Of a DNA stretch of 33,411 nt, positions 1 through 33,411 are shown in pieces. The stretch comes from a virus (lineage: Duplodnaviria; Caudoviricetes). The notes below the pieces were generated by a model. It was not told where the DNA came from. It was given only the letters and a program-made list of their open reading frames with translations, and did not search any database. Made by a program: the position numbers and the translations under genes. Positions within the stretch are counted from its first letter, which is position 1; each line of letters starts with the position of its first letter. Location: the IMG/VR virus record IMGVR_UViG_3300028585_000052, positions 1-33,411 of that record, one strand, 5' to 3'.

Positions 1-65
1 GTGCAGGACTTGCGCATCTTCGCGATTTCAAGGCCCAGCCGGGCCAGTGCTACCTGATTGCTCAT
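1..65 (-). CDS. Hypothetical phage protein, 5' part only (MSNQVALARLGLEIAKMRKSC...), runs off window
   Basis: ATG at 65-63 overlaps the TGA of the upstream gene (TGATG coupling); frame open to window edge. Confidence 0.65.
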   Translation of the reverse strand, partial: MSNQVALARLGLEIAKMRKSC

Positions 66-490
66 CACTCGTTGTCCTCGGCCTGGGCGATCATCGCGTC
101 ACGAGCCAAGGGCCGGAGTAGGGCCTCAGCCAGCTCGCCGAGCTTCCCGTATGCATGCTCGCTGTTGCCCAATAGCTCATCAGCGGCCGTTTTGTCTGCG
201 CGACCGTGCTTCGCAGCGATCAGGAGGTAGCCCAGGGCCGGAGTGTGGATCTGGAAGTCAGCAGCTCGACCATTCACATGCTCATCTACCGCAAGGGCCA
301 GATCATCTACCGTGACGCCTTGGGGGCTGCGATTACGGCAATTGAACGTCACGTCATTCTCGAACCACACCAACTGCTCCACGCCGTTGGCAACCCAAGC
401 CTTTTCGGCTTCCGACAAAGGTCTTTCGGCCGCCACCCGAGGCAACTGCGCGTCGTGCATGGCCTGACAGCGTTTCAGTGCTGCGTTCAT
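65..490 (-). CDS. Hypothetical phage protein (141 aa)
   Basis: GGAGG SD upstream of ATG; co-oriented in leftward operon; translationally coupled to next gene. Confidence 0.8.
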   Translation of the reverse strand: MNAALKRCQAMHDAQLPRVAAERPLSEAEKAWVANGVEQLVWFENDVTFNCRNRSPQGVTVDDLALAVDEHVNGRAADFQIHTPALGYLLIAAKHGRADKTAADELLGNSEHAYGKLGELAEALLRPLARDAMIAQAEDNE

Positions 491-510
491 GGGCGCCTCC
501 AGATCGGCGG

Positions 511-732
511 TCAGTCGGTGGGCGAAGTGATGAAGGGCTGCCAGTGCGTGACGCGATGCTCGAACCGAGAGCCGTCCGGGTAGCGCCAGTCGATCCCGTT
601 CCAGTAGAGGAAGCGCGATCCGTTCGCAAATCGCTGTGCCTGCTTGGCTGGCGTGTAGGCGATGACGTGGTGCTTGCCGCCACCTTTTGGCAGGTCCGGC
701 AATCGATCACTGCATTTGATCCAGCCGCTCAT
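511..732 (-). CDS. DUF551-like phage protein
   Basis: N-terminal WIKCSDRLP and C-terminal VTHWQP motifs typical of DUF551; GGAGG SD. Confidence 0.8.
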   Translation of the reverse strand: MSGWIKCSDRLPDLPKGGGKHHVIAYTPAKQAQRFANGSRFLYWNGIDWRYPDGSRFEHRVTHWQPFITSPTD

Positions 733-753
733 GGCGACCTCCAGTGTTTGGGG

Positions 754-1086
754 TTAGGCGGAGCGGGCGGCGAGCATGGCGTCGGCGATCTTGTAAGCGG
801 CCTTCGCGGTCTCGCTTTCGCCCCCTTCAAGTCCGAACAAGCATGGAGCGCCTGCTGTTGAGATCATTCCCAGCAGGGCCTTGGCGGCGAAGTAGTCGCG
901 AACCGTGATCCCGAAGCAGGTGCCGTGCCCGCCGTATTCGTTTGCGCCGACAGGGAAAGCTGGCTCTTTGGCATCCACGGCTTGGCACTCAAAACAAACG
1001 CCACCGGACTGCTCCGACTCTTCGATCAGGCTGTTGCACTTCAAGCACGACCCGAAGCGTTCCGGATCTGGTGGCTGAAAATTCAT
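754..1086 (-). CDS. Conserved phage protein with CxxC..CxxC N-terminus and G(M/I)T(L/V)RDYFAAKA motif
   Basis: PAFP...GITVRDYFAAKAL...AYKIADAMLAAR is a common phage early-region family; GGAG SD. Confidence 0.8.
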   Translation of the reverse strand: MNFQPPDPERFGSCLKCNSLIEESEQSGGVCFECQAVDAKEPAFPVGANEYGGHGTCFGITVRDYFAAKALLGMISTAGAPCLFGLEGGESETAKAAYKIADAMLAARSA

Positions 1087-1109
1087 GGCTTACTCCATTC
1101 GTTGATTGA

Positions 1110-1189
1110 TCCAACAAAACCCGGATGCACTCATCCGCTCCGCTGGTTGCCGTTGGGCGCGAAGGGGAGTGCATTCGGGATTGGTCGGG
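1110..1189 (-). other. Long imperfect stem-loop in leftward transcript (candidate RNase III-type processing stem)
   Basis: Minus-strand CCCGACCAAUCCCGAAUGCACUC pairs with GAGUGCAUCCGGGUUUUGUUGG over about 22 positions with 3 mismatches. Confidence 0.5.
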
Positions 1190-1195
1190 AAAGTG

Positions 1196-1226
1196 AAAAG
1201 CCCCAACTGGACGGAAAGGGCTTTTC
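1196..1226. terminator. Terminator-like hairpin
   Basis: GAAAAGCCC...GGGCTTTTC inverted repeat with A/T tracts on both sides. Confidence 0.5.
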
Positions 1227-1244
1227 GAACCGATGCAGTCATAG

Positions 1245-1409
1245 TCAGTATTTGGTGCGGGGCAGCACGCGCCAGAACGGGTGCCGACCCCCGGTACATC
1301 GCCAGCGCTCACGGTGAAAGAGCAGTGGATCGGTTGGCAGGCCGTCATCAGGTGGCGGTTCTGGCCGCGCATGGCTGAGCGCTGCGCCGATCAGGAACAG
1401 TAGGAGCAT
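1245..1409 (-). CDS. Small protein (54 aa) with hydrophobic N-terminus and Arg-rich C-terminus; not in ORF track
   Basis: Read manually: GGAGATCACC-ATG; MLLLFLIGAALSHARPEPPPDDGLPTDPLLFHRERWRCTGGRHPFWRVLPRTKY; TGA at 1247-1245. Confidence 0.55.
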   Translation of the reverse strand: MLLLFLIGAALSHARPEPPPDDGLPTDPLLFHRERWRCTGGRHPFWRVLPRTKY

Positions 1410-1470
1410 GGTGATCTCCGATTAGGTGCTGATGCAGATGCCCGGTTGCTGACCGGTTGTGACATTCGTC

Positions 1471-1603
1471 CGCATCGGGGTGTGATCTACGCGAGGTCGT
1501 CACCTCTGGCTTTGCCTGCCGCCGCGCTTTGTCGACGGTGCTCAGTGGCTGGCCTGATTACGAGTCAGGTGCCTTGCTCCGCTGTAGATCACACCCCGAT
1601 GCG
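1471..1603 (-). ncRNA. Candidate structured RNA: perfect 20-bp inverted repeat enclosing 93 nt with a tRNA-like anticodon arm
   Basis: CGCATCGGGGTGTGATCTAC (1471-1490) and its exact reverse complement (1584-1603); inside, CCTGA-CTCGTAA-TCAGG on the minus strand (1569-1553). Confidence 0.55.
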
Positions 1604-1656
1604 CTCTCATAGAGAGGATCGGGCAGTTAACGACAGGCCGTCGTGGCGCTGGTCGG

Positions 1657-2172
1657 TCAGTGAAAGCTGACGGCGCCGTTATCTGCGGCAAGGTCGAAAG
1701 CAACTCGCCATTCCTGGTATTTCTCCCAGAAGTAGCCACCTACTGCCTCAGCCTTTTCCGCGAATTCGGCGTAATCATTGGCAAGCTTCGCGCTCACCAC
1801 CGGGCCGATGGTGCCTTCACAGTCGCTGAAGTTGATCTGCTCAGCGAAAGGCCCCTCTGCGCCAGCCCAACAGGCTCCGCAGTAGCTTTCAACCTGACGC
1901 CCGTACTGCTCGCGCATTTCAGCAGGGTAACCCGCGAGCTTCGCAAGCTCCTCGCGCCAAGCGCTGTAGGTGCCGTAGCCGGTGCTGAGGCCTGAACACT
2001 CGCCGTCGGTGCGGTAAGCCATTCCTTCAATAAGGCCTTCAGTCCGCCCTGGAAAGTCCTCGTTGCTGTAGAACGTGGTGTGGTTTTCATAATCGACTAG
2101 CTCGCCATCGCTATCGCGCTCGGCGTCAGGTGCCTCAACAAGCTTGCTGTAAGCCGTGATATCCAATCCCAT
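1657..2172 (-). CDS. Conserved hypothetical phage protein (171 aa, MGLDI start)
   Basis: Long acidic ORF with GAGG SD; MGLD start and FSDCEG motif recur in phage hypotheticals. Confidence 0.85.
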   Translation of the reverse strand: MGLDITAYSKLVEAPDAERDSDGELVDYENHTTFYSNEDFPGRTEGLIEGMAYRTDGECSGLSTGYGTYSAWREELAKLAGYPAEMREQYGRQVESYCGACWAGAEGPFAEQINFSDCEGTIGPVVSAKLANDYAEFAEKAEAVGGYFWEKYQEWRVAFDLAADNGAVSFH

Positions 2173-2219
2173 CGTCTTGCCCTCGGTTGTTTTCCCAATG
2201 CACCCGTCACCAGGTGCGC

Positions 2220-2657
2220 TTATGCATGCCTGGCGAACTCGCCGTGCAGTTGGGTTCGTAGTTGAATGGCAGCAGATTCCGCATCATCGATTGCGATGAA
2301 GTAGCCGCCCTGGTGAATGCGTCCCGCCGCCCTGATCTGGACATGCCAGCGAGACAGCGCTGAACACCAGCTCACTCCCCCGGTGCACACACGCAGGTTG
2401 CTGATTGAGTTGTTTGCGCGGACCGTATCAACATGGTCGATAGGCCCGGTCGGCCATTCCGAATAGTGGATAAACCAAGCCAGCCGATGGGCAAGGTATT
2501 GAACGCCGTCAATCTTTACGCGGGTGTAGCCGTTGCTTGATGCGCAGCCTGCTGCTGATCCGGCCTCAGAGCCGTTCCTGCGGGCCAATTTCCAAAAAAG
2601 CTGGCCGGTCCCAGGGTCATATCGCAGCAGCTCGTTCACTCTTTCCAGAGTCAGCAT
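2220..2657 (-). CDS. HNH endonuclease / AP2-domain protein, apparently with an internal deletion
   Basis: LRYDPGTGQLFW, AHRLAW, IDH..R.NN.ISNLR (HNH_3-like) and GVSW...W.VQI...GYF...A..A (AP2-like); start set at 2657 after GAGG SD. Confidence 0.85.
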   Translation of the reverse strand: MLTLERVNELLRYDPGTGQLFWKLARRNGSEAGSAAGCASSNGYTRVKIDGVQYLAHRLAWFIHYSEWPTGPIDHVDTVRANNSISNLRVCTGGVSWCSALSRWHVQIRAAGRIHQGGYFIAIDDAESAAIQLRTQLHGEFARHA

Positions 2658-2684
2658 ATTTTTCGCCTCATCCGTTGATTTCCA

Positions 2685-2925
2685 ATGCCGCCTCATCGAA
2701 GCGGCATCAGTAAATCTTTCTCGTTTTTCCGCCCCATGCTCGGCGCCGCGGTTTCCCCACCTGGCCGGCGTCACACATTTCGTGTTCGGTGTTATTCGCC
2801 GGCTGGCTTGCATGGTTTGGCGTCCTCCCATATGGGGAGTCCGGCAGGTTCCAGAGCCTGCATGGGGATCGAAGTTTGTGTTTCGCGCTATGCCCGTTTC
2901 CGGGGATCGATCCGCGAAGATTCCT
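2685..2925 (-). ncRNA. Candidate multi-branched structured leader RNA of the leftward (pL) transcript
   Basis: Nested helices 2882-2887/2913-2918, CCCG-GAAA-CGGG (2893-2904), 2732-2739/2860-2867, 2764-2770/2797-2803, 2825-2829/2835-2839, and hairpin 2685-2707. Confidence 0.55.
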
Positions 2926-2928
2926 GAC

Positions 2929-2940
2929 TGTTAAAGAGCG
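2929..2940 (-). promoter_or_regulatory. boxA antitermination element (nutL-like)
   Basis: Minus strand reads CGCTCTTTAACA, the consensus NusB/NusE boxA, about 45 nt downstream of the pL start region. Confidence 0.85.
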
Positions 2941-2991
2941 GCGGGTCTGTTGAGGCCCTTCGCAGTGGCTGTGTGTCGCTGCGATGGGTGA

Positions 2992-3020
2992 ACGATAAGC
3001 CAATGCCTAATTTCTGTAAA
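2992..3020 (-). promoter_or_regulatory. pL promoter
   Basis: -35 TTTACA (3020-3015), 17-bp spacer, -10 TATCGT (2997-2992); operators overlap and flank it. Confidence 0.7.
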
Positions 3021-3033
3021 TAGGTAATGCCTA
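2997..3033. promoter_or_regulatory. OL operators (two 13-bp sites)
   Basis: AAGCCAATGCCTA (2997-3009) and TAGGTAATGCCTA (3021-3033), 24 bp apart; same quasi-palindrome as at OR. Confidence 0.8.
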
Positions 3034-3116
3034 ATTATTTTCATGATTTTTTCTTTCGGTTGATCTGGTCGGGGAGGGATTGCTTTTCCAAGGCAAGCCG
3101 TTAAGCTTCGCCTAAC

Positions 3117-3132
3117 CTGTATGGATATACAG
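3117..3132. promoter_or_regulatory. LexA (SOS) box
   Basis: CTGTATGGATATACAG = CTGT-N8-ACAG gammaproteobacterial consensus, 18 bp upstream of the 3151 ATG. Confidence 0.85.
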
Positions 3133-3150
3133 CATTGTTGAGGAGGTTTT

Positions 3151-3465
3151 ATGGCGCAGCAAAGCAACAAGAAAGAGTCAGGAATTCGACCGATGCACTC
3201 CATGGAGCGGCTTCAGCTGCGCGTGTCGTCGATGATTAATCACCCGATCGCCCAAGAGCGGCGCGAGGTGCGCATTCATCGGCTTGACACGGACGGGGAG
3301 AGGGAGTGGTCGGAAATACTAGGCGCATTATCCGAAGCTGACGGCATCGCTATGACGCGTCACGATGAAGACGATTCCTTCACGCTGCGCTGGGAGCCCT
3401 CATCAGAAGAGGAACGGATGGTGCCGGTAGAAGAAGAGCTTGCAATGGAAGAGGCGCCTTTCTAA
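3151..3465 (+). CDS. DUF1654-like protein, predicted SOS-inducible
   Basis: ERL.LRVS.MIN.P.AQ....V.I.RLD.D....W..IL resembles the Pseudomonas phage DUF1654 family; AGGAGG SD; own terminator. Confidence 0.8.
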   Translation: MAQQSNKKESGIRPMHSMERLQLRVSSMINHPIAQERREVRIHRLDTDGEREWSEILGALSEADGIAMTRHDEDDSFTLRWEPSSEEERMVPVEEELAMEEAPF

Positions 3466-3472
3466 AAGACAC

Positions 3473-3501
3473 AAAAAAGCCCGCTCATTTGGCGGGCTTT
3501 T
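3473..3501. terminator. Bidirectional intrinsic terminator between DUF1654 gene and cI
   Basis: AAAAAAGCCCGC-tcatttg-GCGGGCTTTT between convergent genes. Confidence 0.85.
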
Positions 3502-3514
3502 GCATGATCGGGCG

Positions 3515-4369
3515 CTATACCAAGTTCGCATTCCAAACCAGCAGAACACGCGCCTGAATGTACGTCTCCTCCAGCCAGATGTCCTCTGCTTTGTGCTTGC
3601 GGTTGTCAGAGATCATCTTGAATTTATCCTTACCCTTCATCTGCAGTCGCTTGATGTACTGAAAGCCCTGGTACGAGAAGAAATAAATTCCATCACCGAT
3701 GAAATCCTTGACGCTGATGTCCACGAGCAGCGGGTCGCCGTGCTTGATCGTAGGCGCCATCGACTGGCCCCAGCCGGTGATCATTTTCAGGTGGAAGTGC
3801 TCTTTGAACTCGACACCCATTGCGCGCAGCTGGGAAGGGCTGACGCGCACATCCTGTAGCAGCTCGGGGTAGTCGTGATTGACCTCGCCGCCCCCCATCG
3901 CTCCACGAATGTCGTAGTGGGCAATCCACACCTCATCGCCGACCTTGCCGGGCCGATAGGCGTCCTGCACCAGGGCTGCGCCTGATTCTTCGAGCGCGTC
4001 GTTCTCGGCGATCGCGAGCAACCTCGTCAACTTGCCTTCGTCGAGCCTTTTGCCGGCCAGCATCGCGCGAAACTTATCGGCAGCAGTCGATCCTGTTTCA
4101 GGCTCTTCGACAACAAGCCCATTTCCCGATCCTTCGCCGAGGCTTTCATACGTGAAGCCTGGCCGCATTCCCCAGTGTGAAGGGCCAACTACGTCTGAGA
4201 AATATGCGATCACGTCCATCAGTTTGGACTTGTCGATCCTGCCGTTTTTCACCCACCCCTGTACCGACGGAGGCTTCACGGAGAAGTCGTCTGCGAGCTG
4301 TTTCTTGGATACGCCTTTGGCGATCCGCGCGGCCTCGATGGCGGCGCCTAATTCTGGGCCGGTAAGCAT
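3515..4369 (-). CDS. cI: CI-like repressor (N-terminal HTH, C-terminal S24 peptidase domain)
   Basis: HTH (KKQLADDFSVKPPSVQGWVKNG), catalytic Ser (GQSMAPTI) and Lys (YIKRL); divergent from cro. Confidence 0.93.
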   Translation of the reverse strand: MLTGPELGAAIEAARIAKGVSKKQLADDFSVKPPSVQGWVKNGRIDKSKLMDVIAYFSDVVGPSHWGMRPGFTYESLGEGSGNGLVVEEPETGSTAADKFRAMLAGKRLDEGKLTRLLAIAENDALEESGAALVQDAYRPGKVGDEVWIAHYDIRGAMGGGEVNHDYPELLQDVRVSPSQLRAMGVEFKEHFHLKMITGWGQSMAPTIKHGDPLLVDISVKDFIGDGIYFFSYQGFQYIKRLQMKGKDKFKMISDNRKHKAEDIWLEETYIQARVLLVWNANLV

Positions 4370-4433
4370 TGCCTAATTTAGCCTTTCGAAGAGTTGGTTA
4401 GGCAATGGCTTGTTTGAGATAAGGTAATGCCTT
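4363..4433. promoter_or_regulatory. OR operators (three 13-bp sites)
   Basis: TAAGCATTGCCTA (4363-4375, covers cI ATG), TAGGCAATGGCTT (4399-4411), AAGGTAATGCCTT (4421-4433). Confidence 0.8.
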
Positions 4434-4438
4434 ATATT
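4410..4438 (+). promoter_or_regulatory. pR promoter
   Basis: -35 TTGTTT (4410-4415), 17-bp spacer, -10 TATATT (4433-4438); an operator lies in the spacer. Confidence 0.75.
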
Positions 4439-4465
4439 CACCGCAACATCTCCAGGAGAGAACTC

Positions 4466-4714
4466 ATGAAACCAGCAGAAGCAGCCAAAGAAGCATCCCG
4501 CTTGCTCGGCAGCCAAGCGGAAATGGCGCGCCGCCTGCGGGTTGCTGCGCCAACAGTTAACCAGTGGTGTTCCGGAGAGCGTGCCGTTCCTGCCAAGCGC
4601 GCGATCGAAATCGAGGCATTGACCGGAGGCGCAGTTGATCGCGCCGACCTCTGCCCATCTTTTCCTTGGGCGCAGATCAAATCTGCGCCCGGCCAAACAC
4701 TTTCAGCTGCATAA
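4466..4714 (+). CDS. cro: Cro-like / YdaS-family HTH regulator
   Basis: GSQAEMARRL.V..PTVNQW..G.R.VP..RA..IE..T.G.V.R.DL.P pattern; AGGAG SD before ATG 4466. Confidence 0.88.
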   Translation: MKPAEAAKEASRLLGSQAEMARRLRVAAPTVNQWCSGERAVPAKRAIEIEALTGGAVDRADLCPSFPWAQIKSAPGQTLSAA

Positions 4715-4743
4715 CCAATTTCAACAGCCAGGAGCATCGAAGC

Positions 4744-4944
4744 ATGTACATGGACCCCAATCAAAAGCGCGCCATCCCGGTGAAGGTTCGATTTGAACCA
4801 GTGCTTGATCGGATTCTGCGTAAAGCCGCGACCAAAACCCGTATGCAGCACGCCACCTACCTCTACGAAATCATCGAGTGGGCAGTGGCCAATGGCGTGA
4901 TCGAGGAACTCATGCAGGACAAACAAGAAGATATCGCGGGCTGA
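4744..4944 (+). CDS. Small putative ribbon-helix-helix DNA-binding protein (cII position)
   Basis: Beta-strand-like PVKVRF followed by two helices; AGGAG SD. Confidence 0.7.
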   Translation: MYMDPNQKRAIPVKVRFEPVLDRILRKAATKTRMQHATYLYEIIEWAVANGVIEELMQDKQEDIAG

Positions 4945-4963
4945 AGCCCCTTTGGAGGGCCAA

Positions 4964-5176
4964 ATGACCGTAGAGCTTGAAAGGCTGCCTCCGCGGACTC
5001 GACAGCGAGTGGAGGAACTGATGCGCGTAAACGGCTGGAGTTTCAGCCGTGCGATCAACGAAATGACGGAAACCGCCATCGCGAGTGGGGCGCTTTCCGA
5101 GGTGGGAAGGAAGAAGGCGCCAGTCCTTCAACTGGTGACCCCAATGAGGGCCTCTGGCAGGGACTCTTCGGGGTAA
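4964..5176 (+). CDS. Small hypothetical protein, possibly DNA-binding
   Basis: GGAGG SD before ATG 4964; co-oriented with pR operon. Confidence 0.65.
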   Translation: MTVELERLPPRTRQRVEELMRVNGWSFSRAINEMTETAIASGALSEVGRKKAPVLQLVTPMRASGRDSSG

Positions 5177-5259
5177 TCCAGAGGGCCTCTGCCAAATTCG
5201 GGACGAAAAAAAGCCGGGGTAGTGACCCGGCTCTCTTAAAACACGATGTGGAGCAAATC

Positions 5260-6021
5260 ATGCACCAATCAATCCAAACGATCAATACCCCGGCCAGTGT
5301 CGCGACACAATTTGGCAACGGTGAAAACGTGTCGCGCATCATTTCAACAATTACCCTCCGCGACATGATCAACGAGGCGCGCCAGCAAGCCGGCGAGCCG
5401 AAGGTTCGCAACGACCATTTCCTTTCCCGGGTTGAAGACGAGCTGGGCGATGATCTGGAGGGGGTGCAAAAATATTACACCCCCCTCCACGGTAACCAGG
5501 TTGCTACCTACGGCCTGACTCTCGACCAATGCATGCTGGTAGGGATGCGCGAATCGAAAGCAGTTCGCCGATCCGTGCTTCAAAAGCTCAAGGAGCTGGA
5601 AGGCCCTCGGGTTCTCGCCACGCTCCCAGACTTCTCCAATCCTGCCGCTGCCGCCCGTGCGTGGGCTGAGCAGTTCGAACTCCAGCAGGCTGCCAATCAG
5701 GCCCTGATTGAGGCCGCGCCGAAGATTGCCTTCGTTGAGCGCTACGTGGAATCAACTGGGCTGAAGGGATTCCGCCAAGTGGCGAAACTCCTCAAGGCCA
5801 ACGAATCGCGATTCCGCGAGTTCCTGCTCGACAAAAAAATTATGTACCGCATGGGAGGCGAGTGGCAGGCGTATCAGCCTCACATCGACGCTGGCCGCTT
5901 TGAAGTCAAAGCCGGCACCAGCGACAGCGGCCACGCCTACAACCAATCCAAATTCACCCCCAAGGGCGTCAACTGGATTGCCGGCCTGTGGGCTCAGCAC
6001 AATCTCAAGGGGGTCGAATGA
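5260..6021 (+). CDS. Phage antirepressor with C-terminal KilAC/ANT domain
   Basis: LPDFSNPAAAARAWAEQFE, AAPKIAFVERYV, FTPKGVNWIA motifs; GGAG SD before ATG 5260. Confidence 0.88.
   Translation: MHQSIQTINTPASVATQFGNGENVSRIISTITLRDMINEARQQAGEPKVRNDHFLSRVEDELGDDLEGVQKYYTPLHGNQVATYGLTLDQCMLVGMRESKAVRRSVLQKLKELEGPRVLATLPDFSNPAAAARAWAEQFELQQAANQALIEAAPKIAFVERYVESTGLKGFRQVAKLLKANESRFREFLLDKKIMYRMGGEWQAYQPHIDAGRFEVKAGTSDSGHAYNQSKFTPKGVNWIAGLWAQHNLKGVE
5297..5336. repeat. Bipartite palindromic site, copy 1 (inside 5' end of antirepressor gene)
   Basis: GTGTCGCGACACAATTTG-N10-AAACGTGTCGCG; inverted copy at 11692-11731. Confidence 0.85.
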
Positions 6022-6809
6022 TGGCCGCGCTTCCGTACATGCAGTTCTACGTCGCCGACTACTTGGCCGACACCACGCATCTGACTGCGGAGGAGCATGG
6101 CGCGTACATGCTCCTGCTTTTCAGCTACTGGCAGACAGGCAAGCCTTTGCGCATCGATCGCCTCGCAACCGTCGCACGAATTCCCAACGAACGTTGGCCG
6201 TCCGTTGCCGATACGTTGAGTGAGTTCTTCCACGTCACGGAAACGCACTGGGTGCAGTTCCGCGTGGAAGCAGATCTCGAGGCGGTCAACAGCAAAGTCG
6301 TCACCGCCTCCAATGCGGGGAAGGCGTCCGCGCGGGCAAAGGCCCTCAAAAAGCAACAAGAACTCAACGACCGTTCAACGAACGTTGACGATCCGTTGCA
6401 ACGGAATGGCAACCATAAAGATACAGATACAGATACAGATACAGATAAGAACAAAAACAACACTCCACCGATGGTGGATGACCTCTTCCCGAAGTTCTGG
6501 AAGATGTACCCGAACAAGAAGGGTAAGTCCGCAGCTGAAAAAGCCTGGAAGAAGCTCAAGGTCACTGCTGACCTGTTTGGCCAGATTGCTGAAGGTCTTG
6601 CCGCCCAAGTCGTTTGCGAGGCATGGGTCAAGGACGGCGGGCAATTCATTCCCCACCCAGCGACGTGGCTGAACGGCAAGCGCTGGGAGGACGAGGTGAA
6701 AGTCGCCAGCAACGTGCACCCGTTCCCGCAATCCCGCCACACCGGTTTCGCTGAACGCGATTACACCTCCGGCCTGAGAATGCGGGAGGACGGCAGCTAT
6801 GCGCTCTGA
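6018..6809 (+). CDS. Replication initiator (YdaU/DUF1376-type N-terminus; lambda O analogue)
   Basis: LPYMQFYVADYLADTTHLTAEEHGAYMLLL; C-terminal FWKMYP.K.GK..A.KAW and PATWLNGKRWEDE; internal repeats; ATGA overlap with ant. Confidence 0.9.
   Translation: MMAALPYMQFYVADYLADTTHLTAEEHGAYMLLLFSYWQTGKPLRIDRLATVARIPNERWPSVADTLSEFFHVTETHWVQFRVEADLEAVNSKVVTASNAGKASARAKALKKQQELNDRSTNVDDPLQRNGNHKDTDTDTDTDKNKNNTPPMVDDLFPKFWKMYPNKKGKSAAEKAWKKLKVTADLFGQIAEGLAAQVVCEAWVKDGGQFIPHPATWLNGKRWEDEVKVASNVHPFPQSRHTGFAERDYTSGLRMREDGSYAL
6365..6460. repeat. Putative replication origin: 11-bp iteron-like repeats, (GATACA)4 tract and A-rich segment
   Basis: CAACGACCGTT, CAACGAACGTT, GACGATCCGTT in tandem (6365-6397); GATACA x4 (6420-6443); A-rich 6445-6460; inside the initiator gene as in lambda. 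Confidence 0.65.
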
Positions 6810-7605
6810 GCCAGTCCAAGCGACTCCAGAACTGCCTCCGGGCACCCGTATTCAGCCTGCTGAGTGCGAAACCCACGGCGCCTACGAACAGCGAGTCTTC
6901 TCCGTGCTTAACAGGGAGCTCAGAAGTAACTGCCCTGAATGCACCCGAATCGCCCGCGAGAAATCCGAAGCCGCAGAGCAGGCCAACAAGGCGATGGAGC
7001 TGCGCATGTCGCTTGCTCGCAAGCTGGGCGATGCGCTGATCCCGAAACGCTTTACTACTCGCACCCTGGCCAACTACCAGGCCGAGAACGACGGCCAGCG
7101 CAAAGCCCTCAGGTTCTGCCAGCACTACGTGCAGATCTTTGACGAGATCCTGAAGACCGGTCGCTGCATGGTGCTGATCGGCAAGCCCGGTACCGGGAAA
7201 ACCCATCTCGGCGCCGGCATGGCCAACGAGCTGCTGCACAACACTTCGCGCACGGCCGTGTACCGCACTGTCGGCGCAATCCTACAGGCGATCCGATCCA
7301 CGTACGACAAGCACAGCGAACGCAGCGAGGCAGAGATTCTGTCGAGCCTGATCGATCCCGATCTGCTGGTGCTGGACGAGGTAGGCGTGAGCAAGGAACA
7401 GCCGAGCGACTTCGAGTTGACGATCCTGTTCGCAATCATCAACGGACGGTACGAGCAGGAGCGCCCGACGGTGGTGATCTCCAACCTCGATGCGCACCAG
7501 CTGGCGGGCGCCATGGGTGAGCGCTGCGTCGACCGTCTGCGCGAGGGCGGAATGATCGTGGTCCCGTTCGACTGGGAATCTCAGCGCGGCAAGGAAGGGT
7601 TTTGA
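6799..7605 (+). CDS. DnaC/IstB-like AAA+ helicase loader
   Basis: Walker A GKPGTGKT, Walker B LLVLDE, zinc-like CxxH..CxxC, DRL; follows initiator. Confidence 0.92.
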   Translation: MRSEPVQATPELPPGTRIQPAECETHGAYEQRVFSVLNRELRSNCPECTRIAREKSEAAEQANKAMELRMSLARKLGDALIPKRFTTRTLANYQAENDGQRKALRFCQHYVQIFDEILKTGRCMVLIGKPGTGKTHLGAGMANELLHNTSRTAVYRTVGAILQAIRSTYDKHSERSEAEILSSLIDPDLLVLDEVGVSKEQPSDFELTILFAIINGRYEQERPTVVISNLDAHQLAGAMGERCVDRLREGGMIVVPFDWESQRGKEGF

Positions 7606-7606
7606 C

Positions 7607-7969
7607 ATGACCGATTACACAGAACTTAAGCGGCTGGCAGAGGCCGCAAAAGACGATCCATCTTCGCCATATATCCCATGCCAAGTTGGGTTCCAAAGCG
7701 CGGCGACCCCTGAAGTGGTCCTGGCCCTCGTCAAGGAGATTGAGAGCCACAAGCGCATGCTTCTGGCGGCCGTTTGCGACCTTGGCGCGATTGGCGAAGC
7801 ACTCAAGTCCGACATGGACGCGGACGGCGATGAGTTGCTCGGCATGGTCATCGACCTGAAAGCACAGAACACTCGGATGCTCGAATGGCTCAAGGACATT
7901 AGCCGCACGTCCGGCGACAAGGGCGCTGTTATGGGCGCTCGCCAACTGCTCAAGGAGTTCGCCGAATGA
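7607..7969 (+). CDS. Hypothetical protein, Ead/Ea22-like N-terminus
   Basis: MTDYTELKRLAEAA...AATPEVVLALVKEIE motif. Confidence 0.75.
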   Translation: MTDYTELKRLAEAAKDDPSSPYIPCQVGFQSAATPEVVLALVKEIESHKRMLLAAVCDLGAIGEALKSDMDADGDELLGMVIDLKAQNTRMLEWLKDISRTSGDKGAVMGARQLLKEFAE

Positions 7970-8445
7970 ATGACTTACTCGATTTGAAGGCGATTGCCGA
8001 AGTGTGCCAGCAGCATCAGCCGCTTCGCTTCATGCGCAGCCACGGCGCGTTGTACATCCGCAACGACAACGGAATCGTCTTTGACGTGCATCAGGACCGG
8101 TCATTCCCCGAGTTCATGGCGCAGAACAAGGATTACGCGGATCTGGTGCTTGCTGCGAATCCTGCGGCGGTCTTGACCCTGATCGCCGAGAACGAATGCC
8201 TGCGGGCAGATCTGCGAGAGGTGAAAGACGCCAAGCTTGGCCTGAGCTGGGCTATCGGCGAAATCATGGGGGAGTGTGATCGCTTCAAGGTCGAGAACGA
8301 GGCTCTTCGCAAGGATGCCGATCGCCTGCAGAGCGCTACAGCTTTCGTTCAGAAGCTGCGTGATTCCGCAGGGAAGCAGCCAAGTGTGGCGACGGGTTAT
8401 CTGCATGACATCCTTTCAGCCTTGGGCAAGGGAGAGCAGTCATGA
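7966..8445 (+). CDS. Hypothetical protein, Ead/Ea22-like with coiled coil
   Basis: AANPAAVLTLIAENE motif; ATGA overlaps at both ends. Confidence 0.75.
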   Translation: MNDLLDLKAIAEVCQQHQPLRFMRSHGALYIRNDNGIVFDVHQDRSFPEFMAQNKDYADLVLAANPAAVLTLIAENECLRADLREVKDAKLGLSWAIGEIMGECDRFKVENEALRKDADRLQSATAFVQKLRDSAGKQPSVATGYLHDILSALGKGEQS

Positions 8446-8843
8446 GCGCCGAGTTCGCAATCCGCAGCCAACGCGATATCAGCCGCCTCATGGGCGTCCT
8501 GCATGCAACCGACTTCACCAAACCCAAGATCGTGGTCATCAAGGACGAGAAGCGCCCGGACGTCTGCAACCGCAAGATGTGGGCAATGCTCAAGGACGTA
8601 TCCGAGCAGGTGATCTGGCATGGCAAGAAACTGACCAGTGAAGACTGGAAGTGCCTCTTCAGTGCCTCGCTGGAGAAGCAGCGCGCCGAGCCAGGCCTCG
8701 ACGGTGGATTCGTCGTGATGGCCGTATCGACCCGCAAGCAGTCCCAGAAGTGGTTCAGCGATCTATTCGAGCTGATGCATGCCTTCGGCGCCGAGCATGG
8801 TGTGCGCTGGACTGAGCAGGACAAGTGGGGAGGGCGGTATTGA
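8442..8843 (+). CDS. ninB: NinB/Orf family recombination protein
   Basis: N.KMWAML.DVS.QV.WHG.KL..EDWK.LF and ELM.AFGAE.GV.W motifs. Confidence 0.9.
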   Translation: MSAEFAIRSQRDISRLMGVLHATDFTKPKIVVIKDEKRPDVCNRKMWAMLKDVSEQVIWHGKKLTSEDWKCLFSASLEKQRAEPGLDGGFVVMAVSTRKQSQKWFSDLFELMHAFGAEHGVRWTEQDKWGGRY

Positions 8844-9010
8844 TGACTCCAGCAGAGCAATTCTGGATTGTGATTTTCCTCTCCTTGGTCGTCGGGGTAA
8901 TTGCTGGACATTTCATCGAGCGGCGCCGCAAGCAATCGCTAGCAGAGTTCGAACGCAAGCGCAAAGCCCGAAAGGAAGAAGTAGAGCGAGCAGCAAGGAA
9001 AGCATTATGA
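8843..9010 (+). CDS. Small single-TM membrane protein with basic tail
   Basis: FWIVIFLSLVVGVIAGHFI then ERRRK; coupled to ninB (TGATG) and ninG (ATGA). Confidence 0.65.
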   Translation: MTPAEQFWIVIFLSLVVGVIAGHFIERRRKQSLAEFERKRKARKEEVERAARKAL

Positions 9011-9591
9011 GCCTCACTGTGAAGCAGTCCCGCCCGAAGAAATGCCGAGTAGCCGAATGCCGGGCCACATTCGTCCCTGCGCAACCATTTCAAACCTGGT
9101 GCTCCCCTGACTGTGCGGTAGTGATCATCCGCCAGCGACAAGAGAAGCAGCGCAAGTCGTTCGCCCAGCGCGAACGCCGGGACATCAAGGTGCGCAAGGA
9201 TAAGCTGAAGAACAGGTCGGATCATGCCAAGGACACCCAACAAGCCTTCAACGAGTGGATACGCCTGCGCGACGCCGCCCTCCCTTGTGTCAGCTGCGGG
9301 CGGCACCACGACGGCCAGTATCACGCCGGCCATTACCGGACCGTCGCAGCCAGCCCAGAGCTGCGCTTCGAACCGATCAACGTGCACAAACAGTGCGCGC
9401 CCTGCAACAACCACAAGTCCGGCGACATCGTGAACTACCGAATCGAGCTGGTGAAGCGAATTGGCGCCGAGGCAGTCGAGTGGCTGGAGGGGCCGCACGA
9501 ACCGAAGAAGTACACCGTCGAGCAACTGAAGGCTATGACCGCCGAATACCGGGCCAAGACCCGCGAACTGAAGAAGGGGCAGGCAGCATGA
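9007..9591 (+). CDS. ninG: NinG/Rap family endonuclease
   Basis: Zn-finger N-terminus, FNEWIRLRD...CVSCG...HAGHYR...LRF...N.HKQC..CN; start set at ATG 9007. Confidence 0.92.
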   Translation: MSLTVKQSRPKKCRVAECRATFVPAQPFQTWCSPDCAVVIIRQRQEKQRKSFAQRERRDIKVRKDKLKNRSDHAKDTQQAFNEWIRLRDAALPCVSCGRHHDGQYHAGHYRTVAASPELRFEPINVHKQCAPCNNHKSGDIVNYRIELVKRIGAEAVEWLEGPHEPKKYTVEQLKAMTAEYRAKTRELKKGQAA

Positions 9592-10169
9592 AAATCAACT
9601 CAGCGCGCCAGGCTTGGCATGACTGCAAATACAACCCGGCCCCCGGCCAGACCTCCGACGTCGTCCAGCTCGGCGTGGTGGTGCAGAACACCGAACGCGG
9701 CCCAACGGCAAACCATGCGGTCCACGGTGCGCTTGCTGGGCATATCCAATCAGCGATCGAGCGGCTGCACCCGCAGATCCGCGTGTTCGGTGACTTCATG
9801 TACGCGGCCGAGCAGAGCGACGACATTCGGGAGGCGGCGGAAGAGGTTGTTTTCCTGCTGGTGCAAACTCGGTCGCCGCGGATGACAGCGGCGAAGCGGG
9901 AGAAGCTGGAATATGTGGTGAAGGGGATCATGCGCCGGTACCGGTACATGCACCAGGGCGGGCAATCGTCAAACGAGGACCCGCTGGCCAACGCCGAGAA
10001 GTTCCGGGCGTGGATGTGGCAGGTGTACGAGGTGCGGCTGGAGTCGTGCAACTGGGAGCGGGATTGGGGCGGTGTAATCCAGCTGATTTTCGAGTGCTGC
10101 GAGGATCTGGATCGTCGCGCTTTGAGCCCGGTAGCAGCCGTGATTTACGAAATGCGCGAGGCCGCTTGA
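9588..10169 (+). CDS. Putative late-gene antiterminator (Q position)
   Basis: MKINSARQAWHD start, C-terminal LDRRALSPVA; lies directly before a promoter-terminator pair and the lysis genes. Function inferred mainly from position. Confidence 0.7.
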   Translation: MKINSARQAWHDCKYNPAPGQTSDVVQLGVVVQNTERGPTANHAVHGALAGHIQSAIERLHPQIRVFGDFMYAAEQSDDIREAAEEVVFLLVQTRSPRMTAAKREKLEYVVKGIMRRYRYMHQGGQSSNEDPLANAEKFRAWMWQVYEVRLESCNWERDWGGVIQLIFECCEDLDRRALSPVAAVIYEMREAA

Positions 10170-10176
10170 GGGCCTA

Positions 10177-10205
10177 TTGCGTTCCCGTGCGGCTCATGGC
10201 ATGAT
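10177..10205 (+). promoter_or_regulatory. Late promoter pR'
   Basis: TTGCGT, 17-bp spacer, CATGAT with extended -10 TG; directly after Q-like gene. Confidence 0.6.
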
Positions 10206-10253
10206 TTCGCCACTGTTAGAGTTTTGCCTCCGGCAACTTACTCTCGAAACACT

Positions 10254-10281
10254 AAACCCGGCCACTGCGCCGGGTTTTTTA
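10254..10281 (+). terminator. tR'-like intrinsic terminator
   Basis: AAACCCGGC-cactgc-GCCGGGTTTTTT. Confidence 0.85.
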
Positions 10282-10294
10282 TGCCTCGAATTTA

Positions 10295-10492
10295 CCTGTA
10301 GCCGGGACAGCCCTCGGGAAGGCCTGGACGTCGATAGCCGGATAGTGCGACGCACGGATCAACGCCGGCAGCCCGTGCACCCTGACCTCACAATGCTTTC
10401 AGGGTGGCGCGAGACAGCAACAGCGAGATCGATGCAAAGGGGCGTCGACGCTGGGATGGTCTTTGGCCGACAGCTCGGAAAGACGAGCGCAC
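10295..10492 (+). ncRNA. Candidate structured ncRNA in late leader
   Basis: Helices 10337-41/10365-69, 10378-85/10399-406, 10421-35/10442-53, 10473-77/10484-88; bounded by terminators; no convincing ORF. Confidence 0.55.
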
Positions 10493-10497
10493 CTATT

Positions 10498-10531
10498 CAG
10501 GGCCTCTGCATTAGCAGGGGCTTTTTCGTTT
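10498..10531 (+). terminator. Terminator, direct-repeat copy 1
   Basis: GCCTCTGC-atta-GCAGGGGC-TTTTT; 28/34 identical to 10724-10757. Confidence 0.8.
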
Positions 10532-10544
10532 GTGGAGGTTCGGC

Positions 10545-10721
10545 ATGGGCCTTAAAAGACTCGAAGATACGGCAGCGTTCGTCGTGGTAGATGGCATCGT
10601 TTGCATTAACTGGGCACGCATTGATGCCTCTATCATCGAAAATGCAAAGCCGGTTGACTCGATTACGCCAGAGCAGCGCGTGTTCCTGAAGGGCCTCACG
10701 TTCGGCCCCATCAATCATTAA
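10545..10721 (+). CDS. Microprotein (58 aa) carrying a J tail-tip-like motif
   Basis: GGAGG SD; AFVVVDGIVCINWARIDASIIENAK aligns with J PFAVEGGQVFVDSLLVKDGSIVNAK. Confidence 0.7.
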   Translation: MGLKRLEDTAAFVVVDGIVCINWARIDASIIENAKPVDSITPEQRVFLKGLTFGPINH

Positions 10722-10723
10722 TA

Positions 10724-10757
10724 CAGGGCCTTGGCATTGGCCAAGGCTTTTTCGTTT
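10724..10757 (+). terminator. Terminator, direct-repeat copy 2
   Basis: GCCTTGGC-attg-GCCAAGGC-TTTTT. Confidence 0.8.
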
Positions 10758-10840
10758 TCGGCTCCCCACACCCATTGCCCCGAGCTGGGAGTGCAGCGGA
10801 CGCCGGATTTATCAATCTCCCCATGGGGGAGGCAACTCGG

Positions 10841-11164
10841 ATGCCTACCATGCCTGATAAGCCAGACACCTGGGCCAAGATCTGGCTGGCGTTGAGCAAT
10901 CCGCTCTGGCAGGGCGCAATCATGGCCATCACCGTATCGTTGCTTCGCGTGATGTACGACGCGAAGGAAACCAGTAAGCGTCGGATCCTTTTCGAATCGC
11001 TGATCTGTGGATCGCTGAGCCTTGTTGCGTCCAGCGTGATCGAGTGGATGACCTGGCCGCCCAGTCTGTCGGTTGCTGCCGGAGGGACTATTGGGTTCCT
11101 CGGCGTGACAGCCATACGCGAACTGGTGACCCGTTTCCTCGGTCGCAAGGCGGATGCCGCATGA
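10841..11164 (+). CDS. Lambda-family holin
   Basis: MPDKPDTW..., three hydrophobic segments, GG.IGFLGV, basic C-terminus; possible second start at 10850. Confidence 0.88.
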   Translation: MPTMPDKPDTWAKIWLALSNPLWQGAIMAITVSLLRVMYDAKETSKRRILFESLICGSLSLVASSVIEWMTWPPSLSVAAGGTIGFLGVTAIRELVTRFLGRKADAA

Positions 11165-11547
11165 AGGCTTTCGCTGCTGCAATCATCATTGCTTTGGTCG
11201 GCCTGCTCCTCATTGGGATTCAGCAGTCGCGCGTCATCGCCCTTCGCGGGGAGGTGGCATTCGAAGCCAGCGAGAAGAAGAAGGCGGTCGACGCCAACCT
11301 CGAAAGCCAGGCCACGATCACCACGCTTCGCGCCGAAGCCCAGCGCAACGCCGATTACCAGAAAGACCTGAACAAGCGTTTACAGGCCAGCCAGGCCAAA
11401 GCCAGAAAGGCGGAGAAGAACTTTGAAGAACTCAAACGCAACAGCAAGCCTGTTCGTGATTGGGCTGCTCAGCCTCTGCCTGACGGCCTGCGCGGTAAAG
11501 CCGCAAGTGGTAACAAAGACAGCGGCGGTAAGAGTCGAGCCCCCTGA
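11161..11547 (+). CDS. rz: Rz-like inner-membrane spanin
   Basis: N-terminal TM, coiled coil, C-terminal VRDWAAQPLPD; overlapped by lipoprotein ORF. Confidence 0.82.
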   Translation: MKAFAAAIIIALVGLLLIGIQQSRVIALRGEVAFEASEKKKAVDANLESQATITTLRAEAQRNADYQKDLNKRLQASQAKARKAEKNFEELKRNSKPVRDWAAQPLPDGLRGKAASGNKDSGGKSRAP

Positions 11548-11689
11548 GCTGGTGCCATGCGAGCGGGTAGCCGATGAAGACCTCGCTGACAACGGCCAGC
11601 TGTGGGAATTGAAGAACCAAGCCATCAACCTGCTCGACACCTGTGCAGACCAGGTGGATGCGCAGATCAAGCGCAGTCAGAGCAAGTAG
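11423..11689 (+). CDS. rz1: Rz1-like outer-membrane lipoprotein spanin (start may be GTG 11456)
   Basis: Lipobox LTAC, Pro-containing segment and further Cys residues; overlaps Rz 3' end in another frame. Confidence 0.8.
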   Translation: MKNSNATASLFVIGLLSLCLTACAVKPQVVTKTAAVRVEPPELVPCERVADEDLADNGQLWELKNQAINLLDTCADQVDAQIKRSQSK

Positions 11690-11691
11690 GT

Positions 11692-11731
11692 CGCGACACG
11701 TTTCGCGAGAGTGCAAATTGTGTCGCGACAC
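11692..11731. repeat. Bipartite palindromic site, copy 2 (between rz1 and acb2), inverted relative to copy 1
   Basis: CGCGACACGTTT-N10-CAAATTGTGTCGCGACAC; both arms (18 and 12 bp) are exact reverse complements of 5297-5336. Confidence 0.85.
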
Positions 11732-11748
11732 GCGACGAGGAGAGCAGC

Positions 11749-11979
11749 ATGGATAACCAGCACAAGAAGATCACCGGCTACCGAGACCTGACCCAGTCTG
11801 AGATCGACGGCATGAACTCCATCAAGGCTCTGGAAGCGGACGCCGGCGAACTGTTCAAGCAGATCGGCCAGATTGAAGGAGTTGACCCGCGCCTGCTGGC
11901 CTTGGCAAAGACCAATCTCCAGCAGGGCTTCATGTGGTTCGTTCGCTCGATCGCCAAGCCTGCTGATCCATTCAGCTGA
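11749..11979 (+). CDS. acb2: Acb2-family anti-CBASS cyclic-oligonucleotide sponge
   Basis: MDNQHKKITGYRDLTQSEIDGMNSIK...LALAKTNLQQGFMWFVRSIAKP matches the Acb2 pattern I recall (MDNQHKKIKGYRDL..EEID.MN..K...LAI.KT..Q.G.M...RAIA.P); GAGGAG SD. Confidence 0.9.
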   Translation: MDNQHKKITGYRDLTQSEIDGMNSIKALEADAGELFKQIGQIEGVDPRLLALAKTNLQQGFMWFVRSIAKPADPFS

Positions 11980-12170
11980 TGAGCAACGTTACCCGACTGC
12001 GTCATGCGCTTCCCTTGAGCTCCGACATCAACAAGGCTGTGATTGAACTGGATGCCGCTATCGCCAAGGCAATCGATGCCGCCAAGTCCGCCGGTCTGCC
12101 TCAAGGTCTGGTGGTGGCAATCCTCCACGGACAGGCTCACGCCCAGACGCACGAAATGGTGAAGGCATGA
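11979..12170 (+). CDS. Hypothetical protein (63 aa)
   Basis: Coupled to acb2 by TGATG overlap. Confidence 0.75.
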   Translation: MSNVTRLRHALPLSSDINKAVIELDAAIAKAIDAAKSAGLPQGLVVAILHGQAHAQTHEMVKA

Positions 12171-12355
12171 CTGCACAAATCCATGACATCGCGGGCCAGC
12201 GTCCGCACCTGATGGTAGCAGCCAGTGACGGCGCCCATGTCATCCCGCGCGCGCTGATCCAGTCAGTGATCGACGGAAAGCAGCCCTCCACCATCCTCAC
12301 CGAGCCGGTAGTGCAGCGCATCATCGAAGAATGGCTGCAGAAGGTCACCAATTAG
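12167..12355 (+). CDS. Hypothetical protein (62 aa)
   Basis: ATGA overlap with previous gene; ends just before terminase small subunit. Confidence 0.7.
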   Translation: MTAQIHDIAGQRPHLMVAASDGAHVIPRALIQSVIDGKQPSTILTEPVVQRIIEEWLQKVTN

Positions 12356-12363
12356 GATTCTCC

Positions 12364-12885
12364 ATGACAACCAAGCAACCCGACTGGGAGGCGATCGAAC
12401 GAGCCTACCGGGCTGGGTCGCTTTCAGTTCGAGCAATCGCCGAAGAGAGCAACATCTCTCACGTAGCGATTGCCAAGCGAGCGAAGAAGGAAGGCTGGGT
12501 GCGCGACCTGACGGATAAGGTCAGAGCCGCAGCCAAGCGAAAGGTTACCAGCGCGGTTACCACGGAAAGTTACCAAGATCCACTGGTAACCGAAGAACAG
12601 ATCATTGAGGAGGCTTCCGACAAGGTTGCCTCTGTAGTGCTCGCGCACCGGGTTGATCTCGCTCAGTGGCGAGGCATTGCGAACAAGCTCAGCGCCGCGC
12701 TTCAGGCCATGACAGTCAACGAGGCGAACATCGGCGACTTCTCCCGATCGCTCAACGCTGGCGTCGATGCCCAACTCAAGGTCATCAAGGGCGAGCGCCA
12801 GGCCTACAACCTCGACACGGAAGAGGGTGACAAGACAGTCGATACCCTGGCCGCGATGATGGACGAACTATCGAAGGACGCCTGA
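12364..12885 (+). CDS. terS: Terminase small subunit
   Basis: PDWEAIERAYRAG.LSVR.IA...I.KRAKKEGW.RDL HTH N-terminus; directly upstream of terL. Confidence 0.85.
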   Translation: MTTKQPDWEAIERAYRAGSLSVRAIAEESNISHVAIAKRAKKEGWVRDLTDKVRAAAKRKVTSAVTTESYQDPLVTEEQIIEEASDKVASVVLAHRVDLAQWRGIANKLSAALQAMTVNEANIGDFSRSLNAGVDAQLKVIKGERQAYNLDTEEGDKTVDTLAAMMDELSKDA

Positions 12886-12886
12886 C

Positions 12887-14374
12887 ATGAAGCCCGAGCA
12901 CATGAAGCTGCTCCGGGATAAGCGTTGGCGGTTGAACAATCTCTACTTCATCACCGACAAGCAGGGCAAGAAAGTCCGCTTCCGGATGACGGACGAGCAG
13001 ATTGAATACTTCGATGGGATGCACACGCGGAACATCATCCTGAAGGCTCGGCAGCTCGGCTTCACCACTGAGTGCTGCATCATCCAACTGGACGCCGCTC
13101 TGTTCGAGTCGGCCAAGTGCGCGCTGATCGCCCACACCCTGAACGACGCCAAGCGCCTGTTCCGGGAGAAGGTGAAGTACGCCTACGACAACCTGCCGAA
13201 AGAGATCCGCGCGGCGAACCCGGCGAGTAACGACGCCGCCGGCGAACTGGTATTCAGCAAGGGCGGTTCGCTTTACGTCAGCACCTCGTTCCGGGGCGGC
13301 ACGCTGCGTTACCTGCACGTCTCCGAGTTCGGGAAGATCTGCGCCAAGTTCCCGCACAAGGCCCGCGAGATCGTCACCGGCGCCTTCGAGGCTGTCGCCA
13401 CCGATTGCTTCGTCACGATTGAATCGACGGCGGAGGGGCGGGCGGGCTACTTCTTCGAGTACTCGCAGAGCGCCGAGAAACAGCTGCTGTCCGGCACGCC
13501 GCTCGGCAAGCTGGACTGGAAGTTCTTCTTCTTCAGTTGGTGGAAGAACAAGGCCTACTGGCTCGACCCAGCCGAAGCGATCATCCCGCAGCGGCTGACC
13601 GACTACTTCAACGAACTGTTCGCCAAGCACGGCATTGACACCAACCCCGGCCAGCGCGCCTGGTACGCCGCCAAGGAGAAGACCCTCGGCGACGACATGA
13701 AGCGGGAATACCCATCGATTCCGGCCGAAGCCTTCCAGCAGTCGATCGAGGGCGCCTACTACGCCCAGCAGTTCACCAAGCTGTATGCCGCTCAGCGCAT
13801 CGGCACGCTGCCAGACAACAGCCACTTACCGGTGATGACCTTCTGGGACATCGGCGTCGGGGACTCCACGGCCATCTGGTTCGTGCGTCAGGTCGGCAAC
13901 GAGTACCACGTCATCGACTTCTACCAGAACAGCGGGGAAGGCCTGCGGCACTACATGAAGGTGCTCAAGGACAAGGGTTACACCTACTCCGAGCACTGGG
14001 GGCCGCACGACATCGACAACCGCGAGTTCGGCAGCGATGCCAAGACCCGCCGGGAAATGGCGCGCGAAGGCTACGAGATCGACGGCCAGCACTACCGCAT
14101 GATTTTCCAGGTCGTGCCGAAGATCGGCGTCGACGACGGTATCGACCAGGCGCGGGAGATCCTCGCCCACTGCGCCTTTGATGAGGCGAAGTGCGAAGAG
14201 GGCATCACCGCGCTCGAGAACTACCGCAAAGAGTGGGACGACAAGAAGGGCTGCTGGAAAGACCGGCCGCTTCACGACTGGGCGTCTCACCCTGCCGACG
14301 CATGGCGCTACTTCGCTGTAGCCAAAACCAAGCGCGCAACCATGACCCACATTCCTGTCACCTTCACTTTCTGA
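12887..14374 (+). CDS. terL: Terminase large subunit
   Basis: ILKARQLGFTT Walker A-like, HVSE Walker B, ESTAEG motif, nuclease WDIG..D and SHPADA.RY. Confidence 0.95.
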   Translation: MKPEHMKLLRDKRWRLNNLYFITDKQGKKVRFRMTDEQIEYFDGMHTRNIILKARQLGFTTECCIIQLDAALFESAKCALIAHTLNDAKRLFREKVKYAYDNLPKEIRAANPASNDAAGELVFSKGGSLYVSTSFRGGTLRYLHVSEFGKICAKFPHKAREIVTGAFEAVATDCFVTIESTAEGRAGYFFEYSQSAEKQLLSGTPLGKLDWKFFFFSWWKNKAYWLDPAEAIIPQRLTDYFNELFAKHGIDTNPGQRAWYAAKEKTLGDDMKREYPSIPAEAFQQSIEGAYYAQQFTKLYAAQRIGTLPDNSHLPVMTFWDIGVGDSTAIWFVRQVGNEYHVIDFYQNSGEGLRHYMKVLKDKGYTYSEHWGPHDIDNREFGSDAKTRREMAREGYEIDGQHYRMIFQVVPKIGVDDGIDQAREILAHCAFDEAKCEEGITALENYRKEWDDKKGCWKDRPLHDWASHPADAWRYFAVAKTKRATMTHIPVTFTF

Positions 14375-14381
14375 GGCCCAT

Positions 14382-15845
14382 ATGCCCAACTACAGCGCCA
14401 TCAGGCAGGAGTACAGCGATGCCTTGCCCGGTTGGCAGCTGGTCAAGCGTTGCGTAGCCGGGCCGCGAGAGGTTCGCAAGTACAACGAATATCTACCCAT
14501 GCCTGACCCGCTGAATCAGTCGCCCGAGAACATCGCGCGGTATGAGCAGCTGAAGAAACGGGCAATGTTCCTCAACGTCACCGGTCGCACGCGTACCGGC
14601 CTGCTGGGGGCGGTGTTCCGCAAGACGGCGGAGATCGAGCTGCCGTCAGCCATCGACTACCTGATCGAAAACGTCAGCGGTGACGGCTCAAGCCTTGAGC
14701 AGCTGTGCAAGGAAGCAACCGGCGAATGCCTCGATACTGGTCGCGGCGGGCTGCTGGTGGACTTCCCAAAGGTTGAGCTGCCAGAGGGCCAGACCTCGCT
14801 CACTGTCGCCCAGGCTGCGAATGCACGCGCCTACATTCACTTCTACCCAGCCGAGAGCATCGTCAACTGGCGCGAGGATGTGATCGACGGCGTGCGCCGG
14901 CTGACGCTGGTGGTGCTGCACGAAAAGATCAACGAGGCCACGCAGGACGGGTTCGAGTTCACCGCCAAGGATCAATATCGCGCGCTGATGCTGATCGGCG
15001 GCAAGTACGTGCAGCGCGTGTACACGGAAGACACCCCGGACGGCGTAGAGTCGAACCCGACTGACAAGACTGGAAAGGCCTTCGACCACATCCCGTTTCA
15101 CTTCTTTGGCTCCCAGAATAACGACGCCAGTATCGATAAGGCGCCGCTGGAAGACCTGGCCGAGGTGAACATCCTTCACTACGGCAACAGCGCCACGGTG
15201 GAAGAGGCGGGCTTTATCAGTTCGCAGCCAACGCTGTTCATCACCACGGATATTCAGCCTGACGAGTTCCTCAAGCTGAACCCGAACGGGATGCACATCG
15301 GCTCGCGCCGTGGCCACAACCTCGGCAAGCAAGGCTCCGCCGTCATGCTGCAGGCCAAGGAAACGCAGCTGGCCCGCGAGCTGATGAAGGACAAAGAAGA
15401 TCAGATGCTCATGATCGGCGCTCGCATCGTCCAGCAGGGCGGTGGCGCCGAGACGGCAGAGGCTGTTCGCATCCGCTACAGCTCGGATAACTCGGTGCTT
15501 GGGACGATCGCCGGCAACGTATCCGAGACTGTGCGGCTGTCCCTGTTCGATGCCCAGCGCTTCATGATGGACACGGTCGACGAGAACGGAACCGTCTTCT
15601 GGCTCAATCAGGAGTTCTTCGACCAGGTCATGGACGCGCAGTCGATCCTGGCTCAGATGCAGCTCTGGCAACAGGGCATCATCGCCAAGAAAGACTTGCG
15701 CACGAACCTGCGACAGGCTGGTGTGCTTGAGTCTGACCGCACCGACGACGACATCGACGACGATCGCGAGGGCGAAGCGCCAGTGCCGGGTAGCGAAGAC
15801 GACCCGCTGAAACCGAACGAGCCGCCAGAGGTGAATGATGAGTAG
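14382..15845 (+). CDS. Portal protein (DUF4055-type)
   Basis: Follows terL; YLP...Y....KRA.F.NVT.RT..GL.G.VFRK motif; 487 aa. Confidence 0.9.
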   Translation: MPNYSAIRQEYSDALPGWQLVKRCVAGPREVRKYNEYLPMPDPLNQSPENIARYEQLKKRAMFLNVTGRTRTGLLGAVFRKTAEIELPSAIDYLIENVSGDGSSLEQLCKEATGECLDTGRGGLLVDFPKVELPEGQTSLTVAQAANARAYIHFYPAESIVNWREDVIDGVRRLTLVVLHEKINEATQDGFEFTAKDQYRALMLIGGKYVQRVYTEDTPDGVESNPTDKTGKAFDHIPFHFFGSQNNDASIDKAPLEDLAEVNILHYGNSATVEEAGFISSQPTLFITTDIQPDEFLKLNPNGMHIGSRRGHNLGKQGSAVMLQAKETQLARELMKDKEDQMLMIGARIVQQGGGAETAEAVRIRYSSDNSVLGTIAGNVSETVRLSLFDAQRFMMDTVDENGTVFWLNQEFFDQVMDAQSILAQMQLWQQGIIAKKDLRTNLRQAGVLESDRTDDDIDDDREGEAPVPGSEDDPLKPNEPPEVNDE

Positions 15846-16881
15846 TGAGGGCTACCTGACGGATGCCACCACTCGGCACCAGGTGTACGTCCAGCGATAC
15901 GCCGGCGGCAACCTGAAGCGGGTGGCGTCATTCATCAGCAAGGCCATCAACACGGCAAAGGCTCGCGTGGCGGCAGGACTGAGCGCCTACGGCACGCGTC
16001 GGTACACCTCGCAGATAGAAACGCTCCAGGGCGATCTGCGGGGCATCTATGACGACATGAAGGGCAGGGCGCAGCTGGACCTCGGCGAGTTCGCAGTCTA
16101 CGAGGCTGAGTTCAACGGCAAAATGCTGGGCAAGGTCATCAAGGCCGTCGTGCAGTTCAACGTGCCATCGGCTGAGATGGTGAGCGCGGCGGCACTGGCT
16201 GACCCGATGCTGCTGGAGGCCCGCAAGGGCGTTCAACGGATCAGCATCAGCGGTGCGCTCGATCAGTTCGGGACTAAGAAGGCAGCCGAGATCATCGGCG
16301 AGATTCAAATCGGTTCCAGCCTGGGCGAGACCAGCCAGCAGATCGGCCGGCGCCTCACCAGCATCCACCAGCTGCATCAGGATCAGGTCTCGTCGCTCGT
16401 TCGCACCATGACCAACCATGTCGCCAGCACGGCGCGCATGGAGACGCTCAAGGCTAACGACGACATCCTGCAGGGCTGGCGTTGGATCTCCACGCTCGAC
16501 AGCAAGACCAGCGCCATGTGTCAGGCGAGGGATCAGCACATCTACGGATGGGGCGACCCCAAGCCGCCCGGCCATTGGAATTGCCGATCGAGCGCGCTGC
16601 CCGTGCTGAAAGATCAGTTTGCACGCGAGATTCCTGGATCTACACGGCCATCAATCGGCCCTGAAGGCGTCACGCTGGTATCCAGCAAGACGAGCTATCA
16701 GGAGTGGCTCTCGCGCCAGCCTGCTGCCTTCCAGCGAGACATCCTCGGCCCGAACCGCTACGCGCTCTTTACCAAGGGCGAGCTGACGCTGGAGAAGTTC
16801 GTGGATGACAACGGCAAGACGCTGACCCTTCAGCAATTGAAAGACCTTGAGCCGCTGGCTTTCGAGCGAGCAGGGCTCTGA
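15838..16881 (+). CDS. Minor head / head morphogenesis protein (SPP1 gp7, Mu F family)
   Basis: W.STLD.KTS..C..RD...PP.HWNCRS motif. Confidence 0.9.
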   Translation: MSSEGYLTDATTRHQVYVQRYAGGNLKRVASFISKAINTAKARVAAGLSAYGTRRYTSQIETLQGDLRGIYDDMKGRAQLDLGEFAVYEAEFNGKMLGKVIKAVVQFNVPSAEMVSAAALADPMLLEARKGVQRISISGALDQFGTKKAAEIIGEIQIGSSLGETSQQIGRRLTSIHQLHQDQVSSLVRTMTNHVASTARMETLKANDDILQGWRWISTLDSKTSAMCQARDQHIYGWGDPKPPGHWNCRSSALPVLKDQFAREIPGSTRPSIGPEGVTLVSSKTSYQEWLSRQPAAFQRDILGPNRYALFTKGELTLEKFVDDNGKTLTLQQLKDLEPLAFERAGL

Positions 16882-16898
16882 CAAAGAACCACACAAAC

Positions 16899-16922
16899 GA
16901 CCGGCCTTGAGCCGGTTTTTTA
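16899..16922 (+). terminator. Intrinsic terminator
   Basis: ACCGGC-cttga-GCCGGTTTTTT. Confidence 0.75.
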
Positions 16923-16963
16923 TGCCTGAGGCTGAGCCAACGGCAAATCATCCGGGGGATGAC

Positions 16964-17659
16964 ATGAAGTACAAGATCAGCAAGGCGGAATACGAAGCGC
17001 TCGATGCGGCCATGCAGGTGCTCTACAAGGCGATGGGCGATGACTTCGTCCTGAGCGTTGAGGGCCTGCCCACCGGTGGCGAGGATCTGGAAGGCCTGAA
17101 GCGCCAGAACCAGACGCTGCTGGACGAGGCCAAGGAGGCTAAGCGACTGAGGCGTGAGGCTGACGAGAAGCTCGAGCGCGAAAAGCTTGACGCCGCCAAG
17201 GCGAAGGGCGACTTCGAGCAGCTGTATGCAAGCAGCGAACAGGCCCTTGCGGCCGAACGTGCACGCCTTGCCGAGCTGACCACCAGCATCGAGCGGCGCG
17301 ACCTGACGTCGGCAGCCTCGAAGGTTTCCAGCAGCATCGCCGACGGCGAGAACGCCGAGATCCTGGCTGAGTTCGTCCAGCGCCGCCTTAAGATCGTAGA
17401 GGGCCAGGTCAAGGTCACGGATGCCGCCGGCAACCTGACCATCGCCACTCTCGAAGACCTGGCCAAAGAATTCCAGCAAGCGCCGCGCTACGCAGCATTG
17501 GTGCGCGGCACGCAAGCGAACGGCGGCGGGGCTGCCGGGGGTAAGGGTGGCGGGGCCACCAAAACGTGGGACCAAATGACCGGCATGGAGCGCGTAGAGC
17601 TTCGCCGAACCAACCCCGCCGAGCACGCGCGCATGAAAGCCGCTGCTGAGGCCAAGTAA
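16964..17659 (+). CDS. Capsid scaffolding protein
   Basis: Coiled-coil, charged, Gly-rich near C-terminus; directly before major capsid gene. Confidence 0.8.
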   Translation: MKYKISKAEYEALDAAMQVLYKAMGDDFVLSVEGLPTGGEDLEGLKRQNQTLLDEAKEAKRLRREADEKLEREKLDAAKAKGDFEQLYASSEQALAAERARLAELTTSIERRDLTSAASKVSSSIADGENAEILAEFVQRRLKIVEGQVKVTDAAGNLTIATLEDLAKEFQQAPRYAALVRGTQANGGGAAGGKGGGATKTWDQMTGMERVELRRTNPAEHARMKAAAEAK

Positions 17660-17673
17660 AAGGAAAATCAGCA

Positions 17674-18690
17674 ATGCCAACCATTCTCTCGGACGTCGTG
17701 TTCCGCGATGAGCTGCGCGACTACATCACCGTCAACAGCGTAGAGCGCACCGCGTTCTTCGAATCCGGCATCCTGACCAGCAACTCGGATATGTCCACGC
17801 TGCTGGCAAGCCCGTCCAACACCTTCACCATTCCGTGGTGGGTTGACCTGGACGCGTCCATCGAGCCGAACTACTCGAACGACGTGTACACCGACATCGC
17901 GGTACCGCTGTCGGTCACCAGTGCCTCCATGCAGGCGCGCGCCGCGTACCTCAACGAAGGTTTCAACTGCATGAACTTGGTGAAGAACATCACCAATCAG
18001 GATCCGCTCGAGTTCGTGGCCGGCCGCATGCTGAGCTACTGGCGCAAGCAGGCCCAGCGCCGTGCTATTGCCACGGTTGTGGGTATCTACAACGACAACG
18101 TGGCCAGCAACGGCGGCGACATGGTTGTGGACGCCGGCGGCACCATCAGCGCTGCTGCCATCATCCGCGCCAAGGCAACCATGGGCGATTACTCCGGCCA
18201 ACTGGGCGGCCTGAGCGTCATCGCCATGCACTCCGTTGTGCAAACCGAGCTGCAGATCCTCAACCTGATCGACTTCACGCCGATCGCTGACCAGACTCCC
18301 GAATTCGGCCGCTTCCAGGGCATGCGCGTTGTGGTGGATGACGGCATGCCGGTCATTGCTGGCACGCCGAATAAGTACCTGTCCGTGATCTTCGGGCCGG
18401 GTGCACTGGGCTTCGCTGAAGACACCCCGCCGGGCGAAGACGGTCTCGAGTACGACCGCACGCCGGATCGCGGTAACGGTGGTGGTGCTGAAACGCTGTG
18501 GAGTCGCCGTGACTTCGTGGTGCACCCGCTGGGCTACTCGTTCCTGAGCACCACCATCACTGGCACCCCGACCACCACGCGGCCGATCTCGGCGAACTGG
18601 GCTGACTTGGCACTGGCCACCAACTGGGAGCGCAAGTTCGCTCGTAAGCAGGTGCCGCTGGCGTTCATCACTTCCACTGTATCGGCTTGA
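17674..18690 (+). CDS. Major capsid protein
   Basis: 338 aa after scaffold; AFFESGI, IAMHS, VVVDDGMP, RGNGGG.E.L.SRR...VHP.GYSF motifs of coat proteins. Confidence 0.9.
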   Translation: MPTILSDVVFRDELRDYITVNSVERTAFFESGILTSNSDMSTLLASPSNTFTIPWWVDLDASIEPNYSNDVYTDIAVPLSVTSASMQARAAYLNEGFNCMNLVKNITNQDPLEFVAGRMLSYWRKQAQRRAIATVVGIYNDNVASNGGDMVVDAGGTISAAAIIRAKATMGDYSGQLGGLSVIAMHSVVQTELQILNLIDFTPIADQTPEFGRFQGMRVVVDDGMPVIAGTPNKYLSVIFGPGALGFAEDTPPGEDGLEYDRTPDRGNGGGAETLWSRRDFVVHPLGYSFLSTTITGTPTTTRPISANWADLALATNWERKFARKQVPLAFITSTVSA

Positions 18691-18737
18691 CCGATGGCTG
18701 GCCCCTTCGGGGGCTGGCGAATTTGAAGGAGAAAATC

Positions 18738-19283
18738 ATGCCAGTCGTAAAAGACCATCACATCGACCCCGAGCTGAAGGCGCGTTGGGGGTTCGGCGGC
18801 ACTGAAGGGAACATCACCGTGGGGCCGGAAACTGTTGGCGAAACCGGTGGTGTTGAACATGCGCGCACTCGCAATGAAAGCGGTGCCGGGCGTAACGCTG
18901 GGAGCGGTTCGCAAGCAACGCAGGAAGCCATTCAGCTCGACGCGGTAAATGCTCTGGCCGCTGGCCTTGAAGCGGGCGTGCTGAACCCTGTTGAAGGCGA
19001 AGGCCCAGCGATGCGCCTGTATCAGGCCCTGACCGGCATTCAGTCGGGCATGCAGAATCTTGCCGACGCCCGCGACGCCGCTGTGAGCAAGTCCGAAGAG
19101 CTGCAGAAGCAGGTCGATGACTTGCTGGCGCAGGCAGATAAAGAACGCTTGGCGGCCGGCGCCGACCAGCTCGACGAACTGACCGTCGTGCAGATCAAGG
19201 AACAGCTCGACGCTAAGGGCGTGACCTACAAGGTCAACGACTCGAAGCCTGAGCTGCTCGCTCTGCTGAAGGCCAACCAGTAA
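18738..19283 (+). CDS. Hypothetical head-region protein with C-terminal HeH/LEM-like domain
   Basis: LTVVQIKEQLDAKGVTY.....KPELLALL; AAGGAG SD. Confidence 0.75.
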   Translation: MPVVKDHHIDPELKARWGFGGTEGNITVGPETVGETGGVEHARTRNESGAGRNAGSGSQATQEAIQLDAVNALAAGLEAGVLNPVEGEGPAMRLYQALTGIQSGMQNLADARDAAVSKSEELQKQVDDLLAQADKERLAAGADQLDELTVVQIKEQLDAKGVTYKVNDSKPELLALLKANQ

Positions 19284-19323
19284 CACCCGGGGCTTCGGCC
19301 CCACTCATTCAAGCGGAGGCCTG

Positions 19324-19713
19324 ATGGCTACCTACATCACCGTGGCGGACGTTGACGCCATCCTCGGGGCTTCGTGGGCTCCAGATGACAAGAAGACCCG
19401 GGCGGTGTTGCAGGCGAATGCCTATCTGACTTCGCTCAACCTGGTCGGTGTCGATATGGACGCCATTCCTGAAGAGGTGAAGCAGGCCGGCGCCGAACTG
19501 GCGGTTGTCGCTTCTGAGGGGAAGCTGTACCAGCAGCACACCGAGGGATCGCTGGAAGCCAAGACGGTGAAGGCCGGATCGGTGACCACCAGCAAGACGT
19601 TCGCCTCGATCGACACCAACAAATCCACTGCGCTGCCCGATGGCGTCCAGTTCGCGCTGGGGCTGCTCGCGCCATGGCGTGCCAGCGGCTTCAGCTTCAA
19701 CGTGTACAGGTGA
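19324..19713 (+). CDS. Head-tail adaptor protein
   Basis: YITVADVD...A.AYL...IPEEVK.A..ELA...LL.PW pattern and position. Confidence 0.75.
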   Translation: MATYITVADVDAILGASWAPDDKKTRAVLQANAYLTSLNLVGVDMDAIPEEVKQAGAELAVVASEGKLYQQHTEGSLEAKTVKAGSVTTSKTFASIDTNKSTALPDGVQFALGLLAPWRASGFSFNVYR

Positions 19714-19716
19714 CCC

Positions 19717-20076
19717 ATGGGCCTACGTGAAGAGATCCAGGCGGATCTGGCTGAGGCCTTCGACACTGATCTGGCCGACGCTGTGCAGCCATTCAGTGGC
19801 GGCGTGACTCTGCCTGGAACGTGGGATCCGGTCACTGAGGCGGCGGGCGACCCTGTTGTGATCGCCTACACCGGCAGGGGCGTGTTCGACGCCTTCAAGA
19901 TTGCACAGGTCGACGGCGTGAACATCCGCGCTACCGACCAACTGCTGATCGCGCTGACCAACGAAACGATCGGCGGCACCCCGGACATCGGCCACAAGAT
20001 CAACGATTTCGACGTGGTAAACGTCCAGACCGACCCGGCCGGCGCCCATTACGAGATCCAGCTGAGGAAAGTCTGA
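19717..20076 (+). CDS. Head closure / head-tail joining protein
   Basis: Position; G.WDPVT, I..TD..L and C-terminal Y.IQLRK beta-rich pattern. Confidence 0.7.
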   Translation: MGLREEIQADLAEAFDTDLADAVQPFSGGVTLPGTWDPVTEAAGDPVVIAYTGRGVFDAFKIAQVDGVNIRATDQLLIALTNETIGGTPDIGHKINDFDVVNVQTDPAGAHYEIQLRKV

Positions 20077-20651
20077 TGACGAACAAGGCGGGTTGGAGCC
20101 ATAGCCTCACGGACTTCGCCGATCAGGCTGGCGAGGACATCACCCAGATGGCGCGCGTTATCGCGACCGCCATGCTCACGGAGGTGGTGAATCGCTCGCC
20201 GGTGGGAAACCCTGACCTGTGGCAGGCCAACGTGGCGCTGCGCACAAAGAACGTGGCGCTGGCGGATGCCTACGACGCGAACGTCGACGCCCGTAACGCG
20301 GCGCGCACCGGTGGGCGAGCCTTCAAGAAGCTGACCAAGCGCGAGCGCGAAGAGAACTACTTCGTCAAAGCGCAGGCGGCGGGGAAGGGGTACATCGGCG
20401 GCACGTTCCGAGGCAGTCACCTGGTATCGATCGGCGCGCCAGACTTTACCGTGACCGACAACATCGACCCGTCCGGCCGCGAAACGATCAGCAAGGGGAG
20501 CATGCTCATCAAAGCATCGGGCCAGTTTCCCGTCATCTACATCCAAACGAACAGCCCCTACGGCGAGATGCTGGAGCTGGGGCATTCCACGCAGGCGCCC
20601 GGCGGGGTTTATGACCTCGCATTCATTGGAGTATCCGAGGCCTACAAATGA
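20076..20651 (+). CDS. HK97 gp10-like tail completion protein
   Basis: RSPVG...G.FR.S...N.PY...LE.GHS.QAP.G motifs. Confidence 0.8.
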   Translation: MTNKAGWSHSLTDFADQAGEDITQMARVIATAMLTEVVNRSPVGNPDLWQANVALRTKNVALADAYDANVDARNAARTGGRAFKKLTKREREENYFVKAQAAGKGYIGGTFRGSHLVSIGAPDFTVTDNIDPSGRETISKGSMLIKASGQFPVIYIQTNSPYGEMLELGHSTQAPGGVYDLAFIGVSEAYK

Positions 20652-21043
20652 CATTCGAGCAGATCAGGGCGCTCATCACCGCGCGCATGGCGGCCTTCAC
20701 TGGCATTGATCAGGCGCGGATCGATTACCCGAACCAGCCGGAGGTGTTCACGCCGCCGGCGACCGGCCTCTGGTGCCGGCTGAATATTCAATACGCCTCG
20801 GCCTTCATGGCCGGCATGGCCGATCGGCCGCACACCCGCAAGCCCGGGCAGGTCAGCATCCAGTGCTTCGCCCGAGAGCGCACCGGCACCAAGGCCATCA
20901 ACGAACTGGCCGATGCGCTTGAAGCGCACTTCGCCTACTGGATGTCCGGCGATCTGGAATGCATGGAAGCCAGCCAGGTGGTCGCCGGCGAGTTCGAGGG
21001 ATTCTACCAAATTAACGTCAACATCCGGTTTCGCGCCGGCTGA
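20648..21043 (+). CDS. Tail terminator protein
   Basis: I.YPN...F.PP....W.R...G...IQ.F.....G......LAD.L...F pattern; precedes tube gene. Confidence 0.78.
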   Translation: MTFEQIRALITARMAAFTGIDQARIDYPNQPEVFTPPATGLWCRLNIQYASAFMAGMADRPHTRKPGQVSIQCFARERTGTKAINELADALEAHFAYWMSGDLECMEASQVVAGEFEGFYQINVNIRFRAG

Positions 21044-21051
21044 GAGGGAAA

Positions 21052-21534
21052 ATGCATAGCGCAAATTATGTGCCGGGTATCTCCGGCTGGAAGCTCCACA
21101 AGAACGGAAGCCTTGAATTCAAATCGTCCGGCGACCCGTGCCTGTCTAGTGTAGGAAAAGAGGAGCCGCCAAAGCCGTTTATCGTCGTCGACGGCGTGAC
21201 GTACATGCGTCAGGAATCGAGCAGCGAATCCAGCACTGAGAAGCCGAAGTTGACCCCGCAGTGGACCGTTAAGCTCGAGCTGCTCAACGGCCAGTATGTG
21301 GCTGCCGGTATTGGGCTGGGTATTGCCTCGCAGTTTCTGGTGAGCGCGGATCGCTTCGCAGTCAACGATCGAGATGCTGAGCAAATCCTCGAAGAGCTCG
21401 AAGGCCGCATTTCCCAGACGGAGCTTGTCAGTGCGATGGCTGCGCAGGCTGAGCAAATCAAGCCCATTGCCGAAACCGTTCGCGAAGTCCTCCGCGAGGA
21501 GCTCCAGCCTGGCGGGATCCTGCACCGCAAGTAA
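21052..21534 (+). CDS. Inserted gene: concatemer of J tail-tip motifs (DUF1983-like) plus tape-measure-like C-terminus
   Basis: Four segments match this phage's J in reverse order; followed by its own terminator; interrupts the usual terminator-tube adjacency. Confidence 0.85.
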   Translation: MHSANYVPGISGWKLHKNGSLEFKSSGDPCLSSVGKEEPPKPFIVVDGVTYMRQESSSESSTEKPKLTPQWTVKLELLNGQYVAAGIGLGIASQFLVSADRFAVNDRDAEQILEELEGRISQTELVSAMAAQAEQIKPIAETVREVLREELQPGGILHRK

Positions 21535-21555
21535 CCAGCCCATTGGGCCAGCCAA

Positions 21556-21579
21556 CCCCGCCTTGAGCGGGTTTTTTTA
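21556..21579 (+). terminator. Intrinsic terminator
   Basis: CCCGC-cttga-GCGGG-TTTTTTT. Confidence 0.8.
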
Positions 21580-21601
21580 TGCCCGCGAATAGGAGGCTCC
21601 A

Positions 21602-22522
21602 ATGAGCTCTGGCGCAAAAGTTGTAAGCCACATCATTGCGGAGGTGACGCCCGGCGTTACTCCCACCGGCACCTGGGACACGCTGCGCCTCACCGGCAAC
21701 GCGTTGACCCCAACCGTCAATACCGAAGTCAGCGACGAAATCACCGACACCCGCCTGAGCCAAGGCTCGGTGGCCACCAGCATCGATATCGGCGGCGATC
21801 TGACGGCCGAGTTCTCGTTCGGCTCGTTCGACCAGTTGCTCGAAGCTGCCTTCTACGGCGTGTGGACGGCTGACGTGCTGCGCGTAGGCGATACCCGTCA
21901 CACCTTCAGCATCGCCAAGGGCTACAACGACGTCGGCGTCTATGGCGTGTTCAAGGGCGCGCACGTCTCGACCTTCGCGCTGGACATCCCGTCCGAAGGC
22001 AAGGTGACCGCCACCTTCAACATGGCGTGTCTGGACTACACCGACGGCGACACCCCGATCGTCGTTTCACCGAACGCGCCGACCACCACGCCGTTCCTGT
22101 CGAACAACAACGTCGGCACGATCCTGGTGAACGGCCAGTCGCTGGAAGGCGTGGCCTGCGTATCGGCCATGACCGTGAACCTGGACAACAGCTTGCAGAC
22201 TCAGCGCTGCCTTGGCTCTGATCGCCTGGGCCCTGGTGCGCACATCGCCACCGAGGCGGCGGTCACCGGCAGCATCACGCTGGCCTGGTCGAAGCGCGCC
22301 TGGGAGATCTGGAAGAACACCTTCACCCGGACGCCGATCGCAGTTGTCTTCCCGATCACCGACTCGCTGGGCAACAAGTACACGTTCAACTTCCCGGCTG
22401 TGGAAGTGGACGGCGAACTGCCGAACGGCGGTAAGCGCGACCTGATCGAGGTCACGCTGAACTACACCGTCGCCAAACTCAGCCCGACCATCACCCGCGA
22501 AGCGGCTGATCCAACCCCGTAA
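21602..22522 (+). CDS. Major tail tube protein
   Basis: E.T.G.TP...W..LR.T...L......S.EI...R pattern; 306 aa; precedes chaperones. Confidence 0.88.
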   Translation: MSSGAKVVSHIIAEVTPGVTPTGTWDTLRLTGNALTPTVNTEVSDEITDTRLSQGSVATSIDIGGDLTAEFSFGSFDQLLEAAFYGVWTADVLRVGDTRHTFSIAKGYNDVGVYGVFKGAHVSTFALDIPSEGKVTATFNMACLDYTDGDTPIVVSPNAPTTTPFLSNNNVGTILVNGQSLEGVACVSAMTVNLDNSLQTQRCLGSDRLGPGAHIATEAAVTGSITLAWSKRAWEIWKNTFTRTPIAVVFPITDSLGNKYTFNFPAVEVDGELPNGGKRDLIEVTLNYTVAKLSPTITREAADPTP

Positions 22523-22530
22523 ACCCCTTT

Positions 22531-22572
22531 GGCTCCCTCGGTTCAAACGCCGGCCGGGGGAGCCCTTTTATT
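22531..22572 (+). terminator. Terminator after tube gene
   Basis: GGCTCCC...GGGAGCC followed by CTTTTATT. Confidence 0.6.
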
Positions 22573-22594
22573 GGCGCGGCGTTGAGGAATTGAA

Positions 22595-23080
22595 ATGGCT
22601 CTGCAACTGGGCAAGAAGAAGCCGGCGATCGCTGGTCAGCGCTGGGCGAAGTTCGACGACGACACCAAGATCCTGCTCGCCAGCATCGACAATCCTGAAT
22701 ATCAAGTCGCCCTTGAGCGCATGCGCCGCCGCATTCAGCGCAATGACGCGCGGTTTGAGGAGGGACAGGTGGGCGTGGTCGCCGGCGAAATGACCGAGCA
22801 CCAGAACCACGCAATGCTGCTCAGCCACTTCATCGTGAAGGACTGGGAAGGCGTGCTGGATGCCGAGGGCCGCCCGATCAAATACAGCCCATCAGTGGCC
22901 GCCGAACTGCTGGAAAACAACATCGAGTTCTTCATCTTCGTGCTGCGTGAAGGTGCGCTGGCGGCCAACGATGCCGCCGAAGAGCGAGCCGAGTCGGTGG
23001 GAAAGCCCTTGCCCGCTTCGAGTGGGAGCAAGAGTGGGGCGGGGAAAGCGAAAAGCGCAGGGCGGTCTACTCGCGCCTGA
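22595..23080 (+). CDS. Tail assembly chaperone (gpG analogue)
   Basis: Between tube and tape measure; IVKDWEGV.D..G..I.YS motif; slippery site near 3' end. Confidence 0.85.
   Translation: MALQLGKKKPAIAGQRWAKFDDDTKILLASIDNPEYQVALERMRRRIQRNDARFEEGQVGVVAGEMTEHQNHAMLLSHFIVKDWEGVLDAEGRPIKYSPSVAAELLENNIEFFIFVLREGALAANDAAEERAESVGKPLPASSGSKSGAGKAKSAGRSTRA
22999..23005 (+). other. Programmed -1 frameshift site G GGA AAG
   Basis: Same heptamer as lambda G/T, in correct phase; -1 frame open (ALARFEWEQEWGGESEKRRAVYSRLKMAIP...) to 23322, giving a 242-aa fusion. Confidence 0.88.
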
Positions 23081-23322
23081 AGATGGCCATCCCGGGCGAG
23101 CCTGAGAATGACCCGCTGACCGCCTACCTGCTCAACCTGTACCGGAACGTGTCTCGCGGCCGCCGGTACATCGCCGGCATGGCCGGGGCGTTCCCGCTGC
23201 CGCTCTCGGCGCGGGAGATATCTGACTGGCTGGAATCGCATCCGTCACCGCTGCCGCGCGATGAGATAGACGACGTGATTTTTGCGCTGGATACGGTGTG
23301 CTTGGCCGGTGCCGACGAGTAA
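23005..23322 (+). CDS. gpT-analogue extension of the tail chaperone, made by frameshift
   Basis: -1 frame continuous with ORF 23083-23322; SRGRRY...PLPLS..EI...I.ALD motif. Confidence 0.82.
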   Translation, partial: ALARFEWEQEWGGESEKRRAVYSRLKMAIPGEPENDPLTAYLLNLYRNVSRGRRYIAGMAGAFPLPLSAREISDWLESHPSPLPRDEIDDVIFALDTVCLAGADE

Positions 23323-23357
23323 CCAACATGATGCGGCTGCGCCGCCTGGAGACACCA

Positions 23358-23513
23358 ATGAAAGATCAAAAAACGCGGGGGAGCGACTTCCCCGGCCATC
23401 AAGACGCAGGGAAGTTTCAAGACTGGCTTACTCAGAAGGTTTCCGAGACGACTCTGGCAAAAGACCTGCTATCAAAGATTCAAGCGGCAGCCGATGAGCA
23501 GACCGATCCTTAA
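23358..23513 (+). CDS. Microprotein (51 aa) carrying a J helical-motif mimic
   Basis: GGAG SD 6 nt before ATG; DAGKFQDWLTQKVSETTLAKDLLSKIQ aligns with J DVSAYLAAMAGKVGRTELGQDIVDEID. Confidence 0.65.
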   Translation: MKDQKTRGSDFPGHQDAGKFQDWLTQKVSETTLAKDLLSKIQAAADEQTDP

Positions 23514-23676
23514 TGATCGACTTGTCATCAGGAAGCGATTCAAGAAGTGCTTTTGCTGCATCTGCAACCTTGATTCGCCCCGGAACATCCAGACTTGCGA
23601 TAGCCGTTCCGATTACTTGCAGCGCAGCACAGACGCCTAGCTCGAAGGGTGTCGCCACCCGTTGTTCTTCACTCAT
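23428..23676 (-). CDS. Antisense moron protein (82 aa), function unknown; candidate lysogen-expressed defence factor
   Basis: GGAGG SD before ATG 23676; opposite to late operon; structured upstream region; 3' end overlaps the 23358 gene by 86 bp. Confidence 0.7.
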   Translation of the reverse strand: MSEEQRVATPFELGVCAALQVIGTAIASLDVPGRIKVADAAKALLESLPDDKSIIKDRSAHRLPLESLIAGLLPESSRKPSE

Positions 23677-23697
23677 TCTGACCTCCAGGTCATAAAC

Positions 23698-23749
23698 GCG
23701 CCGAGATTGGCGCAATCCCAGTCCTTGGGCTTGCAGGCAAAGGACTGGG
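23698..23749 (-). promoter_or_regulatory. Two hairpins in the presumed 5' leader of the antisense moron
   Basis: GCGCC-gagatt-GGCGC (23698-23713) and CCCAGTCCTT...AAGGACTGGG (23717-23749). Confidence 0.55.
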
Positions 23750-23824
23750 GTTATCCGTTGCGTGAAGGCAAGAGGCTACTATCGGTGAACGGAATTGCGT
23801 TACTGGTGATTCGTACAGCCCGCT

Positions 23825-23853
23825 TTGGCGCTTCCTGCGGATGGTGGTAGATT
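23825..23853 (+). promoter_or_regulatory. Moron promoter for immunity gene
   Basis: TTGGCG, 17-bp spacer, TAGATT with extended -10 TG. Confidence 0.55.
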
Positions 23854-23879
23854 GCTGCCATTACTCAGGGAGGTTTGGC

Positions 23880-24221
23880 ATGCAAAACGATACCGGTCCA
23901 CTGGGAGTGCTAGTCCTGTTGTTCGTGGGATTTTTGGTCTACTTCATGCCAAGTCTCAACGCGCGTCACCGTCGGCACCCAAATTTCAATTCGATCCTTC
24001 TGTTGAACCTGTTCCTTGGCTGGACGCTAATTGGCTGGGTGGTCTCCATCGTGTGGTCGGCATCCTCCATTCCGCCGATTGAACCAATCAGGGTTCGCCC
24101 TGAGGCTGAGGCTTCTGAGGACAAGTATCAAAAGATAGAGCGGCTCAGCGGGCTAAAAGAGAAAGGCCTGCTCACTGAAACTGAATACGAGGCTGAAAAA
24201 GCCAAAATCTTGCAGAGCTGA
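23880..24221 (+). CDS. Superinfection immunity protein (T4 Imm-like) with C-terminal SHOCT domain
   Basis: YFMPS..A..R.H.N...I.LLNLFLGWTLIGWV...VW motif; ERL..LKEKGLLTE.EYE..K.KIL; GGAGG SD; own promoter and terminator. Confidence 0.88.
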   Translation: MQNDTGPLGVLVLLFVGFLVYFMPSLNARHRRHPNFNSILLLNLFLGWTLIGWVVSIVWSASSIPPIEPIRVRPEAEASEDKYQKIERLSGLKEKGLLTETEYEAEKAKILQS

Positions 24222-24236
24222 ATGCCTGCACAAATG

Positions 24237-24259
24237 ACCCGCTTCGGCGGGTTTTTTTA
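24237..24259 (+). terminator. Intrinsic terminator
   Basis: ACCCGC-ttcg-GCGGGTTTTTTT. Confidence 0.85.
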
Positions 24260-24274
24260 TGCCTGGAGAAAGGT

Positions 24275-27187
24275 ATGGCTCAAACATCGCGCTTGGTTTT
24301 GGAGATTGATAGTCGGGACGCAGAACAGAAAGCTGCGGACACGCGAAAGGCTCTTGAAGAGCTGGAATCACTGGGGATTCCCACCCAGCGATCAATGGCG
24401 AAGGCCGGCAGCGGAATGGAGAACGCGGGCAAGAGCGCCGACAAGGCTACGAAATCTTTCGCTTCAGAGCGCAACGAAATCGAATCGCTCCTTGGTCAAA
24501 TCGATCCGCTCACAAAAAAATTTGGGGAGCTTGATCGCCAAGAACGAGAGCTGGCTCGTCATCGCGCTTCCGGCACCCTAGACCTCGATACCTACACCGA
24601 TTATCAGTCCAAAATCAGTGCGACACGCGCCGAGCTCGCCCGCTTCAACGACTCCATGACTCGAACAGGCAACACCTCAAAGCAGACGGCCGCCGCAATG
24701 AGAATGCTGCCTGCTCAATTTTCCGATATTTTCGTCTCGCTTCAAGGGGGGCAGGCACCGCTCACCGTCTTCCTGCAACAAGGCGCTCAAATCAAAGACT
24801 CGTTTGGCGGGATCGGCGCAGCTTCCAAGGCGTTGGGCGGCTACATCATGAGCCTAGTGAATCCATTCACCGTTGCGGCATCGGCGGCGGGCGCGCTGGC
24901 ACTGGTGTATTACGATGCCGAAAAAGAGGTCAGCGCCTTCAATAAGGCTTTGTTTTCAGGCTCGGCGAGCTCTGGACAGACCTCAGCGAGTCTTTCGAAG
25001 GTCTCAAAGGACACAGCAACAATCACCGGCAACTTATCTCAGGCCAAAGACGCCGTGGTAGCGCTAGCCGCAAGCAGCGGGCTCAGCCAGGTCCAGTTCA
25101 AAAATCTGGCCGAGGCATCAGCATCAATTTCAGAGTTCACTGGGAAGGGTGCAGGTGAGGTTGCCAAGTCTCTTGGAGATATGGGTGACAACGCCACCAA
25201 GGCGGCTGAAAAGATCAGCGCGCAGTATGGTTTGCTCACATCTGCCCAGTACGAGGTGATCGTCGGGCTGGACAACCAAGGCAAAAAACAGGAGGCGCTT
25301 GATTCGCTCAGTGAGTCGCTGAATCAAAATGCCCAAGAGCGTCTGAAGAAATACCGCGAGTCTCTTTCGGAAATCGAGAGGGACTGGAATGACATTGGTA
25401 CTGCGATCAGCAATGCTTACTCCAACGTCAAAAGCTCACTATTCCCAGATCTGAATCAGGAGATTGCGAATCTGGAGAAGGTGCTGGAGGGCCGCAAATC
25501 GGGTGGATTTCTTTCGAGCTTCTTCAGCGATGAACTCGGTCCGAACAGCCAGTCGACAAAATTCATTGAGGCTCAGCTCAAGTCGCTGAAGCAGCAACGA
25601 GACGTGGCAGCGTCAAAAGCCGAAATTGACGCCGCAGCAACTCGTCAGAATCAGGACCGCATCGCCGCTGAGAGCAAATGGAATGCTCTGGCGAAAAAGG
25701 AGCTTGGCGATCAGGCAAAGCTGGCGAAGGACATCGCCGACGCGAGAAGGCTTGGCGTAGAGGCAGGCAGGTCGCAGGCAGAAATCGACAAGGTCGTTGC
25801 CGACATTCAGGCCAAGTTCGACAAAAGCCAAGCGAAACCGAAGGCTGTAACCGAAGACGCTGGTCAGCGGATGCTTGACGAAGCCCGGCAGCGCTACGCA
25901 GTTCTTCAGCAGCAGAACTCACTCATCGGCAGCCAAGCCGACGGAACAAAGTCGCTCGGCACCGAGGCCAAAAAGCTGCTCGAGCTGGAACAGCAAATCG
26001 CCGACCTCAAAGACAAGAAAACGCTCACTGCCGCACAGAAGCAGATCCTCGCCATGGCGGACCTCAATCTGGCGCAGCAGAAGCAAAACGCTTCACTGGA
26101 AAAGCAGACTGAGCTGTTAGCCACTGCAGCCGAGCAGCGACAAAAGCTCGCAGCGTTTCAGGAAAACCTGCAATCGCAGCTGAAGACCGCCCAGACCGGT
26201 TTGGACAACGATTTGGCAGGCCTCGGAATGGGCGATCAGCAGCGTCAGCGGTTGAAGGAGCAGCTGAGCATCCAACAGTCGTATCAGTCGCAAATGGATC
26301 GGCTCACCTACGACTACAACAAGAGCGACAGGTCCGCCGGCAAGACCGATCTGTACAACCAGCAGACCGAAGCACTCCGCTCAGCGTTGCAAACCCGCCT
26401 CGCGATGCAGCAGCAGTATTACTCGGACGTGGACAAAGCCCAGTCGGACTGGTCGCTCGGCGCTTCATCGGCGTTTCAAACCTACTCCGAGCAGGCTCGC
26501 GACGTCGCAGGCCAGACCCGCAACCTGTTCACCAACGCCTTCAGCAACATGGAAGACGGCATTATCCAGTTCGTGAAGACCGGCAAGCTGTCGTTCAAAG
26601 ATCTGGCGGACGGCATCATCGCCGACCTGATCCGCATCCAGGTGCGGCAGGCGGCGGTGGGCATCTTCGGCACGATCTTCAGCGGGCTGACCGCCGGGGG
26701 CGCTGCTGCCGGCAACGGCCTCGCCGCTGGTTCCGCCGGCGCAACATCCTCCACGCTCGGCGCATCTGCTGCCGGATACGGCTCGAAGTTCGGATTCTCC
26801 GACGGCGGCTATACCGGCGACGGCGGTAAGTTCGAGCCGAAAGGCGTTGTGCACGGCGGCGAGTTCGTTGTCCGCAAGGAAGCGGTGAGCCAGCCCGGCG
26901 CTCGGGAATTCCTCGAGCGCATGAACGCGAACGCCAAAGGCTACGCAGATGGCGGCTACGTTGGCGCCACCGCTGCGGCATCGACCTCCAATGTCGTCCC
27001 GATCTCGTCGGGCTCGTCCACTGCGCCGGTCATCCGGCAGAGCTTCAGCTTCCAAGGCACGCCAGATGACGCCACCGTCAACATGGTGCGCGAGGCGGCA
27101 ATGCAGGGTGCGAAGGGCGGCTACGAGCTGGTCGTGCGCGACCTGAAAATGAACGGAACCATCCGCCAGCTGATCGCGCGGCGCTAA
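24275..27187 (+). CDS. Tail tape measure protein (lambda family)
   Basis: 970 aa helical; LPAQFSDIFVSLQGGQAPL.V.LQQG.QIKD; F.KTGKLSFK; GGYTG.GGK.EP.G.VH.GEFV motifs. Confidence 0.95.
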   Translation: MAQTSRLVLEIDSRDAEQKAADTRKALEELESLGIPTQRSMAKAGSGMENAGKSADKATKSFASERNEIESLLGQIDPLTKKFGELDRQERELARHRASGTLDLDTYTDYQSKISATRAELARFNDSMTRTGNTSKQTAAAMRMLPAQFSDIFVSLQGGQAPLTVFLQQGAQIKDSFGGIGAASKALGGYIMSLVNPFTVAASAAGALALVYYDAEKEVSAFNKALFSGSASSGQTSASLSKVSKDTATITGNLSQAKDAVVALAASSGLSQVQFKNLAEASASISEFTGKGAGEVAKSLGDMGDNATKAAEKISAQYGLLTSAQYEVIVGLDNQGKKQEALDSLSESLNQNAQERLKKYRESLSEIERDWNDIGTAISNAYSNVKSSLFPDLNQEIANLEKVLEGRKSGGFLSSFFSDELGPNSQSTKFIEAQLKSLKQQRDVAASKAEIDAAATRQNQDRIAAESKWNALAKKELGDQAKLAKDIADARRLGVEAGRSQAEIDKVVADIQAKFDKSQAKPKAVTEDAGQRMLDEARQRYAVLQQQNSLIGSQADGTKSLGTEAKKLLELEQQIADLKDKKTLTAAQKQILAMADLNLAQQKQNASLEKQTELLATAAEQRQKLAAFQENLQSQLKTAQTGLDNDLAGLGMGDQQRQRLKEQLSIQQSYQSQMDRLTYDYNKSDRSAGKTDLYNQQTEALRSALQTRLAMQQQYYSDVDKAQSDWSLGASSAFQTYSEQARDVAGQTRNLFTNAFSNMEDGIIQFVKTGKLSFKDLADGIIADLIRIQVRQAAVGIFGTIFSGLTAGGAAAGNGLAAGSAGATSSTLGASAAGYGSKFGFSDGGYTGDGGKFEPKGVVHGGEFVVRKEAVSQPGAREFLERMNANAKGYADGGYVGATAAASTSNVVPISSGSSTAPVIRQSFSFQGTPDDATVNMVREAAMQGAKGGYELVVRDLKMNGTIRQLIARR

Positions 27188-27206
27188 GCAATCTAAGGAG
27201 TACTGC

Positions 27207-27791
27207 ATGGCTCTCACGTGGCCGGCCTCGCTGCGCCCGTCAGAAATGACGTGGGGCATCGTCAACAACAGCAGGGCGTTCACCTCGACGCTCTCGAATG
27301 CCCAGCAGATCGTCGGCTACCCGGGCGCTTACTGGCAGTGCACCTTGACCTTCGGACTACTCACCAGAGCCCAAGAGCGCGAGCTGTCGGCGTTTCTCGG
27401 CCGGCTGGATGGGATGTTCGGCACCTTCAACCTGCCGGCCTTCACCCGCAGGCGCACCAACAGCGTCGGCGCGCTCTCCGTGGTCACCGGCAACGCGCAA
27501 GCGCGGTCGATGGTCATCGGCGGCGCGCCGGCGAATGCTGCTGTGTTCGCTGCTGGCGACTACATCACCATCGCGGGCGAGATGTTCGAGATAACCGATG
27601 CAGCGTTAGCGAATGCGCAGGGCAGGGTGACGGTGTCGCTCAACAAGCGGATCCGCAGGACACTCACGGCCGGCACCGCCGTCGAGTACCTCAACCCATA
27701 TTCCGAAATGCGCATGACCACTGACACCTGGGCGATGTCCGTAAAGCCGGTCATCGCGAACGGCAGCTACCAATTCAGGGAGGCGTTCTGA
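27207..27791 (+). CDS. Distal tail (Dit-like) / minor tail protein
   Basis: Directly after tape measure; WP..L.P, F.S..S...Q, AFL..L.G..G.F, terminal F.EA. Confidence 0.75.
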   Translation: MALTWPASLRPSEMTWGIVNNSRAFTSTLSNAQQIVGYPGAYWQCTLTFGLLTRAQERELSAFLGRLDGMFGTFNLPAFTRRRTNSVGALSVVTGNAQARSMVIGGAPANAAVFAAGDYITIAGEMFEITDAALANAQGRVTVSLNKRIRRTLTAGTAVEYLNPYSEMRMTTDTWAMSVKPVIANGSYQFREAF

Positions 27792-28393
27792 TGCCATCAG
27801 CATTCCCGTTCAGCCAGAGCGTGGTGAACATCATTGCGACAGGCCGCTTCATGCCGGTGTATGCCGTGCAGCTCGATTTCGTCGACGGCATGGTCTTCGC
27901 GCACACCGGTACCGGTGACTTGGTGATCGACGGCATCACCTACCTCGGCGTGGGCAATTTCGGCCAGGTGAGCCAGTCGCAGGAGAGTGACAACTCCGGA
28001 TCGCCAATGTCGGTCGAGCTGACACTCAGCGGCCTGGATGCCTACATCCTTTCCGAAACCAACGTCCGAGGCTGTCGTGGGCGAATGGCCAAAGTCATGT
28101 TCGTGGTGTTCGACGAGGCCGGCAACTACGCGGCGGACATTCTGTTCTCTGGTCGCATGGACGCAGCCAAGTTCTCTTTCGCCGGCAATGGCGAGGACGG
28201 CAACAGCATTACTGTCCCGGTTATCGATCGTATGGCCGAGTGGAGCCGCACCGGGACCGAGCGATTCACCGACGAAAACCACCGCGCGCGCCATCAGGGC
28301 GACCGGTTCTTCTACGCCATCGCCCAAATGTCCGAGTGGCCCATTTACTGGGGCTCGAAGAAGGACGCACCGACATTCACCTATGGAAGCTAG
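27791..28393 (+). CDS. Minor tail tip protein (gpL analogue)
   Basis: G..Y.G.G..G, L.LSG, LF.GRMD, GD.FF, I.WG motifs. Confidence 0.75.
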   Translation: MPSAFPFSQSVVNIIATGRFMPVYAVQLDFVDGMVFAHTGTGDLVIDGITYLGVGNFGQVSQSQESDNSGSPMSVELTLSGLDAYILSETNVRGCRGRMAKVMFVVFDEAGNYAADILFSGRMDAAKFSFAGNGEDGNSITVPVIDRMAEWSRTGTERFTDENHRARHQGDRFFYAIAQMSEWPIYWGSKKDAPTFTYGS

Positions 28394-28395
28394 CC

Positions 28396-28794
28396 ATGCG
28401 CTACCGAGACTGGACAACCCGTCTGAACGAAACGATCAAGGCCGCCCAAGAGCGGCCTTTTTCATGGGGCGAATTTGACTGCTGCCTGTTCGCAGCCGAC
28501 TGCACGGCTTCGGTGTGTGGTGTCGATCCGGCGGATAACTATCGCGGCAAGTACACGACGGAGACCGGTGCGAAGCGGCAGTTGAAGAAGCAGCACGGCA
28601 GCCTTGAGGCGGCGTGGGATACACACTTTGCCCGGGTGCCGCTGCCGTTCATCCAGCGCGGTGACGTCGTGCTGTACGACGCGCCCGGCGGACGAAGCAT
28701 GGCCGTGTTTTGGGCGGGAGATTACTGGGCGGCGACCGATGACGGTGCTGCTCGAGTTGAGTGCGAGCCACTGGCCGCGTGGAGAATTGAATGA
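28396..28794 (+). CDS. NlpC/P60-like tail assembly protein (gpK analogue)
   Basis: PFSWGEFDCCLFAAD...G.DP and QRGDVV motifs; start set at ATG 28396. Confidence 0.8.
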   Translation: MRYRDWTTRLNETIKAAQERPFSWGEFDCCLFAADCTASVCGVDPADNYRGKYTTETGAKRQLKKQHGSLEAAWDTHFARVPLPFIQRGDVVLYDAPGGRSMAVFWAGDYWAATDDGAARVECEPLAAWRIE

Positions 28795-31745
28795 GCGGCG
28801 GCGTTAAAAAACTTGCATCGGTCGTCATTGGCGCGGTGGTTGGTTTTGCCCAGGGCGGACCATGGGGTGCGGTTGCAGGCGCAGCGCTTGCCTTTTACGC
28901 CGCCGAGCAGCAGGAAAAGCTCAACACGAAGTCGCCTCTGCGTGACAACGAGCCGTCCGCCCAGACCGTACGCTCTTCGAAGGCGCCGGTGCGCTTCATC
29001 CTTGGGCGCGTTTCCACCGGCGGCGTACTGGTATGGGCGCAGGAGCAGACCGGCGCTCAGGGTGAGGGTGAATGGCTCCACCTGGTGTACGTGCTGTGCG
29101 AGGGGGCGATCGATGCCCTCGAAAACATCTACCTCGGCGAGGAAGAGATCGGCGCATTCGGACCGCTGGCCAGCTACGAGCTGGTCGTCAATCCGACTCA
29201 AGTGAACGCGTTCCTGAAGGCCAACTGCCCCGACTGGAAAGACTCGCAGATCGGACGCGGCTTGTCCTATGTGCGGGTTTCCCTCCGTTACAGCGCAGAG
29301 AAGTTTCCATCGGGCATCCCTGACACGCGTTTTGTGGTTCGCGGGCGGAATGATATTTACGATCCGCGCACCGGGGCGGCGGGTTATAGCGCGAACACTG
29401 CGTTACACCTGCTCTGGTTCCTGCGCAACCGCTGCAACGTGCCGGACGATGAAATCGTCTTCGAGACCTTCGCCAGCGCTGCCAACGTCTGCGACGAAGG
29501 CGTAACCAATGCCGACGGCTCGACGAGCCAGCGGTATCGCACCGGCTGTGTAATCGGTGCGGACGAGCAGCGCACCGGCGTTCTCCAGAAGCTGGAAGCA
29601 GCGTCGGGCGGCCATCTGATCCGTGTTGGCGGCCGCTGGATGTTCCAGGCTGGCGCCTATTACGGCCCGTACGACTTCGAGATCACCGAGGACATGGTGA
29701 TCGGCACAGTCACCGGCAGCACTGAGCCAACCAATGACACCGCAATCAACACCGTGCGCGGCACGTTCATCGATCCGGAACAGTCCTGGACCGAGACGGA
29801 TTACCCGGAAGTCAGCGTAGCCGAATGGATCGTTGAGGACGGAGGTGAGGCGGCGGAGACGCTGACCTATTCCTATGTCTCCGATCCCTATCAGGCTCAG
29901 CGCCTGGCGAACATGGAACTGCGCCGGCGCCGCGCTGGTGGCGCTATCAGCATCCCGATGAACTTCGCCGGATACAACTGCAGGCCTGGCCGCGTGGTTC
30001 GCGTGAACCTGCCATCGCTGAACATCCTTGGCGAGTTCATCGTCTCCGACTGGTCGATGGGCGATCGCGAGGGCTGCACGGTTCAGGTCAAGCAGTACGA
30101 GCCTGCGATCTTCGACGACGCTGTCGGCCAGCCGTACAACCCGATCGGCTTCATCAATCTGCCTTCCGGCGGACTGGGCACGCCCACGAATCTCGCGTGG
30201 ACGCAGGACACCACGGCCGAGGTGACGCAGGGCGTTCTATCGTGGACGCCTCCTGCAGGAGTGGTGAAGGAGTACATCGTCATCGTCCGGCAGGGCGCGA
30301 CCGCGATTCAGTCGCACAACGTGCCTGCTACATCGACGGAATGCGCCATCAATGGCTTGCCGTCCGGCAACTACACCATGAGCGTGGCGGCCGCCGGCCC
30401 CATGGCGCGTTCAGGTGAGGTGACGATCACCGTTAGCATCAACGGCCCGCCCATCCCGGAAAGCTGCGTCGTGCAGTCTTCGATCGACAACATCGTGCTG
30501 ATTCCGAGCAACCCGCAGAACGGGCTGAACGGCGGCACGTACGAGTACTTCTTCAGTACTTCGCCGAACGCAACCTCGGACGACGCCGAGTATCTCGGTC
30601 AGGGGCTGTCTTTCACGCACACGGGGCTGGGCTTCTGGACGAACTATTACTATTTCGTTCGCTCATCCAATGCGTACGGGAAAAGCTCTTTCCTGTTCGT
30701 TCCGGCCCAGACCTCAAACGATGTTTCGGCATACCTGGCCGCCATGGCGGGAAAAGTTGGACGCACGGAACTGGGGCAGGACATTGTCGATGAGATCGAC
30801 AAAATCCCTGGCCTTCAGGATCAGATCGATGATCTGTCAAACCCGATGCTTTACGAGAAGACAGATGCATATCTGACTGGAGCTGTCGTTTATCAGGGGG
30901 ATCGTCTGTATCGGGCCAAGCAGGACGTTCCCGCCGAGCCAAGCGGAGCCAACGCGCCACCGAACACAACCTACTGGGAAGACATTGGCCAGATTTTGCA
31001 GGAGGCAAACGCGCTGGCCGCGCAGGTATCCGAGAACACGCTGAATATAGACCAGCAGGGGGACCAACTTAGCGCACAGGCATCAAAGCTGGATGGCGTG
31101 TATGTCCAAGTGAACCCGGCGCTGGCTGGTGACACGACGGGCTTTGCGGGATCAGATCAGGTCTACATCGGTGTCTGGTCAGAGCAGTCGGCGCGGCTTG
31201 AGGACGGCGTTGCCACTGCCCGTCGTGTTGACACAGTGCAGGCGGAAGTCAACAAAAACAGCGCCACCGTCCAAACGGTGAGCCAGTCCGTCGCGACTCT
31301 GGATGGCAAGGTATCTACAAGCTGGTCGGTGAAGATGCAGGTGGCTGCGAACGGTCAGTACGTAGTGGCAGGGGTTGGCCTCGGGATTGAAAATGGACCC
31401 GCAGGCCTTCAGAGCCAGTTCCTTGTCAGTGCCGACCGATTCGCGATAGTAAATTCCATCGCAGGCGGAGCCATAACTATTCCATTTGCGGTGGAAGGCG
31501 GGCAGGTATTCGTCGACAGTCTGCTGGTTAAAGACGGCTCCATCGTTAATGCGAAAATAGGCGCATTCATCCAATCCGATAACTATGTATCGGGCGTCCA
31601 AGGCTGGCGGCTGGATAAACTTGGAAACCTTGAGTTCAATGGGCCGGCGCCTGGCGGAGGGCGATTAACAATGACTAACCGGGCGATCAAGGTGTTTGAC
31701 CAAAACGGAGTTAAACGGGTGCAGCTTGGAGATCTCGACGCATGA
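28791..31745 (+). CDS. Host specificity / central tail tip protein J
   Basis: 984 aa; tail hub N-terminus, FnIII-like repeats, CBM-like insert, DUF1983-like C-terminus (AGVGLGIEN...SQFLVSADRFA; IQSDNYV.G..GW.LDK.G.LEFN). Confidence 0.93.
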   Translation: MSGGVKKLASVVIGAVVGFAQGGPWGAVAGAALAFYAAEQQEKLNTKSPLRDNEPSAQTVRSSKAPVRFILGRVSTGGVLVWAQEQTGAQGEGEWLHLVYVLCEGAIDALENIYLGEEEIGAFGPLASYELVVNPTQVNAFLKANCPDWKDSQIGRGLSYVRVSLRYSAEKFPSGIPDTRFVVRGRNDIYDPRTGAAGYSANTALHLLWFLRNRCNVPDDEIVFETFASAANVCDEGVTNADGSTSQRYRTGCVIGADEQRTGVLQKLEAASGGHLIRVGGRWMFQAGAYYGPYDFEITEDMVIGTVTGSTEPTNDTAINTVRGTFIDPEQSWTETDYPEVSVAEWIVEDGGEAAETLTYSYVSDPYQAQRLANMELRRRRAGGAISIPMNFAGYNCRPGRVVRVNLPSLNILGEFIVSDWSMGDREGCTVQVKQYEPAIFDDAVGQPYNPIGFINLPSGGLGTPTNLAWTQDTTAEVTQGVLSWTPPAGVVKEYIVIVRQGATAIQSHNVPATSTECAINGLPSGNYTMSVAAAGPMARSGEVTITVSINGPPIPESCVVQSSIDNIVLIPSNPQNGLNGGTYEYFFSTSPNATSDDAEYLGQGLSFTHTGLGFWTNYYYFVRSSNAYGKSSFLFVPAQTSNDVSAYLAAMAGKVGRTELGQDIVDEIDKIPGLQDQIDDLSNPMLYEKTDAYLTGAVVYQGDRLYRAKQDVPAEPSGANAPPNTTYWEDIGQILQEANALAAQVSENTLNIDQQGDQLSAQASKLDGVYVQVNPALAGDTTGFAGSDQVYIGVWSEQSARLEDGVATARRVDTVQAEVNKNSATVQTVSQSVATLDGKVSTSWSVKMQVAANGQYVVAGVGLGIENGPAGLQSQFLVSADRFAIVNSIAGGAITIPFAVEGGQVFVDSLLVKDGSIVNAKIGAFIQSDNYVSGVQGWRLDKLGNLEFNGPAPGGGRLTMTNRAIKVFDQNGVKRVQLGDLDA

Positions 31746-32092
31746 GTTATGGCGCAAGGGTCTGGGACGGTAATGGCAATCTCGCCATGGACACCAACAG
31801 CTTTACCTACCAGATCATCTGGCAGGGCGTGATTGATTTCAGCGGGTCCGTACCCAGCTATACAATCGCTATCCCCGGCTTCAACCCGGCGAACTGCGTG
31901 TTTATGATCATCCCGACGAGGGCACAGGACGTGCAGCCATCCGAGAATGACTCGTCGGGAAATCTCAGGTCCTACCCTTACGTGACGACAGCTGTCGGTC
32001 AGGTTGTGGTCTTGCCGAAAAACCCATCTGCTACAACGGGGCTGCAGTCGAAAGTTGTTTCGAAGGCCTATGCCATAAGGTTCGCCACATGA
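31742..32092 (+). CDS. Tail tip accessory protein
   Basis: MSYGARVWD.NGNL..D start typical of genes after J; ATGA coupling. Confidence 0.75.
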   Translation: MSYGARVWDGNGNLAMDTNSFTYQIIWQGVIDFSGSVPSYTIAIPGFNPANCVFMIIPTRAQDVQPSENDSSGNLRSYPYVTTAVGQVVVLPKNPSATTGLQSKVVSKAYAIRFAT

Positions 32093-32751
32093 GCTTCGGA
32101 TTTCAGAGCATCAATGACAACGCCTTTGTGCAGATCGACTCAGAAGCGCCGCGCCTATGCATGCTTTCAAGGGGGTCTTATGCAGGCGTGGCCAATGCGA
32201 CTGCTACATTTTCTAGATCTGTGACCAGTCAGGATCCTCCGCTGGTGTTCATCCGCCCAGATCAGACCGGAGTTATTCAGGTGCCGTATTCGGTTTGGTT
32301 CACGGGCGGTCCGGGAAATTGGACCGGTTTCTCGATGAATGCCTCGAAGGTCAATGAGTCGCTTAGCGGGCAGTACTTCGTCGCGGCATGGGCATCAATG
32401 GGTACATCCACCTACGGACTGCGCCTATGGGATGCGAGCGGCGTTCTTTGCTACGACAGCGGTGCGCCGGCAGTCGTGGTCACCTTTGCGGCGGGCAACT
32501 GGACCTATCTTGGCGTGGAACAACTCGCTGTCAGTCAGCGCTATATCTGGGGTATCGCCAAAGCCATGGGCGTGGGCGAATACGTTTCCATCAATCCTTT
32601 CACCATGACTTGCCACAACAACTCTTCAGGCGGCAGTTGCGCATTGGGCGTCGACTACGCGAACAACCGAATTCTGATGTACAGCCTCGCCTCGAACGCC
32701 TGGACGGACCAGGGGCACCGACCATTTCTTTGCGCCAAATTGCTGGCCTGA
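32089..32751 (+). CDS. Tail tip accessory protein
   Basis: MSFG...IND...VQIDSE and YGLRLWD..G...YDSG motifs. Confidence 0.75.
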   Translation: MSFGFQSINDNAFVQIDSEAPRLCMLSRGSYAGVANATATFSRSVTSQDPPLVFIRPDQTGVIQVPYSVWFTGGPGNWTGFSMNASKVNESLSGQYFVAAWASMGTSTYGLRLWDASGVLCYDSGAPAVVVTFAAGNWTYLGVEQLAVSQRYIWGIAKAMGVGEYVSINPFTMTCHNNSSGGSCALGVDYANNRILMYSLASNAWTDQGHRPFLCAKLLA

Positions 32752-32777
32752 AGAGACCAACGATATAAAGGAAAACC

Positions 32778-33383
32778 ATGGCAAAGCAGACGATCAATCT
32801 CGGCACTGCTCCTACGGGCGTGGGCGGTGATACGCCACGCAGTGCATTTACCAAATCACAAGCAAACTTCGACGAGCTTTACGCAGCGCTCGGGGCAAGC
32901 GGAAGCCCTGGAACTCTTCCCGCCGCACTTCCCGTTGCTCAAGGTGGCACTGGAGGGACGACTCAGGTCGCCGCGCGCACTGGACTCGGTCTTGGATCAG
33001 CAGCAGCAGCAGATATCGTAGGGTTGATGTCCAGCGGCGCCATCATCGAGACAGGAAGCAGCGCGACCGGCACTTGGACGAAGTTCGCAGACGGAACAAT
33101 GATTACCCAGAATCGCGGGACACTAGGGGTGAACATCACCACAGCATACGGCGCGCTGTTCTACGGCGTTCAGTCTGCGCTCCCGCTCCCGCAGACATTT
33201 GTCGGCGATCTCCCAAAACTATTGCTGAGTGTCAGCGGTGGTCCGGTGGCAGCTCTATGGATTGGTCGACAGAGCGTAGTTACGGCAGCAAGCACAGGGG
33301 CATTCATCGTTATGGCACCGTCTTCGCTACCCAACGCTGCTATGACTATTGACATCGTTGCCATTGGCCGATGGAAAGCTTAA
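32778..33383 (+). CDS. Short tail fibre-like protein
   Basis: KQTINLGT.P.G..GDT.RSAF.K...NF.ELY; LPVAQGGTG.T....AR..LGLG; G.W.KFADGT.I...AIGRWK C-terminal domain. Confidence 0.8.
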   Translation: MAKQTINLGTAPTGVGGDTPRSAFTKSQANFDELYAALGASGSPGTLPAALPVAQGGTGGTTQVAARTGLGLGSAAAADIVGLMSSGAIIETGSSATGTWTKFADGTMITQNRGTLGVNITTAYGALFYGVQSALPLPQTFVGDLPKLLLSVSGGPVAALWIGRQSVVTAASTGAFIVMAPSSLPNAAMTIDIVAIGRWKA

Positions 33384-33403
33384 GAAAAAAACAGGAGTTT
33401 AGA

Positions 33404-33411
33404 ATGAAGAT
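33404..33411 (+). CDS. Start of next gene (MK...), truncated by window end
   Basis: AGGAG SD then ATG at 33404. Confidence 0.45.

Follow-up and report, generated by a model that had tools for sequence, protein, structure and literature searches.

An optional phage gene on the late-gene strand made of reversed tail-tip pieces and a tape-measure-like end: a candidate multi-epitope decoy

Recent work has described defences directed at the phage tail tip, namely HepS, Tai, Tab and Bil, and the published escapes from them are point changes in the tip attachment protein J or one-to-one antidotes. HepS, a Salmonella protein known from enterobacterial prophages (the main text makes no mention of Pseudomonas), is activated, probably during J synthesis, by lambda J 902-933, and J with the F924S change binds HepS yet does not activate it (PMC13043305). 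Sensitivity to Tab was mapped to the tape-measure protein (TMP) C-terminus in P. aeruginosa phages (PMC10884400 section 7). Tai escapes map to the C-terminal region of J, the supplement marking V1185 of phi80; the same source reports that J is insoluble when expressed and that loss of phi80 ati (orf64) lowers the titre (PMC11364771). Bil is reported to conjugate to the central tail fibre (10.1101/2023.09.04.556158). On the phage side, Ati (phi80 orf64) and anti-Tab (JBD26) are encoded by small genes of the late operon and protect tail assembly, and both are reported to bind the inhibitor (PMC11364771, PMC10884400). DSAD1 competes with a structural trigger, the tail tube, for the sensor site on DSR2 (PMC11087589).

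The window, that is, the whole stretch of DNA analysed, is an entire virus record of 33,411 bases, 67% complete, and shows a siphophage late region. A preliminary description had placed a 160-residue reading frame, here called gene X, between the terminator and tube genes, had read it as pieces of the phage's own J joined in reverse order, and had proposed that it acts as a decoy. The coordinates proved correct, and the setting of X is as follows.

20648..21043, + strand: tail terminator gene, the upstream flank (PF13554, phrog_179)
21052..21534, + strand: gene X, an accessory J/TMP mosaic of 160 residues (phrog_18217 family; partial PF09327)
21557..21579, + strand: hairpin and T run 5' of the tube gene, part of the site and not of X
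21602..22522, + strand: tail tube gene, the downstream flank (PF18906, phrog_290)
24275..27187, + strand: tape-measure (TMP) gene
28791..31745, + strand: gene for tip attachment protein J, of the type copied in blocks C, B, A, a and D (PF09327 E 6e-45, phrog_31 E 9e-160; relatives in the PDB)

Gene X starts 8 nt past the stop of the terminator gene, and a purine-rich stretch lies upstream of its ATG. The hairpin 3' of X was considered as a terminator belonging to X and ruled out; the same hairpin is found at sites that are empty of X. Against PF09327, X scored 52.3 bits (cut-off 22), the match covering profile positions 8-67 of 139 only. It matched phrog_18217 at E 2.8e-27, and phrog_13555 was also matched. 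The former is a large, uncharacterised family whose database labels are often J or DUF1983; matches in the ESM Atlas were DUF1983-labelled clusters only, and the named relatives of X are of Pseudomonas origin. No description of the phrog_18217 family was found in the incomplete set of literature covered. X belongs to this unnamed family and is not a J. Elsewhere in the window, a superinfection immunity protein (PF14373) with a SHOCT domain is encoded at 23841-24221, 5' of the TMP gene.

Like J (PF09327/DUF1983; lambda gpJ, phrog_31), X has four homologous sequence blocks, and a fifth block resembles the end of a TMP.

21058..21120, + strand: block C, residues 3-23, copy of J 929-949 (13/21 identical; 0/200 shuffles)
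21175..21255, + strand: block B, residues 42-68, hairpin and decayed tail, copy of J 898-922
21262..21360, + strand: blocks A and a, residues 71-103, copy of J 845-885 minus the intervening loop (BLASTP E 1e-12)
21373..21426, + strand: block D, residues 108-125, helix copying J 644-661, the start of the shaft (13.8 bits, J-only profile)
21475..21531, + strand: block T, residues 142-160, like the C-terminal motif of one TMP type, not the type of its own phage

All four J matches of the preliminary description were found at their places. Block C answers to J 929-949 at window 31575-31637; B is identical to J 898-907 at 4/10 positions, A to J 854-866 at 11/13, the SQFLVSADRFA block to J at 11/11, and D to J 644-661 at 6/18. 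BLASTP of X against its own J gave E 1e-12 for A plus a, 2e-6 for C and 0.24 for D, and reported no match for B. With 200 shuffled proteins, the scores of C, A and a were reached by 0/200; that of D was reached by 23/200, which is marginal in this pair alone. Block B was at chance level pairwise (200/200 shuffles), yet its best position in J was the expected one. Blocks B and D are established by J-only profiles applied to the family. Family members were selected by the N-terminal block C motif and then an A- or B-type motif, so that C is part of the selection; 197 distinct members were pooled from protein searches and loci, and a phi80 ORF brought the number to 198. At 8 bits or more, the sequences with a match among these 198 numbered 156 for A, 95 for a, 90 for B, 63 for D and 16 for E, a block from the J end. 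These numbers are far above the controls, in which shuffled sequences gave 0 and reversed ones no more than 1 (1 each for B and D). The serine-rich stretch ESSSESSTEKPK, earlier taken for a linker, aligns instead with block B's decayed tail, where the family consensus tracks J 908-922. The earlier view that the peptide and not the DNA is conserved stood for this copy, in which 9/11 codons of the SQFLVSADRFA block differ from those of J, but not for some relatives: 57/71 X genes matched some long gene at the DNA level (E 0.001 or better), and the strongest of these matches, to J genes, had 93% identity over 57-62 nt. Such identity over that length suggests recent re-copying from J.

The preliminary description had no TMP block, nor did it cover the family, X's other site in the genome or the mini-gene discussed below. 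A profile of the family ends scored at least 8 bits with 6/203 ends of long ORFs vs 1/2030 internal windows, and its top-scoring ORF ends include the annotated TMP of Medea1. A TMP-only profile found block T in 56/198 members vs 0 controls, the copy in the window reaching only 2.4 bits. A second TMP type, with matches down to E 2e-15, supplies the C-terminal end of 12 members. This second type is the one that the window itself encodes, the C-terminal helix of its TMP (residues 930-958) being the type copied by other family members. The TMP type of X was the phage's own in 13/16 typed loci, the window being a mismatch. A profile search for the TMP N-terminal block in the Pseudomonas family gave 0/198 at 6 bits.

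Reverse-to-J order was retained across the family. Among 152 representatives (80% identity), B preceded A in 64:0 cases, A preceded D in 48:0 and B preceded D in 29:0, counts in which the representatives share ancestry and are not independent events. The 152 representatives showed 43 block layouts, in which blocks come and go while the order is kept; A and a were swapped in four family members. Reversal is not universal, since the mosaic of PMBT14 (AUM59787.1, also phrog_18217) has A, B, D and T in another order, with A before B. Between C and B, some long members (P0023, P0038, P0110 and others) carry an insert of about 100 residues that comes in two or three variants; long members also have two shorter inserts that recur. 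The inserts may copy other phage proteins; a source for all three was sought among 18,907 ORFs from the loci, and none was found.

Selection was compared segment by segment, as the preliminary description had proposed. Against the two closest alleles, block A showed 9 and 8 synonymous and 0 non-synonymous changes, and the tail of block B showed 11 and 10 non-synonymous changes. Pooled pN/pS, uncorrected and with the query common to all pairs, was 0.22-0.35 in C, B, A and a and 0.51 in T. Gene X is under purifying selection. If X were functionless debris of J duplications, internal stops such as those in some copies (2/9 matches) and the decayed tail of block B in the window copy would be in keeping. 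The purifying selection is not, the synonymous excess largely refuting this explanation, and neither are the intact frames and conserved block order in 152 divergent representatives, nor the 168 clusters, some of them J proteins, that match X at E 1e-10 or better. We regard the debris explanation as barely credible.

The distribution of X was examined in the best 80 of 276 terminator-anchored loci, which were not dereplicated. The site was empty in 37, held X in 15 (14 plus L003, in which the tube gene is cut off) and held other inserts in 28; an empty site is 62-67 nt. In L001-L006 the flanks were 93-100% identical and the X alleles 42-89%. The interval between terminator and tube is a hot spot at which X is accessory. 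NUMOD4-HNH endonuclease genes were seen at the same hot spot in 2/80 loci (L120:10397-11053 (-) and L136:10397-10987 (-)). Of 71 distinct X loci, 38 lay between terminator and tube, in phages with different tube families, 30 lay directly 5' of holin and 3 were unresolved. One prophage, L192, has two X copies, 577-954 and 10001-10684, one per site. At 68/68 resolved loci X is on the same strand as the tube or holin genes. Because X occupies two sites and keeps to the late-gene strand, what matters for X seems to be late timing and not a place in the tail module. Fifty longer records of the 80 were searched as a whole; of the 33 that are at least 90% complete, 4 had X, 17 matched through J only and 12 had no match. 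In one complete provirus without X, the identity of J is 92% across the tip and 96% across block D. Because 17/33 near-complete relatives match through J and have no X copy, X is dispensable; it is neither a core gene nor an essential virion part or chaperone. This outcome and that of the fold modelling below bear on two of the three refuting conditions named in the preliminary description and did not refute its decoy proposal, which is partly supported; its link to Tai is weak for this copy. X was present in 8/151 genomes of the seed's genus, the seed counted, and wherever the tail end of a carrier is visible, a full J accompanies X. Unlike J, then, X is dispensable and has 160 residues instead of about 1000; its blocks are reversed, its loops removed, its N-terminal hub and Ig domains missing, and a TMP piece is added.

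The preliminary description had supposed that reversed fragments were unlikely to rebuild the J fold, and the monomer models are in keeping with this. AlphaFold2 monomers of X built from 37 and 79 sequences had pLDDT 57 and 67 and pTM 0.21 and 0.26; they showed hairpins C, B and A and confident helices D and T in no fixed arrangement. No compact permuted domain is predicted for the monomer. A fold search with the pTM 0.26 model against PDB and BFVD gave nothing at E 0.001 or better; N15 gp59 was third, at E 0.22, which is not significant. For J itself, the closest solved relative of window J 795-950 is the F2 pyocin tail fibre (PDB 25VF, E 1e-49), and sensors of this region would also meet the F-type pyocins of the host. 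These data bear on whether X is a trimeric mini-fibre, that is, a minor, optional virion part. All of its blocks come from trimeric parts, its PF09327 match is above the cut-off, and many copies lie among tail genes. Against this, 30/71 copies lie before holin, away from tail genes, X has no receptor-binding or attachment domain, and the fold search yielded no match at E 0.001 or better. That X is such a fibre is very unlikely.

The main rival to the decoy explanation is that X shields its own tip proteins or is an optional assembly helper. X would run antiparallel along J and TMP of its own phage as these are made, like blocks paired, so that both stay soluble or masked up to tip assembly; immune evasion could be its purpose too. 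The order C-B-A-D-T runs from the far tip end inwards, provided that the TMP end sits within the tip where we take it to sit. Like segments bind each other in the homotrimer, and X matches its own TMP type in 13/16 typed pairs. The reported insolubility of expressed J (PMC11364771) is also consistent with such a role. X is nevertheless missing from complete relatives whose J is 92-96% identical over these regions, blocks are joined by short links that vary, and blocks are freely gained and lost, as the number of layouts attests; moreover, the window X carries the other TMP type. We consider this role unlikely.

An antisense gene family occupied the same site, between terminator and tube, in 18/80 loci (e.g., L087:4107-4670 (-); alignment A2). 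Its products, of 181-230 residues, have an N-terminal hydrophobic helix and a conserved acidic/histidine/tryptophan motif; searches of Pfam, PHROG and PADLOC gave no noteworthy match, and its Atlas clusters are unnamed. By its tai/tab-like arrangement in the late operon, it is a candidate new prophage defence gene. Its assignment as a Tai was rejected, as BLASTP showed no likeness to phi80 TaiEcA. The idea that X is the antidote to this gene was ruled out, 10/11 carrier records being without X; the two genes occurred together in 1/50 records, and the window site holds X as its sole insert. X itself was also compared with Tai and Tab. It is on the sense strand, no promoter-like site was seen on the X strand, the X profile did not match phi80 tai, and PADLOC gave no match for X. 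The ORF assigned to TaiEcA in phi80 (L267:4366-4980 (-)) has an R-x4-H string like a HEPN motif, which is kept in 3 Tai-like ORFs of a Pseudomonas-centred search (L271, L273, L274). The accessible text of PMC11364771 makes no mention of a nuclease motif in Tai. Proteins 27-35% like the N-terminal half of TaiEcA were found in 8/301 genomes (genus of G051).

The presence of that candidate defence gene at the same site in 18/80 loci is in line with X being a competition weapon, a set of dominant-negative fragments poisoning the tips of co-induced prophages or co-infecting phages. The blocks are self-associating trimer segments, and the T block of the window copy suits a foreign TMP type. A weapon of this kind would nonetheless be expected to poison its own phage, since its blocks A, a and C are like J of that phage, and X loci showed neither an antisense nor a promoter-bearing arrangement for expression in the lysogen. 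We judge it quite improbable.

The decoy explanation draws on the correspondence between the blocks and published targets. By alignment with the lambda record, lambda J 902-933 is the block B hairpin; X has Y51 at the place of F924 and V49 at that of Q922. At the HepS positions, 67/67 scored J blocks read QVF and 63/106 family blocks read VTY. Block B is thus a hairpin homologous to the HepS trigger peptide, but both key positions differ. A search for hepS in the LT2 Gifsy-1 stretch did not find it. V1185 of phi80 aligns with V977 of the window J, in block E; an E-like motif was found in 34/152 relatives vs 4 shuffled, and block E is missing from the window X. In principle X resembles DSAD1, trigger competition being what is proposed for X by analogy. 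DSAD1 has a fold of its own and one target, whereas X, whose activity is putative, strings together literal copies of more than one trigger. By likeness of sequence, its blocks are copies of published target regions (the HepS trigger and, possibly, the TMP C-terminus) and could act by site occupancy. X is like Ati and anti-Tab in lying on the late-operon strand (68/68 resolved loci) and is predicted to be transcribed with that operon. Those genes adjoin their cognate defence gene; for X, a constant partner is lacking. The 76-residue phi80 ORF beside tai did not match the X profile.

Simpler and looser relatives of X were found elsewhere, beginning with a second accessory interval of the window.

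23358..23513, + strand: predicted mini-ORF of 51 residues with block D alone (J-only profile 11.4-12.8 bits)

Relatives of this mini-ORF were picked up by tblastn in L248 and L239 (E 1e-12 and 1e-9). Its GC3 is low (0.54), and it is overlapped by an antisense ORF of 95 residues, 23428-23715 (-), which matches phrog_17867 at E 3e-16. Short single-block ORFs were also seen in other tail-operon gaps (L154:15961-16137, L068:4144-4386, L240:11910-12071 and L074:1217-1414), with the TMP-end block only or A(+a) only; these are single observations. Among classic phages, residues 14-122 of N15 gp59 (phrog_13555) match J profiles in an FN3 domain (E 3e-9), and a TMP-like motif stands at its end. The last ORF of phi80 (phrog_17079) is above the PF09327 cut-off, and among the relatives listed for it 27/120 reach at least 8 bits for block B vs 0 controls. 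Like X, the N15, phi80 and PMBT14 ORFs consist of J-like pieces with a TMP-like end; they are uncharacterised and adjoin or lie behind lysis genes. They differ from X in block sets and orders, N15 having the FN3 domain and phi80 an unrelated N-terminal domain. Pairwise BLASTP of the phi80 and N15 ORFs against the J of lambda or of the window was not significant, and these mosaics are linked to J only by profiles and by phi80's own J (E 0.002). No function for N15 gp59, the phi80 last ORF or AUM59787.1 was found in the literature or databases searched. By gene order the phi80 mosaic is orf66, and presumably it was present in the phage that lost ati.

We propose that X is a late multi-epitope decoy against host or rival-prophage proteins that sense or block the nascent tail tip, a proposal to which we give an even chance of being right. 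A counter-defence role fits best with a gene that is optional, selected and fast-varying, travels between two late-operon sites and is made of conserved tip segments. By analogy, X likely works like a trigger-competing anti-defence protein. It would be made late, together with the tail proteins, and each block would fold locally on a flexible chain and serve as bait. Short blocks would suffice if what sensors bind is J and TMP chains before assembly, as is reported in the case of HepS. In the homotrimer like segments would pair, and a copy in J order could co-assemble with the tip and poison it; the reversed order would prevent in-register pairing with the phage's own J trimer beyond one block. 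The residue changes in block B may allow binding without activation. For the decoy, the blocks overlap published targets: that of HepS (block B), that of Tab (possibly the motif of block T), that of Tai (block E, in the family only) and that of Bil (the central tail fibre). Several points tell against it. Block E, the Tai-linked block, is missing from the window X, which leaves the Tai link weak for this copy, and phi80 without ati lost titre, its distant mosaic (apparently orf66) giving no rescue from Tai. HepS is a Salmonella protein, while the relatives of X are from Pseudomonas. A copy of a trigger could activate the sensor, the Y at the place of F924 still being aromatic. The PMBT14 mosaic is without reversal, block T mismatches its own TMP type where 13/16 typed pairs otherwise match, and the low pTM of the models may merely reflect the missing oligomer.

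Whatever becomes of the decoy explanation, a selected, order-reversed tail-tip mosaic calls for an explanation, and hundreds of database entries that carry a J or DUF1983 label do not represent J. We think it slightly short of an even chance that X belongs to a class of late "epitope string" genes in lambdoid phages of Pseudomonas and enterobacteria, ranging from one-block mini-genes to five-block chains, which copy exactly the tip segments recognised by defences, are refreshed by recombination with J and TMP, and are reversed so that the real tip is not poisoned. The proposal is readily testable, since looser versions exist in the classic phages N15 and phi80 and single blocks can be used as sensor bait. 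If it is true, the block list would be a map of defence-recognised epitopes, implying undiscovered sensors for A, C and D, and a broad decoy made from the virus's own structural proteins would be a new principle of counter-defence.

Follow-up and report, generated by a model that had tools for sequence, protein, structure and literature searches.

What could a phage gain from a small antisense gene and a peptide gene that converge and overlap at their 3' ends in its tail operon? We addressed this question in a window of 33,411 nucleotides (the whole stretch of DNA analyzed), a Pseudomonas-type siphophage record with its genes ordered from terminase to tail and including those for capsid, neck, tail tube, two tail assembly chaperones, tape measure protein, and a 984-aa J protein. 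The original prediction had described an 82-aa minus-strand gene with a strong Shine-Dalgarno sequence and a structured leader, overlapping a 51-aa plus-strand gene by 86 nucleotides, and each of these elements was present. The 3' ends of the two open reading frames converge, the ribosome site of the plus gene is GGAG at 23348-23351, and that of the minus gene is GGAGG at 23686-23682. The features of this two-gene cassette and the related features of the window were as follows.

23358..23513, plus strand: gene for the 51-aa J-mimic peptide, a candidate decoy or counter-defense gene, directly 3' of the tail assembly chaperone genes
23403..23480, plus strand: J-like core of the peptide (residues 16 to 41), equivalent of the first helix of the J alpha-helical shaft
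23333..23351, plus strand: short GC hairpin, then the ribosome site of the peptide gene, present in all 11 loci displayed
23428..23676, minus strand: antisense moron encoding an 82-aa protein (phrog_17867) of three predicted helices with a hydrophobic first helix, a candidate inhibitor
23677..23749, minus strand: conserved structured 5' leader of the 82-aa gene
23717-23749 (long), 23698-23713, and 23680-23693 (over the GGAGG site), minus strand: hairpins of the leader
23773..23782, minus strand: conserved block that may contain the -10 element of the moron promoter, as judged by eye from the leader alignment
23378..23393, minus strand: terminator-like hairpin 3' of the minus gene and within the peptide gene, weak (5 found versus 3.6 expected in shuffles)
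30720..30797, plus strand: helix of the window's own J (J residues 644 to 669; J gene, 28791-31745), at the start of the alpha-helical shaft
21052..21534, plus strand: separate 160-aa mini-protein of J C-terminal segments, with a second copy of the shaft helix at its end

The candidate -10 block was not detected by a scan for consensus promoters. The cassette lies after the second chaperone gene, which ends at 23322, and before a superinfection-immunity moron (23841-24221, plus strand) that diverges from the 82-aa gene, encodes an Imm_superinfect and SHOCT membrane protein, and is followed by a strong terminator (24236-24253). This neighbor is likely a second defense gene at the cassette site.

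Conservation indicates that both reading frames are real genes. The antisense frame was kept in all 11 loci first collected. The peptide family comprises 19 database proteins, and among the 18 distinct peptide sequences of the fetched loci, which range from 48 to 67 aa and have unrelated N-termini, every one kept the GGAG and an in-frame ATG. Values of pN/pS were pooled pairwise over 15 sequences, the pairs not being independent of one another; this set was formed without L004 and L008, which are near copies of the window, and without L065, in which the moron stop is four codons earlier. Over peptide codons 11 to 23, which lie outside the moron, pN/pS was 0.27 in the peptide frame and 2.40 and 1.26 in the other same-strand frames, and the mirror antisense frame gave 0.35, as expected. 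Within the overlap, pN/pS was 0.72 for the peptide versus 1.01 for the moron over codons 24 to 32, 1.27 versus 0.53 over codons 33 to 41, and 1.81 versus 0.32 over codons 42 to 50. The overlap is divided, with residues 16 to 32 constrained in the peptide frame and residues 33 to 41 shared with the minus gene. Because the constraint is split between the two frames in this way, the working core of the peptide is probably close to residues 11 to 33, and since residues 33 to 41 evolve under the minus frame, the overlap accounts for part of the resemblance to J. An inverted repeat, found by eye just behind the moron stop, spans the FP and GK codons and may be a further reason why these are conserved. 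Searches of Pfam, PADLOC, and NCBIfam returned no match to either gene beyond weak chance rows, a sequence search of solved structures found no relative, and tblastn of the peptide against named phages returned 13 Xanthomonas rows at chance level only.

The 82-aa protein matched phrog_17867 (E of 2e-16) and has 9 close protein relatives and 13 cluster representatives, one of them a 940-aa repeat-like match; an identical protein is encoded in a Pseudomonas rustica genome (L004). Its residues 8 to 45 gave a pN/pS of 0.40. The structure model (pLDDT of 81.5) places helices at residues 10 to 27, 31 to 47, and 62 to 72, and the residues G14, A18, G23, P49, L68, and G71 are invariant over 24 sequences. 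The first helix is hydrophobic, with a best 19-residue hydropathy of 1.76 in the window and of 1.1 to 2.0 across the family. No match naming a function was returned by the family and fold searches (Pfam, PADLOC, NCBIfam, BFVD, and structures): the fold search of BFVD gave no match at an E of 0.001 or less, the best Z score among 48,161 chains was 7.1, with none at 8 or above, and all ESM Atlas matches were below 0.9. The moron leader had a z score of -3.15, with 1 of 200 shuffles as stable, and was conserved over 15 aligned loci. The consensus fold of 12 leaders contained 16 pairs, 3 of which had changes on both sides, and no Rfam match came near a gathering score. The small minus-strand hairpin at 23680-23693 covers the moron ribosome site in most loci, and its stem letters change together in L002 and L007. 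Hairpins of this kind at the moron ribosome site, with GGA in the loop, presumably recall RsmA/CsrA sites.

The original prediction had also proposed that the core of the peptide copies a helix of J. The alignment was as described, an ungapped match to residues 644 to 669 of the window J with 7 identities in 26 positions, and taken alone this pairwise match was marginal: it was equaled by 7 of 300 shuffles when the window J alone was considered and was reached in 100 of 200 shuffles when the comparison was made with 17 late proteins of the window. The likeness became clear at the level of the family. When 8 peptides were scanned against PHROG, phrog_2148 and phrog_10903 were each matched by 4 and phrog_18217 and phrog_31 each by 3 (E of 0.008 to 0.06), and 1 match was to an unrelated family. 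All four of these PHROG families also match the J of the window, so 4 of the 5 families matched were J or J matching. Ungapped alignment of the peptide family to 18 J-like proteins placed the best window on the helix that immediately follows the second FNIII/Ig domain in 17 of them, the exception being that of L050. A profile built from 25 peptides and run over 401 Pseudomonas genomes (E of 0.01 or less) identified 46 places, made up of 4 cassette copies, 40 long frames of 271 to 2,542 aa, and 2 short frames. The long-frame matches that were retrieved as loci and checked were all J (26 of 26) and all at the helix that starts the alpha-helical shaft; one of them, the genome of L091, carries an unpublished flag, and the result stands without it. 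The two short-frame matches, in G030 and G260, were considered as orphan peptides and rejected, both being spurious frames.

A reverse test was made with a J-only matrix built from 14 J helices taken from phages and genomes that carry the cassette. The window peptide scored 39.2 and its close family 28.6 to 41.9, whereas among 400 random regions no unrelated window scored above 19.1; the J helices had been found using a J itself picked by the peptide, and the reverse test is thus not fully independent. The pattern shared by peptide and J is D-A-G-x-x-L-x-[WY]-[IL]-x-x-x-I-S-E-T-x-L. In the peptide, the FP/YP motif corresponds to the strand preceding the helix in J, which is the last strand of FNIII-2, with about 8 residues missing between them. 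Residue D644 of the window J aligns with D818 of the F2 pyocin fiber, whose shaft-bearing region starts at 819 according to PMC13455828. As described for lambda, the J shaft is a bundle of three helices to which the three FNIII-2 units are anchored and which flips when the receptor is bound (PMC11101478 and PMC10721106). Compared with the shaft or central fiber of lambda gpJ and the F2 pyocin, the core of the peptide corresponds to the first shaft helix after FNIII-2; it differs in being a free product of 48 to 67 aa from which the rest of J is absent. These comparisons indicate that the peptide matches the first J shaft helix beyond chance and is derived from J.

Whether the peptide follows the J of its own phage was assessed in 10 cassettes, in which the fit to the own J ranked 12 (the window), 4, 14, 6, 1, 2, 3, 4, 1, and 5 of 14. 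The idea that the putative decoy tracks its own J was therefore rejected. The peptide looks like a relic of a lambda-type J that is common in Pseudomonas phages with the cassette, in keeping with a decoy for which binding to its partner is enough. Since the peptide does not follow the window's own J, that protein may not be the main target.

The window holds a further J-like gene, at 21052-21534. Its 160-aa product contains C-terminal segments of J whose order is shuffled (Pfam PF09327, E of 7e-14; phrog_18217), and its terminal copy of the shaft helix scored 33.8 on the J-only matrix. Relatives of this mini-protein are open frames of 140 to 345 aa, located either between the terminator and the tube or close to lysis genes, and some of them are without the helix. 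No conserved antisense partner was seen. From its sequence, the mini-protein is a candidate for a second decoy.

The distribution of the cassette argues that its two genes are inherited together. A scan by peptide alignment added 8 new loci among the 12 that it found, and each of the 8 carried a moron homologue about 42% identical. In the 401 genomes, all 4 strong peptide matches adjoined a moron. The moron was present in 8 of these genomes, of which 4 had the close peptide, 2 an early-type partner, 1 a degenerate partner (L064), and 1 a truncated copy (L068), the last being a 52-aa moron remnant at 1479-1656 outside a tail operon and without a J-like partner. Over 31 loci, the cassette was found directly behind a tail assembly chaperone gene in 7 and 2.8 kb behind one in 1, after a K-like gene in 11, before an I-like gene in 1, between terminator and tube in 1, between the repressor region (cro) and a replication gene in 5, and, in the Pseudomonas aeruginosa clade, after an I-like or M-like gene in 5; the gene labels outside the window are our own, assigned in part from annotation. 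The location was within the tail operon in 26 of the 31 loci, and in all 31 the lytic flanking genes, where found, were on the strand opposite the moron. Conservation across these loci bore out the earlier view of an antisense 82-aa gene in a lytic operon forming one of two co-inherited genes. The claim that the peptide is expressed late does not extend to the copies in an early operon, so the peptide is not always late. The cassette is, by the comparison of these loci, a mobile two-gene unit of Pseudomonas temperate phages that occupies many sites with a fixed antisense moron. A gene for a small Cys-containing protein was observed directly upstream of the moron and on the same strand in L024 (3373-3666), L025 (2482-2745), and L064 (1821-2081), and is perhaps further cassette cargo.

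Conservation of the J motif among homologues, on which the earlier claim had been made to depend, held in part of the family. In the early-region copies, the morons are only about 33% identical, yet the J motif is kept in the register of the window. Three partners read in that register from the conserved glycine scored 11.7, 16.3, and 16.4 on the 18-residue J-only matrix, and the partner in L099 scored 16.6 as read from the list of all windows, the anchor pattern having missed L099 and L100. Scores such as these (11.7 to 16.6) were reached by 1 to 5 in 10,000 of 191,647 windows. The moron stop in these copies is five codons earlier, leaving most of the motif beyond the overlap; the motif therefore cannot be a by-product of the overlap. 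The motif was thus conserved in the close family and the early-region clade and was lacking in the P. aeruginosa clade and in L064. Members of the P. aeruginosa clade (L016, L017, and L101 to L117) have the same moron family with the same leader hairpins and a different partner of 71 to 77 aa (5234-5449 in L016 and 5234-5467 in L017) with a 4-nucleotide overlap. This partner is without the J motif, scoring -23 to -26 on the J-only matrix, and the L064 partner scored -1.9. Mimicry of a different J subtype by the partners in L064 and in the P. aeruginosa clade was considered and rejected, as their matches were not above shuffles (142 of 200 and 35 of 200, respectively).

The cassette was then compared with known tail-directed systems. 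Tab has its own promoter, from which it is expressed on the minus strand of the late operon; it prevents tails from being assembled, and the late-expressed anti-Tab binds it. Its activity has been tied to the tape measure protein in phages of the Mu-like type, an indirect effect not being excluded (PMC10884400). Tab and anti-Tab of Pseudomonas phage JBD26 (83 aa each) are convergent with a 47-nucleotide overlap and have the same geometry and size as the cassette, which also shares with them a small antisense gene in a late operon, a convergent partner on the lytic strand, and a Pseudomonas prophage as its setting. Three helices are predicted for both Tab and the moron, in a similar but generic layout. 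Tab lies between the genes for the small and the large terminase (PMC10884400), a position that the cassette occupied in 0 of 31 loci. The comparison of the moron with Tab gave mixed values, with a profile probability of 0.2% and a global z score of 2.3 that was reached by 8 of 500 shuffles and ranked third among 208 unrelated open reading frames; the peptide family showed no similarity to anti-Tab, and a fold search of a Tab-like model gave no match either. Mimicry of the JBD26 tape measure protein by anti-Tab was considered and was not supported: the best local match among 12 tail proteins was gp58, at 14 of 200 shuffles. One 18-residue window of anti-Tab (L199 1378-1629) scored 14.4 on the J-helix matrix, a weak value that may be due to chance.

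The original prediction had placed the pair with Tai. Tai/Ati of phi80 resembles the cassette in that a prophage gene lies antisense in a lytic operon next to its counter-defense gene and its target is in the C-terminal region of J; PMC11364771 describes Tai/Ati as a noncontiguous operon, with Tai escape mutations in the C-terminal region of J, and states that binding of Tai to J could not be shown. The phi80 genes (TaiEcA, 204 aa; AtiEcA, 76 aa) are head to head, and the cassette is convergent with a moron of 82 aa. TaiEcA, the one compared of the 57 Tai proteins of PMC11364771, gave at most 2.8 bits against the moron family profile, and AtiEcA gave -1.8 bits against the peptide family and was without the J-helix motif (score of 1.3). 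Membership in Tai was thus not upheld by comparison with phi80 TaiEcA/AtiEcA, which have no sequence link to the cassette and a head-to-head order, and Tab/anti-Tab is closer in layout. By analogy, the cassette may work like a Tab/anti-Tab-like layout with a Tai-like target. The Tha/Ith system of Staphylococcus aureus prophages is similar in being a tail-directed defense with a small antisense inhibitor in a noncontiguous operon, and differs in that Tha aborts infection as an RNase with a HEPN domain (PMC11087260), a domain that the cassette does not have; a word search of PMC11087260 found neither "mimic" nor "decoy". No clear target mimicry was found in the known counter-defense proteins AtiEcA and anti-Tab, and a literature search, with most subscription journals outside its range, found no paper on the cassette or on a J-helix decoy.

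From the evidence described above, we propose, with about an even chance of being right, that the 82-aa protein blocks tail-tip assembly through the J shaft helix and that the overlapping peptide serves as a decoy during the phage's own lytic cycle. The moron would be expressed in the lysogen under its own promoter and leader and would bind the first shaft helix of the nascent J of incoming phages before J trimerizes; with J bound, the tip bundle would not close and tail initiation would be prevented. Upon induction, the peptide would be made from the lytic transcript and would titrate the moron, and convergent lytic transcription would lower the amount of moron message as an additional means of silencing. 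Co-inheritance, a J-derived peptide, the fixed orientation, the geometry shared with Tab, and the escape of Tai by mutations in J support this proposal. Counting against it are the J-less P. aeruginosa partner, L064, the ranks obtained with the own J, the part of the likeness that is borne by the overlap, the inverted repeat over the FP and GK codons, the lack of clear target mimicry in AtiEcA and anti-Tab, and the lack of a family or fold match naming a function for the moron.

Other explanations were weighed against the same evidence. The 82-aa protein could be a J-triggered abortive effector, possibly inserted in the membrane by its first helix, with the peptide an antitoxin that fills the sensing site but does not activate it. 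The family-wide hydrophobicity of the first helix and its invariant small residues G14, A18, and G23 fit such an effector, peptide made from the early-operon copies would neutralize it before J is made, and Tha provides a precedent as a tail-triggered prophage system with an antisense inhibitor (PMC11087260). We nevertheless consider it unlikely, since no nuclease, channel, or toxin family was matched, the model places helix 1 within a small helical protein, and a mimic of the trigger would presumably more simply activate the effector. A slightly smaller likelihood is given to the peptide being an anti-defense decoy against a host or third-party system that recognizes the J helix, with the moron an unrelated passenger. 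The absence of any moron-less peptide from the 401 genomes and from the 8 loci found by peptide alone speaks against an unrelated passenger, as does the single register kept by both genes across about 33% identity, although the peptide is closer to other J subtypes than to its own J, the operon also holds another, unpaired J mimic that bears this helix, and the moron is present without a J-like partner in the P. aeruginosa clade.

The remaining two explanations appear very improbable, and about equally so. If the peptide itself acted on tails by joining the three-helix bundle of J, either to aid assembly or as a dominant-negative competitor, and the moron were a regulator, it would be in keeping that the peptide copies the helix that trimerizes below FNIII-2 (PMC11101478) and that 26 of 31 copies are in the tail operon. 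A gene on the lytic strand would, however, hit the phage's own tails, and the peptide gene is rare (4 strong matches in 401 genomes), changes sites, is also found in an early operon, and fits the window's own J poorly. Alternatively, the plus frame could be an untranslated relic fragment of J that is kept open by the moron's terminator and the antisense coding. Every one of the 18 distinct sequences retains GGAG and an in-frame ATG despite unrelated N-termini, which is hard to reconcile with a relic, as are the pN/pS of 0.27 outside the overlap versus 1.3 to 2.4 in the other two same-strand frames and the dominance of the plus frame over codons 24 to 32 (0.72 versus 1.01); the terminator-like hairpin inside the plus frame, the variable lengths of 48 to 67 aa, and the C-terminal part that follows the minus frame (1.27 and 1.81) are the points in its favor.

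Returning to an inhibitor of tail-tip assembly paired with a decoy, the cassette is a candidate for a new Tab-like defense and counter-defense system with a target-mimic decoy. It is somewhat less probable, and falls short of an even chance, that it represents a widespread class of inhibitor-decoy cassettes in which the counter-defense protein is a trimmed, captured fragment of the inhibitor's target, in this case the J shaft helix locking the tail tip, the moron family swaps decoys with targets, as with the different partner of the P. aeruginosa clade, and the neighbor reveals the target. For Tai and Tab, the binding site on a tail protein and the mode of counter-defense are left open by the respective studies (PMC11364771 and PMC10884400), and the cassette names a specific epitope. 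It points to the first J shaft helix as a soluble epitope of 18 to 26 residues within a directly testable two-gene system of about 250 codons in all. If the proposal is true, target mimicry would be a mechanism of self-immunity in these phages, and the targets of uncharacterized prophage morons would become predictable from their neighbors.
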